Positions 1 to 64,000 of a stretch of 64,000 nucleotides of DNA are shown here, piece by piece. The translations under genes were made by a program, and so were the position numbers. The first letter of the stretch is position 1. Every line of letters starts with the position of its first letter. The DNA comes from Phoronis australis (Eukaryota; Animalia; Phoronida). The stretch spans positions 783,012 through 847,011 of the forward strand of contig NMRA01000134.1 of NCBI GenBank assembly GCA_002633005.1, given 5' to 3'. The notes beneath the pieces were generated by a model that made no database searches, was not told the DNA's origin, and saw only the letters and a list, made by a program, of their open reading frames with translations.

Positions 1-478
1 TGTAGGTGAGGTCGAGTGATTAGTGATTTGTTTTCCTTTGCACTGATATCTACCAAGTTCTTTGCAGGACATGTAATTTGGCAAATAAGTTACTGCTACA
101 CGCAGACATCGTGAAGCACCAACCCTGTTTCAGATGGATTTGACCTACGTTGCGCACCCTAGTGGCTTTTGTATTGTTTCTGTGTTTTTGTTCTGTTCTT
201 CCGTATCTTCCAAACCTCTTGACAAATGATGGTGAGATGTGACTGGTGCATTCCTGTAGAGGAGAGGAGTTCTGACTTTGCACCCTTTAGAGGCTTATTA
301 CTAAGTTAACTGGCATTCCTTGGAATGTTTAAAATAATGATTATCCCTAATTGTATCTGGGCTGTTTGCGCTGCACATGGTGGGCACATATGAATGCTCC
401 ACGATGCAGTGATTCTTAATTTCATCAGCTGAGTGACACTAATTCCATTGTTTATTCCAATTTTCCCTTTTATTTCAG

Positions 479-649
479 GTGTTTCAACTGGATAATAATG
501 TGTCAGGTGTTACCACAGCCACTGCCAATCTGACCCCGCCCCACTACGATGGTATTCAATCACTAGCCCTGTCCGGCGACACATTGTTTAGTGGGTCGCG
601 GGACTACTGCATTAAGAAGTGGGACTTGACTGACTACTCACTAAAACAG
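479..649 (+). CDS. KIF21: Kinesin KIF21-family, C-terminal WD40 region, internal exon
   Basis: tttcag acceptor before 479 and GT donor at 650; 171 nt in phase 0. Peptide VFQLD...PPHYDGIQSLALSGDTLFSGSRDYCIKKWDL matches the KIF21A/B motif PPHYDGIE.L...GD.LFSGSRDNGIKKWDL as I recall it. Confidence 0.93.
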
Positions 650-974
650 GTAGTCGCCATGTTTGTAGTTTGGCTTTAAGTGAATTAATTTAAAATAGAT
701 TTTGAATTGAAAGAAGTCACCATCATTTTCTAAAGACTACAAGCTACACTGTCCATGCTGAATAGCAAGTAATCAATAACATGAATGAGAGCTGTGGCTG
801 TGGAGTGCCCAGACTTGTCATATTACTTTCCGACGAATACTCATCAACCTGAGAGTGATTAACTCTCTCAAAAATAGCTTTGAAGTTACTACGGTCATTT
901 TGTTCACCCTCTTTATAGACTGGAGAGTCTAGATTTTCTGTTCAGCCATTATTTTTGCGCTAAGCAATGATATA

Positions 975-1830
975 GCCACAGCTTCACATATGGGCAAACG
1001 AGCCTACTTCGAGGTAGAGGCATGGTTCACATAAAGGCACATGGCCTTATTTCAAGATATAGGCCCATTTTCACATAATTATGGTCACACGACCTTACTT
1101 CCAGATATAGGCACAGTTTCACATATGGGCGCATGGGCCTACTTCCAGATATAGGTGCAGTTTCACATATAGGCACATGGGTCTACATCCAGGTATAGGT
1201 GCAGTTTCACTTATTGCAAGGCCGGCCGCCAACTGTTACAGATTTATTTGCATTCTAGGTACCTTTACAGCCTAATAATCGCTATGTTCATATTTTCAAA
1301 TGTTGCAAATTTTGAGCATTCACTTCTCTTCAAAAAACGAATGAAAATTATATTATCTTTAAAATTGTCAGTGTTTCAAATCTTCAAATCGGCACAGGTG
1401 GCAGCAGAAAGTACCGGAAAGTGATGGAAATTGTCGAGAAATTTCCCTTTTGTGGTTGGTCAATTGCAGTTTTTTGTGAAGGAGTGGCCATTTAAAATGT
1501 GCTGTCTTGGTTTTGCATTGTGGTACAACATATGGTTTGGAAATTGTGTTAAGGTTTTGAAGACCAGTGAACCGATGTATTAGATTACATTTAGAAGACA
1601 GTTATGGAATTAACCATGTTTAATCACGCTGTCTTCAACACTGAGAACCCTGCAACACCAATATGCAGCAGGAATTACGAGATATCGAGATTTTTGGGGC
1701 TGTGGTAGTGTGGGAAAAAAATGAACCATGCCGTGTAGGCACAGTTTCACATATAGGCACTTGGACCTACATCCAGTTATAGGCACAGCTTCACATAAAG
1801 GCACTTGGATCTATTTCCAGACGCTTCACA
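975..1830. repeat. ~43-bp intronic minisatellite split by a ~520-bp unrelated insert
   Basis: Degenerate unit cacagtttcacatataggcacatgggcctacttccagatatagg, about 5-6 copies at 975-1212 and about 2 more at 1735-1830. Confidence 0.75.
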
Positions 1831-2004
1831 TTGAGGCTCATGAATCTAAGTAGTTATATGGTTTTTGTTTCAATTGTGGTTAATCATCATCATGGTCATT
1901 CGTTAGCATCATAACCATCACTAAATACATTCACATTGCTAAAAAGTAAATTGTTCAATCTTCGCTTCTATTATTCAGTTGACCTTTATGTGACTCTGTT
2001 CCAG

Positions 2005-2201
2005 TCGCTGAACGGCGCTCATAAGGACTGGATATGTGCCTTGTCCATTCTGCCTGGCGGCACCCTGCTGAGTGGCTGCAGGGGTGGGGTGCTCAAGTTG
2101 TGGGATGTCCAGTCATGCACGCCCCTGGGGGAGGTCAAAGGACACAAGAGTGCTGTGAATGCAGTGGCCACTAACACCACCTCTATATTCACCGCCTCCA
2201 A
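2005..2201 (+). CDS. KIF21: KIF21-family WD40 exon (penultimate)
   Basis: ttccag acceptor, GTGAGT donor at 2202. Peptide SLNGAHKDWICALSILPGGTLLSGCRGGVLKLWDV...GEVKGHKSAVNAVATNTTSIFTAS matches KIF21 AHKDWVCAL...LLSGCRGG.LKVW...GHDSPINAI. Confidence 0.93.
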
Positions 2202-3118
2202 GTGAGTGACTCGGTTTGACAAAACTTGTCACAGGGTATCTTACATGCTAGTCATTTCAGTTTGGTGGACTGCTCACCTCGCTCCACAATGTTTCCATGA
2301 CAACATTTTCTTTTTGTTAATTCAAGGCTGGTCTATTTTTGCATTTATGTAGCTTAGCATTCTCGTTAAAGTTATTTTCTTAATTCTACTGTGTCATCAA
2401 TACTCATTGTGTTACATTACATTTGGATTCACCATGTGTTGTTTTAGTATGTGTTCTGTAAGTGATTATACTGAGGGCAATTTCTGACTCACTTTTAGAT
2501 TGAATTGATAAAAACACAAACCGTAGGTTTTCAAAGGTCAAATCAAAATGCAGCATTTTTAAAGCCCTGTGTGAAGTCATTTTTTAAGTTAACTCGATAG
2601 TTAGTGACATACCATGATTTTGCAATAGAATGTTGATCACAAAGACAATAATTGAAGTGCATGACTGTGGTCCTTACATGTAGTAAATTTTATAGCTAAC
2701 TTGCCTTATTAAGAATTTCTATAAAACTGGTGAAGCCTTGTGTTTTTCTCAGCCCTGTCAGACTGTTTCATGTCAACCTATAGCAGTCAGAGACATAAAA
2801 TGTAAGTGTGCCAACCTGGGTTACTATTATATTGTATATAAGTCGGACCTAAAGCAAGTATTCAGTGCTGCTCAGGCAACAAAAGGACACTGCCAGGGGC
2901 TTTAAAAATAATTAAATCAAGCAACACAAGACATCATAATGTGATAATCATTGTGAATCATTTGATAGTGTTATTTCGTGCTGTGGATTGGTTTGTGCAG
3001 AGTTCACTAAAGTCGTGGCGTGCATGCGTTTACATTGTTACTGCAGAAGTATGAGAAACAATGTGTGTTTATTTTGATGTCACATCATTTAACGTATCTG
3101 TTGGTTGTTCTCTTTCAG

Positions 3119-3176
3119 TAATGGCGAGATCGGTATTTGGCCGATGCCTTCTGTTGACAAGTCTACAGATGTCTAG
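3119..3176 (+). CDS. KIF21: KIF21-family terminal coding exon
   Basis: Pyrimidine-rich ctctttcag acceptor; phase joins the previous exon (AA+T). Gives NNGEIGIWPMPSVDKSTDV*, which completes the last WD40 strand; TAG at 3174-3176. Confidence 0.8.
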
Positions 3177-4871
3177 AGAATTCAAGCATTCATGGAACAC
3201 AAAAGGGTGGGGGTGAGGCTGTGAGGGGATGAGCAAGCTTTAAGAATTAGTTGAAACGTTTAAGGGAAAATAATAGAGGGACATAAGGGAAGTTACAAAG
3301 AATAGTTAAAAACTTGGTGTACGCTAAAATGATGTTTCTTAGTCTGTTTCAGAACCTGACTGAATAATTTTTATTTCATATATTTGCTGTCGGGAGAGAA
3401 AAGATATGTGTGGAAATCATCAACCTTGAAAAACATACTCTTTACTAGTTTCGATTACTGAGAAATTGCAAAAACTGAAAGTGAAACTTTGAATCATCAG
3501 ATTTTTACCACAGCCTGTGCTTGTCAGCTGTGGTCTAGGGCTATTTGCTCATTTAAGTTATTTTTAGTGCAAAGATTACAGATGTCACGTGCACTTATTT
3601 GGTATTTCAATGCCATGATGTTCGAACGCTTGTGTGAATTTAAAGAAGAAAGGTAGCCTTCTTGGTGTTACCTTTAGTGAAAATACAAATCACCTATTAC
3701 CTTAGTGACATTAGCATTACTTGCTGTTCCCCTGGTTCTCATTAATTATCGAAGCATGAATAGTGACAGACACAAACCGCTCAGCAGGTGCGCCACCTCT
3801 TGCTGTGCCATTCACTGAGCAGTCACAGTGACTGACACACTATTAAACATGCTCTCCATCACATGCAGTTAGCTCACACTCAGTTGATGCAGACACCAGA
3901 TGTGGGGCTTCCATTAAACCATTTATGTTACTTCATTGTCGTTGCACCCACAGTTAGTATGGACCAGGGAAATATAGAAAGCACTGAATATGTCTATTAG
4001 ATAATTAGGTACTTGGATTTTTAGTAGTAAAGGTGTTTAAACTCTGGTCACAGATGATAGGTCACAGTAGAATGAGGCAGGTCTGTCTACTGTTATATTG
4101 ATGTTTTCTAGTCTTCCTGTTTGAGGCGCTTGAGGTGTTTTTGATAAAATTAACTTATTTTTATAACACATATTTACATACTTGTAGTATACCTTGTAAC
4201 GCTCATTCTTCATTTGCTAGTGGCGCCACCAGACACATGATATTTGAACATTTTAATGCCCAGTGTTCGCAACAAATATTTTTGGAGTGAAAAACTTGAC
4301 GGTTCTTCAGGTGTGTCACTATACAACACATGACTGTAATCCTTGACCTCATGGAATGTGCAATCAAAATCCATCTCTGCAAAAGGTGCTGAGCTGTTGC
4401 AGTGCCTACACTCCTAATACTATTCAGTGTCGTGCTGAATACATTTTCTTGGAGTGGTCAGAATCAGAGGCTGTATCTGCAAGACAAAATGCATTGCTGC
4501 TGACATCCCTGCTTACAAAAATGTAACCCCTCTCCTATTATGGAAGGTTGACCCTCATTTCATGAATTACAATTTTAGAAAATATTTAGATGTGTAGATA
4601 AGTCACCCACGTACACACATAGAACTTAAAGTTTCGTGAGCACTGAGATATTTTTTTCTGTATTAGAACCGCTTTTCCGGATTTGTTTTTTTTTTCTTTG
4701 TGTAAGGCAGGAGACTGGTTGGATTGTGATCTTGGTATGTTTAGACAGACATGACCCCTATTCTAGTCAATGTTTATAAAGAAATGCACAGACGTGAGTT
4801 TGGTTATCTTGCTGTACATGTCTTATATTAGGTGCACCCTTCTGTTGAGGGCAGTTTTCAGTGTTGTTAGC

Positions 4872-4877
4872 AATAAA
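4872..4877 (+). promoter_or_regulatory. Candidate polyadenylation signal of the KIF21 3' UTR
   Basis: AATAAA about 1.7 kb after the stop, followed by T-rich sequence; no transcript evidence. Confidence 0.35.
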
Positions 4878-5703
4878 ATCGTTTCGTATACTTTTCAGAG
4901 GCCTTGCTGCTTAAATCAATAAGCAAAGGCATACATTATTTGAACTGGATAAAACTTCAAAATCGAAGTGGTTGTATGTTAAGACAAACTTTGAAGTAAA
5001 TCCTAATGAATATTAATGAAGTAGATAACAAGTAGATATATTGGTAGTGTAAATACAGCTAGCATACGGTGAAACTAATTTAAAAGGAGACACCTTTCCA
5101 TTGTGATTTGGTCTAACATTCCATAGTTTGTGCAGAAAAAGCAAGAAAACCTCATTGTGTCCGAAGGTGCTATAATGACTGGCTGGGTTCTGTATTTGTA
5201 TATTTTGAATGTTGAAATATTTAATTTATAACAGTCATTTGTTCTCAAATAACAAAGGAAATAGAGCTACTCGTTTACCATCAAATTTCGTTGTCCTTCT
5301 TGATTTTTAATTTACCAACTGATGCAGTTATTAGCAAGTGTCTAATTAAAATAGAATTCGGAAAGTCTTCAGCTAAACCTTGCGCGTTAACAGAACTTCT
5401 ATAGGCTGCCCTTGCATCCCGTCTACTTGAGCCTTCTGTCGAGAATTACACTGAAATGATCATTTGCGCAGGGAAAGTTTGGCCAAGGATTACCGATGAT
5501 TCCGATAAAGCGCCCATCATGAGAAAGCCCTCATGGGCGCTTTTTGGACATGAAGGAAGAAAAAACGACTAGTGATTTTACAACGCGTTTTGTGCTTAAG
5601 GCGGCCATTTTAGATTTCCAAACGACACTCAAATATCAAAATAAAGTTCGATCGTGTTGCCGATAACCTTGTTTTGCTGTCAATGTACCTTTCTTCTTTG
5701 CTA

Positions 5704-6080
5704 CCGGGATTTTCCATAGATAAGCCCATGGGCGTGTATTTGGAAAATGAAAAACGTCAAACGTTTCAGTAACACCAAATAAACGCTCGGGCGTTTATTT
5801 GGAAAAGAGGGACACGCAAACGGAAATCCATAGGTTTCCTTTTTTAAATTTTATGTTAATTTAAATGCATAGTTCACCAGCATTTTGGTTGTTTTTGTAA
5901 ATGATAAATGCTCCACAAAACTGAATTTGTGACTAAAAGTTGACGCTCAGTGGGCTTCAGAGAGGAAATTTTCCGAATAAACGACCCACTATCTGGACAC
6001 TTGATACCAGAAGTTGTAATGATTTTCCGAATAAATGCCATGGCTGTTTCATCGGGTGGGCTTATCTACGGAAATCCTCG
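5704..6080. mobile_element. TA-flanked MITE (Tc1/mariner-pogo-like non-autonomous element)
   Basis: Left TA|CCGGGATTTTCCATAGATAAGCCC; right end reverse complement TA|CGAGGATTTCCGTAGATAAGCCC. Internal TTTCC(A/G)AATAAACG repeats in both orientations. Confidence 0.65.
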
Positions 6081-6263
6081 TATGAAAACATGGTCACAGT
6101 GCTACGAAAAGTAGCTTTGTGAAATGTTGTTCATCATGGCTTCACATTAGTTAAAGTAATGAAACTGACGTCATAACCTTCAGTCATTCCCGTTGGTTAA
6201 AATCTGGGAAACCCCTTTCAGTTTACTGTTACGTAGTATGGCCACCACATTTGACTTGAATAG

Positions 6264-7230
6264 TCAGTGCAAGTTATTAAAATTGGTAATTTCTTCGCAT
6301 ATTTGCTGGTGTCTAGATACTTGGTGCGCTGTATTCCAAAAAGAACCACAGAGATGGCATTGGTAAGATTTGCAGTACTTCTTGACGCCATGATAGTATG
6401 CCGAAAAATGATCTTCGTGCTAGTTGCCGGAGAAAATGTTCTTGTCGTCAAACTCGTGAGAGGGTCGAAGAAACAAGCGAGCAATGACACCGTCTTCGGA
6501 TTCTTCCAACTCGTAGACATAGACGCTGATTTGAAACACTTTTTTTTCTGGGACATCACCGAGCAAAACGCCGCCTTTGGAAACTGGTTCGATAGAATGT
6601 CCTTCTGACGAGGGTTGGTCGTAAAGTTGTTCGATCAACTTCTTTAAACACCCTGACCGAAGGTGATGAGCAGCCAGACCAGGAAAGAAACAAAATTGAT
6701 CGTCGTGTCGCCCGTGCCCATCAGAAAGCATTGCATCGGGTGCGCAGATGGGGTGATCAATCATGTTAGTGAAGTGAACGGTGAAGTTGGTGACGAATTC
6801 TGCGTTCCACCTCGTCGTGGGTCGTCATTGCCTCACCACTTCAAACACGTCCTGGTCACCATGAATGGAAAACAAAGTGTCCAGAGCTCCTTTTCGTCTC
6901 CCGATGGGCTCATCCGTGAACGCACTGTTATTCAAGCTCGGGTGAAAGAACTGGAGTTCGTCGTCTTTTTGGTCTATAAGAATAAAACCGTAGGAGAAAT
7001 TCAATTTAAAGGGTATAATCTGTTGCCCAAAAACTCAGGTCTTGACGAAGGTTTTTCGGGGCTAAAACCCTGGAGAAGAAAGTTGTGAATATCTTGCAGC
7101 CTTCTTCCCATGAATATCCTGGTGCGTACAGATCACCAGTTGTCATGATAGACAAAAGTTAGAGCGGGATCCATATTTACGGGGATGTCGATCGGCTCCT
7201 CTGGATCCGCGTCGGCAACGACACTACTTA
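6264..7230 (-). pseudogene. Degenerate Polinton/Maverick (adintovirus-like) protein-primed DNA polymerase B, N-terminal region
   Basis: Manual - strand translation across stops and a frameshift: YHDNW*SVRTR..GRRLQDIHNF...QQIIPFKLNFSYGFIL...ELQFFHPS...RPTTRWNAEFVTNFT...DHPIC...DDQFCFFPGLAAH...GVLL....EKKVFQISVYVYEL...HEDHFS...KKYCKSYQCHLCGSFWNTAHQVSRHQQIC. I recognise this motif order from invertebrate Polinton pPolB N-termini. Confidence 0.65.
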
Positions 7231-9745
7231 CCGTGAACCGTTCCTCGAAGTCGTTGCAGACTCGAGGGCTACAACCGCGTATCGAAATGTGTATGCAGAG
7301 ACTTAGTCGAATTCGGTGTGATTTCTGGGCGTGCAAATTTAACTGAACAGAATCGAGCGGGGTTCGACCTCATAAGTCGAAGTCGACACTTTTCGTTCTA
7401 TTTTAATACGAACGCAACATACGAAAAATGTCATTCTGTGCTCGAGTTCATGGTTTGCGCAGATGAATATCTAAAACAAATTTGCAGTTGATCACCCCTA
7501 CATTCAAGATACTAATAAAAACTCGCAGATGGAGTCACTACTGGACCTTTGAACATTTAATGAAAGTAGGTCTAAAGAACTAATAGAGGCAATTTCGAAC
7601 CCAATCACTCACGAATGTTTGTAAATAAGTGAAATATATTTACGCTTGAAACTCTAGCAATATTGTCATTTTTTAATTCTAGGAAAGCCTTTGTTCTGGG
7701 CCGAGCTACTGCTCGTGGTCTGCCACACTTTCAGGTATTTCTCCCTATCCATCTCGTTTCTCTGTTGTTGTACCCCTTTGCCGATAAAGTGAGATCTACC
7801 CTGGTATAGCTAATTAATCTAATTTTGAGACAACCCAGGTGCTTATTTATCTCATTCTGTTTTGGCTATGCTGCTCTGTAGAGCTACCATGGCGTGATGA
7901 GAAAATACTGGAAATCATTTCAGTGTGTCTGCGACAAGGAGGTGTTTCGCCACCTGCCTATTAAAATACCCTAACAAAAGGTCTGCGTCAAGCAAACCAG
8001 TTTTAACTGCTAATAATAAAAACATGGTAGACTGGCTCCAATTCCTCGTTCACTCTGACAAATATGTGCGATCAAGCGTCTCATGAAATTACGTCACTTC
8101 CAGATCGACCTTTGATCTCTGACCCCTGGTATTTGACCCATGACCTTTGACCTTGGTCCCTCCCAAAAAGGTCGCCTAAACGTCTCGCTATAGGCCTACT
8201 ACTTCTGACTTAATATTATTTTTACATATTTTATTTTCACGCTTGTGTGAACTACACGTACTACACGCGCTTGTCCAAACACATCAGTTTCCCCACTCAC
8301 TACTTTCCGTCCCCTTTGACACCTTCTCGTGTTGAACTTTTTATTTCTCATCTTACCAGTGATAAATATTTTTACACATTTTATTTCATTTTCATCCCCA
8401 TTCTTTATAGTGTATTCTGTCATGATAAATGACCTTATTTCGCCAACCTCGGTCTCGTTTTCATCGAGGTTAACGAGCTTGTGACGCACATATTTTTACC
8501 GCTGGTACATATGTCGATCATAAAACCAACTATTGGCCTACTAACGATAGAATATATTTAGTTCAGTTTCGCAATATAGAGTTTTCCCAACATACGGTTG
8601 TCATTCTTTATTGAAATGGTAGAAATTTCGAACAGTTGAATGGTTCTAAAACATTTTCAACGGAAATTCTTCAGCGCAATGAACACCTAACTGTTGATAG
8701 AAAATGAACACTTTCAACACTGTGTTATTTGGTCATCTTATTCGGGTTGCGTTCATTCCTGAAGCAGCGTCCTGGCAGCAACTTTCGGGAGTGGACTCTT
8801 CAGTGGAGAACGAGAACCGTTGTAAAACAGTTTTCGAAAAAAAAAACGCCCAATGCGCATTATTGGAAATATGTGGTAAGTAAGCCAAAGCTTACAAACG
8901 GGTGGCGATTGTGAACAAGAGAAATATTTTATTTTCCCTTTGTCAGCGACACGTACGTCTAATGTTTGAGTTGATTAATATGGTTGTCACAGAGACCAAA
9001 CAATTAATTCCCTAGTTCAATCATTACTTCGGCATGGGTCATCGTTTGACGACGGGAAATGCTAATTAGTAATTAGCTGTCGCGGTAACTAAACCCAGGA
9101 GGTACACTCTATCGACGGGGATACAACTGAAAATTAGAATACTCGCTGCGGGAGGAGTCAACAACACGGACTGGACCGACTGTTTTGAAACCCAGGAGAT
9201 GAACCGCTCTACAGACTCGGTGCCAGCATAGACTATGGTGCCAGTCCTCTCCTGCCGTTGTCACATCAATACCACTGTCGTGGTCACAGATTTCAACCGT
9301 CGCCCCTCTCCGATCGGCAACCCCTGCTGATCGTCCCAGAATTCATACCTCATAAGATTTCACGGCAATCCTTTCAGTCTTCGACGTGCCAATCAGATTC
9401 CCAGACCCCGTCAGTCGCGCTCTCATTAGTTAAAAAACCAACTTGATTGAGTGGCGCTCTCAAGTCAGCAGCCCTGCGAATCATCCGTTTACCCTATGTA
9501 TACAGTGACGACTAACCACTTGCTCTGGCAGTTAGCAGTCGGCGGAGTCACCAAACGTAAATTGTGACCATTGAACTATAACTGTTATTTTCAAAACCAG
9601 TAACAGTATATTGAATATCCAAAAATAGTTGCTACGGCAACTAAAGAAAATAAACCTGCCTCGGGCTTCTTATACAACCTAAAAGCTGCATAAGACGCAT
9701 ACCATGGAATGAAATGACTAAAGCAATTAGTTTTGGTTGTCTTTA

Positions 9746-10274
9746 TCAAAGGTGTGCCAAAACTACCAATACCTGTAGCATAATTTTAAAAATCCAATCA
9801 AGGGTTGCCATTACAATTGATATGATTATTCTCCATAAGCATTCAATCCAAGGCCGGTGATGGTGCTACAGAGTGTTCACAAACTTTTGTACTTAGAAGC
9901 ACACCATTTTGTTTGGGTTGGTTTGGAGTGCAAAACTCGCATTCTTTCCAAGATATTTTTTGTTCTATTAAAAACATTAATCATTTGCTCGTGATTTGCT
10001 ACAATTATGAACTACATCTGCTGCAATAAAATGTTTTGGCGTAGCATTGCTTGTGCATATGCAGCTTAGCTAGTAGTGATATCAGTCACTTTGCTACATT
10101 TGTTTTATAAACGTGTAGGATAGCTCTATAGCGCAAATTCAAGATGGCTAAAATTATCAGAAAAAGTATCAAATAGTTGGCATCCATATTGTCTAGTGCT
10201 ATTCCCAAACTCTACTTCCAATGTGCTCAAACAGGATTAGCTATATCGGGGCTTTGGTAGTTTGGTATCCTTGA
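9746..10274. mobile_element. Possible old MITE with imperfect terminal inverted repeats
   Basis: Left tcaaaggtgtgccaaaactaccaa versus right reverse complement tcaaggataccaaactaccaa; no clear TSD. Confidence 0.3.
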
Positions 10275-11779
10275 GAATACATGACAGCGTTTTCCCGTTC
10301 AGTGACTTAACCAGACGTAGGGAGTTCTGAGCCTGTGATAACATCTAGCTTCTTTGTTAACTGCCAAGCACACTCTTTTGTCTGTTACGACAACAAGCAG
10401 GCCAATTATCTACCAGGGTTATTACAGACCACGTGTGAACAGTCAAACTCAGAGTGAATTGGCCGGTGTATTCGGAAAGAATAAATTGTCGTAACTTCGG
10501 TTTCAGTTGGGCGATTTTGGCGATTCAAAAACTAATTATGATCACCATTTGACGAAGTTTTCAGAAATACTATTGGTTTATGTTCAAGTATGTTATAACT
10601 TAACTTTTATTTTTAATAGCACAACCCAGTCAGGGTGATACGATCTTATTGGAGATTAGAGCAATTATCGAACAAAAGAGAGCTGGCCCTCCAAGCATAA
10701 ATGCCTGAATAGAGTTAATCAGTCGTGTAAGATATTGTCTACAGGGGTTAACTTCCCAGCTTGTTGATCAAGTTGAGAGCAACGCGAAAACTCCGTAATG
10801 AGTTTCACTTTCACTGGTAAAGAGGTGGTTACAAGCACCACTATTAATTGTTAATGAAATGCTTGGCTCATAAATTCCACAAGTAGCAGATTGAAATGAC
10901 TAATTCTGTAAAAACTGCAAGCCCAATGTGTGTTTCTGCTGATTTGACTTCTGTTGTCTATCATAGCCAGTGCCCTCAAGAATATCGAACTTGCTAGTGC
11001 ATATCTCAGATTACCACGAATAGGATCGTGCCTTCGTTGGCTTCTATTAAACATAATGCCGTCCAATTTTAAATTTTCATATGATATGAATTATTTCGAC
11101 CTGTGCTCGTTTCTAGCATTTTGCGTTGTGAAAGCACACGTTTGTTTCAGCCTCGTTATAACATGCGGCCATGCGAGACTGCTTGAGCCGAGGTACCATC
11201 AGCAAATTGTCAGCATTGTAACAGGCATGCAAAAGTTTTAGGGCTAAATAACAACTAGTGAATGCAACGAAATCAGGAAACGCAGGTTTTCTGACCAAAC
11301 CCAACGCGAATCATACTGAACCATGTGAACCAAATGTGGCTCACTCAGAGAACGTCACGTCGTGAATTTTGAGTAAATATAAACACTGCGCCATATATAT
11401 TACTGCAAAGTTGAACTATTTCAAGGGCTTAGACATTTGTAACAGAATTATTCATGTGCAACTGAAGTTACTAGCTAAAATAATGACCAATCTTAACAAA
11501 TATCCACGTGCGGTCTTCCCTGGAAGCAGTGCAGAAACAGGTATATTGTAAAATCACCTTAAAATCCGGTAAAACTATACAAAAACACTAGCGTTCGAGC
11601 GACTTTGGTTTGCATTGGCTAGTGTAAACCATATTAGCCATATATTAACCAATGAGAGTGGTGCTTGCTTCATGGCTTACTAATTTACTTCATTATCAAA
11701 AGGCAAGTTTAAAGAGAATAATCCCAACGTCAAACTTTGTTAATTCGAAATTCTGAGCTTGACACAACCCCAAACAATT

Positions 11780-12545
11780 ATCAGCGATAGTTTTAGGTGA
11801 CTGTGATATTTTGTGTTTGCTTGCTTCTAACTTTGCCATCAAAATAATTTATTAAGAAGTCTCTGGAGTTGAAGCCAGACGTTGTAAACGGTTAGTTCGG
11901 AGGATATAGTTTCAAAAAGTGAGCCTAACAAAACGTCAGATCCGGGTGACCACATTGTAAAATGTAACTGACACAAAATGTTAATTTAATGATCTTATTG
12001 TTTTTCTGTTGCTACCCCGTGTTTGTAAAGAAATGCATAGCTTTTGGAAAATTCAAGAGGCAAAAATATTCAAACAAAAGAATTCCTAAGGTGCTCTAGA
12101 GCATAAATAACAAAATACCTAAAGGAGTCTATGTCAAGTTGCTGTTGCACTGGAATCAACGAGTCATTTCTGCTCTGACCTGCTATGACATGTCTTATGA
12201 CAAAAAGCCGATACTGTACATTTTTAAGCAGTAACACCCTGTCACCTACTTTATTGAGCATTTTTGTCTCACCCTCACTGACTACAGTGACTCTTTTTGT
12301 GTTTTTCAGTGTCTTCGGTGGCTTGTATGAAATTATTTCATAGCAAATGATTTCACAGTCTGATATTAAATTTTTTGATCTTGCAATCTTTTTAAATATT
12401 AGACCAATTTTTTTCGCTCAGCTCCGAGGAGATTAAACCGATGTTCAGAAATGAAAGAGGAAATTGTTAGAGACAATAGGAAGAACAGCTGCAAATGGGA
12501 GAAAAATAAATATCTGCTGGAATATTCTATGAATCTCGAAAAAAT
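11780..12545 (+). pseudogene. Highly decayed L1/Tx1-type LINE ORF2 endonuclease-linker remnant
   Basis: Scattered, correctly ordered motif traces: IVLGDCDI (GDFN-like, ~11787), FWK (WKFN-like, ~12042), SCKWEKNKY...MNLEK (W...GEK..KYF.NLEK-like, ~12490-12543). Many stops. Confidence 0.35.
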
Positions 12546-14865
12546 GCCACCGTGGATCAAGAAACTCATAATTGTACCTGTGTGAACCGTGATGTGACAT
12601 TCGTTAACGCCTCTCTTTAAAATCGAAAAGAAGGCATGAGTTAAAGAGCCGGTTGAAAGGTTAATAATACTAATCACTAAATAGAGACCAGCATCTCATC
12701 AGTTAGATCTACATATTCCCAAATCATAATTCTAAATACACTGAATTTAAAATGTCTTGTTTTCACACTGGAAGACAGCACCAGTTTTTTTAATCAAAAT
12801 ATAAATGCCATAAGTCGATACTGTCAACTAAACCAGGCTTCACACTTTGTTATAAGAAGATACTGAAGTCCTGTTACTAATACTTTTAAAACATTACCTT
12901 TAGTATTTACATGGATATGCATCAGAACCATCAACGACATGGACCAGAGAATAAGTTGGTACAACCTTAGGGCAAGTTCTAATTAATTACAATGCGTTTT
13001 TATTACAATGATTGGTAATATTTCAAACTTTATTTCACATTTTACATTTTATCACTTACATAGGCTTATTGCTTTCTAATTAATAACTCTACTTAACGCA
13101 TAAAAAGAGTTTTCCTGGTAACCAACAGGTGTCAAATACAAAATGATTATCACTCTCATTCCCATGTACATTGCTTACCATCTTTGAAGGGAAGTGAGAG
13201 TTTTAGAGGGTTGTTTTATATCTTTAATCAGGTGTATTGAAAGGTTAAAATCCTAGAGTATATTCCTAACATAGGCCTCGTGCAAAAGGTCAATCAGTAC
13301 ATTTTGATTAGAAAACATTGAATCAGTAGCAAAAGACCAATATAGGTTAAATACTTCAAAAGTTTTAATCACTCTGAATTGATATCTTAGTCACAAAAAA
13401 CAATTTAACACTAGAAATTCAGAGGGTAAGTCCGTCACACACACTCAACTTACATCGAGCTGTTTGAAGAAAATTTCTTAGAAGATATCATCAAAAACTT
13501 TAGTGTTTTGTACTTTGCAAACATTGAACTAAATCATCATATAAAGCAAAAAATTATAACCAAATGCAACTCGCAGAGAATTAATTTTAATTTTTTTTCA
13601 AAATTTCAAATTCCCTGCGTACGTCCGTCACACCCATTTAAAGGCAGTTTTCTCAGTCAGATAAAAGGATAGGAGAAAAGTTGATACATGCTTTGGAAGC
13701 TATTACTGAGACCTATCAATTGATGTACTAATCATTTTCTTAGGATGCACAGTTTTTCACAATTGATCAAAATGCTCTCTGATTGTACGCCCGTCACAAA
13801 GGGAATTGGCCACATACAATTTTGATACCAGATGTGAATGTTTGCAGTGAAACGTCAATAGTATTTATTGAATATTTATTTAGTAAAAATAAAACTCTTA
13901 AATCCAGTAACACCACATCACTCAATAACAGCAAGTCTCATAAATTATCAATATTGTCGTACTGGCAACTGTGTACAACCTGATTGTATCTGTGATAGCG
14001 GTTAAAACATGGAAGCTAATGTCGATAGGTCTAACCTTCTGAAAGTAACGGATCGTTGACTCTTAAGAACCATCTTACACGTACGTGTACCTTGCTTATA
14101 TTTACCGCGTCATCATTTGTATATACACGTATAACACAAGAAATCATATAAGCCAATTCAAATTTTATTGAAACAAAAAAGAACGACTTTTAAAAGTCCA
14201 TCTTACACCTATCTTCTTTCAGTTACCGCCAGACTCAATATGTACTTTGAACTAAACAATACATAACACAACAAATCCAGTATACATTACAAAAGCTTGT
14301 CTATTCAATTTAAAAAGCAATTTCAACAGTTCAGCAGCCTGTTCGGTGCCTACATATGAGTTCCTGAGTCACATCAAAGGCCAACATACTGTCAAACTTG
14401 AAATCAACAGTGCAGTAATCTAAGAACCATGATTTTAGACAAGATTGCAAACGTATTACCAATGACGTAAAATTAGCCGTGTCTTGTTTTCCCAGAAACT
14501 GACAATCCAGAACGAACTTTTAAACCATAGAATTGCAAGGTAAAAAATAGTCGCCAATTTCGAGGTCCAACGACACCTCACTAACCAAATATAGGGTCTG
14601 TGCGCCCCGGAATACGTAATGGCTGATAAAGCCAAAATGAGTTAGTCGTGTCTACATCTGTATTGTATGCCGAGACAAGTGACGAGTCATTATTATTCCG
14701 TAGCAACCCCCTGTTGGAAGTATGATAGATATAAAACATCATGGGATTCATACAAGATCATTTTTAAATGATCAACTGTTTAAATAACCATTGCGCCTGT
14801 CGCTGTGCCTATGTTGTGGGTCATGAAACATCGTATTAGTCCCAAACACATCGTTAGAGTTACTA

Positions 14866-15095
14866 AATTTATCGATAGAGTTAGTAAGTCTATCGACAGA
14901 GATAGTAAGTCTATTGACAGAGTTAATAAGTCTATTGACAGAGTTAATAAGTCTATCGATAGAGATAGTAAGTCTATCGATAGAGTTACTAAGTCTATTG
15001 ATAGAGCTAGTAAGTCTGTCGATAGAGGTAGTAAGTCTATCGATAGAGATAGTAAGACTACTGACAGATTTAAGAAGTCTATCGATAGAATTAGC
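14866..15095. repeat. 21-bp minisatellite with palindromic core TCTATCGATAGA (~11 copies)
   Basis: Unit aagtctatcgatagagttagt repeated head to tail; this explains the four overlapping heptad-repeat ORFs in the ORF track. Confidence 0.9.
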
Positions 15096-15224
15096 AATGG
15101 AGAAAAAAGTTCCCCTTGCGGTCCTTTTGCAGCCACCGTATGTCAAAACTGAAACTCGTGTAGGATTCTCTATTTCATTGCTGTTCGTTTTTCAGTGGTT
15201 TATGGTATAATAAGGAATTAAGGA

Positions 15225-15360
15225 ATGGCGAAGCGTTGCGTTTGTGGTGGTTGTGACAACGTAGTTTTCGACCACGTCATGTCTCTTTTCACTTTTTCGG
15301 GGGACATCGGACAGTAGCGGATATGGCACAATTTTATACAAGAAACGCGTGTTGGTGGAC
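15225..15360 (+). pseudogene. THAP zinc-finger N-terminal fossil (DNA-transposon derived)
   Basis: MAKRCVCGGCDN...MSLFTFSGDIGQ*RIWHNFIQETR shows the THAP C-x4-C, F(P) and W pattern, with an in-frame stop. Confidence 0.6.
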
Positions 15361-15930
15361 ATGACACACTGGCGGTGGGTACGTTCATACGTCACACTTA
15401 TGTCCATGGAAGCTAAGAAACTTTCAATTTAATTCGCTTGTCTTCTAATTTCCGTTTTGTTTGGACATTGAATTCACGGTTGTGAGGCACATTTCTATAA
15501 AGGAAGGTTTAATGGTGCTGTCAAAACAAGGTAGATGGTAGGCTAGATCAGGATGGTTTTAAGCACTTTAAGGTCCGGACATTCCCGACATTGTTTCCAA
15601 CCTTTACCACTGGAAACACGGCGAGACAACAATTGCGTTTTCAATCTGATGGAGTGAATAAATTCCCTGTACCAGGAACAATTGTTTCGAAGTTACTTTT
15701 TATAGTCAGATGCAGCACCATGTTCGTGTCATTCTGTGGACTATTTGACGTACAGGTGTCACTTAGGGTTTTCACACTTCCGATTAACTCCACAGCACTT
15801 GACGGAAATGTAAATGGTTGCCTTGGTGATTCGGCAAGTGCCACATGATATCGATTCATTCATTTACTTAGAATTAATCAAGCTCGGTGGTTGTGCTTTA
15901 CAAATCAGGTAAGAATTTCCTACGATATTG

Positions 15931-15931
15931 A

Positions 15932-15966
<35 letters not shown>
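15931..15966. repeat. (TG)n(AG)n compound microsatellite
   Basis: Direct reading. Confidence 0.95.
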
Positions 15967-16437
15967 CGTTTTGGAAACACTTAATGCATTTTGAGATGAA
16001 AGAACAGTCGCATTCTGATGAATGACGTGCACGTACCGTCGTGTACGATTTTTAAACATGAATTAACGCTCCATTTTGTTTGCCTCTCCAGCATGTATTT
16101 CTATTTCCTCCTACTGTTAGACTTACTGGCGTAAACGTTTTGGATATTCCGCCTAGACGGAGTGCTGTGGAACATAAATTTAATGATTTCATATCCAGCT
16201 CTCAAAGGAAGTGGACCGTGGTAAATGAGCGTCCTGCTGGATTTCAAGAGAACATGAGAATTCCTCTAATTTGGGCCCCGTAGGGATACCATATGAATGC
16301 CTCAGGCCGGAATCGTATGTAAAATTAGAGCTTTGACACTATACGGAGTGCTGGCGGATTTTTGAAATAAAAAGTTAAACGCAAGCTTTTGCCGCTCGCA
16401 TGAACATTTCGTGGCACACTGCATATACTGTCCGACA

Positions 16438-17190
16438 NNNNNNNNNNNNNNNNNNNNNNNNNNNNNNNNNNNNNNNNNNNNNNNNNNNNNNNNNNNNNNN
16501 NNNNNNNNNNNNNNNNNNNNNNNNNNNNNNNNNNNNNNNNNNNNNNNNNNNNNNNNNNNNNNNNNNNNNNNNNNNNNNNNNNNNNNNNNNNNNNNNNNNN
16601 NNNNNNNNNNNNNNNNNNNNNNNNNNNNNNNNNNNNNNNNNNNNNNNNNNNNNNNNNNNNNNNNNNNNNNNNNNNNNNNNNNNNNNNNNNNNNNNNNNNN
16701 NNNNNNNNNNNNNNNNNNNNNNNNNNNNNNNNNNNNNNNNNNNNNNNNNNNNNNNNNNNNNNNNNNNNNNNNNNNNNNNNNNNNNNNNNNNNNNNNNNNN
16801 NNNNNNNNNNNNNNNNNNNNNNNNNNNNNNNNNNNNNNNNNNNNNNNNNNNNNNNNNNNNNNNNNNNNNNNNNNNNNNNNNNNNNNNNNNNNNNNNNNNN
16901 NNNNNNNNNNNNNNNNNNNNNNNNNNNNNNNNNNNNNNNNNNNNNNNNNNNNNNNNNNNNNNNNNNNNNNNNNNNNNNNNNNNNNNNNNNNNNNNNNNNN
17001 NNNNNNNNNNNNNNNNNNNNNNNNNNNNNNNNNNNNNNNNNNNNNNNNNNNNNNNNNNNNNNNNNNNNNNNNNNNNNNNNNNNNNNNNNNNNNNNNNNNN
17101 NNNNNNNNNNNNNNNNNNNNNNNNNNNNNNNNNNNNNNNNNNNNNNNNNNNNNNNNNNNNNNNNNNNNNNNNNNNNNNNNNNNNNNNNNN
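16438..17190. other. Assembly gap (N run)
   Basis: Run of N; ORFs spanning it are artefacts. Confidence 1.

Positions 17191-17276
<86 letters not shown>
17191..17276. repeat. (CA)n microsatellite
   Basis: Direct reading; abuts the gap. Confidence 0.97.
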
Positions 17277-17281
<5 letters not shown>

Positions 17282-19184
17282 CGGGCGGTGCTCGACCTAT
17301 CCACTTGAGTTCTATCCCGATGCCTAGCACTGATGTTCGGGTGGTTTTTTATCGGATCGGTAGCAGCGATTAGCGATTTTTGATGCAGACACTCGGCCTA
17401 CGCCACACATAATCCCGGACTGTCGGCTGATATAACGTTTTTCGCTGACGCAGTTCATCGGATCGGCACCGGAAGGTTCGAGTACCTTAGGCATAAAACA
17501 ATACGAAAACACCTGTGCAACCATGAATACATTTAGTTTGCCTAATGGATTCGATTTATTCTTTTTACTTCCAGACATACTTCCGTACATTATGCCGCTG
17601 TCCTATACTCACTGAACTCTGATTCTCAATGATGAACACACAGTTTGAATGTATCGCGGCAAGTCTTGCTGAATCATAACTTTTAGTTACTATTTGATCC
17701 TACCTTTTCATAGTCACAAGTTAAACTGAGAAACTAAAATGATTATGTTTGCAAATATCAGATAATGAAGTCACATGATCATAGCACAAGTTATCCACCC
17801 GCAACTCAACAATATACGTCAAACAAGTGTGGAAGAGTTAAAGACACCATTGTGCAAGTTTTCATTAAACTTTTACAGCACTGAATTAATTTTTTAAAAA
17901 ATAATTCAGAGGTGAACTTTTCACTTTGAATTTTCCTCAGTTGGATCCCTGGTTGTGTAGGCTTATTGGCGATATTTCCCGAATTGTTTGGTGGCTGTTT
18001 CGACACGCTTTAAAGATGTGAAAAAGCAACACTACTGTTGCCATTTTTGCCACGTCATTAAATAATTGTCACGCTACATGTACCATTGTATGATCCCCAA
18101 CGATTCACTTATGAAGATATTGTTTTTTCCAATACTTAACTTGACCTTTATTGGAAGTAGTATGACAAAAAAATTAAGTTATTTTCAAACTGCCTCCCAA
18201 ATTTGAGAAAATGCCTACGACTTCGCCGAAAATGCGAAGTTATTCGACGTACACGGTGGGGGAATTCGACGTGCAGATAATCGCAAAATGAATCGCGACC
18301 CGAGGCTAAAAGAATAGTTAAAACGAATAGCACAACCATAGACATCACATAGTATTATGACGTCTGTGAGTACAACCAAGTCAATGAAGCTGTGAACCCC
18401 AGCCAATCAAAGCGCTGAATAATGTAAACAGTACGATTGTCCTCCAGGCATATTTTGGTCACAAAGCAGAAAGATGGTATTTCGATGTGTTTGGGACACG
18501 TATAGTTCCCATCCAGATTCACGGAGAACGAACACAGTGTGCTAACGGGATATAGAAATGTGTGGTACTTGAGTATGTGTGCTCGGACATGTACGAAAGA
18601 CTAACCAATCCAGCATGGAATAAATTCATCTTCCTAGCACATGGCAAATATTTTTTTATTTTTTTCTGTAAGTGTAGCTGGTTTAAATTAATTTAACAAT
18701 CAGACGTCATGGAACATATGTGGGAGACAGCAAAGAATTCTAGCCCTGGAATGCCAACTCCTGCACGTTACCAACGTATTCTATTATAGAGCTTGTGACT
18801 TCTAGGCTAGCCGCCAGTGGTTGCACTGTGAATTTTCGGCTATCTGCTCGACTGAATTTTGGTTGAGTGTTGTAGTTATCAAACCAACCTTACTTTAATT
18901 GCTTCATTTTCATTTTGTTAATATTGTTCATCTGGCGAGACTCTTGAGGCACGGTTCCATACAATCAGCGATTTCTCGGTAAAATAAGTCAACAAACCTG
19001 ATAATTACATTGGTAATTCTCAAGTCTTAGAACCACTTTCGTCAACCTATCAAACTACATGTTACCAGTTTTTCAACAAGTCATTGTTGGGTGTTCAAGT
19101 CATGTTACTCTATTTTACAGAAAGAAGTAACTTTTGAATTCTGATTATTTGTTTTACACTTGTAAATGAAAAGTTTAGTGCAGA

Positions 19185-19229
19185 TGTGTTTACGCGACTT
19201 TCGAAAAACTAATCGTGTTTTGCGTAGCT

Positions 19230-19260
<31 letters not shown>

Positions 19261-20090
19261 NTGTGTGTCTGTGTGTGTGTGTCTGTGTCTGTGTCTGTGT
19301 CAATTATTAGTGTTTTCAATTGTTTCTATATTAATTATTTTGTGTAACATTTACCTTTTGCCGACATACTTTTAAATTTTTTCCCGTCATTCCACCAGAC
19401 CATCAACATGTCCAGCTTTTTGACACACGGTGACATATCATCATGTACTGCTGTAATTTCCCACACGACAAAGCACTATTTTCCCGATGGACTAAAAAGA
19501 AAGAACAAGACATTTTTTTAGAAACCCGTAATTCGTATTTGCCCATGCGACTTAGAAAAAACTCCTTTGAGCGCTTTTGGGCGTAACTCTCCTTTTCGAC
19601 AAAAACGCTGTCGGGACGTTTTTGTGTGTTGCGGCGAACATTAAGCTTCTGCGTTTTGGCATAGACCCAGACGCTCCGCTTTTTATCCAGAAGTCCCGCT
19701 TTTCAGTTCAGTTAAAATGTCACTGCATTTTAACAGAATAACTGTATCAAACAGCACTAAAGGTCCAATTAATACGTAAAGATGTATAATATTGGACGAA
19801 TGCCTGACTAAATTCTTCAGAAACTGTGAACCGGGATCCGTACTCTAAAATCTTTGTCTCGATAGGATAGAAATCTTTCGAGAATCATCGAAATTATTTC
19901 CCAGCTGGTTTAATGAATCTCTTATGTATCTCAGGACGGTTCTGTTCCTTCTTTGTTTTACTATTCCACTTTATTATTTTTCACATTTTGGTAACACTCT
20001 TGTTTTTTAGAATTAAAAAATTGTCAGGTATACGAAACGATGATTATTCATGAATTAAACTATTTATCGTTTGCTTCTGCTGTAAACACA
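19185..20090 (+). repeat. Dispersed repeat copy 1 containing a (TG)n microsatellite
   Basis: Shares gtgtttacg...(TG)n... and tggacgaatgcctgactaaattcttca...gataggatagaaatcttt...cattttggtaacactcttg...tttgcttctg with 25958-26995, same orientation. Confidence 0.7.
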
Positions 20091-22978
20091 CACCATCAAG
20101 ACGAGCTTTCTAACGATATGACTCTTATTCGGTTGAAAAACGGCGGAGATGCGAAAAGTTTTAGTGACAGTTAAATTCAAAGCCGGAACAAACGAATGCA
20201 AACAAATGACACTCACGCGCGGAGCAACCTCAGCAGCGCGAGATCTGAGCTGGCTAGAGTCCTATGGAGACGGCAAGTGTGATTTATGAAAACGTCTCCT
20301 CGTTTGGTACATCGGCAGAAAGTAGCAGACCATTCGCATATTTCATTTTTTCTGTGTGAATCCACCTGACAGAATTATGAAGCTCAGTTGCATCAGTTGA
20401 TTAGTTAATCTGTGAATGGGATTCAGAACTTGGAAGTGTGGAGACAGCTGTGTGTAATTTGTGTCTCCCATGCCGGGGTCCTTTGTGCGGCGCCATACCG
20501 GTAACAGTTTCAGCGGAAATACACATCGCCAGGAACACATCGAAAAACATCCTGATAACCTTCCGCAGACCAAATTTTTGCGAAAAAAAAAGATCACGCA
20601 AGACCTCACAAACTTGAAATCACGCTAATGAAAAGGACGTTTATATCGCGAGAATGCTGACTGAAGTGGTTGGTGGGCGAGTTTGGAGAATTATGGAATT
20701 GAATTCGTTTTGTAAGCGAGTAGGTTTGTTGTCACTAAACTTGTGGCATTTTCTGGCGAGTGCCTTCAAATATTAACCAGTACACGTCGAAATTCTGATT
20801 GCGTGAGAATATTTATCTGCAGAATTAATACCAGAAATATAACTGCTCGTAAATCAATCTCTTCAAGAGAACTTATTCACTCGAAGATTCGTGGTTTTAC
20901 TATTGCTTTTCACTCCGCCATTTTGCATTTTTGTGAACACGAGAACTAAAACATTCACTTGGCGCATTGGCTAGCTCTAATCATAATACGACGTCATTGG
21001 GTCAAAACAAAGACGGTGTCTGATCGAAACTTGAGAATGCAAAATGGCAGACGATTTGACACGTCTTTGTTAGAGGAACCTGGTAAAAGAGGCGAAATAT
21101 AACCGGGTAAGAAAATTTATGGTTCCTTAAACATCTTAAGGGAGTTTGATTTCCTTAATAGTAATATATTCAACCAGTATTTTTCCTATTCTTCAGATTT
21201 ATGCCCATTTGTGAAAAAAATTTTGATGGTCCTTCAGCTCTGTTTGATATGAAGATATTGTTTTCAGAATGAGAAATCTAGACGCAGCGTGTAACATTTC
21301 TGTGCAAAGACAGATCTGTCGACACGAAAGACCGTGTATAAAACAACTTAACTATGGTAATACACAAATGTATAATCATTGAAAGTGAAGTGAATCTGCA
21401 AAAGTGTTATAGTTTCCTTAGTTGTCTTTTGTTCTGAAGCAAAAACAGCATACTGTCAATCAGAGACCTATTGCCCGTAAGAAACGCCGGTGTATTTGTC
21501 TGTTTCAGTTTCAACAAACGTTTGGAATTGCCTAATGCAATAATTCACTTCCTATTGCTCCGGTGCCTACCAGCATTGCCACGTTTTTTACATAGAAATT
21601 TCTCATTATACAACAGATGCACGCCACTCCTTCTCAGTAGCAGAGGTTGCCATTTCACTCACTTAAAATAGTTATCTCCGCTTGAGCGCTCAAAAATTCG
21701 AAAAATAACTCATTATTCACATTGTGACAAACGAGTATTCCACCCAAGTTACAAAAATCGTGCTGCAAATACTCAAGTTTACCGTCGAAATCTCGAGATT
21801 GAAGTGACGCAAGGATTATGTAATGATTTAACTAAAGCAGTTGTGTTTGTACTGACTGATTCGCCGACAAAACATAATATTAGTTTACTCCAAGTTTTGC
21901 ATTGTACTTTACGGAAAATCAAATGACTCTTAGAATTATAAAATATTCAGTCTCGTGCAATAGAAGAACGTAATATTCCACTCCCAAAACTGACGTACGC
22001 TAATTTTTGTGACAAAGCTCTATTAAATGTGAGACATAATGAAATTCCACAGAAATGTTCACTCGTGAGAGAACACAAACGATGTGAGATATATTCATTA
22101 AACTTCATTATATTGTCTTTCACCGTGTTCCATTCTTAATCACGAAATAAATAGATTCAATTATTGGACTGTTATATCAACCACTGGTATATTAATTACT
22201 CTTGGGACCTATTAAGATTGACCATACTAAAATATAGATTTCAAATGTTTGTTCAAATTATTTTCACGCTCAAGGAAAATCATTTTTAAAGGTGAGTGGA
22301 CAACGCATTGCACGAACGAGTAAGCCACTTGCAGATAAACCGGGTATAATTCTTGACATTATGTTGACATGATTCTCGCGAATTAGCCACATTTTTGTAC
22401 CCCGTTTACATGATGCAGTTTGTCTTCATTGCGTTCACACAGCAACTTACGTCTGTCACACTATGCATCAGAATGAATAGGGTGTCAAATTTGCACTCGG
22501 CGATGTTTGTTAGAGAACCATGACCATCAAATTACCGTTATTCCCCATTGAAATGCTGGGATATGGTAAGGAACTACGATAGTTACAGTATTTCACTGAG
22601 GCAAACCTAAATTCACAATCTGCTGTGGTATTACTGGTCGCTGAGGAGATATCCTTTGTGCACTTCGGTTGGCCGTAGACGACATTCACCGCTGACAATA
22701 ACGACTCTAGAAACCTTCAAACACTTGAATCTCTGAATACTTAAACACCAGTTTAGTAAGTTTTTTGTCCTTACTTCGTTGATGTGATAAATTTGAGTAT
22801 TTGTCCGGGAACTAAACAACCTGAGATACAAAAGTAGATTTTTCAAAATCTACTAATTGTTTTCACAGGCGTTAAGTTGTTGCTATCATTCGTGAGTCGG
22901 AAGCAAATCGGCTAACGCGTGTGTGCGATGTCACGTGACCTGAATTAGGTGTTGAATCAAAAGTCGGAAGTGTGCCAC

Positions 22979-24380
22979 ATTTTTACGCTCCCACATAATT
23001 ATATGTGGGTGCATATTGCCATCATCTCTGTCTGGGTGTCCGGCGACCGCAGCTGTATTTCTTAAACCCCTCCCAGGACCTGATTAGATTTGGCAAATGT
23101 GTTTCCATGAAGCTGACGACAGTTCATGCGCGCACCCGGNCCCCCCCCCCATTTGGCGAAGTGGGCAAAAAGGTCCGCCTCTGAAAGACAAAAATCCGAG
23201 AAAATGAGGCATAACTCCATTAAACATGTGCAAACGCACAATTTACAGTGGTGCGCCGGTTTTTTTTTAGTCCGCCTACCTTTTTTGTTACCAAAGCGTC
23301 CACAAAATCAGGAATTCGAGCCCCCCATATTGAAGGCTGGGTGCGCGCATGCAGATGACGACTAATGTCAGACCTATCCGGCAACCGGTTTGCCCCCTAG
23401 TGGCAATTATAGTTTTTACGTTTACCTCTGTTTCTTCGGAGATCCTCAGCGGATTTTCCTGCAGTTTGGAAGATAAGTATCATGTGGCCAATTTTACTGT
23501 ATCCCAATCTGTTTCTTTGGCGTCAACCCCTCTATCATCCAAACCATTCTAAGGATGTTTGTAAAAATTGGCATATCTGTTCTTACTGTGAAGAGGACGA
23601 CTGACGATGACTTTGACTACTGTGGCGCCTCCTAGTGGCAGTTTTGTGTGTTTTTGCGCCCATGGGTGTATCTCCTGAAACGCACTGCAGGATCTTTACT
23701 AGATTTAGCAAGTGTATTTTTATTAAGTTTGCAACAGACGACGACGAATTTCGGACGGATTGGACTGCCGGTGTGTGCCCTAATGGCAATTTTAGGTTTT
23801 TACGTTTACCTCTGTTTCTTCAAAGGTCCTCAACGGAATTTCATGAAATTTGGCACATAGGCATCAATTTAGTGAGATGATGCTATCCTCCTATTTTTGG
23901 ATGGATTCAAGGTATTTTGCACCACCTTGTGGCCATTTTTAATGTTTTTGAATCTGCTTTTGGGCGTTTTCCTCTTTTTCTCTCAAATTCAATAATTAGC
24001 TTTCTATTAAAGAAACAGTGACATTTTCCCGTTTTCTGATGGGATCGACTTAATTTGCGCCATCTAGTGGCCATTTTTACTATTCTGTAGTCTGTTTTTG
24101 GCGTTCGCTCCTGTGTTAATCAAACCACTCTAAGGATGATGGTGAAAATTGGTATATATTATGTTCTTAGTGTGAAGAGGACGGTTGACGATAATTTTCC
24201 GACGACTTTGTAGCGCCTCCTAGTGGCAGCTTATTTTCGTCCACGGCTGTCTCTCAGTCCTAAACCCACTACAGCCAGAGGTTTTTTATATAATTTAGCA
24301 AGTATATGGTATGAAGTTGAAAACGGACAACGATGACGTTCAGACCGATCCGACGAATGCTGAGCACGCTAGAGGCAGTT
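22979..24380 (+). mobile_element. Helentron-associated (HINE/DINE-like) non-autonomous element with internal degenerate tandem repeats
   Basis: Starts with a T-run, then a hairpin cccacata-atta-tatgtggg (22990-23009), gcatattg and a tctgtc-like tract, followed by ~140-bp degenerate units (aaatttggca, gacgac and GCGCC.CCTAGTGGCA motifs). Confidence 0.55.
23125..23351. mobile_element. Small GC-rich MITE nested in the HINE-like element
   Basis: TIRs CATGCGCGCACCCGG and CTGGGTGCGCGCATG; TSD not resolvable. Confidence 0.7.
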
Positions 24381-24392
24381 TCTCTCCTTTCA

Positions 24393-25275
24393 CTGTGGAC
24401 TACAAAAATGAAGAAGAAACCCGGCGTATTTCAACGTGAACGTTCACACTTGAATCTGTAATGCTCACTTCTACCTGGAGGATTTTATCAACCCAGACGC
24501 AAAGAAACGAAGACTGAAAGCGAAGCAGTACCCTCGAGCTGTAAAACTGGACGAAGTCGAAGAAGTGCATAAAAAGGAAACTAAAATGACCTGTTTTAAG
24601 CTTGAACAATCGAGACAAGAAACGGAATAAGAGGAAACTGATTCATCATCTGAGTGAGAAGGTGGCTCACAGCCGGGAAACAGTCGTCTCTTATCGAGAA
24701 AAACGCGAACAGTATACAAGGACGACCTGTTAGTGGTGTTGCCATGTATTCACAGATTTCAAAAGTAAATGTAGAACTGACGGCAAAGAACTTTTAATCA
24801 CTTTACCGGATTCAACTCTCACGCTGTAGCTAGCAAATCGACCATTTATTGTGCCAGTGCCTTTGCAAAGTCCACATTCATTGACACTGAGAGGCTCTTC
24901 GGAGAAGGACCCTGTGAGCCCCCTGAACATGAAATGGATGAGGAGACTATGTGGCAAGTACAACTAGGCCATCAGCTCACAAACTGCTAGTTATGGATGA
25001 ATTTTAATGATTTTGATGAAGCTGAGAATGGAATTGTCAGACATTGACCTTTCTGTGGTGTGGTTTTAAACATTGTAAGACATGATTTTTTTGGAAAACT
25101 ATCCAAATAACATTATAATTATTGATGTCACCGAATTACGAATACAGGTTCCCAGTTCTTTGCAAAAACATAGCAAAAGCTAATTTAAAAGTACATATAA
25201 ATCATACACAACATTCACGAGTCTCGTAGTTATTGACCCTAATGGAGGTGTTATGTTAGTTGCTCACTTGTTCTT
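24393..25275 (+). pseudogene. ISL2EU/PIF-Harbinger transposase fossil (THAP + HTH + start of DDE)
   Basis: Frameshifted peptides in order: HT*ICNAHF..EDF...RRLK..AVPS (THAP end); HFTGFNS; RPSAHKLLVMDEF/LMILMKLRMELSDIDLS (HTH); YPNNIIIIDVTELRIQVPSSLQKHS...YKSYTTF.SLVVIDPNGGVMLV (DCTE-type DDE start). Confidence 0.8.
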
Positions 25276-25957
25276 GTAAAACAACTGCTCAGTTTACATG
25301 GTTATTGCAGCAAAAATACGACGAAGAAGTGGAAAACGCCATTGCAATACACGTGAGCCTCATTTTGATGAATTTGTAAATACCCAATTCAAATCACGTG
25401 ACACGCTAGCCGATGTTGTCTATCCTGCCAAGTAAATTTCTCTTCATCACCAACCCTCAAATGACTAAACCGATCAGCGCCATCTGGAGGCTTGGGAGCA
25501 GAGGCTGAATTCCAGCCCTGGAACGACAACTCTCGCACGTGACCAATGTACTCTACTCCCGAGACTAACTGCGAGAGTTTGGGCTGCGAATTTCCGGTTG
25601 CCTGCTCCACCGAGTTTTCATCGAGTGTTGTTGTTATCAAAACGAGCTTTGCTTTATTTTCATTTTGTCATTTTTGATCACCAAGTGAGCCTGCGGTTCC
25701 AGATTCACAGCGATTTCAACACAATTAGTCAACAGACCCGACAAATACATTTCCCATTCCTTATACGCCCTGGGTGGATGCCGGAAATATTTTGGCCTCC
25801 TCTGATATTTTTTCAGCTCCAGTCTCAGAACTGCTTCCGAACACCTATCAAAGTTCGTGCTCTGAGTTTCTCAATACGACACTTCTGGTTGTTAAAAACA
25901 TGGTACAGTATTTTACGGAAAGAATTGAAATATAAAGTTTAGGCCCTACTAAGAGTT

Positions 25958-26995
25958 GTGTTTACGTAACCTCCTAAAACCTACTAGTAATTGCATAGCC
26001 AATTTGTTTACGTAACCGCCTAAAACCTAATAGCAATTGCATACCCAATTTGTTTGTTTGTTTGTTTGTGTGTGTGTGTGTGTGTGTTTGTGTGTGTTTC
26101 ACGTAGTGAGTTAGAACCAAAAAGTCAAAGGGATTTGAACTGTGAATTTCAATAAAATAAATAGCTGGTGTCAATTTTATGACACTTATACAGTGCCATG
26201 CACATTGTTACCTTGCTGTAGTTACTCTTCTTTCAGCTCCAGGCGGTACAAATTTTTTTCCAGAACATTTGACCCGGCGAGCGACTTTGTATAAAACATT
26301 CAAACAAAAAGTCCATTCGTGTTTTCAACGAAGTTTATGTTAACGAAGGGCTGCTACCGAACTACACTAACAACACTCGTAAAAATGTATTCAAATGTCT
26401 CTTGTTTAGGGTGACACACACCGCATGTATCAGGATCATTAATTTTCACTTTCACGATGGAAAATCTTACACTGCAATTTATGTAATGATCTAGTCACAG
26501 TACAAAGCTACACAGTAGATGTTTGCTCGTTTTTATTTGTCAGAAAAGCTCTGTCTGCAAATTTCGGATAGGAAAGTGGAGTAATTAGTTTATCACATTT
26601 TTGTAAATGTCACTGCCTCCTGAATCTAACTACCAAACGGCACCAAAGGTTCAATTGATAGATAAAAATGTAAAATTTTGGATGAATTCCTAACTAAATT
26701 CTTCACAGTAACTGTGAGGCATCCATATTCTGAAATTTTTTGTCTTGATAGGATAGAAATCTTTTGAATCGTTGGAGTTATTTCGCTTGTCGTTTAATTA
26801 GTCATTTATAAACATCTCTGGTTCGTTTCCATTTTAGTTACTAATTAATACATTCTCTTATTTTTCGCATTTTGGTAACACTCTTGATTTTTATACTTAA
26901 AATATTTTTTAAACCTGTTAGGTATGCGAAATTAGAATTACATGAACAGTTATTATGAATGAAATTATTTATTGTTTGCTTCTGGTATAATTGTA
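25958..26995 (+). repeat. Dispersed repeat copy 2 with (TTTG)n/(TG)n microsatellite and a duplicated ~45-bp unit
   Basis: Homologous to 19185-20090; gtttacgtaacc..ctaaaaccta.tag.aattgcata occurs twice at 25960-26050. Confidence 0.7.
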
Positions 26996-28668
26996 CACGT
27001 GTGACAATAGTAACCTCTGAATTCACTCTATGGTAACAGGTCATATAATAGATTATGCTAATCCTACAATTCTTCACAAATGATGTAAATAGATTCAGTT
27101 GAATGGCAACCTAGAGTCGCTTGAGCTCATCCTTTGGGGATAACTTTGACCTTTGCATGTGACTGCTTGACAAGTGAGTTTTGATTCAGTTGATTTTGTT
27201 ACTTGTGACACTGTTGTTGGGGTTTGGTGAACTCCTTGAGAATGATGAATTGAATTTCGTCGAAACGTTGGACTCGTGCTTACATGTACTAATACAGAAT
27301 GTTAATAATACCTGTGCTGGGGTTACGTTTAACAAGTTCATCAATAACCTGAATTTTCGGGTTTTGCTATTTGAACGTATATTGTTATGTACCGCGACTA
27401 ATAAACAGAAGTGGAAAACGTAAACTAGGCAGAGAATAAATAGATTGAGCTCATTGATTGCCTTTAATAAATTTTCCTTTTACTTTGTACTATCGGTAAT
27501 GTAATTGCTTCCATAGCAACTGCTCCGGCAGAATCACGAATGTTGGTGATTTTCTGCAGAAGTGCTGATTCAGTGGACCACACTAACATTATTTTATATC
27601 ACGTCGGTTAAAATCAAATAATATCCTGACAACTAGAAAGAGGACGTCGATCAACACGTTATATATTTAACTTCCAAGCCAAAGTAATAGTAAACACAAT
27701 GAGCAAGTTCCTGATAACTTTTCAAAAGCATTTACATAACTTGATGCGAAGTTGGCCAGATGGTATTTAAGCTATATTGGTTCCAAGCAAAAATACCAAA
27801 GCGCATGTTTGTCGTTCCTAATATTGACATGTGCGAATAGCACAACTTCAGAAATGAATACTTCTGTATCAAACATTCCCCTTGGTTATTAACGAGTATC
27901 CTTAGCAACTATTTAGTATCAAGGGACTGCCGCGATATCTATTACGACGATGCTGTGACGTTGCCACGGTTTTTAGCATTAATTGCCGTAATTATCGCAC
28001 GGTGTCGCTCGCTTTTATGACAACGGTGATTCAGGTGCTTGCCATTGAGTACAGTAAATACAGTGCTATCAATAGCTAATGCCGTCAAAAGTTGGACATT
28101 GCTTGATGAGACTGTAATGTTTTTCTATTGTGCAGTATGCTGGGAAATCACTGACTAGTGACTTGTATGAAACTGCCGGAACCTAAGACGTGAAGATCAC
28201 TGAGGTAGGTATCATTTCCGATTTAATGATTACAGAAATGATAAAGCCACCACTGGCATGATCGATAAGCTGAATTGTTCTATGTAGGTAAGCCGACTTC
28301 ATTACATGTAGGCAATGTATTGTACGCTGTCAAATAAAAAAATATTCATAACTGAAATTGTACAGTTAAGTCAATGCACAGTTGACTTGTAACAGAACTA
28401 GTCAATCGAAAGTGTGTTGTTATAGTTATCAGGTTCGCTTTGCGTATGAACACTACTACTTGTAAAGTAACCAGGACAACCAATTGCAGATGTCGATAGA
28501 GCCGCGTTCCCCCATCAGTCTTCTTTTACATCGTGTTATTTTAGTTAATTATCATTGTGTAATTGTGCTTTGTTGTTTTTTGTTTTTATCTTTACGTTAT
28601 GTTTTTCGATCATCAGAAATACTAGATTTGACGTGCGACACGCGGAAGAATGTCTTATGTGATAGAAT

Positions 28669-31600
28669 TGACCTATCGCAAGCTCCGCACCCTTGCGAAA
28701 AGTCACGTGACACCCGACAAACAAACAAGATGTCAGAGGCAAATACACTGTCGCTAAACGACGTTCCTGGTGGAATCGATGAGTGTTTTTTGCACTATCC
28801 GAAAACGCTTCGACAAAGACAATAGGCGGTGCTTTTCAGCAAAGAATCCTACTTTATGATGTGGGAATTTGCAAAAGTGACGATGAAAAAATAAGTGTTC
28901 GAGGAAAAGTATTTCGGAGCCAGCGGAAATCCGAAGAACCCCACACGGGGTTCACCTTCCCCTGACAAATAGCAAGGCCACTGACGCGATATAGACCCAA
29001 TTCACGCGGCGGACATTAAAATCCAAAGCGAGGCTCACTGCGATAAACAAAGCGGAAATTTAAATTGCGTGAGTTAAATGGCCGGTCTTTGGAGTCCAAC
29101 CTGAATATTAAATCTTAAAAAAATGTGTCAATAATTAACCACAGAGACGTAGAAAAAATACAGTTAAAGAACAAGTCAGTGCACCAAAGAGTTGTCTGAC
29201 GAAAGGATACAAGTTTTTTTTTCCGGAAAACTAGGTTCGAAACATGAAAAGTAAACATGACCAAATTGCGGCGATCGTAGTGCTATGGATTCGGTATCAT
29301 GCCGAATGCAGGGTTACGTTTCTTCTAATAAATTCTTGATAAAAATGCTTTCTACACGAACCAGGTCATCTGGTCGTATTGTTGACGAGTTGAAGATATA
29401 TTCGACAGTGCAATTAGTCTCATCTGGTTTAATTTGTTGATCAAGAGTAGGCCTATTAGCTTCAAGCATAGCCTAGGTCCTGGTGAGGTAGGCACTACCG
29501 GGACTAACAGTTGATTTGTCATTGATCTGAAATAATACTTGATGTTATTAAATATATATTTTGATCACGATAAAAAACNTCCCCCAGATTCCATTTGGCA
29601 GTTCAGGAGCGCGAATTTCTGACGGGCAAAATCCTGGCTAATACTCTGCCTTGCCCCCCAACTCAAAGTATTGGATCCCCCTGGAACAAGCACTGTTATC
29701 ATGTTTCTTCAGAGGCCTCGTTCATATCCGATTGGAAAGCTGCCTGTGCGGCCTTCTGAGAGGGGAACGTTTCACTGAGTGACGGGTCAGTGAAAACTCT
29801 ACTGACCTCCCGATCACCATCAATAGCACGCCGCCCTGTTGCAAGCTCTCATAGCTCTGTCTCAAGTAGCATTTTCAGTGGCTTATCTAGGATACCATAT
29901 AGGCCTAGTGAAGGGGGGGGGGGCACATCCTCGGAGAAGCGAGCAATGCGCGATTGTATGCACGCAGGCGGCCCCGAAGTTGCGGGTGCCGAGGATGTAT
30001 ACCTTCTGCTCAGGAAATCTGTCGTTGGACTAAAAAAATAAACGGAACGTGTTTTCCCCCCTCGTCCGCTACCGGTCCTAGCTCGAACTCAGTATTTCCT
30101 TATTTTGCTTGCGGCAGTCAAGGGGGGTGGGGGGGCCGGGACCCAGTCCCCCCTAAATCCGCCTATGATTTTGTACTTTTTCAAACTGTCACCTCTGTGG
30201 TCACAGGTGATTTGAACCGTTGGAGAGAAGTTTTCAATCACAAAGGGAATTTTTAGCCCACGGGGTAGGGGATTTCGCTTGATTTTTCAATATTTTTGAG
30301 AGGGGAATAGGGCCAATATTTGCCCCCAAAATTGAGGGATTGAGGGCCCTGCGCTTCAACCCATAGTCATGAAAACAAAGTCTGGCTGGCCGAAGAGTCT
30401 CCGGGACTCGTTGCTATGGCGGCATCCAGTCCGATCGGAGATGCGACAAATTATGATTCGAAAACAGTTATAAATTTTACACGGACATACTTTCCTTCGT
30501 CGCGGCGTATGGCAAGGACCCAACGCTTCCAAATCCCAACGTTCTTAGGGATTGTAAAACAGAGTGCCCGTATTTCTTCTAGCTGTTCGAGCAACGCGGA
30601 GTACAACTACTAAGCCACCAGAGCTATCGTAGCGAGCCTCGTTTTGGAACGCGCCTCCTGTCGGCGTGAATAGGGTCTATGGTTACAAAAAATGACAAGT
30701 CTGCTGTAGTGGCAAAAATTTCTATTTACAAAAATGACTCAAATTCCTTTTTTATATCTTCATAAATCTAAATATCATGTTTTAGCAACTTCAAATGAGC
30801 TCTCTGTAACTCTACAGGCGAAGTGTATACTAGAGGTTCTCATCAAAAAGTAATTCAACTGTTTATTTTTCGTGATAACAGCTCGAACAAGGCTTTGAGT
30901 TCAGTAATCCAATGCCCTTCCCTGTGTCGATCGAATCTCTCAATTTTGGAAAAAAGTTCAGTTGAACGGCAGCTTACGGGTATATGAATGGCAGAAATGT
31001 ACCTCTGCTACAAAAAAAAAACGATGTCTATAGGTCGAAATAACCGAAAAATAATAAAAATATGAAAACAATTTCCCGGAACCATCGCTAAGCTATAGTG
31101 TTGACATCCAGCAGGTGCCGAGACAAATGCGGCCAGACGAGTGAAACTCCGGAGTCAAAATCAGATGAGCCTACACTATAGCCACCAAACTGAAAAGTCC
31201 GTATCTTGGAACAAATATATTTGTGTTTAACCTTCGAGTAATCAAGCAACATTGCCAAGTTCAGTTGCTCGTGTACGTGGCCGTTCGCACAATTTGATAC
31301 ATACCTATCGATATCACTCTTTGGCTTAGGAGATCCCCAAAAATGACGGGATATTCTTCTCGAGCTGCATAACGACTGTCAGAATTACACACGCCATATC
31401 AACACCGTATCACCATTCTTGTCACGCAATTTCTTGAGCTATAGACTAAAATAAGTTTTACACGACGACGTATCGTTTGTCGGGTAAAATGGCGGCTTGG
31501 AAACGCAGACTAAGGTGTGTCAAGAATGCTGCGTTCTGATTGGTCAGTTAAAGCCTAACTTCAACGGGATTTTGTTACTTTAGATGTATTAGGCCAACCA

Positions 31601-32080
31601 GATAGTCCTAGCAAAACCCTAGTAAAATAAGAAAACGCGAGTTTAATCACGCAAGTGTAAGCCCGTCAAATGAAGCTGCCTTTTCGTGCCATGTCAGTGC
31701 GTCACCGCGACAACAAAAGGTTGTATTGAATAGGGATTTGAATAGAACACCATTGCGTGCGGGTGTTATTCGCAGCTGTTTGAATTAAAAGGTGATTCTC
31801 GCGGTGGTGTAGACAAAAGCCAACCAATACGCCAAACAATTCGTTACATTTGGAAATTCATGGCACTCGTGGGCTCACAGCGATGCTTGTGTGGGAACCA
31901 TTACGTACCGTTGAAGATAGACTTTAATTCGCCGTCAATCGTAATCCTGGCGTGCGTTCAATAACGCTAGGACCTAAATAGCAGCTAGATGAAATCTAGC
32001 CAAAGCCACGTGATTTCATTTAGAATACACGGCAATATCTCACGTCCTAGCGTACTGAACGGGAGGCTGGCGATAGGTCA
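28669..32080. mobile_element. AT-flanked MITE (TIR TGACCTATCGC), expanded by nested insertions
   Basis: AT|TGACCTATCGCA at 28667 and GCGATAGGTCA|AT at 32070-32082. Internal block tttgtcgggtaaaatggcggcttggaaacg...tggtcagttaa (31476-31550) is shared with the adjacent compact copy. Confidence 0.55.
28993..30678. mobile_element. AT-flanked non-autonomous DNA transposon (ISL2EU-like ends), nested
   Basis: AT|AGACCCAATTCACGC...ccaaagcgaggctcactgcgata versus right reverse complement AT|AGACCCTATTCACGC...ccaaaacgaggctcgctacgata (~55-bp imperfect TIR). Confidence 0.7.
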
Positions 32081-32082
32081 AT

Positions 32083-32256
32083 TGACCTATCGCAATCTCC
32101 GCCCCCCTTGCGTAATGTCGACTAACAAACAATAAGCTTTACCCGGCAACATGTTGTTTGTCGGGTAAAATGGCGGCTTGGAAACGAAGGTGTGTCAAGA
32201 ATGATGAGTTCTAAATGGTCAGTTAAGCCGTCATTCAAAATCCTGGCGATATGTCA
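32083..32256. mobile_element. Compact 174-bp MITE of the TGACCTATCGC family
   Basis: AT|TGACCTATCGC...GCGATATGTCA|AT; shares its left AT with the previous element. Confidence 0.65.
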
Positions 32257-33500
32257 ATTCTAGGAATGGCTGAGTTTGTTGCGGTTAGTTGTTTGCATTT
32301 GTCATTTTGTTCTGGTGTTTGTGTGGAATACGCGAGTCCGCGGTCTCAAACTGAGAAAGTGTAGCGCGTGTGGAAGAACTAGGCAGAATAAACAAGCCGA
32401 TTTTTACATTGCGGGCTCTATGGGAACTCGACAATAAAATCCAGATTTCTCTTTAAATAACCTGTGAATGGCCAAAGCAGCACACTTATCATGCTATCGC
32501 CATGTGAAAAAATGCTGGGTTGTTTGGACATAGAATCGTTTAGGTTATCTGTGTGTTAGCTTTTATCTCTCAGATCTCGGGGTCTCTGGGCAGCCGGTGC
32601 CGGGCTGGAGACATTTGCGATTGTAATGGTATTATGCTTTTACTTTGTATTGAGGTCTAATTAACAGTATCAAAACTGACCTGGGTAGACTTCGTGAAAA
32701 CGTGGCTGACAACTGTGTAAATTACCTGATTTCTACCGACGACATCTACACTTTAAAAGGCGCTACGAAACTGAGAATAAGAGGTTTCCATTGGAAGAAA
32801 AACAAGTTTGTGACAATACTGAATATGTTGGCAAAAGCTGACAAAACGATTCGATGTACTTTTAAAGTTCATTCCCACACCACATGCTTTCGACCCACGA
32901 CCAAATCAAAGCATGTACAGAGATGCCAGCACACTGGTAGGTCTAACGCCGATGTTCGTGGGCCAGTGTAACTCCCCCCAGTGAAAAAATAAGGTGGGCC
33001 AGATTTGATGGCAATTCTGTGGAGTAAATGGTAAGCGAATGACACGAATTAGTAGGTATTTGAAGTTGTTTTGAGTAACAGAAGCCCAGAAATTTGGTCC
33101 CTGCTTTGTTCTATCCGAATCCGGAAGTTCAGCCATTTTCACAGCACTTCTCTGTTTAGCGCGAAATGTATGCTGTAAATACAAAACCCTTCAGGTAGAA
33201 TAGAGAATGGAAAATCTAGTTGGTAATGACGCACCTATATTGCAAGAGCATCTGGGGCCTGGGCAAAATAGCATTTTTTGGCATTCTTTGGTATCTGGTG
33301 GACATAGCACGGTAAGAGGGCGTGACATTCTTGAAATCTTTTTCTCCTTGAGAAACTCCATCGAGTGGGCTTTCTGCAAGCTGTGCATTCTTTCAGCTGC
33401 CATGAAACAGAGAGAAAAGAATGGCTTTCGTTGAACCAGACTAGCGATTGGGTCGAGATCAGCCACTTGAACTGTGGTCTTGGCCTTACACAAAGTCCAA

Positions 33501-33541
33501 GGTTTCGTCCACGGTTTCGTCCACGGTTTCGTCCACGGTTT
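33501..33541. repeat. 12-bp tandem repeat ggtttcgtccac (~3.5 copies)
   Basis: Direct reading. Confidence 0.85.
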
Positions 33542-34136
33542 ATTGAATATGCTGTGCTCATGTCCAAATTTACCCCCGTATCTCTTTCTGTTACTTTTAG
33601 ATCTTAAACGCCTAAACAGAATATCCAGGAGACAGATTTCTATAGAATTTTGAATTTGTTTGCTACGTTAATAATTATTCTAGCCTCCACTGACTTATGT
33701 TGCTATTGTATTTTGCACTCTGTAGTATGCTCCTTGTATTTATTTGTTATCGTATGTGGTACAATTGGTCACCTTGCTCCCATTGTGTTTCTTGACTTCA
33801 GTGTAACTATCATTATATATTATTTCCTGAAGATGGAAGATGCATTCCGAAGTATTAGCAGTTTTATTGATTTCTGCGTCGTTTTCATCGCTCACACTAA
33901 ACATTGGACAGTTCTTGCATTGGAATAAACCGAGTCCCAGATCACTATCTGCGTGCGTAAGAAAGGGCACTAGTAAAATATAGACGTTTCAACTGCAAAG
34001 CCTTGTTCAGTCAAACGTGTAATTAAATAGAAGAGACAAACCGATCCACGTGAGTTTCCCCATGCAAGTGGATGGGAGAGATGTTTTTATAAACCTTCGA
34101 AGGATATCGACTAAATTTTCAAAAGGTTGCTATTAA

Positions 34137-36408
34137 AGGAGAATGTCACCCGATTTAATTAGCTTTTTTGCAGTCTTAATCGGTCTATATCCACATTGCC
34201 TCTTATACGGTCGACCTCACCTTGCCGAGAGATGTCGCGTTAACTTGTGAGGAAGGTGAGAAACGACGCAGCGACGTCAGTGGTTCACCTGCAGAGTGAA
34301 TGCCACTATATTGCGGTGCATCGTACTCGCTTGTCCGAACTATGAAGCTACGAAGAAAGCGGGTATATCGTTTTTTCGACTTCCTCTAGAGCTCGAAATG
34401 CTTAGGAAGTGGCTCGCGGTAGTGAAGAATGAAAAGTACGCTGTTAATAACCAATATGAGGCTTGAAACTTCTCCGGGTCTGTGGCCGGCATTTCGTTGA
34501 CAGTGATTTCTCTGACGAATTCAGGTTTACCAAAGAACTATCCATACGTTCCGTTGTCTGTACATGTTCACGGCGCATCTCTAGTATTTTTTGATCGGTG
34601 TATTCCGGTTCGAACTGGTAGCCTGTGAAACCTAACGATCCGACCCGTGATGCCTTCGTCAGATGAGCTCTCGACTATAAGTCGGGATTGGCGCCGGGAG
34701 AGTTACCATGTAGACGTTTATTATTCTGCGTTCTATTTCAAAATGAATTATTCTCACCCTAACCAATGCTTATATAAAAGTGAAACAAAGTCTGTCTCAT
34801 TAGATACAATTTGTAATGCCTTTGAAATATTCGTGAGTGCAAATGTTTTGAGAAGCTAGCAATGAATAAATCACTGCGTTCAGTACCGGCTTTAGGTGCA
34901 ATAAAACTAATTGACCGGGCACCGAAGCCGCCGTGTGAGCGCATGCTAATTCAGTGTTTGCTGACAGAGAAAACTGTTGTGAAACAATAACTCGATTTTA
35001 CAAGCTATGGTCACGTGTTAGGAGAATCTTTATTTAGATACACAAATACATTATTCAAATCATTGTTACTGTACAACCGTTGCCCTGACGGTTCTATAGA
35101 AGGGGAACCGGACTTCGCGGCCCCCGACAAGTAAGTAGTTTCCAGTTTCGTGGCTAATTCACCTANTGTTCACGGCGCATCTCTAGTATTTTTTGATCGG
35201 TGTATTCCGGTTCGAACTGATAGCCTGTGAAACCTAACGATCCGACCCGTGATGCCTTCGTCGGATGAGCTCTCGACTATAAGTCGGGATTGGCGCCGGG
35301 AGAGTTACCATGTAGACGTTTATTATTCTGCGTTCTATTTCAAAATGAATTATTCTCACCCTAACCAATGCTTATATAAAAGTGAAACAAAGTCTGTCTC
35401 ATTAGATACAATTTGTAATGCCTTTGAAATATTCGTGAGTGCAAATGTTTTGAGAAGCTAGCAATGAATAAACCACTGCGTTACCGGCTTTAGATGCAAT
35501 AAAAGTAATTGACCGGGCACCGAAGCCGTGTGAGCGCATGCTAATTCATTGTTTGCTGACAGAGAAAACTGTTGTGAAACAATAACTCGATTTCACAAGC
35601 TATGGTCACGTGTTAGGAGAATCTTTATTTAGATACACAAATACATTATTCAAATCATTGTTACTGTACAACTGTTGCCCTGACGGTTCTATAGAAGGGG
35701 AACCTGACTTCGCGGCCCCCGACAAGTAAGTAGTTTCCAGTTTCGTGGCCAATTCACCTAAATAATTACGTGCACATTATTTCTTTGGCTCACTATTATA
35801 GTCTTTTCGTGACTGGAGGTTTAGTTTACAACTTAAGCTGGTTTGTGTTTGTGATGTCCAGTCCCGGCGGCGCGACGGGCCTAGTGATCGGGTTCCGAGC
35901 CACTGGCGGGGAGTAACAAGTGTTTTGTGTGTTTGGAACTGAAAAAATCGCAAGTCTAAAAGTACAACACACAGCTATGTTTCCCCGTTTGTATTTCAAA
36001 GATGAATGATTCGAATTTATCACTAAACAGACCCAAACTCCCGCGATCGACCATGGTAAATTGGCCTACCGAACTCTATAGGCTACGGTACGTTCAAATA
36101 CCTATAAATCCGTAACAATGAAATAAAACAACACGGTAGTTCAAGAACTCGATGTATTTGTAAGGGGTTTACGTCGAATTTTGTTGATTTATTGGCGTAA
36201 AACGATGAATTCAAGCGATGAGTTGACACCAGTAAGCGTGTTGTGAGCAGCTGAACAGACTGCGTTCGAACCGATTACGTCATTGGTTAATTTCAACATC
36301 TCCGTCTGCCGTTAGGTGTCAGGTAAAACAACTGAACTTGCTGCATCGAGTGGAACTGCTCGATCTAAATTGATACAAAATAGGTTGTTTTTTGGGTGGC
36401 ATTCTCCT
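34137..36408 (+). mobile_element. Kolobok-type non-autonomous DNA transposon with a THAP remnant
   Basis: TTAA|AGGAGAATGTCACCC ... GGGTGGCATTCTCCT|TTAA. Internal + strand RCIVLACPNYEATKKAGISFFRLP...LRKWLAVV...RVCGRHFVDSDF (34313-34510, frameshifted THAP). Confidence 0.8.
34565..35760 (+). repeat. ~600-bp near-identical tandem duplication joined by a single N (probable haplotype/assembly artefact)
   Basis: 34565-35165 is nearly identical to 35167-35760 with a few SNPs and small indels; N at 35166. Confidence 0.85.
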
Positions 36409-37746
36409 TTAACATATTCCCAAAATATCCAGCATCGATTAGCTGATTTTTAAGTGTGAACAACATGTGCTTGATTTTGGAGCGCATTTAAAATGCTGAT
36501 GGTTTTTCTAATCCGATAGTTTGTAAGGAAAGCCACGTTTACACAGTGTCCAACCCAGAGTATTCATACTGATAATTAAAAAAAAATCAGAAGTGAACAG
36601 CCGAACGTCGCTCTGCCAACTAAAACGCCGTAAATAGCGTGTTTTAAATGATACACACAGGACCTGATGTCGGCGAGAATCGGCAATTTGCAAAAAAAAT
36701 CACATTTTCTGGTTTTATTAGCTCTGGCCACAACTTACAGTTGTAACAAGTCTATTCTACCCAACAATAATCCTGAGAAATTATGTTTCGACCGTAAACC
36801 CGATAGTGTCACTTGAAAGATACACCAAACTGGGCTTTACAAATAAAAATATGCTTAGCATAAATTTGATCACTTGAACCTGTGAGAAAAACAGTCATCT
36901 CCTCCCATCGTTTATTCAGAAAAGTTTGCAGTAATGTTGGTACAATTCTACTGACACTGAACAATTTTGTCGAGAAAGTTCTGGTTACAGCTTCGAAAAT
37001 GCGAACAAAACTGTTTCGTGGCTAGCAACAACAAAACCTCTCTGGTCAAAACCTGCCATTAGACGTTCACATCCGTTTGGTTTCAAAGCTTCAGTTGTTG
37101 AAATGCAGTAAATCAAACCTCTTGTACTTAGTGAGCCGCATACATGTCCAAACGTTTTGCTCTAACCATAACAATTTTTGTAAAGAACCATAACAAATCA
37201 TAGCACTGACGAAAACGAGTCAAAGTATTGTCAAGTGTCAAAATGCATTGCATGTACATAGTTACTTATTAGAAGCTCTTACATTTAGTAACTGTGAGTG
37301 TTGTTATACTCTTTAATTTGGCCCTGTCGAGCAAGGCTCATTATATGAGATTATTTCGACAAAAGAGATTGCCAGCAAAAGCCAAAGCGAAGGCTTGAAA
37401 AAAGTTTATTATCGACATCGGCAAAAATGCATAAATTATTAATTCCCGAAAGTACGTAGCATTTTGGAGCTACACCGTACAACTAAAGACACGACAAAAA
37501 TACGTATTTCACATATTGGTTGACATGTGTGGAGTCGTTTTAAACGTGCTTAACTGATGTCAGTCACATATTTGTACTACATTAGCTCAATGCGTCGTGA
37601 CGTTCCATTACATTCCCCAGATATATGTGAGCCTGTAAAATGCTGGTGGCCTGTCAGTTTGAACTCTTTTTTTCGTTCTATATTTCCAGTACCTTGTTCG
37701 CGCACTTGCCGGACATTTCTGACGCGGTCCGTGCAACACCAATAAC

Positions 37747-37815
37747 ATGGGCAACGGGTCATCATTCGAGGTCTCTCGTACCATCCACTTGAACATGGAC
37801 GGAAAACGTGAAAAG
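37747..37815 (+). CDS. PDE9A: PDE9-family cGMP phosphodiesterase, coding exon 1
   Basis: MGNGSSFEVSRTIHLNMDGKREK then GTAAAG donor; aligns with vertebrate PDE9A [23 protein letters not shown] as recalled. Confidence 0.85.
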
Positions 37816-38839
37816 GTAAAGCACCTGGACCTGCACAACAGCACATGACCACGTTGCAGGACAAATAACTCCAGGGCAGTGATGCAGAGGGAAAGGTTGT
37901 GCAGTGACCCTGCACTTCCGGTATTCAACCATTTGTTTTAGTTAGGAATTCAAATGAAAAATCAAGACATGTCCCATGAAGCCAGAAAACTGGAGGATAT
38001 GTCCGATTTTTACTAGAAACGTAAGCGCTTTCAAAGTGAATGCGGTTTGTCTGACGAAATTGATGGCAAAGAAGTTGACGACAATGAATTAGAAAGATTA
38101 CGGATGTCGTTGATGTGCGAAGTAGCTTAACTGACGTATGAAGAATCGCTGAAGCTAGGGCCTGAGCCTGCCTTGGCTGTGCGACCGGCTGTGCGACAAG
38201 TTGAGCAGTAAACATGAGCGAAAACTAGAAAAATGGTAAACGTCCGTTCAATGAACACTTTAGTTTCCATGTGCTGAGAAAAACGTTTTGATAAATTTGG
38301 AATAATAAGCGACAGCCATGTCAACGTAAAAGTCAATAGAGGAGCACCCGATCACTCACTGCCCATAATACACTGCTGTGACGTCAAACACACCAGAGAG
38401 TGACCTTTGCATCTTACCGTAGATTATAGACAACAGATTCGCAACTCCGGCATATTCTTACGAGCTGAGTTGAACTCTCCTGACCTATCTGCTGCAGTTT
38501 CCGGTCAGTGTAATTTGACGAGAAATACCTGCATCTACTTTACTGTCCAAAACAGCGAAAAAAACATTAATTTATATTAATTTCGGTATTGAAACGCTTT
38601 TCAAAGTCTTTCAATAGTAGAAGTGTTGGTATTGTGAGTACTTTTGGCAATGCCACTGGTAATTAATTTCAAAATTCAAACTTCGGTTCCGACCCTTTAT
38701 GTCTTCTGCTTGCCCAATAGCAGCATAGTTATCGGACAGTTTTTGATTTACGGTTCACATAGGCCTACTGAGAAAACTACGAAAGCGTGTTGATAAATCA
38801 ACATTCTCAAGTGAGCAGTTCTTCTGGGAAGTGTTGAGT

Positions 38840-38896
38840 GGCCCTTAAAAGGGCCGTAGGTTGTAGGTGTAGCGTGAAATGGTTCTTAAAAGAACC
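38840..38896 (-). promoter_or_regulatory. Two tandem histone-mRNA-type 3' stem-loops plus a purine-rich downstream element
   Basis: On the - strand: caac-GGTTCT-TTTA-AGAACC-attt (38896-38881) and ctac-GGCCCT-TTTA-AGGGCC-actca (38855-38840), then AGAAGAA at +15 (38825-38819). Both fit the 6-bp stem, 4-nt loop GGYYYT-TTTN-ARRRCC consensus. Confidence 0.85.
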
Positions 38897-38906
38897 GTTG
38901 AATAAT

Positions 38907-39223
38907 TCAACATAAATCACACAGTATACCATGCTCACTCAAGTACTGAAGGTCCTCTTCATTCAAGTTTTCATCTGGGAAGGTTGGATGAAAACAGAGG
39001 AGATGACAATATCGATGACAGTTGTAACACCTTAGATAGATATTACCGTTCACCAACGTTGTCACGAACCCTGCATCGTTCAGTTCTTGTTCCTGTATCC
39101 ACAAATAATCCTGAACTGTAGGAAAAAATGACAAAGAACACAACGAATCAAATTTCGAAAATCATCGCCTTCGTGCGATTCCGTGTTGCTGTCACCAGAC
39201 TGATGTTCTTCCCCAACGTCCAT
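38907..39223 (-). CDS. Small acidic PHD-finger-like (C4HC3) protein; one apparent frameshift in a T-run, or a terminal exon starting at 39115
   Basis: MDVGEEHQSGDSNTESHEGDDFRNLIRCVLCHF/FPTVQDYLWIQEQELNDAGFVTTLVNGNIYLRCYNCHRYCHLLCFHPTFPDENLNEEDLQYLSEHGILCDLC*, giving CxxC...CxxC-x4-H-x2-C...CxxC. The frames join if the A6 run at 39123-39128 is A7. Confidence 0.6.
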
Positions 39224-39386
39224 TGTAAAAAATCGACGTTGCAAGTGATGGAAACTTGTCTACGCTCTCGTCCTTTGTTTCTAACCTTTAACCCATTTTT
39301 TAATAAAGGGGTGTACTGTTTTTGTCTCCTGTTGATAGTGCATAATCTATGGTTTTACAATGTATTAATCGTGTTAAATGCATATA

Positions 39387-40075
39387 NNNNNNNNNNNNNN
39401 NNNNNNNNNNNNNNNNNNNNNNNNNNNNNNNNNNNNNNNNNNNNNNNNNNNNNNNNNNNNNNNNNNNNNNNNNNNNNNNNNNNNNNNNNNNNNNNNNNNN
39501 NNNNNNNNNNNNNNNNNNNNNNNNNNNNNNNNNNNNNNNNNNNNNNNNNNNNNNNNNNNNNNNNNNNNNNNNNNNNNNNNNNNNNNNNNNNNNNNNNNNN
39601 NNNNNNNNNNNNNNNNNNNNNNNNNNNNNNNNNNNNNNNNNNNNNNNNNNNNNNNNNNNNNNNNNNNNNNNNNNNNNNNNNNNNNNNNNNNNNNNNNNNN
39701 NNNNNNNNNNNNNNNNNNNNNNNNNNNNNNNNNNNNNNNNNNNNNNNNNNNNNNNNNNNNNNNNNNNNNNNNNNNNNNNNNNNNNNNNNNNNNNNNNNNN
39801 NNNNNNNNNNNNNNNNNNNNNNNNNNNNNNNNNNNNNNNNNNNNNNNNNNNNNNNNNNNNNNNNNNNNNNNNNNNNNNNNNNNNNNNNNNNNNNNNNNNN
39901 NNNNNNNNNNNNNNNNNNNNNNNNNNNNNNNNNNNNNNNNNNNNNNNNNNNNNNNNNNNNNNNNNNNNNNNNNNNNNNNNNNNNNNNNNNNNNNNNNNNN
40001 NNNNNNNNNNNNNNNNNNNNNNNNNNNNNNNNNNNNNNNNNNNNNNNNNNNNNNNNNNNNNNNNNNNNNNNNNNN
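39387..40075. other. Assembly gap (N run)
   Basis: Run of N inside the P-like element. Confidence 1.
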
Positions 40076-40208
40076 TTCCATTCACGTCGACGCGAGAACA
40101 TAACTTTTTCTCCCACAGCGGATTTTGGGGTCTCCGTACACTATGGAAGCTAACGCCTCTGCATTTCGCCTGCGTAGCCGAACAACCGGCCACACAGCAA
40201 CCGACCAT
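40076..40208 (-). pseudogene. THAP domain N-terminus of the P-like element (runs into the gap)
   Basis: MVGCCVAGCSATQAKCRGVSFHS...WEKK; DPKIR lies in an adjacent frame, suggesting a frameshift. Confidence 0.7.
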
Positions 40209-40969
40209 GATTAGCAGACGACGTACTTGCCGGAAATTACACCAGATAATTTAGCCAGGTGTCGCCAGTGAATAATGACGTAAAGGCTTGTGCGCAAGCT
40301 CACAGATTTCGTCCATTGAAAGTATACGGAGTTGGCGGTCCATGTACTATAGTCTATGATCTTACCAAGGACACTTTGGCGTGAATTGCAACTAATACAA
40401 ACTATAGTGGGTGCAGTTTCAAAAAGAGCACTGGGATTATTGGTGTTATGAGTAACCTGAGTAGGGAAGTCAAACATACATGTACAGACTTCGGGATTTG
40501 TTCTTTAAAAAGAACGAGCTTGTCATTGCTGCTCAATACAACATGCACCGAGTTGAACTCCACCGTCGTCATTTCATGCTCTGAAGGCAATGTAGCTGTA
40601 AATAAAATGGAATGGAAACTTTTAGCGTGCTTCCGCGAAAGTACGCTAGAAGAAGACACCATTGTGTTAAGGGATTAGTAGCGAAGTATAATGAAGAAAC
40701 AGAATTTGCAAGTTTCGTGCGAGATAATCATGTTTATGGAAAATAGGCGAACAATCACAATATTGGAAAAACGCATTCGCATGATTACAAACGCCATGGC
40801 ATTATTTTGTGCACATAATAAAGTTTTTGTGATCATCAACGATTTCAAAAAATATATAAGTTTTTCAAAGTAATTTTAAAGAAATTTGTTCTTGGTGATG
40901 AAGGTAACCGATTAGCTCAACACAGAGTGACGTGAATGGAGTTGTGAATTCAATTGAAAATCGTTTCAG

Positions 40970-41040
40970 ATTGTGTTCAGCCGTCACATGAGTAACCGAG
41001 ATGTTCATGAACTCATTGCTGTGGCCGCCAACTTTGACAA
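40970..41040 (+). CDS. PDE9A: PDE9 coding exon 2
   Basis: tttcag acceptor, GTAAGT donor, 71 nt; IVFSRHMSNRDVHELIAVAANFD resembles [22 protein letters not shown]. Confidence 0.8.
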
Positions 41041-41401
41041 GTAAGTTAAAGATGTCCGCAATATTATGCACCCCACAGTGACCTGCTAACTATCCTTTCC
41101 TTTGATTTCTATGTGACTGTAATTTTGTTGAATAAACAACTGTACTCGTTATTCAACTTGATTTTACCCCGAGTCACACGAGACTGTGATTCTTCCGAAA
41201 AGTCTGTTTGTAACACCTTGAAAATACATTACAGCAGTACGCTACTGTATATACTAATTGTCCTGGAACAATAATTACAACCACACTACGAATCAATAAC
41301 AAATGACGTGCGTGTCTGTAAATATGACATCGTTAGCAAGACATGCAAGACCTGTAAATTACATCAAAACACGTTTAATTCTGGGTATCAATTTCTTTCA
41401 G

Positions 41402-41479
41402 AAATTCGACGATAACGTTGAAGAATAATGAAGGAAGTATTGTACCTGTGTCTCCCTTGATGCCGTCCAACACGCAAAG
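41402..41479 (+). CDS. PDE9A: PDE9 coding exon 3
   Basis: tttctttcag acceptor, GT donor, 78 nt, phase compatible; NSTITLKNNEGSIVPVSPLMPSNTQ resembles [25 protein letters not shown]. Confidence 0.8.
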
Positions 41480-41888
41480 GTTAATAGCTATCATAGAACA
41501 TGTCAGTTTCAGTGCGTAATGCCATGCACATGAACGAATCGCCAATACTTTTGAAAAATAAATTCGTAACTACTATCCAGAAAAAACATCCATTCGAACT
41601 TGTGCTTTGGTCTCAAAGCATGATCTGCGAGCATACGTATAATACCAAGATTTGGGTGCAGTAAATTCCCTGTTGTATAACCATAAGATTTCATTGCATC
41701 TATGTTTACTGATGANTATATACCTAGCGAGGTATATATAATTGCGGGATATATATTGTTCTGGGGCATATACCCAATGGGGCATATATAGCTGCGGGCT
41801 ATATATTATATATATGCCCCGAAACGAGGTCTCAAAATTTTACCCCACTGCAAGGTTTCAAATAATAACCCCATATCTGCATACAAAC

Positions 41889-41889
<1 letters not shown>

Positions 41890-41933
<44 letters not shown>
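41890..41933. repeat. (TA)n microsatellite
   Basis: Direct reading. Confidence 0.95.
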
Positions 41934-41936
<3 letters not shown>

Positions 41937-42930
41937 TGCAAACACAGACCAGACAGAAAGTTACGAAATATCAATATTTTAATGATATTTTTCAACTGAC
42001 GAAACTCGTCTTGTGTTCTGAATTGATGAATTTAAGAAAGAGTAATATTTAAGCGCAGCCATATAGTTCTCCAAGACGATTGACGTAAATAATATTTTTA
42101 TCCTGTTTACAATAATTCCTTCACGTCACTTATAATTAATTTACGGAACAAAGAATTGATTTACGCCGTTAACAATTATCAATTTGCTCACTAAATTTAC
42201 GTGCGTTATCACCCATTTGGCCAATAGCGATGAGAAGGTTATTGGCAGTGCTTTTTTATCATTTGCTAGCGCACTATTCGACATCCGTTCAACTAGTGTA
42301 CTCAAGCGCAGAAACAAAAAGTGCACAAAGAGAGATCATCAAACGGAAAATATAACAGACCATCCTAGAAAAAGAACAATCTGATGATTTTATAACGATA
42401 TAGAAAGCAACCCGTAGCTGTTAAGCAACTACTGGTACATGCTTAAAACACGACAACGATTTTTGCAGTATATGCATAAATCCATTGGCCCAAAGTATAA
42501 AGATGTAAGCCATTTGTAATATTATTGCGATTTCTTGGCAGAAATGTTATCCATCGTATTTACTTATACTCATGAAATATAATTCTGGTGTCAGGCAATG
42601 ACTGTCAGTATTCTCGTAGCCCTGGAATAGAAACTAATTCTATCACAGATAGTGGTCTAAATTAAAAGTTTGGTTCTCGTGATGGAAGAGTTTATTGTCC
42701 CAAGAACTGAACGTTTTTGATCACCCTTGTTGGTGGCAAAGTACCCACGTCCTTCAAAGTCTTCGAGATAATGTCTACATCTGGGGCGTCAGATAGTTTG
42801 ACAGTCCATCTCCAAATCCACAAAAAATCTTGTCCCTACCTAAGATTACATTGTCCGTCAGATATTCCGTCTGTAATGTTCGAAATCACGCAGGAGTATT
42901 CATGTTAACGCCAACTTTATTGTTTTTCAG

Positions 42931-42989
42931 CACTCCGTACTCAGTGCACGTGAAGACACCTCGTCAATCCGAAGTCAATACGTCGCGCG
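42931..42989 (+). CDS. PDE9A: PDE9 coding exon 4
   Basis: tttttcag acceptor, GTAAGG donor, 59 nt, phase compatible; TPYSVHVKTPRQSEVNTSR starts like TPYKV. Confidence 0.7.
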
Positions 42990-43632
42990 GTAAGGGGCAA
43001 TGTAAGTAATTTTGTTATTGTCACGTTTGTTGAATATAAAGCTAATGTTTCTGTATCTTCCATCTACATATCCGTTTTGTTTCGCAATTGTTTTTTTTTC
43101 ATATTTACCCACTTCTAATTGTATAGTTTCTGCATTTCAGAACATGGGCAATTTTTTCGTTTTATTATGTTCCAATATAAAGAACTTTACTTGTCAACTT
43201 TCTATGAAATATGTGCTTCTGGTGTTGACAACAAGAAGAGATAATTACACCAATGAAGTGAATGCGTAGAGCTTGGGCGTAATTAATCATGCAAAATACC
43301 TATAATAAAGGATGTTAATAAGATTGATATTACTTCATATTACTCACTGATGACATTGAGTTGCAAATTAGGTGAGGCTCAAGTTGCTGACAGTAAATCT
43401 CTTGCGAAATAAAAGGTGACAAAAATTGCATTGCTGAATATTTTCATGTTACTAAATAAGAAATGTGTACCTTGTTATGTATTCACTGAATTCATCTTTG
43501 AAAAGTACGTTATAAAAATCACAACCTCGTGACATTCTCTAACTATAAGAGTCTTCATAGCCACGCCTTCAGTTGTCTGATTGGCAGCGCTCAGTAGTCA
43601 AAGTACTACATATCTTCCATTCTGTCTTTCAG

Positions 43633-43687
43633 ATGGAAAGGAGGATGTAGCTGCCATTCTTAATCAAGTTGCCGACCAGTTCAATAA
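43633..43687 (+). CDS. PDE9A: PDE9 coding exon 5
   Basis: ctttcag acceptor, GTGAGT donor; DGKEDVAAILNQVADQFNK resembles EELIQSVLAQVAEQFSR. Confidence 0.85.
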
Positions 43688-43786
43688 GTGAGTAGATCAC
43701 AACACGAGATAATGCGACATTGTTTGAAGTAAGAAAAGAACAAAAGGATGAACTCTACCTTAAATCGTCAACACAAGGGGCATTAA

Positions 43787-45294
43787 AGGAGAAGCCAACC
43801 CTTTTCATATCATTTTTAGTAGAAATACGGTTCCTTTGATTATCCCAGACATATGTTCCAGTTAAATACGGCTTCCCGTAATTTTATAAATTAGTCGTGC
43901 CCTACTCCGGAAGTGACCTTTAAGGGGTTAAGAATTTCCCGCCTGATTTTGTTTCTGCGTTCAAGTTTACTGTGAGGATCTGTTCCACTGTTGTTTTCGT
44001 TCTGATTTCCTAAAATTGTTGTCACCACTTCCCATCGACGAGCTAGGTTGTAAGAGAACTCAATTACGTTGGATTTAGAAATCGTTTACCTGAAAATGGC
44101 TGGAGTCACAGACACAGTGACGTGAGTGACAGAGACATTATTCATACCAGTGGTGTCGAGGATTTCTGTCACGAATAGTCAGTGGGTGGAAATATGTTTG
44201 CACCCCAGTATAGTGAGGCAGAATACGCACAGACAGCTATGAGAGTAATGAGGCAGATACTGAGGACAGACGTGGTGGGACGTCTTTATTGGTGCAAAAT
44301 GCACGGTATGCAATGATATGCCGACCTCAATGGAATGCTTCTGCTGTTCCCAAACCGCTCACATCCCGCCGTATGACTCCCTCGCGACACACTTGGCACT
44401 TTTTACATAGCTCCAATACTTTAGTCAAGTCCACAATAAACTTATCAAAGTTTGTCTAACCGGCCTGTTCTCTGAACGACGATCTATCCTCCTCACTGGG
44501 TGTTGAACTGGGCCTGTATTCACATCACTTCTCAACATCGCGGCAGAGCTGCTTACAGGCTCTGGGCTAGGGACAACACCAGCACAGGGCGAATCACTGC
44601 TAGTTCCCGGAATTGCAAGTTCTGGGGGGTACATGTACGTTCCTAGGCACAGGTGACAGTAAATGAAGGGCCTTTACTCACTGTGGAGGCCACATCTCGC
44701 GACGCGGCTTCTGCCTTCAATAATGCACTTGCCGTGGGTGGCAACGAGGCACTGGCGGAATCAACAGCGACAGTATGGTACCCTTCTTCAGGCGTTGTTT
44801 TGCAGGAACTTTCATCAATTCCGCGAACAAACGTCTTTAGTAATCCGATGGAAGAAAATGCTTGCCACACACTCGGTAATTCTCCACTGCTTAATTGCGT
44901 GGACTGGTACCGCTGCGTTATTCACACCAACGAGCCAAGTACGGCGGAGTGTGCATCGTTTGGAAAGCGATGTAAATGCATACTCAATGTGCGCGTTAGA
45001 CGATGATGTGTACATACAGGTATGGAAAAAACATACGGCATGTTGACTGACTCGTAACAACCGAACTTATCACAACCGAGCTAAAACAAGGACTGACTTG
45101 ACAGTCACAAAATCAGACTATATGAAAACAAAATGGCAGAAAATTCTTAACCCGGGCCTAAACGTCACTTCTGGAGTAAGGCACGACTAATTAATAAAAT
45201 TATGGGAAGCTGTTATTAATTGTAAAATATGACTGGGATAATCAAAGAAACGTATTTTTACTAAAAATGACACGAATAAAGGTTGTCATCTCCT
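43787..45294. mobile_element. Kolobok-type element with ~155-bp TIRs, carrying convergent KolX/P2X7-ballast-like (+) and THAP (-) remnants
   Basis: TTAA|AGGAGA...TCTCCT|TTAA with long imperfect inverted repeats. + strand MFAPQYSEAE...WCK/CTVCNDMPTSMECFCC (44195-44350). - strand MPYV..IPVC...LHRFPND/LRRTWL.../RVCGKHFLPSDY...RLKKGTILS (45041-44765). Confidence 0.8.
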
Positions 45295-45485
45295 TTAAAA
45301 GTTATATTTTCTTTAATTTACAAAAATGTTTATCAAGTGAAAAAGTTCTAAGGTGTACATTTGAACAATGTAGTTTTTGCATTATTTTAACACAGATTTT
45401 CACACGTGAAACCGTTTATTATCAAAGATGCCATTCTAAGTTTCGTCTAATTTAATTGTGTTATTGTTCATTTAATTATTTTAGG

Positions 45486-45800
45486 CAAACCGACAAGATC
45501 ACTAAATACTGTTCAATGTCTTCACCCCAAACCGTCAAGTTCACTGAATGCTGTTCAATGTCTTCGCCTCAAACAGAAAAGTTCACTAAATGCTGTTCGA
45601 TGTATTCACCCCAAACCAACAAGATCACCAAATGCTGTTCAATGTATTCAACCCAAACCGACAAGATCACTAAATGCTGTTCAATGTATTCCCCCCAAAC
45701 CGACAAGATCACTGAATGCTGTTCAATGTCTTACCCCAAACTGAAAAGTTCACTAAATGGTGTTCAATGTCTTCACCCCAAACCGACAAGATCAAATGCT
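45486..45800. repeat. 42-bp intronic minisatellite (~7.5 copies)
   Basis: Unit caaaccgacaagatcactaaatgctgttcaatgtattcaccc; produces the 14-aa periodic Cys-rich ORF 45456-45968. Confidence 0.9.
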
Positions 45801-48502
45801 GTTTTTGTTAGCTGTGTTTACACAGTTTGGACCCATGTGTATTATTGTGGTGTCATTAATATGTGTCCTATTTCACCGGCCACCGGCGCTCTTACTGCAG
45901 ACACCTCGATTGCCATATCCAACAAGGCATCCAACGAAAGAATTTTTAATCTTTCTCCAACCCTGTGAGGATAGTTGTCTTGCCAGGAGTTGCACTGGAG
46001 CATTATTTATGTTCAAATATTTAACTGTTGCAGTTATATTTTATCAACATGACTTAAATAACCTAAAAATGGGCGATTAGGCGAGATCTGTTGAGACCTT
46101 AGTCGCGTTCGTGACACATGATATATAGTTCGTACGGTGAGCTTATGTCATAGATGTAAGTAAATCTCCGAGACATAACGCATTCTGATGTCCCTCAGCC
46201 ACTTCCTCTATCATTTTTGAGTGGCGAATCAATGTCTTTGGCCAGCAGTCATTGTGCGGGGTTCTTAGTGGTGGATTGGGTTAGCGTCGACTCTAGTGCT
46301 TTCCCAATACTATTGACGAAGCAGTCTAGAGGTTACGTGTGCAGATCTTGGCTGTGCTCCGCAGGCGGCGCGAGAACCTTGTTCTGTGGAATGCTCTCTT
46401 TTCAGCGGACAAGTCTGCAATCCGAGCCGTTGCGGTGAAAACAAAGTGCTACCACTGGCTTTTCCCAGCGTATTCGGTGAACTAGCCTGTCAAGTTGCGG
46501 TGGAAAAAATGAAAAAGATATGCGTGCGTCTAAGCCATAGGGCTGATCGCCGCTTCAAAAGCGATTTTAGGAAGTTCTTTTCAGTGTTCTCGCGGTAACG
46601 TAAGATGACGAAAAAGTCAAGTTCAAGTGTCAACTGGTGGATATTTGAGTTATAAAACTGCGTTTCCTTGAGAAGCTTGCTTCTTACCAAGACTATAGTA
46701 GAAACAGCCACAAAAGTCAAGAACAACAAAATCTCTTTCAAAAAAGGATTTAATAAGTTATCACAAAGATCGCTGTCGAACGTCCACGGGGATTTTTTAA
46801 AAGAACTCAGTTAGATACATGGAGCTTAATGTCAATGCAAGCTAAATAGCTTGAAATATTTTCATTATCTAACTGAGAGCGTGATGATGACGACTACGAT
46901 GATGATAATAATGTTAGAATGAAATGTTTGTGCAAGTGTTTCCTTGGAGAAAATCATTTGCGTGAAGTCATTAAACCAGGTCGTAAATTGTTTTTGGAAA
47001 ATCTTATATTTGTAATCAATTTCTGCGCTCTCATTTGCATAATTGATTTCCGCACTCGTATTTGCATAATTGAATGTAGAAAAAGCCAATCCAATTCAAT
47101 TTCAATCGGACAGAGTGAGACTGATTTTCTACTTTGGAGATAATTGAGTTTGCAGCAACGACTGGTAACGCTCTGGCAAAGTAATAGTCTACTGTAATCT
47201 TCACATTGAAATCAATAACAGAACTCACATTCAAAGAAGTGTCCAATGGTCGGTAATCGTTTCTTTGGACCCATTATTCTATAGTTTGAGTGTTTTTATC
47301 GGTGATTTAAATCAAGTTTATTCTATCCGCAGAAAAAATGCCGCATCACATTGTTTGCAATGTCGATTTTGATGATTTGTATGCTGGCACCAAAAAGTGA
47401 TACATGCGCCGGTACTACTCAACCGTATTTCACTGAGAATGCAGGGTTGGGGATGTGCAGACTTAAAATATCATTTCTGGTTAAGAGTTTTCTGGTATTT
47501 GCTTCCGCTGCCTTCGCTGTCAGTAAAACATTTCACCTTATCTCAGATGTACTTTCAAATTTCTATAATTTGACAAAGAAAACTGTTTGGTTTTAAAAAT
47601 TTGATTGTTTCTATAAGAGTTTTGCATGGTTGTTTGACGTTTTATTCGCAGGCGTCCTCATCTTCTGATCGTCCTCAATACACTATATGTAATAAATACT
47701 AAACTTAAAAGGTCTGACACTCGGGATTAGGAATTCCTCGGGCGCTTCACTTCCAGCACAAATCTCAATAAATTATACAAACCAGGGTTTCAGCAGACCA
47801 ATTTTTCTTTCTTGTGATAGCATTTACAACGGCATGCTCCAGGGAGTTCGCAACAAATTTGTGATCAAAACGCAAAAATCTTCCCCCAAAGGCCGATGCG
47901 CAGCAACTCCTGTAAGACGGGAATTGCCGATTTGTTACGAAAGGTCACACCAATGACTTCACACTTAGCCAGACAATTTCGCAACCTTCTGTGATGAACC
48001 GGCAACTGTCAAGTCAATACGAAACTCATAGGGTAATTCCGTACTTGATCTTGAACCGACTCACGTGACCCTTAGGCCAAAGCTTTTAAAACGGGCATGA
48101 TGTCTATTGAAGTTACTGACTGCAAAATGATTTTGTTTTCCTCTTTGACTAGGGCCTACTACAAACGTTAAAAGGCAGCCGGCTACTTAATTAAAAAGAA
48201 CAAAAATATCCTTCAAATTAGTTGACCTTAATATCACCATTAACAAAACCCTTCAGATTAGCTTCAGACAAGCCAGATATATTACAAATCCTAGGAGTCT
48301 GAATCATTCCTGAATCTTCTGCTGGTTCTGGTCACCAGTGTGCACTTCACTCCGTTTGCAAGCAGTAAACTTGCCGTTTACGTAAAAGCACGGCTGATGA
48401 AACAAGTAGGCTAAAAGGTCAACAACTAGCATTCTTCCATTCAGAACGGGCTCAAAATTCAAGACCTTCACACGCCGCAAAACAAAACTCCAACTTCCCA
48501 GC

Positions 48503-48540
48503 AGTACCTATCCAATTTTTAATAAAATTGGATAGGTACT
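48503..48540. repeat. Perfect 17-bp inverted repeat (hairpin), likely a Helentron-type element terminus
   Basis: AGTACCTATCCAATTTT-taat-AAAATTGGATAGGTACT. Confidence 0.7.
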
Positions 48541-48834
48541 TAACTTCAACTCTGGTTTTGAGTGGTGCCACTCAATACTTTGTTTCAATGACCGATGTGA
48601 TACGTCATAATAATGCCGCTTTCAACTCAATCTCATTAAGTTTCATTACATACTGATAAGTCTGCTCAAAATACTTCTTCTATTTCCTCTATAACAGAGA
48701 TGTTTGGTGCATGTTGTCATTGCATATGTCATTGTAATCAACTCTGCCATTCACATTGTATACAGTGACATGCGTGATTAATACAAAACCGAGAGTAACA
48801 CGAGTTCCCTTGCCAATCAATGTTCGTTTTACAG

Positions 48835-48905
48835 GGTGTTTCAAGTGGAGGAGATGAAGAACGCTTTTGCAACTAGAATTCAAAATCTGGAGAAGAGAGT
48901 TGAAA
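48835..48905 (+). CDS. PDE9A: PDE9 coding exon 6
   Basis: ttttacag acceptor, GTAAGC donor; VFQVEEMKNAFATRIQNLEKRVE resembles [23 protein letters not shown]. Confidence 0.88.
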
Positions 48906-49550
48906 GTAAGCAAAACATCCTTTTTAAATGTCGGTTGTGTCGATTACACCCAAGAACCCACTGTTAAAGACCAAGTAGCGGCGTAGCTAGGCGTAAGATG
49001 TGAAGATGGTGTGTCACCTCAGTCGTCATGGACATCAGTGTGGCGACGTCCTTGAGGCATTACAATGTCTGTCAGCTCTTATGTACCGCCCTCTTCCCGT
49101 CGAGGTGTCGCCTGGGGCTGTTTTTTCCTCGCCGTCCCCTTAGCAACGCCCCTTGGGTCTATTGCCAAATTGTGGCAAAGCGGCACTTGACGTTTTTCCA
49201 AGTGAATAAAACTCCGTATCAAAAGAATGGGACATACACGCGTGTACGACTATTTCAATGATGATAATTTAGGATACCGTGTCTCTTTATTATCAATGGT
49301 TTCAGGGTGTGATTAATTCATTAATTGTTGTATATTTTCTACGTACATGAACTTCTGCTAATTATTTATTAGTTGTTCAAAGGGACATTTAACTTGAAAA
49401 GACAATTCAATCTTCATCGTTTAATTCTGATCGTTTTGGAGCATGTTGAGTTATTGGTATGTGTTTCTCGAGGTACCGTTATTTTCGTTATCAATCGTTA
49501 CCCGACAAAAGTTCATCATAATCACAGCCTTCGTTATTTGTTATTTTCAG

Positions 49551-49659
49551 AGGAAGGGCTTAAGGCAGTGGAGATTGACAAATGTCGTCGCGACATCTCA
49601 GATATTAAGAACCAAATCTATGATGCTCAAAAACGATTTATTGATTATAATCACATGCG
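49551..49659 (+). CDS. PDE9A: PDE9 coding exon 7
   Basis: ttttcag acceptor, GTACGT donor; EGLKAVEIDKCRRDISDIKNQI resembles [22 protein letters not shown]. Confidence 0.88.
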
Positions 49660-50514
49660 GTACGTATCATTTTACAGTATATAAAAATTTAAATTTATCT
49701 AAATACTTGAGAATGATATTTTGTGACAGTATCATGGCACACGTGAGTTAAACAAACGAAGAAGTTAATTAAGACCATTTAACTACAAATTACACACTCA
49801 TCAACGTGTCTTTGGTGGAAAAGTTTAATTTGGACTACACTATAACCATCATTAAGCGTTATGGAAGAGTAATTATCAATTTTCCAAAACTTGGGGTAAT
49901 TTTGTCACGTGATCTCCTACTATGGTCACGAGAAGCCAACAATTTGCCAACTGATGGTGGCTGATTATTTCTTCATTCCTCTGTAGGTGATCAGTCCAAA
50001 TACATTCCGTTGAACGCCCTTTATAGGGCATGTTCTTCATCTTTATCCTCGCTATCGGAGGATTCCACTGTGTCGGAATGTGTTTTTCTTCAGCTCATAC
50101 TAGCTGTAGTGAGGATGTTCACTCTGTGGAGGAGGGAGGAGCTCACACTAGCACTTCTCTAAAGGAAAACCTTCCTCTGCCGCTGTCTTATAACAATTTA
50201 AGGCGGCAATAATAGCCGAGTTTACAAGCCACAAAATGCAAATGTTTTCTATATTTGTGACGAGCACGGGTTCGAATGCTGGCAATTTTTTCTTATATCG
50301 GCGGGCGTACTTACATTCCCTGAGTTTGCTACGCTATATATATGTATATACCTGTAGTTCTATAACTCCGAAGAGTTTTGATTGAAATGCATCTTATTTT
50401 TTACTACAGCGATCGTTGTGTTTTAGAACTCCGTATTCTGTGTATGCCCAAAGCACGCTGAGTCGACATGCTGTCCCGCTATTTTGATGTTTTTTTAAAT
50501 GTGACGTAATACTA

Positions 50515-51167
50515 TGGAAAGCCAAAGAGGAAAAAGTTACAGACACATTTAGTAGTTCAGAATCAGAATCTCAGAATCAAAAATAAAAGAACTCAAAATC
50601 AGAATTTATCATGCCAGGACCTATAATTTATCACGCAAGGAACAAATTTTAGCATGTCAGGACATAAAATTTAACACGCCAACCTCGAACGAAAATTTAT
50701 CACGCGAGCACGGACAATTTCATGCCAGGATACCACGTGACCATCCACTGTCCGACAATGGCGATCACCTGTGTCTCAACTCAGAAGTGTTTTAGTCCAA
50801 CGTGTCCATTGAATTCTGTTGCAAAGCGCGGAAGAGGCAACTTCATTGTCAAAAAATATGTCTGTCATCCGCGAGACATTACGGAACGCTTAGCCCTTGT
50901 GCAACTAGTACCGTCGTCATCACTTTGAGGGGTAAATCCTTGTGAATGCTCAAGTGGTTTCGTGGCATGAAAATTGTCTGGCGTGATAAAATTTCGGTTC
51001 TGCAGCGTGTTAAATTTTGGTCCTTACGTGTTAAATTTTCGATCATGGCGTGATAAATTTGAATTGTTTTTTGGTCTTGAAGAGTAGAAAAAATGTTTTG
51101 GCATGTTTCTAAATCTTGCATAGAAAATATAAGTCCTCGTTATTTTGCTGCTTTTATTGGTTTTCCA
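50515..51167. mobile_element. TA-flanked foldback-type MITE whose right end abuts the PDE9 exon 8 acceptor
   Basis: TA|TGGAAAGCCAA ... TTGGTTTTCCA|TA. Inverted subterminal arrays of aattt(t)a(t/a)cacgc at 50600-50730 versus gcgtg(a/t)taaa(a)ttt at 50960-51062. Confidence 0.55.
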
Positions 51168-51170
51168 TAG

Positions 51171-51303
51171 TAATTACATTGCTAAATGTTCAATCACCAG
51201 ACCAATCACTGCAGACGGCGGAGTACCCGTTGAACGATATTTCAGTACGGCCACGGACGAGAGGAAGATAGGCTTGAAGCGAGATATCCCTACCTACCCA
51301 AAG
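51171..51303 (+). CDS. PDE9A: PDE9 coding exon 8
   Basis: ttttccatag acceptor, GTAACG donor, phase compatible; ends KIGLKRDIPTYPK, resembling KLTPRRDVPTYPK. Confidence 0.85.
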
Positions 51304-54300
51304 GTAACGTGGGTAGCGCCGGTCCTTTGTATTTAAGTCTCCAAACACCCATGAGCACGTCACACGTTACCGAGCACCCGTACTCTAGTGTTATGGGCTG
51401 TCATTTTTGGACCCACCCAACAGTAATACACGAGGGCAGTCAAGGTTAAATGGCTGATGCAACAAACGTGAATCCGAACTTTGAAATGTAAGTGGGTAAT
51501 TAAACCCATGTTCCGGCCAACAAGTGAATTTTTGATTTATACCACTTTCAACTTGTTGCTTACTCAGATAAGAGGTGACCTCGGGGTTTCCAAAGGGGCC
51601 ACATTTCGTCTTCCTTGAGACTACTCTCAAAATTACACGCCGTGACAAGCCAACTCAAATCGCAACAGTTTGGCTATGCAACAATCTGAGACCAATTTCA
51701 CACTGACGAGTGGTCTCAATTAAAAGTTATTTTTCGTAGTAAAAGGCGCACTGCGTCGCTAATTAATGCCTCTGAGGAGTCACGTGGTCGTTGTGAATTA
51801 TTGTTTTTGTCACAAGAAAAGAACGTTGACTGGTTTTTAGCGTCTTGGCAGATTTGTGCGAAATTTTATGTGTTTATATCCTTTGGTCTGTGATTGGGGG
51901 AATCGTGTTTTGGATTTGTGATTAACTTCAAGCAACGTATAGTTAAGTCAAGGGTTGCTCAGTTTCTTTAAGTTTGCGACTTAATTGGAATTTTCATGTT
52001 GATAAAACAGGCTGTTTCGAGCTACGATTATAAATTGAGTATTTGAAACAAGACATTTTCAACGACAAAGGTGACATTTTCTCATAAATACCGGTCACAA
52101 GGCAAAGGAACATCACTTCATATTTTTTATGGTCCTTTGCCTTTTGTGTTAAAACACACGGACACTGTTTTTTTTTCATGAGTATAAAGCAATGTCTGTT
52201 GAAACATAAATGGACGCGTAACACAACCTCAAATCGAGCAACTTTCATGTACACAGTACATTTCCTGCTTCCCAAACTACCCTCTTGTAGTGCTGCACAC
52301 ACATGGCTAGTGTGTTTCCAGAAAAAAATCTGCTGACGTGTCAGTGCGGAAACTGATGCGCAGTGTCGAGCGGTGTCCTGACTACTTGTTCATAGGCCAC
52401 CGAGTGTCGCTTCAGTGTTGACTAAACTTTGTGTAATACCGTAGATACATATTGGACTGTTCTGTCGATTATAGCAAGGACTCTTTACCGGGACTGAAGA
52501 CACCGAAGCGTCTTCCCGATTTCCAGAAGGTATACGAGTATTCTCAAAAAAATGGAGTGCTTTTAATGTCATTTCTCCTTTTTAATATTATTACGCCCTC
52601 TTCTTTATTCTGTAGTTGAAGAAGTTGTTAACTGACACTACACAATTATTTGTCTTGCATTACACGGTCTTTTATTTTTACTGTTAACTAGCTAGTTTTG
52701 TAGTACACATTAACATTTACACACCCTTGTGCGTTCAGCGTCTAATTAGTCTAGTTGCCATAGCACGCGCTCTCTGAGCAGATAGGTAGGCCTACAGACC
52801 ATTCGATCATATTAATACATTTGCACGCAGACACGGGATTAAGTTCATATTATATGAACTCGATAAGTCAGAACTCTTACAACGGGTTGTAGAACTCATT
52901 TGATCCATCACAGAGCACGTTTCAAGCAGCGTACTAACTCTTACTCTCATGCGTTACTTATAACTCAATGTGTATATAATGCACGTTTCATCCGATGTTG
53001 TTCACAGAATTTTGAAATGAGTAACTTTTTATAAGGATTGCCTGTGAACGCCTGCGGCTTACAAGGCGATGTATCTGCCTACGCGCATGAGTGTACACAT
53101 GCATGCTTTCACATGCGTATGGCCGCAACCTTACATTCAAGTTATCTTTGTGATCGCTACAGTACTTAAGTATTCACTGCTACACTAAATTACTCCAAAC
53201 TAATTCCTCCATCTGCACGGTAACTCTTCGAGATGAGTGGGTGTTTGGAAGACTTGTCATGCATTTCATCACTCTTACTTGTTTTAACAAGTAACCCCAC
53301 CCCCCCCCCCCCTTCGCTTTGTTTCCTTTTGTTTTTTTCTGCTTGAAGTCGATTCGTACCGGAATATCTGATAACAAGCCCGTCCACATGTAAACGCACG
53401 AACGTACATTCTAAACATTCGCAGGATGTTAGCCTAAACTCGTGAACTTTCTTTAAGAGTCAAAAGAGGGCTAATTTCTAAAAAAGAAGCATTTGATAGA
53501 GCACAATCATGTGATTTATTGTCAACAAAATCAACTTAGTTTGCTCTCTTGTCGTTGTACCTTTTGAGCCAGATCACCTACAACGACATTTTATTGACCC
53601 TGAACATTTGCAAGCGCGGGACATTTGGGTTCAGTTCATAAAAGTGACATTTTTGGGAAATAGCATATACCTAGTGTCGGGTTATCAGAACTTCCGGAAT
53701 GAATAATCCGCTCAATTTACGTAGAACAGGCTCATTAATTGCTCTCAATTCATTTGTAAAATGTGCCTTCTAACTGAAAGAAGTTGTGGACGAATTACAT
53801 GTAATTGAGTAATTTTAATGTTAAATTTATTTTCAATTGAGAAATTAACATGTTATACAGAGGTTCATGCGACGTTATATGTTCAGCTCCTGTCTATCAG
53901 TTGTCAAAATTGGCGAAGTATTTTTAAAATTGTTTTGTTGAGAGGCACTTAGAACCACTTACGTCACCTGAGGCCACTCCTCAATATTCCTCCACGTTAA
54001 GCACAGCGCCACCTTGGAATGGTCTGGTAACTCAGTATCGCTAAAGGACTCTTTTCAGTCGGCGCAACGAAACAACAAAATGTCGTGGAATCGATTGTTC
54101 ATTGCACGTAATGGAGGCATTATGATTTACTTTTGTAACAGTGAAATGAGGGTGTCCTCAAAACTGCATTTCGAATTGAAAAATTGTTTTCTTTACGGAT
54201 ACGGCACCTGCAATGTCATTCTCAGTACCTCGCGGAAATGAATAAACCCTTTTTGGTTCATCTTATAGTAACCCAAACTTATTTACATTACTCATCAAAA

Positions 54301-54402
54301 TTGTTCAACAAAGCCAACTTTTCTAATACCTGTAAAGGTTTTAATCATTCAAAGAGTGCTTCCCTGTAACTCTGTTATTCAACCAATTCTATTGTTTTCT
54401 AG

Positions 54403-54477
54403 TACACCCTTTCTCAGGAAACCACTGAGTACTTAAAACAGCCCACGTTCGACATCTGGCATTGGGAACCCAATGAG
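54403..54477 (+). CDS. PDE9A: PDE9 coding exon 9
   Basis: YTLSQETTEYLKQPTFDIWHWEPNE; canonical AG and GTAAGC. Confidence 0.93.
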
Positions 54478-54879
54478 GTAAGCATCACATTGGCGAAAGT
54501 TTCCGCATGATCTGAACTGCAATCTCCATGTTGTCCATCTTAGAATCCAACGTGGTTGTTGGTAACAAACGTTTTGACATTATCAATGTTACGAAACACC
54601 GCAGAGACGTAAACGGCATCAGACAGTGCATCATACTCCATTGTCATATATCGTATGCGATAGGTTCAGTTTGTATGGCAGCAAACTTGAAATTTAACAC
54701 GAGTTTCGATTGAAGATTACCTTGTGATCTATGGAGACATGTAATGGTCATCAATCTTGTAACCATTTCTAAAATATAGCGGCGGTCTATTTACACAAAC
54801 CTGTAGCATATTTACATTGGCACGCCGAGGTTTCGGTCGGTCATTTCTGCGGCCATCTTCAAATACTACAACGTTCTTA

Positions 54880-55000
54880 GGAGAAAGAGCACGGGTCTCT
54901 GGTACACTCATAGTGGGCACTTGGATAGTATTTTTCCTGGAGCACGACGAGGTTTGAACCGGGGACGTTTCAGTGGTCAGTCCAGCACTTTAACCACGTT
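54880..55000 (-). mobile_element. tRNA-derived SINE head fragment
   Basis: - strand gtggttaaagtgctggac...ccccGGTTCAAACCtc has A-box and B-box-like motifs but no complete cloverleaf. Confidence 0.45.
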
Positions 55001-55169
55001 TTGTATACTTTTGAAAATGTCTATGGGTATAGAATAATACCCGATAGATTACACGAACGTTCTGGTGATGTAGGTTTTCGTCAATGTCTACATTCATTTC
55101 TGCCAACCGTATATCGCAAATTGCCGAAATGAATGATTATATTTCACCAATTGTCGCCACCTTTTCCAG

Positions 55170-55256
55170 ATGCTGAGCCTGTTGGAACACATGTACCACG
55201 AGTTGGGCCTGGTTCATGAGTTCAACATGAACCCAATAACCCTGAAAAGATGGTTG
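55170..55256 (+). CDS. PDE9A: PDE9 coding exon 10
   Basis: [29 protein letters not shown]; AG and GTGAGT. Confidence 0.95.
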
Positions 55257-55518
55257 GTGAGTACCCTAATTGTCAGACCATCCCCGGGAACAGGGTCACC
55301 TTTGCATCCCGAAAGTTTTGTGCTTCAAAGTTTAGTATCACACACAAGGTTCATTAACGGACAAGTGAATCTTCCGAACATATGCTGCAAAACCGGCACG
55401 CAGTATTGTACGGTACACTTAGAGCTCAAATGGGTCACCGTAAATTAGTTTAATGATCCGAATGTCGGTGTCAAAGTGATGGAATAGGGCGTGGGACTAA
55501 CGAATTAGCGTAGATACG

Positions 55519-55815
55519 CATTTGGACACGTTGGATGTCATCCACACATTTATTCAGGCATTCAGGCAATGTAGATCAATCGCAAATTCATTTGGACTAA
55601 CACGTTGGATGCCATCCACACATTTATTCAGGCATTCAGGCAATGTAGATCAATCGCAAATTCATTTGGACTAACACGTTGGATGTCATCCACACATTTA
55701 TTCAGGCATTCAGGCAATGTAGATCAATCGCAAATTCATTTGGACTAACACGTTGGATGTCATCCACACATTTATTCAGGCATTCAGGCAATGTAGATCA
55801 GTCGCAAATTCATTT
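55519..55815. repeat. 74-bp tandem repeat, 4 near-identical copies
   Basis: Units start at 55519 (4 nt shorter), 55589, 55663 and 55737; each has the interrupted palindrome TGGATG-N-CATCCA. Confidence 0.95.
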
Positions 55816-56095
55816 TTGTCTCAAGCTCCCGAAATGTGTGTTAATTTGACTTCCCAATGGAAGAAGTTTGTTCAATAGTCCGTCTCATTGTATACAAACG
55901 TACACCAGTCTTGCACGACTGACAAGGGTTGTAAGTCACGTTTGATAAACAGGAATATTGCAACAAGCATTTTGAGTGATTTATTGTGTAGAGGCAGGTG
56001 ATTCAAGCGTTAAAGTGGTGAAAAGAAAAAGTAAAACTATTATGCCGCTCCTCTCAACCTGAATCCGTCCTTTAATGGCAAATTTCCTTCGACAG

Positions 56096-56283
56096 TTGTG
56101 TGTCCAGGAGAACTATCGGAACAATCCATTCCACAACTTCCGTCACTGTTTCTGCGTCACGCAGATGATGTATGGGATGATCAACTTGTGTAAGTTGTGG
56201 GAGAAGATGAGTCGAGAGGACCTCGGTATAATGTTGACGGCGGCAGTATGCCATGACTTGGACCACCCGGGGTACAATAACAC
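56096..56283 (+). CDS. PDE9A: PDE9 coding exon 11 (catalytic, metal-binding)
   Basis: [21 protein letters not shown]...[15 protein letters not shown] contains the class I PDE signature HDxxHxGxxN in a PDE9-specific context. Confidence 0.97.
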
Positions 56284-56799
56284 GTGAGTAGCGTGCGTCA
56301 AGGAGCATGCATAAAAGTAATGTCAAATCACCGCCTGGCTTGGTAGGCAAGCCCTATAAGTTTCTCTGTCGATCAGAAATAATATTTTCTCTCCTCTGCA
56401 GCGTTCAACCTAAGCGTTGTTGATGTCCAGGCCTAGCATTGACGCACGAAACTTGAGCTTCGTCTACCGTTCTCTTGGCTGGTGCGAAGTTCTTTATATT
56501 TCAATCAAAATCATATGTGTCTTGTACACTGTTCACTTTGGGGTTTGGGACAGGGACGAGGTCCATAGTGTGGCTTTTATAAGCCAGCCATTACTTACTT
56601 TTGCTTCTACTTATTGTATAATGGCCGCAGGTCGTATTCACTCAGTCGGTCAAGATACCGGTACATCCCCACAGTTACACCAGGAAAGATATTTGATACT
56701 GCTTTGACCCAAGGTAGATTATGTGATTGATATTTACAAGTTTAGCTGATTTAACTCGAGACAACGTAGCTGACAACCAAAACTGCATCTTCTAAAAAG

Positions 56800-56956
56800 G
56801 TACCAGATCAACGCGCGCACGGAGTTGGCCATCCGCTATAATGACATATCTCCCCTTGAAAACCACCACTGTGCTGTGGCGTTCCAGATACTGAGTAATC
56901 CAGAGTGTAACATCTTTTGCAACGTCGACGAGGACACATTCAAGCGAATTCGCTCG
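56800..56956 (+). CDS. PDE9A: PDE9 coding exon 12
   Basis: [39 protein letters not shown]; acceptor tctaaaaag, donor GTGAGT. Confidence 0.95.
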
Positions 56957-58944
56957 GTGAGTCCAGATATAATCACTAATGGTAATAAGTAAAACGTAAC
57001 TAACTAGAAATGTTCCGAATGAAAACGTTTGTTGGGAATGTCGTGTATAATGTAATATGTCGACAAAGGCACATATTTAAGCCAGTAGTATCAGATATTC
57101 GTACAGTTTAAAGAGATTCAGATTTGAGAAATTGGAAAATGTTTTCGACGGTTTTCCTACAAATATCCTTGTGAGTTCAGAGCAGAGGTTTATGAGAAGT
57201 GTATCATGTAACTGTTCGTCTACGTCACCTTCAGTTAAATTAGCCTATTGCCCATGGGCAGTCGACCTACTGGTATCGCCAAAAATTGTACGGAACCCTT
57301 TTAATATCTAGTGAAGTCGGCAAGCGATAGGCTTTGGTGTTTTTACATAGTTTAGGATTCATCGGCTTAACATTTACTCATGATTTTACAAATAAGTGAA
57401 ATTCGTCCAGCTTTTGTGTGACGTCATATTGATTGAAGCTATAATTGACTAGTAGTAATAAATGCAAATTTCCCAATTCTAATTAGACTGATTACATAAT
57501 TTCTGTATTTGATTTCTAACTTACCACAACAAATTCGCGTGCTATGGTGAAAAGAATGGCCAATGCCGCTCCCAATGTGTAACTCTATACATGCTCTTGG
57601 AAACCCATGTGTCCGTTTTATTTGCAAGCGTAGCTTTTTCTTTCAATTTTTAAGAAAGATACTTGTTCAGATCAAGCCTGCTAGCTAGCTGTATGAAGTT
57701 TTCAAACTTAACATCAAAAGGTTGAAATACAACTGTATATTTATGATGCTTTGTACCAAGGCTAGTCCACACCTTACGTCGTCACGTGACTGTTTTCTCC
57801 CGAATAAGACAACAATAAACAAATTTACAGGCACGCTACGTAGAAACGAGCATGAGTCACCGCTTCCACAAACTTTTCCTTTCACATAGTGTTCACGGAA
57901 GCCATGGAAACGGTGATTTAAAAAACCCAGTCTCGAGATGTACATGTAAAGGCTAATCCATAAGAATGGAAAAGTTTGGTATGAGAACGCTTTCGTTTGA
58001 AAGAACTCTTACACTTTGGTGTCTTCAACAATCGTTTTCTAAAATCGTGTTTCGCTTCACGTGTCCCAGTTGCGTACTTGTCTTTTTGTTTCATTCTTCA
58101 GGTTAGACACACTGACGTAGACTAGCTTGGGGTATGACAACCAGTCAATACTCTTATTCGCTTAGTTGATCCGTCCTGTTTGCTTCCACGTTTGACTTAG
58201 CGCGAGCAATGGCCAAGTATTCCAATTGCGAAGCACGTGGTTACACTAGTTTCCTTTGTGATATTCTTGCTTTTACGGAACTAAACCGAGTTTACAAGAA
58301 ATGTGTGTTTGTGTGCTGTGTGCGGATGAGACACTATTTAACATAGCGTGTTATCAAGGCTGCACTTTCTAATACACCCAAACGTGAAAGCAAGACATAT
58401 GAAGACCTGGATTTTAACATTTAGTTGAATTTAAGGATAACTCGTGATCAACTGGCCAGTCCTACAATATTCTGAAGCGTTGTTTTATAAATGCTCTCGT
58501 GGAACTGGAAATAAAGTTATACTTTGGGAAGGTAAATTTCAAAAAAATATATTAGAATGAAGTGGCCCTACCTTGATTTTGGGGGGGGGGAATACCTCTG
58601 CCTTAATTTTGTACGGGCAAAATGGCCTTGCCTTGATTTTTGAGATTTATGACTGGTAAACAGAAAGAAGGGAAGTTTTAAATATTATTTCACTGCGCAG
58701 TGAGCGTTTCAACAAAGCGAGTAGAAATCTAGAGCGACTTTTACATGTTTCTGTGGTAACTGAATTAAAATCATTCTATTTGGTTTGGTTAAGCATAAAT
58801 ATAGGCTTCCACCAGCTGCCACCACAGAAGACTAGTCTTGGTATTACTGTATCTTTCTTGAATTCATGTCCCAATCTCATTTTCTGTGACCATTGAAGGG
58901 CGTAAATCTGGTTGTTAACAATTAACATTTCATTACCTTGGCAG

Positions 58945-59058
58945 GGATTAACTATGATGATCTTGTCCACGGACATGTCACGACACGGCGAGATCATGGA
59001 CGCATTTAAGTCCATGGTTGAGTGTTTTGAGTTTGAAGCGAAAGACAGTAAAGACACG
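58945..59058 (+). CDS. PDE9A: PDE9 exon 13A (duplicated, alternative)
   Basis: ggcag acceptor, GTAAAC donor, 114 nt, phase 0; GLTMMILSTDMSRHGEIMDAFKSMVECFEFEAKDSKDT. Confidence 0.8.
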
Positions 59059-59121
59059 GTAAACTGTCGTTGTGTGCGGGCACTGTATTGGCATGACAAT
59101 GTATGTTTTACACTTTCCTAG

Positions 59122-59235
59122 GGCGTAGTAATGCTTATTCTGGCAACAGACATGGCGCGTCACAGCGAAATACTGGAGGCTTTCAAGGCCAAATTGGGAC
59201 ATTTTGATTTTGGAAGTCAGGATCATTTGAATTCG
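59122..59235 (+). CDS. PDE9A: PDE9 exon 13B (duplicated, closer to canonical PDE9)
   Basis: ctttcctag acceptor, GTAATT donor, 114 nt, phase 0; GVVMLILATDMARHSEILEAFKAKLGHFDFGSQDHLNS. Confidence 0.92.
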
Positions 59236-59824
59236 GTAATTTTTACGCATTTTCATCAATAGTTCAAGCATAGCGAACAGAAGATTTTGTCTTTTTTAAA
59301 GTGTCATAGGCTTCGAAATTCAAGTATAAATCAATGATAATTTAACTTAACACAAAATAGTTATGCCTACAAACATTATTTACTTAAACGGAATGTAAGT
59401 AATGAGATATTGGGAAATGTTAAATTCATGCCATGTTTTCAGCATAGTTTTTAACCTTTAGATTCTGTAGTTGACTGCATCTTTCACACACTTATGGTTC
59501 AAATTCATGTTTATCGTAATAATTTCACTGAACGTTCACCTCAAGCACTACACAAACGTAGCTGATTGTTAACGTATCGCGGTCTGGCACACTAGAATAT
59601 TGCGGATCGTTGTCACGTGTTGACTTGAGCGCTAAAATTGCATGGATTCCAATTGTTTAGATAGCACTTATAATGCATGCAATCTTCTCGTGACTAAGCA
59701 ACTGAGCTTAGAATAGCAATTTCGAACATCCTCTTATGTATTTAATAACCCAGATATTGCCATCTAAACATATTCTCTAGTTATTTGCTGTTAACCGCTA
59801 GCTGATAGTGTAAGTTTTTTGCAG

Positions 59825-59929
59825 CTTAAAATGGTCATAATCAAATGCTGTGACATTTCCAATGAAGTCCGCCCAATGTCTGTCTCCGAACCTTGGGTTG
59901 ACTGCCTGCTTGAAGAGTATTTTAATCAG
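59825..59929 (+). CDS. PDE9A: PDE9 coding exon 14
   Basis: [35 protein letters not shown]; AG and GTAAGA. Confidence 0.96.
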
Positions 59930-61309
59930 GTAAGACAACACGTCGTTTACATAATGGTTAATTAAAATACTTTTACTGTGAAGGATGAAGACAGCAACAG
60001 CGACATCCTTAGTAAGAACATGACAACACAAGAATAACACCACTAGCAACACAAAGACACCAACAGCAAAATCACAGTAACAAGAGCAACAAACGCGTTG
60101 TTGTAGCGCAAGCCTTATTGGGGATCACAAACTGCTAAACTCAACTTTTGCCCTCCCCCTTCGTGGTGTCAAGTTTCAGATTTCTCCCAATCGCCGCCGA
60201 TTTCGCATTCCCCGCCATGGGCCTGCTGACTTAGTTGTTTAAGGGTTAACACAGGGAGGTAGCCACCAGAAACTGGGGTGCTTATGTTTCGACATACGTA
60301 TCGGTATCAGTAAAAGTAATGTAAGAAACTCCTATCACAGGCTGCGAAACTCGACGAGAAATAGCACCAGAGTAGACGAAACATCGGTCTCGGAAACTTT
60401 AGTTGTGGTTGCTGCGTCTGTTTCGGAGGCTAAAATTAAGCTTCAGGTCGAGGTCCGTTTTAGTATGGTTCAGTTTGGGAAATGATCACTTTAATGGGAT
60501 CATGTGTGGAAAAATGCGCGGTTCCGGGGTCCCTTGTAGCCTACCCTGCTTAAGGAAATGTTGAAACACTCGGCAAAAATGGGCTTCCCTAACAAAAAAA
60601 AAACGATCCGGCCAGGGGTCCCAACGGGTACCAGCACAGGTGATTGACGAGTGTTTTCCTAAAATATCTCTCTTCTCCATATTTAGCCCTGTCTTATGCT
60701 GGTCGCCAGGGTTTCGCCATGACGCCTGCAATTTGGGAGCACTCTTCCTTCAGCGCTGGCAGCAGAAGCCACAACACCAATAACCACCGAAGATTTTGAC
60801 TTTTTGAAACATCATATAATAGTATCAATAGATGTAGAAAGAAATCAATTACTAGAAAAAGCGCTGAGCGACGTTTTCGACTGCATCACCTGGTCTTCAA
60901 CTCAGTGGCTACTTCTTATAAGGCCGATAGCCGGAGCTTTGGTCAAGCGGCGTGATGGTCCGGTCTCATATGTGAGGGAGTTGAAATACCAGTTACATGC
61001 TTTTTCAGAGATGGGTTCTCTTTATGTTAATGTAACGCTTCTTTTACAACTCCTCTTAACCAGTTATTCTCATAGTCTAAGATAACGACATCCCTTGTTT
61101 TAAAATCGTATCCTGTACTGCAGAAAAGACTAAAAACAATGGAGTCGAATGTGACCCCATAACTAAGACCACGATGCAGATACATACGCGTCTTCAAGCA
61201 CTATTTCGTTTCACTGATATACCTGTCCGAACATTGAGCGTCTCATTGTTTGGGTGGCTGCTGTGTCGGTGAAAGGTAACATGTTTCGACGCTCCGTATG
61301 TCCCAACAC

Positions 61310-61550
61310 TGTTGTCTCACCACCACTCTCAACACCACCCACACTCCACCATCACCATCACAAGCACCACCAACACCGTGCCACCGCAATCTTCCTAGCA
61401 TCACCACTTCCCACCACCTTACCCCAATCACCTCCATTTAGCACCATCATCTTCACCACCAGAACCATCCCGACCAAAGACCCTCACCACTTCCACCACC
61501 ATCATCCTCCGGCCACCTTCAATATCGCCACCATCACCATCCGCGACCAT
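61310..61550. repeat. CCA/CAC-rich low-complexity tract
   Basis: Degenerate (CCA)n; source of the His/Pro/Thr-rich spurious ORF 61254-61598. Confidence 0.85.
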
Positions 61551-61677
61551 GTACAACAAAATCAACAAAATAGAAGGATACCTGCACGGGCTTTTTAAAA
61601 TAATAACAACAGATAGATACAGATTTTCCGAAATGCCGTGCTTGTGGGTGCATTTTATCGTCGCTGTTCATTTTCAG

Positions 61678-61806
61678 TCAGACCGCGAGAAGGAGGAAGG
61701 ATTGCCGGTTGCCCCGTTCATGGACAGGGAAAAGGTGACCAAACCCACGGCCCAAATTGGCTTCATCAAGTTTGTCCTTATTCCCATGTTTGAGCAGGTC
61801 GCCAAG
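61678..61806 (+). CDS. PDE9A: PDE9 coding exon 15
   Basis: [43 protein letters not shown] includes the invariant substrate-binding Gln (AQIGF). Confidence 0.97.
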
Positions 61807-62395
61807 GTAACTGTATGATTTAGTACTGGGTAATTGCGTGTCATATAATATGAATATTTTATTGTGCGTCTCATTATGCAAGTTGAAAACCCTGGAAAAC
61901 AACCCAGTGGCTAGAATCATAAATACCCAAGCTAATCGACTGCGAGTTATAAATACTTTAACCAATCAGCTGTAAGTTATACTCTGGCCAATCAGTTGTG
62001 ACTCTAGCCAACCGGGCGCTGCGGCGTCTGTTTGAATCGAGCCCACCAGCAACTGGCGTGTCCGTGGGCTTTCGTAGTCCATGAATGGGCATAAAGACTA
62101 GTGTCTTGGATGTACCGCAACGTGCAACAGTTTGCTGGCTTCCCAACACCAATTTTGATAATGTAACCGTTTCAGTGAATTACCATCAAAAGTGCATCGT
62201 AAATAATTTGTTGCTGTAACACACTTGCAAAGCACTTGTGGGACTTATCAACAGTAGCTATGGTAGGCGTGGTCACCTAACTGCGTTTGTATGAACTATT
62301 CATTGGTGAGACTCATTCTATTTTCTAGACTGGTGAAAACGAACAAAGAATATCTTCGAAATTTAATTTGTTTTCATTGCCTTTATTGCTCATAG

Positions 62396-62497
62396 CTATT
62401 TCCGATGTTGGAGCCCGTTATGGTGGAACCTCTCAAAAAGGCCCACTCCCACTACGAAGAAATGAAGAATCGAACAGATGCCACGAAAGAGGCAATG
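62396..62497 (+). CDS. PDE9A: PDE9 coding exon 16 (gene probably continues beyond the window; read-through would stop at 62530)
   Basis: catag acceptor; LFPMLEPVMVEPLKKAHSHYEEMKNRTDATKEAM resembles LFPMVEEIMLQPLWESRDRYEELK; GTGCGT donor. Confidence 0.85.
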
Positions 62498-62734
62498 GTG
62501 CGTTGCAATAAGACAGCAGCAGTGGCTTAAGCGTTTACTTGCAGGCGCGGGTCCATTGGGCGTGCACAGGTGTCTGGACCCCCATACTTGATCCCTCGTA
62601 CATTCCTAGGGTAGATGAATCTAAAGTGCTCTACTGACGCGCCCCCTTTAAATGATCCTGCTTCCCTAAGTGTTTTAATTCATAGGATTTGAAATACCTT
62701 ACTGTGAGGTTCTGGATAGTTACAAGCCATCTGG

Positions 62735-63030
62735 GGGTGAGGGACATTACACCGAAGGACTGTTACTCAGAAGAGCCTTTACCCCCGAAGAGCCTTTAGT
62801 TAGAATTCGCTTTACTTTCGGAGTAGCGGAGCGTCAGAGTATAGACTTTTCGAAATATAGATCCTTCAAAGAACACAACAAGGAAGTTCGTAACAATATT
62901 ATTTCGGAGTAACGGCCCTTCGCAGTGAGGACACAATACGACACGCCGTGTATTTCGTCTTCACTCCGAAGCATCGATACTCCAAAAACAAAAACTTCGC
63001 AGTAACGGCCGTTCTATGCAACAACCCGCC
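62735..63030. mobile_element. Possible foldback MITE with short subterminal repeats
   Basis: ttac(a/t)ccgaag-like units on the left and inverted ttcggagtaacggcc-like units on the right. Confidence 0.4.
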
Positions 63031-64000
63031 TCTGGTCGTTCCCCCGTCCATCGTCTCATCTGCAATCTTCAAGCCCTTAGAAATATCCGTTTCCTTTTGT
63101 TCTAATTTGAATTAGAGCCCGGGAAATTTTATCAAGCCGTAGATGCAACAGCCGTTTGTGCCGCTTTCGACGGCCTGATTACGAAATTTAGGAATTGTCC
63201 AGGCGACTATAATTTTTTTTTCAAAATCTTGACAGAAACTTTAAAAGGGTAGATAGCGATGATGCGGAGTCAAGTCATGGCATGGCGAGCACCAGTGTGT
63301 TAATAGCGTTACAGTTGGTAAGTGAGCAAAACACACGAACCATTGCCCGGGATGTTCAGGAAAATAATGACAACGACCCCAATTGGTGGATGGTTTTCAG
63401 GGGAAAAAATTTATTCGCAGGAAATACATTTTTTAGCAGAATTTTTTTTCTTAATATTTGGAAAATTCAATGTCACCATTGGAACTTCGAATACCCTGCT
63501 GCGCATCCCCCCACCCCTTGACCCCAGGTCGTATGCAAAAGTATTCCCATTCAATTGCCCCAGCCAATGAAGACGCTCAACAGTTTCCAAAGCAAACGAT
63601 CCAATGGCTAGATTGTGACGTAATTTTCAGTGGGCACATACATTAAAAATGGCGTAACCTGAACAATTCTCGAAAATACAGAATTGTAGGCTTATAGGCC
63701 TATTTCGAACGGACTACACAAATTGATCCATTTCATGGTCGAAAGCACACATATTTATCGTTTGCTTCATTGGGCATAGCAACTACCGAAGGTAAAGTTC
63801 TGAATTGCGAAAACTTAGGCAGAACTTTGTTGCAGGAATATTGTGCCTATTCCCAGCTCTCTATAAATAACTATTAATAGGCATGTTGTTACTTGTCTGT
63901 GCCCTATTGTCAGGTACTTGCTACTGTGAGATACGTGGACTCCGTCCTGCTACACCGGCAAAAGTCTTGTACTGTGTTGCTTCTTCCGGTGGCTATTTTG

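What the first reader, a model, noticed from the sequence alone, without database searches (positions are those of the whole stretch)
38819..39223. Non-histone PHD-finger-like gene ending in two histone-mRNA 3' stem-loops
Seen in sequence: on the - strand an acidic ~105-aa reading frame with C4HC3 PHD-like spacing (CVLC...CYNC-x4-H-x2-C...CDLC) stops at 38907. Ten nt later comes GGTTCT-TTTA-AGAACC, 25 nt after that GGCCCT-TTTA-AGGGCC-ACTCA, and then AGAAGAA at +15. The two stems differ in sequence but both pair perfectly, which looks like compensatory change. No histone coding sequence is visible in the window. Established knowledge: this 6-bp stem, 4-nt loop plus a purine-rich downstream element is the SLBP/U7-snRNP signal of replication-dependent, non-polyadenylated histone mRNAs, and PHD fingers commonly read histone H3 tails. 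Inference: a mobile-element or virus-derived chromatin-reader gene uses the histone 3'-end pathway, so it would be expressed with histones in S phase or early embryos and be missed by poly(A) RNA-seq. Caveats: the frame needs one extra base in a T6 run, or the segment is a terminal exon using the good acceptor tcattttttcctacag (exon start 39115); the upstream context falls in an N gap.
Basis: partly seen in the sequence, partly recalled or inferred. Interest (0 to 1): 0.88.

Follow-up and report, generated by a model that had tools for sequence, protein, structure and literature searches.

The report
Transposon gene with histone-type mRNA hairpins
A many-copy jumping DNA element in an animal genome carries a small zinc-finger gene followed by two RNA hairpins of the kind thought to be reserved for histone messages, so the element likely borrows the host's histone-message machinery, although RNA reads did not show messages ending there.

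Summary
Observation confirmed, context changed. Both hairpins are real (Rfam Histone3 33.4 and 21.8 bits, cut-off 34; about 0.013 such hairpins expected per window). They lie inside a 1.94-kb multi-copy DNA transposon (38418-40358) with about 32-bp imperfect terminal repeats, a 7-bp target duplication and a THAP-like start, which points to the P superfamily. It sits antisense in an intron of a PDE9A-like gene. Other copies are in frame across this copy's T6 break; listed variants among copies are biased to synonymous (12 of 22). The protein belongs to a family of about 108-aa acidic C4HC3 (PHD-like) proteins. In 3 informative distant loci the family gene is followed directly by a different transposase and has no hairpin, so the hairpins are specific to this element. 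The two stems differ by two fully compensated pairs. Against: stranded RNA reads run through both hairpins with no piled-up ends (library selection unspecified), and the fold search was uninformative. Best reading: a transposon accessory gene that likely uses SLBP/U7 processing; use is not shown. Main rival: a captured histone 3' UTR riding along. No such case found in 10 full-text searches.

The parts
38411..38417 (.). Left target-site duplication (7 bp, ATCTTAC)
   Evidence: Identical 7-mer on both flanks
38418..38449 (+). Left terminal inverted repeat (about 32 bp, imperfect; other copies begin CATAGA, this copy has G at 38419)
   Evidence: Alignment of the ends; 85-115 RNA reads per row break off at 38416/38420 into unrelated flanks, and nearly all reads show A at 38419
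38819..38825 (-). Purine-rich candidate histone downstream element (AGAAGAA, +15 from hairpin 2)
   Evidence: Sequence; pairing to the host U7 snRNA not tested
38840..38855 (-). Histone-type stem-loop 2, 51 nt after the stop codon
   Evidence: Rfam Histone3 33.4 bits, E 1e-7; fold
38881..38896 (-). Histone-type stem-loop 1, 10 nt after the stop codon; no purine-rich element behind it
   Evidence: Rfam Histone3 21.8 bits, E 0.0021
38907..39223 (-). Acidic N-terminus plus C4HC3 PHD-like frame (about 105 aa), frameshifted in this copy at the T6 run 39128-39123
   Evidence: In-frame copy P0001; one more base at 39120-39122 in contigs and reads of other copies; profile match to family A3, probability 99.5 over 97 columns; synonymous bias
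39387..40075 (.). Assembly gap (689 N) inside the element; content unknown
40077..40208 (-). THAP-like start of a frame (44 aa, runs into the gap), ATG 150 nt inside the right end, same strand as the PHD frame
   Evidence: Pfam THAP is the only hit, E 0.027, 15.7 bits against cut-off 23.9, profile positions 1-37 of 87
40327..40358 (-). Right terminal inverted repeat
   Evidence: 98-175 RNA reads per row break off at 40357/40358 into unrelated flanks
40359..40365 (.). Right target-site duplication (ATCTTAC)
37747..37815 (+). Probable first coding exon of the host PDE9A-like gene; the element lies antisense in the intron behind it
   Evidence: ATG frame ending at a GT donor, assigned to PDE9A from recall; spliced RNA joints 41477-42929 and 43001-43633; downstream exon 61669-61815 matches PDE9A at E 2e-20

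Best explanation
A multi-copy DNA transposon with P-element-like ends carries a small acidic PHD-like zinc-finger gene followed by two histone-type stem-loops, which likely bind SLBP and, at the second hairpin, would direct U7-dependent cleavage so that the message is handled like a histone mRNA. Shown: the element, its ends, its many copies, the frame intact in other copies, the synonymous bias, the two hairpins and their compensated differences. Inferred: (1) the hairpins arose by a short tandem duplication and were both kept under selection for SLBP binding; (2) hairpin 2 (51 nt after the stop, followed by ACTCA and a purine run at +15) is the processing site, ending the RNA near 38835, and hairpin 1 is an extra SLBP site; (3) this would tie the protein to S phase or cleavage-stage embryos, when a cut-and-paste element gains copies; (4) the protein is an accessory chromatin-binding partner of transposases, because distant family members sit directly in front of another transposase. 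This window's copy is a non-autonomous, frameshifted relic. Odds by step: element 0.95; gene once selected 0.85; hairpins selected in the element 0.6; true histone-type 3' processing 0.4.
For: Hairpins far above chance. Element ends, 7-bp duplication and THAP-like start; 437 contigs of one DNA run lie on 807 bp of it. Frame intact elsewhere. 12 of 22 listed variants in the frame are synonymous against 19-27% expected (p 0.0003-0.006), 15 of 22 at third positions (rows are the tool's best-supported subset). The two 41-nt hairpin units match at 3 of 5, 12 of 16 and 10 of 20 positions; all 4 stem differences form two Watson-Crick swaps, which 0.4% of random 4-change sets do (2% with G-U). Family contig X5/3 (depth 34) has 8 differences, all listed: 0 in the 32 hairpin bases, 3 in the 25-nt spacer (p 0.08, weak). 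A contig of organism B spans both hairpins with 4 differences, 3 listed and outside them. The variant at 38858, in all RNA reads covering it, moves the 5' flank of hairpin 2 towards the Rfam consensus. No AATAAA/ATTAAA in the 422 nt from hairpin 2 to the element end (unremarkable alone).
Against: Stranded RNA: sense depth in the frame / hairpin zone / below hairpin 2 is 60.7 / 25.3 / 34.4 (X8) and 38.8 / 36.8 / 45.7 (X9), antisense depth is of the same order, and no place has many molecules ending. X8's drop lies near 38930, upstream of the stop codon, not at a hairpin. Neither hairpin reaches the Rfam cut-off. Distant homologues: 0 hairpins in 4 of 4 loci, 3 of them informative. Only 40 variant rows per call were shown (303 and 219 hidden), so stem conservation across all copies is not established. 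A divergent subfamily seems, read by eye from loose ends, to lack the ATG at 39223 and the first cysteine pair. In human cells SLBP bound no non-histone mRNA (PMC4604434, passages). Hairpin 1 has no downstream purine run. The gap could hide a histone fragment.
Confidence: 0.45

Rival explanations
1. Passenger capture: the element picked up a piece of a host histone gene's 3' end (or two pieces) behind the PHD gene. The hairpins were shaped by selection in histone genes, are young in the element and do nothing there.
For: Distant family members have no hairpin. RNA runs through. Close copies are 85-99% alike, so unchanged 16-nt hairpins are weak evidence (p 0.08). An earlier AI note describes a histone 3' fragment inside a dead transposon (e1-9147041, unchecked).
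Against: No histone coding remnant lies between the stop codon and hairpin 1 (10 nt), and 0 of 11 histone motifs are in the window. The placement directly behind a selected frame, and the look of a local duplication with compensated changes, are hard to get from one neutral capture.
Confidence: 0.3
2. The hairpins are selected SLBP sites but not the 3' end: they sit inside longer, read-through or polyadenylated RNAs and serve translation, stability or as an SLBP decoy, as the hairpin in the long H2A.X isoform still binds SLBP.
For: Sense reads continue below hairpin 2. Hairpin 1 lacks a downstream element. SLBP binds the polyadenylated H2AFX isoform (PMC4604434, passages).
Against: No canonical poly(A) signal before the element end. 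Hairpin 2 has cleavage-type context. The reads may be passive transcription of many copies, since antisense depth is similar.
Confidence: 0.15
3. Structural variant, compatible with the best explanation: the PHD-like domain is not a separate gene here but the end of a longer THAP-linker-PHD frame (a repressor-like or targeting protein), so the hairpins end the element's main message.
For: THAP-like start on the same strand 985 nt upstream. Copies with one base fewer at 39220/39224 and a loose end at 39217 that lacks the ATG when read by eye. The family's usual Met lies about 7 residues further in than this one. 6 of 9 listed upstream variants fall on third positions of one frame (p 0.04 uncorrected).
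Against: All three upstream frames have stops in this copy; the region is rich in indels of 1, 8 and 10 bases; no Pfam hit there; P0001 starts at the same Met; full-length family members are mostly 107-110 aa proteins.
Confidence: 0.25
4. Chance hairpins or an assembly artefact.
For: Both score below the Rfam cut-off; the region is next to an assembly gap.
Against: 0.013 expected per window for one hairpin; independent contigs in two runs span both hairpins.
Confidence: 0.02

Closest known systems
Replication-dependent histone mRNA 3' end (Rfam RF00032 Histone3 plus downstream element; SLBP, U7 snRNP)
   Same: 16-nt hairpin with 6-bp stem and U-rich loop, A/C-rich flanks, purine run 15 nt behind hairpin 2, short distance from a stop codon.
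   Different: The upstream frame is not a histone; two hairpins in tandem; carried by a transposon; scores under the curated cut-off; no RNA end seen. [quoted passage not shown]
P superfamily DNA transposons (P, 1360/Hoppel, Galileo)
   Same: About 32-bp terminal repeats, THAP-like start close to one end, 7-bp target duplication as in 1360 and Galileo, which are also intronless (PMC3698922, passages); short derivatives of about 405 bp that share the ends.
   Different: No transposase core visible (gap estimated at 689 bp); carries a second PHD-like frame and histone-type hairpins, not found described in the papers searched.
About 108-aa acidic PHD-like ORFs in front of Sola1-like transposases (L001, L002, L004; same protein family as Dreissena polymorpha DPMN_056048)
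   Same: Full-length protein homology (probability 99.5), acidic N-terminus, C4HC3 spacing, transposon context.
   Different: Different element ends; the transposase ATG follows the PHD stop within about 2-31 nt; no hairpins. The Sola1 label rests on recalled motifs: Pfam and PDB gave no hit.
RAG2 acidic hinge plus PHD (recalled), a chromatin-reading partner of a transposase
   Same: Acidic stretch plus PHD as a transposase helper (analogy only).
   Different: No kelch domain, canonical C4HC3 spacing, no sequence match to RAG2.

Membership tests
Histone mRNA 3' end (RF00032 + HDE) | 6-bp stem, 4-nt loop with the consensus letters | tested here: met
   Both hairpins
Histone mRNA 3' end (RF00032 + HDE) | Rfam gathering score of 34 bits | tested here: not met
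   33.4 and 21.8 bits; the family's commoner letter at 38858 was not rescored
Histone mRNA 3' end (RF00032 + HDE) | Purine-rich downstream element that pairs with U7 snRNA | tested here: inconclusive
   Purine run at +13 to +24 behind hairpin 2, none behind hairpin 1; host U7 sequence not available
Histone mRNA 3' end (RF00032 + HDE) | Mature RNA ends about 5 nt behind the stem, without poly(A) | tested here: inconclusive
   No piled-up ends at the hairpins in 3 RNA runs; library selection unspecified, about 18-19% of each run read, reads pool many copies
Histone mRNA 3' end (RF00032 + HDE) | SLBP binding and U7 dependence | not testable with these tools
   Needs experiment
Replication-dependent histone gene | Encodes a histone | tested here: not met
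   The frame is PHD-like; 0 of 11 histone motifs in the window; the gap is unseen
P superfamily transposon | Terminal inverted repeats | tested here: met
P superfamily transposon | 7- or 8-bp target-site duplication | tested here: met
   7 bp in this one copy; sizes from PMC3698922
P superfamily transposon | N-terminal THAP domain | tested here: inconclusive
   Only Pfam hit, E 0.027, below cut-off; half the domain lies in the gap
P superfamily transposon | P-type DDE transposase core | not testable with these tools
   Assembly gap; no genome held
PHD finger | C4HC3 ligand spacing | tested here: met
   17 of 22 stored proteins (misses: P0001, P0002, P0004, P0005 decayed or cut; P0006 a false hit); in the window across two frames
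PHD finger | Curated Pfam PHD-clan score | tested here: inconclusive
   Homologue P0003 passes PHD_NSD (27.7 against 23.9); the window's C-terminal piece does not (PHD E 0.09); Atlas best 0.89 with 10 of 10 PHD-clan hits for P0021, a lead only
PHD finger | Cross-brace zinc fold | tested here: inconclusive
   Models of low confidence (pLDDT 51.5 and 57.6); weak PDB sequence hits include PHD (1wev, TRIM33) and the SLX1 RING-like domain, E 0.07-0.4, so a RING variant is not excluded
PHD finger | Binds histone H3 tail | not testable with these tools
   By recall, the usual cage positions hold Tyr rather than Met/Trp; ligand unknown
Polinton or endogenous virus | Viral or Polinton core genes, long termini, 6-bp duplication (recalled) | tested here: not met
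   1.94-kb element with 7-bp duplication; viral-contig scans gave no related locus

The most novel reading that the evidence does not exclude
P-like DNA transposons have evolved histone-type, non-polyadenylated mRNA ends to put a transposase-helper chromatin reader (possibly the whole THAP-PHD message) under SLBP/U7 control, timing element activity to S phase and early embryos and hiding it from poly(A)-based surveys.
Probability: 0.35. Interest if true: 0.86.

Novelty: new variant of a known kind. Interest (0 to 1): 0.64.

Why it matters
Histone mRNAs are described as the only cellular mRNAs that end in this hairpin (PMC4604434). A cut-and-paste transposon using the same signal would break that rule and offer a simple mechanism for cell-cycle timing of transposition. 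It would also mean poly(A) RNA-seq undercounts such transposon messages. The claim is directly testable with 3'-end mapping, SLBP binding and a reporter. Separately, the small PHD-like family in front of transposases is a candidate chromatin-targeting helper for DNA transposons.

Tried and rejected
No own genome held, so no genome-wide hairpin scan or full-length copy. Longer fused homologues: 0 of 1756 candidates scored (weak evidence). Structure prediction gave low-confidence models; Foldseek found nothing at E 0.001 and VIA-align's best Z was 3.1: uninformative. PDB sequence hits to enterovirus VP3 and MHC II beta taken as chance. P0006 (cyanobacterial) and L005 (68% GC, unrelated zinc ribbon) dropped as false hits. 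Prokaryote genomes: 0 of 34 candidates. Viral contigs: one search reported 1 of 8 candidate stretches but returned no locus; hairpin 2 pattern 0 matches. No RNA holder was listed by the index; raw RNA runs of the same species label were laid instead. Terminal-exon model rejected: no listed joint to 39115. Internal segment as a nested Sola insertion rejected by eye: no inner terminal repeats or duplication at 38650/40185. The Atlas answered only for the homologue P0021. Not held, so not read: Bao 2009 (Sola), Yuan and Wessler 2011, Davila Lopez and Samuelsson 2008, Marzluff 2008 and 2017, Spradling 2011; Repbase Reports are not in the library.

Full report
1. Observation. On the minus strand a frame stops at 38907; hairpin 1 follows after 10 nt (38896-38881), hairpin 2 after a further 25 nt (38855-38840), then ACTCA and AGAAGAA at +15. 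Rfam Histone3 scores them 21.8 bits (E 0.0021) and 33.4 bits (E 1e-7) against a cut-off of 34; the gathering scan of the whole window therefore finds nothing. A strict pattern finds these 2 and no others; 300 simulated windows gave 0.013 each. None of 11 recalled histone motifs occurs in the window.

2. The setting is a DNA transposon. Laying four runs on 36500-44000, many RNA reads break off at 38416/38420 and 40357/40358 into unrelated sequence with low agreement, the mark of many insertion sites. The ends form an imperfect inverted repeat of about 32 bp beginning CATAGA, flanked on both sides by ATCTTAC. 150 nt inside the right end a frame starts whose only Pfam hit is THAP (E 0.027, below cut-off, cut by the gap). 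1360 and Galileo, two P-superfamily members, make 7-bp duplications and lack introns (PMC3698922, passages). I file the element as P-like with the catalytic core untested. One DNA run has 437 contigs on 807 bp of it; the tool warns that depth is no copy number, so I say only 'many copies'. Joints from about 38650 to about 40190 show shorter derivatives of about 405 bp without the THAP and PHD parts. The copy lies antisense in an intron, probably the first, of a PDE9A-like gene.

3. The gene was real. P0001 reads through the T6 site in frame (it diverges after residue 81 and lacks the zinc-ligand His). Contig X5/4 (31.1 of 31.1 depth), X3 (438.5 of 743.1) and RNA reads (for example 20 of 58 and 12 of 55 at two placements in X8) have one more base at 39120-39122. 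Of 22 listed variants in the frame 12 are synonymous against 19-27% expected, and 15 are at third positions; these rows are the best-supported 40 per call, with 303 and 219 hidden. No listed joint uses the acceptor at 39115.

4. The protein family. A profile search of 1.84 billion representatives gave 6 hits, one false; a second round gave 14 clusters. Most are 107-110 aa, with an acidic start and C4HC3 spacing (17 of 22 stored proteins). The window profile matches the family at probability 99.5 over 97 columns. P0003 passes Pfam PHD_NSD and has 5 near-identical members on contigs of 0.7-9 Mb; one relative is Dreissena polymorpha DPMN_056048, whose nearest Atlas clusters are all PHD (best 0.89). 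Fold prediction and fold searches were uninformative, and a RING variant is not excluded.

5. The non-circular test went against a family-wide signal. A metagenome scan gave 4 loci from 323 candidates. None has a histone hairpin by Rfam at E 0.5 or by pattern; L003 is cut before its 3' end, so 3 are informative. In L001, L002 and L004 a transposase frame starts about 2-31 nt behind the PHD stop; its motifs look like Sola1 by recall (no Pfam or PDB hit; PMC5751038 notes that Sola lacks a Pfam domain, passages), and the L002/L004 element end differs from the window's. So the PHD-like gene is a transposon accessory found in two kinds of element, and the hairpins belong to this one.

6. Are the hairpins selected? 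The two units look like a 41-nt duplication (3 of 5, 12 of 16, 10 of 20 identical); the 4 stem differences make two Watson-Crick swaps, expected in 0.4% of random sets. This shows selection on both stems somewhere, in the element or in histone genes before capture. Contig X5/3 has all 8 differences listed: none in the hairpins, 3 in the spacer (p 0.08). A contig of organism B has at most 1 unlisted difference that could fall in them. The window's letter at 38858 is the odd one; the others are nearer the Rfam flank.

7. RNA. The libraries appear stranded: 14 of 14 reads on two PDE9 joints have the first mate on minus. The PHD region is read on both strands. Sense depth in frame / hairpin zone / below hairpin 2 is 60.7 / 25.3 / 34.4 in X8 and 38.8 / 36.8 / 45.7 in X9; X10 has about 2 in sense. 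No place at the hairpins has many molecule ends (one search lists one pile at 38866 on the antisense side). A>G and T>C changes are far more common in RNA (52 and 25; 57 and 43) than in DNA (6 and 8), as expected for edited double-stranded RNA, though no DNA of the same animals was laid. Most reads are probably passive transcription of many copies. Library selection is unspecified, so this neither shows nor excludes histone-type ends; it counts mildly against.

8. Mechanism. I commit to: hairpin 2 with its purine run as a U7/SLBP processing site for an intronless transposon accessory message, hairpin 1 as a second SLBP site, and S-phase or embryonic expression of a chromatin-binding helper (0.45; the processing, timing and ligand steps are inferred; the benefit of S-phase transposition is recalled knowledge). 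Rivals: passenger capture (0.3), SLBP sites without cleavage (0.15), chance (0.02); and, as a structural variant, a fused THAP-PHD frame (0.25).

9. Literature. Ten full-text searches listed no title or abstract start on a transposon gene with a histone 3' end or on this PHD family; I saw listings only, except passages of PMC3698922, PMC4604434, PMC3597683, PMC4455052, PMC5751038 and PMC10294476. No supplements were read. Repbase Reports and several key papers were not held, so the element or the Sola-linked PHD may already be catalogued there. Earlier AI notes of this scan report similar signals on a Polinton gene, a RING gene, orphan genes and a repeat in other animals; they are unchecked and not support, but suggest a recurring pattern.

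10. Verdict. Real feature, new variant of known parts, function not shown. Interest 0.64; most novel reading probability 0.35, interest 0.86 if true.

Noticed in passing
L001:826-1200, L002:1845-4006, L004:3088-3755: Small PHD-like ORF whose stop lies about 2-31 nt before the ATG of a Sola1-like transposase, and which starts just behind a splice-acceptor-like site: a possible two-ORF message with a chromatin-reader helper.
   Followed up: partly
window 38418-38649 joined to 40186-40358: Abundant short derivatives (about 405 bp) of the element without THAP or PHD parts, seen as joints in RNA and DNA runs.
   Followed up: partly
window 39120-39230 (reads): A divergent subfamily that, read by eye from loose ends, lacks the ATG at 39223 and the first cysteine pair while staying in frame.
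   Followed up: no
window 38580-39386: Strong excess of A>G and T>C differences in RNA runs over a DNA run, suggesting A-to-I editing of element RNA.
   Followed up: no
window 43830-43922 and 45159-45251: 93-nt inverted repeat (86%) bounding about 1.4 kb inside the PDE9A-like gene: probably another non-autonomous DNA transposon; contains an open frame at 44647-45006 without a clear Pfam hit.
   Followed up: no
window 34565-35760: Tandem duplication of about 600 bp, 98-99% identical: recent duplication or assembly artefact.
   Followed up: no
window 14829-15118, 45444-45779, 55526-55889: Tandem arrays of 21, 42 and 74 nt; the 21-nt array is self-complementary and open in several frames.
   Followed up: no
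window 1915-2205: Last exon of a WD40-repeat gene (Pfam WD40); kinesin KIF21-like by recall.
   Followed up: no
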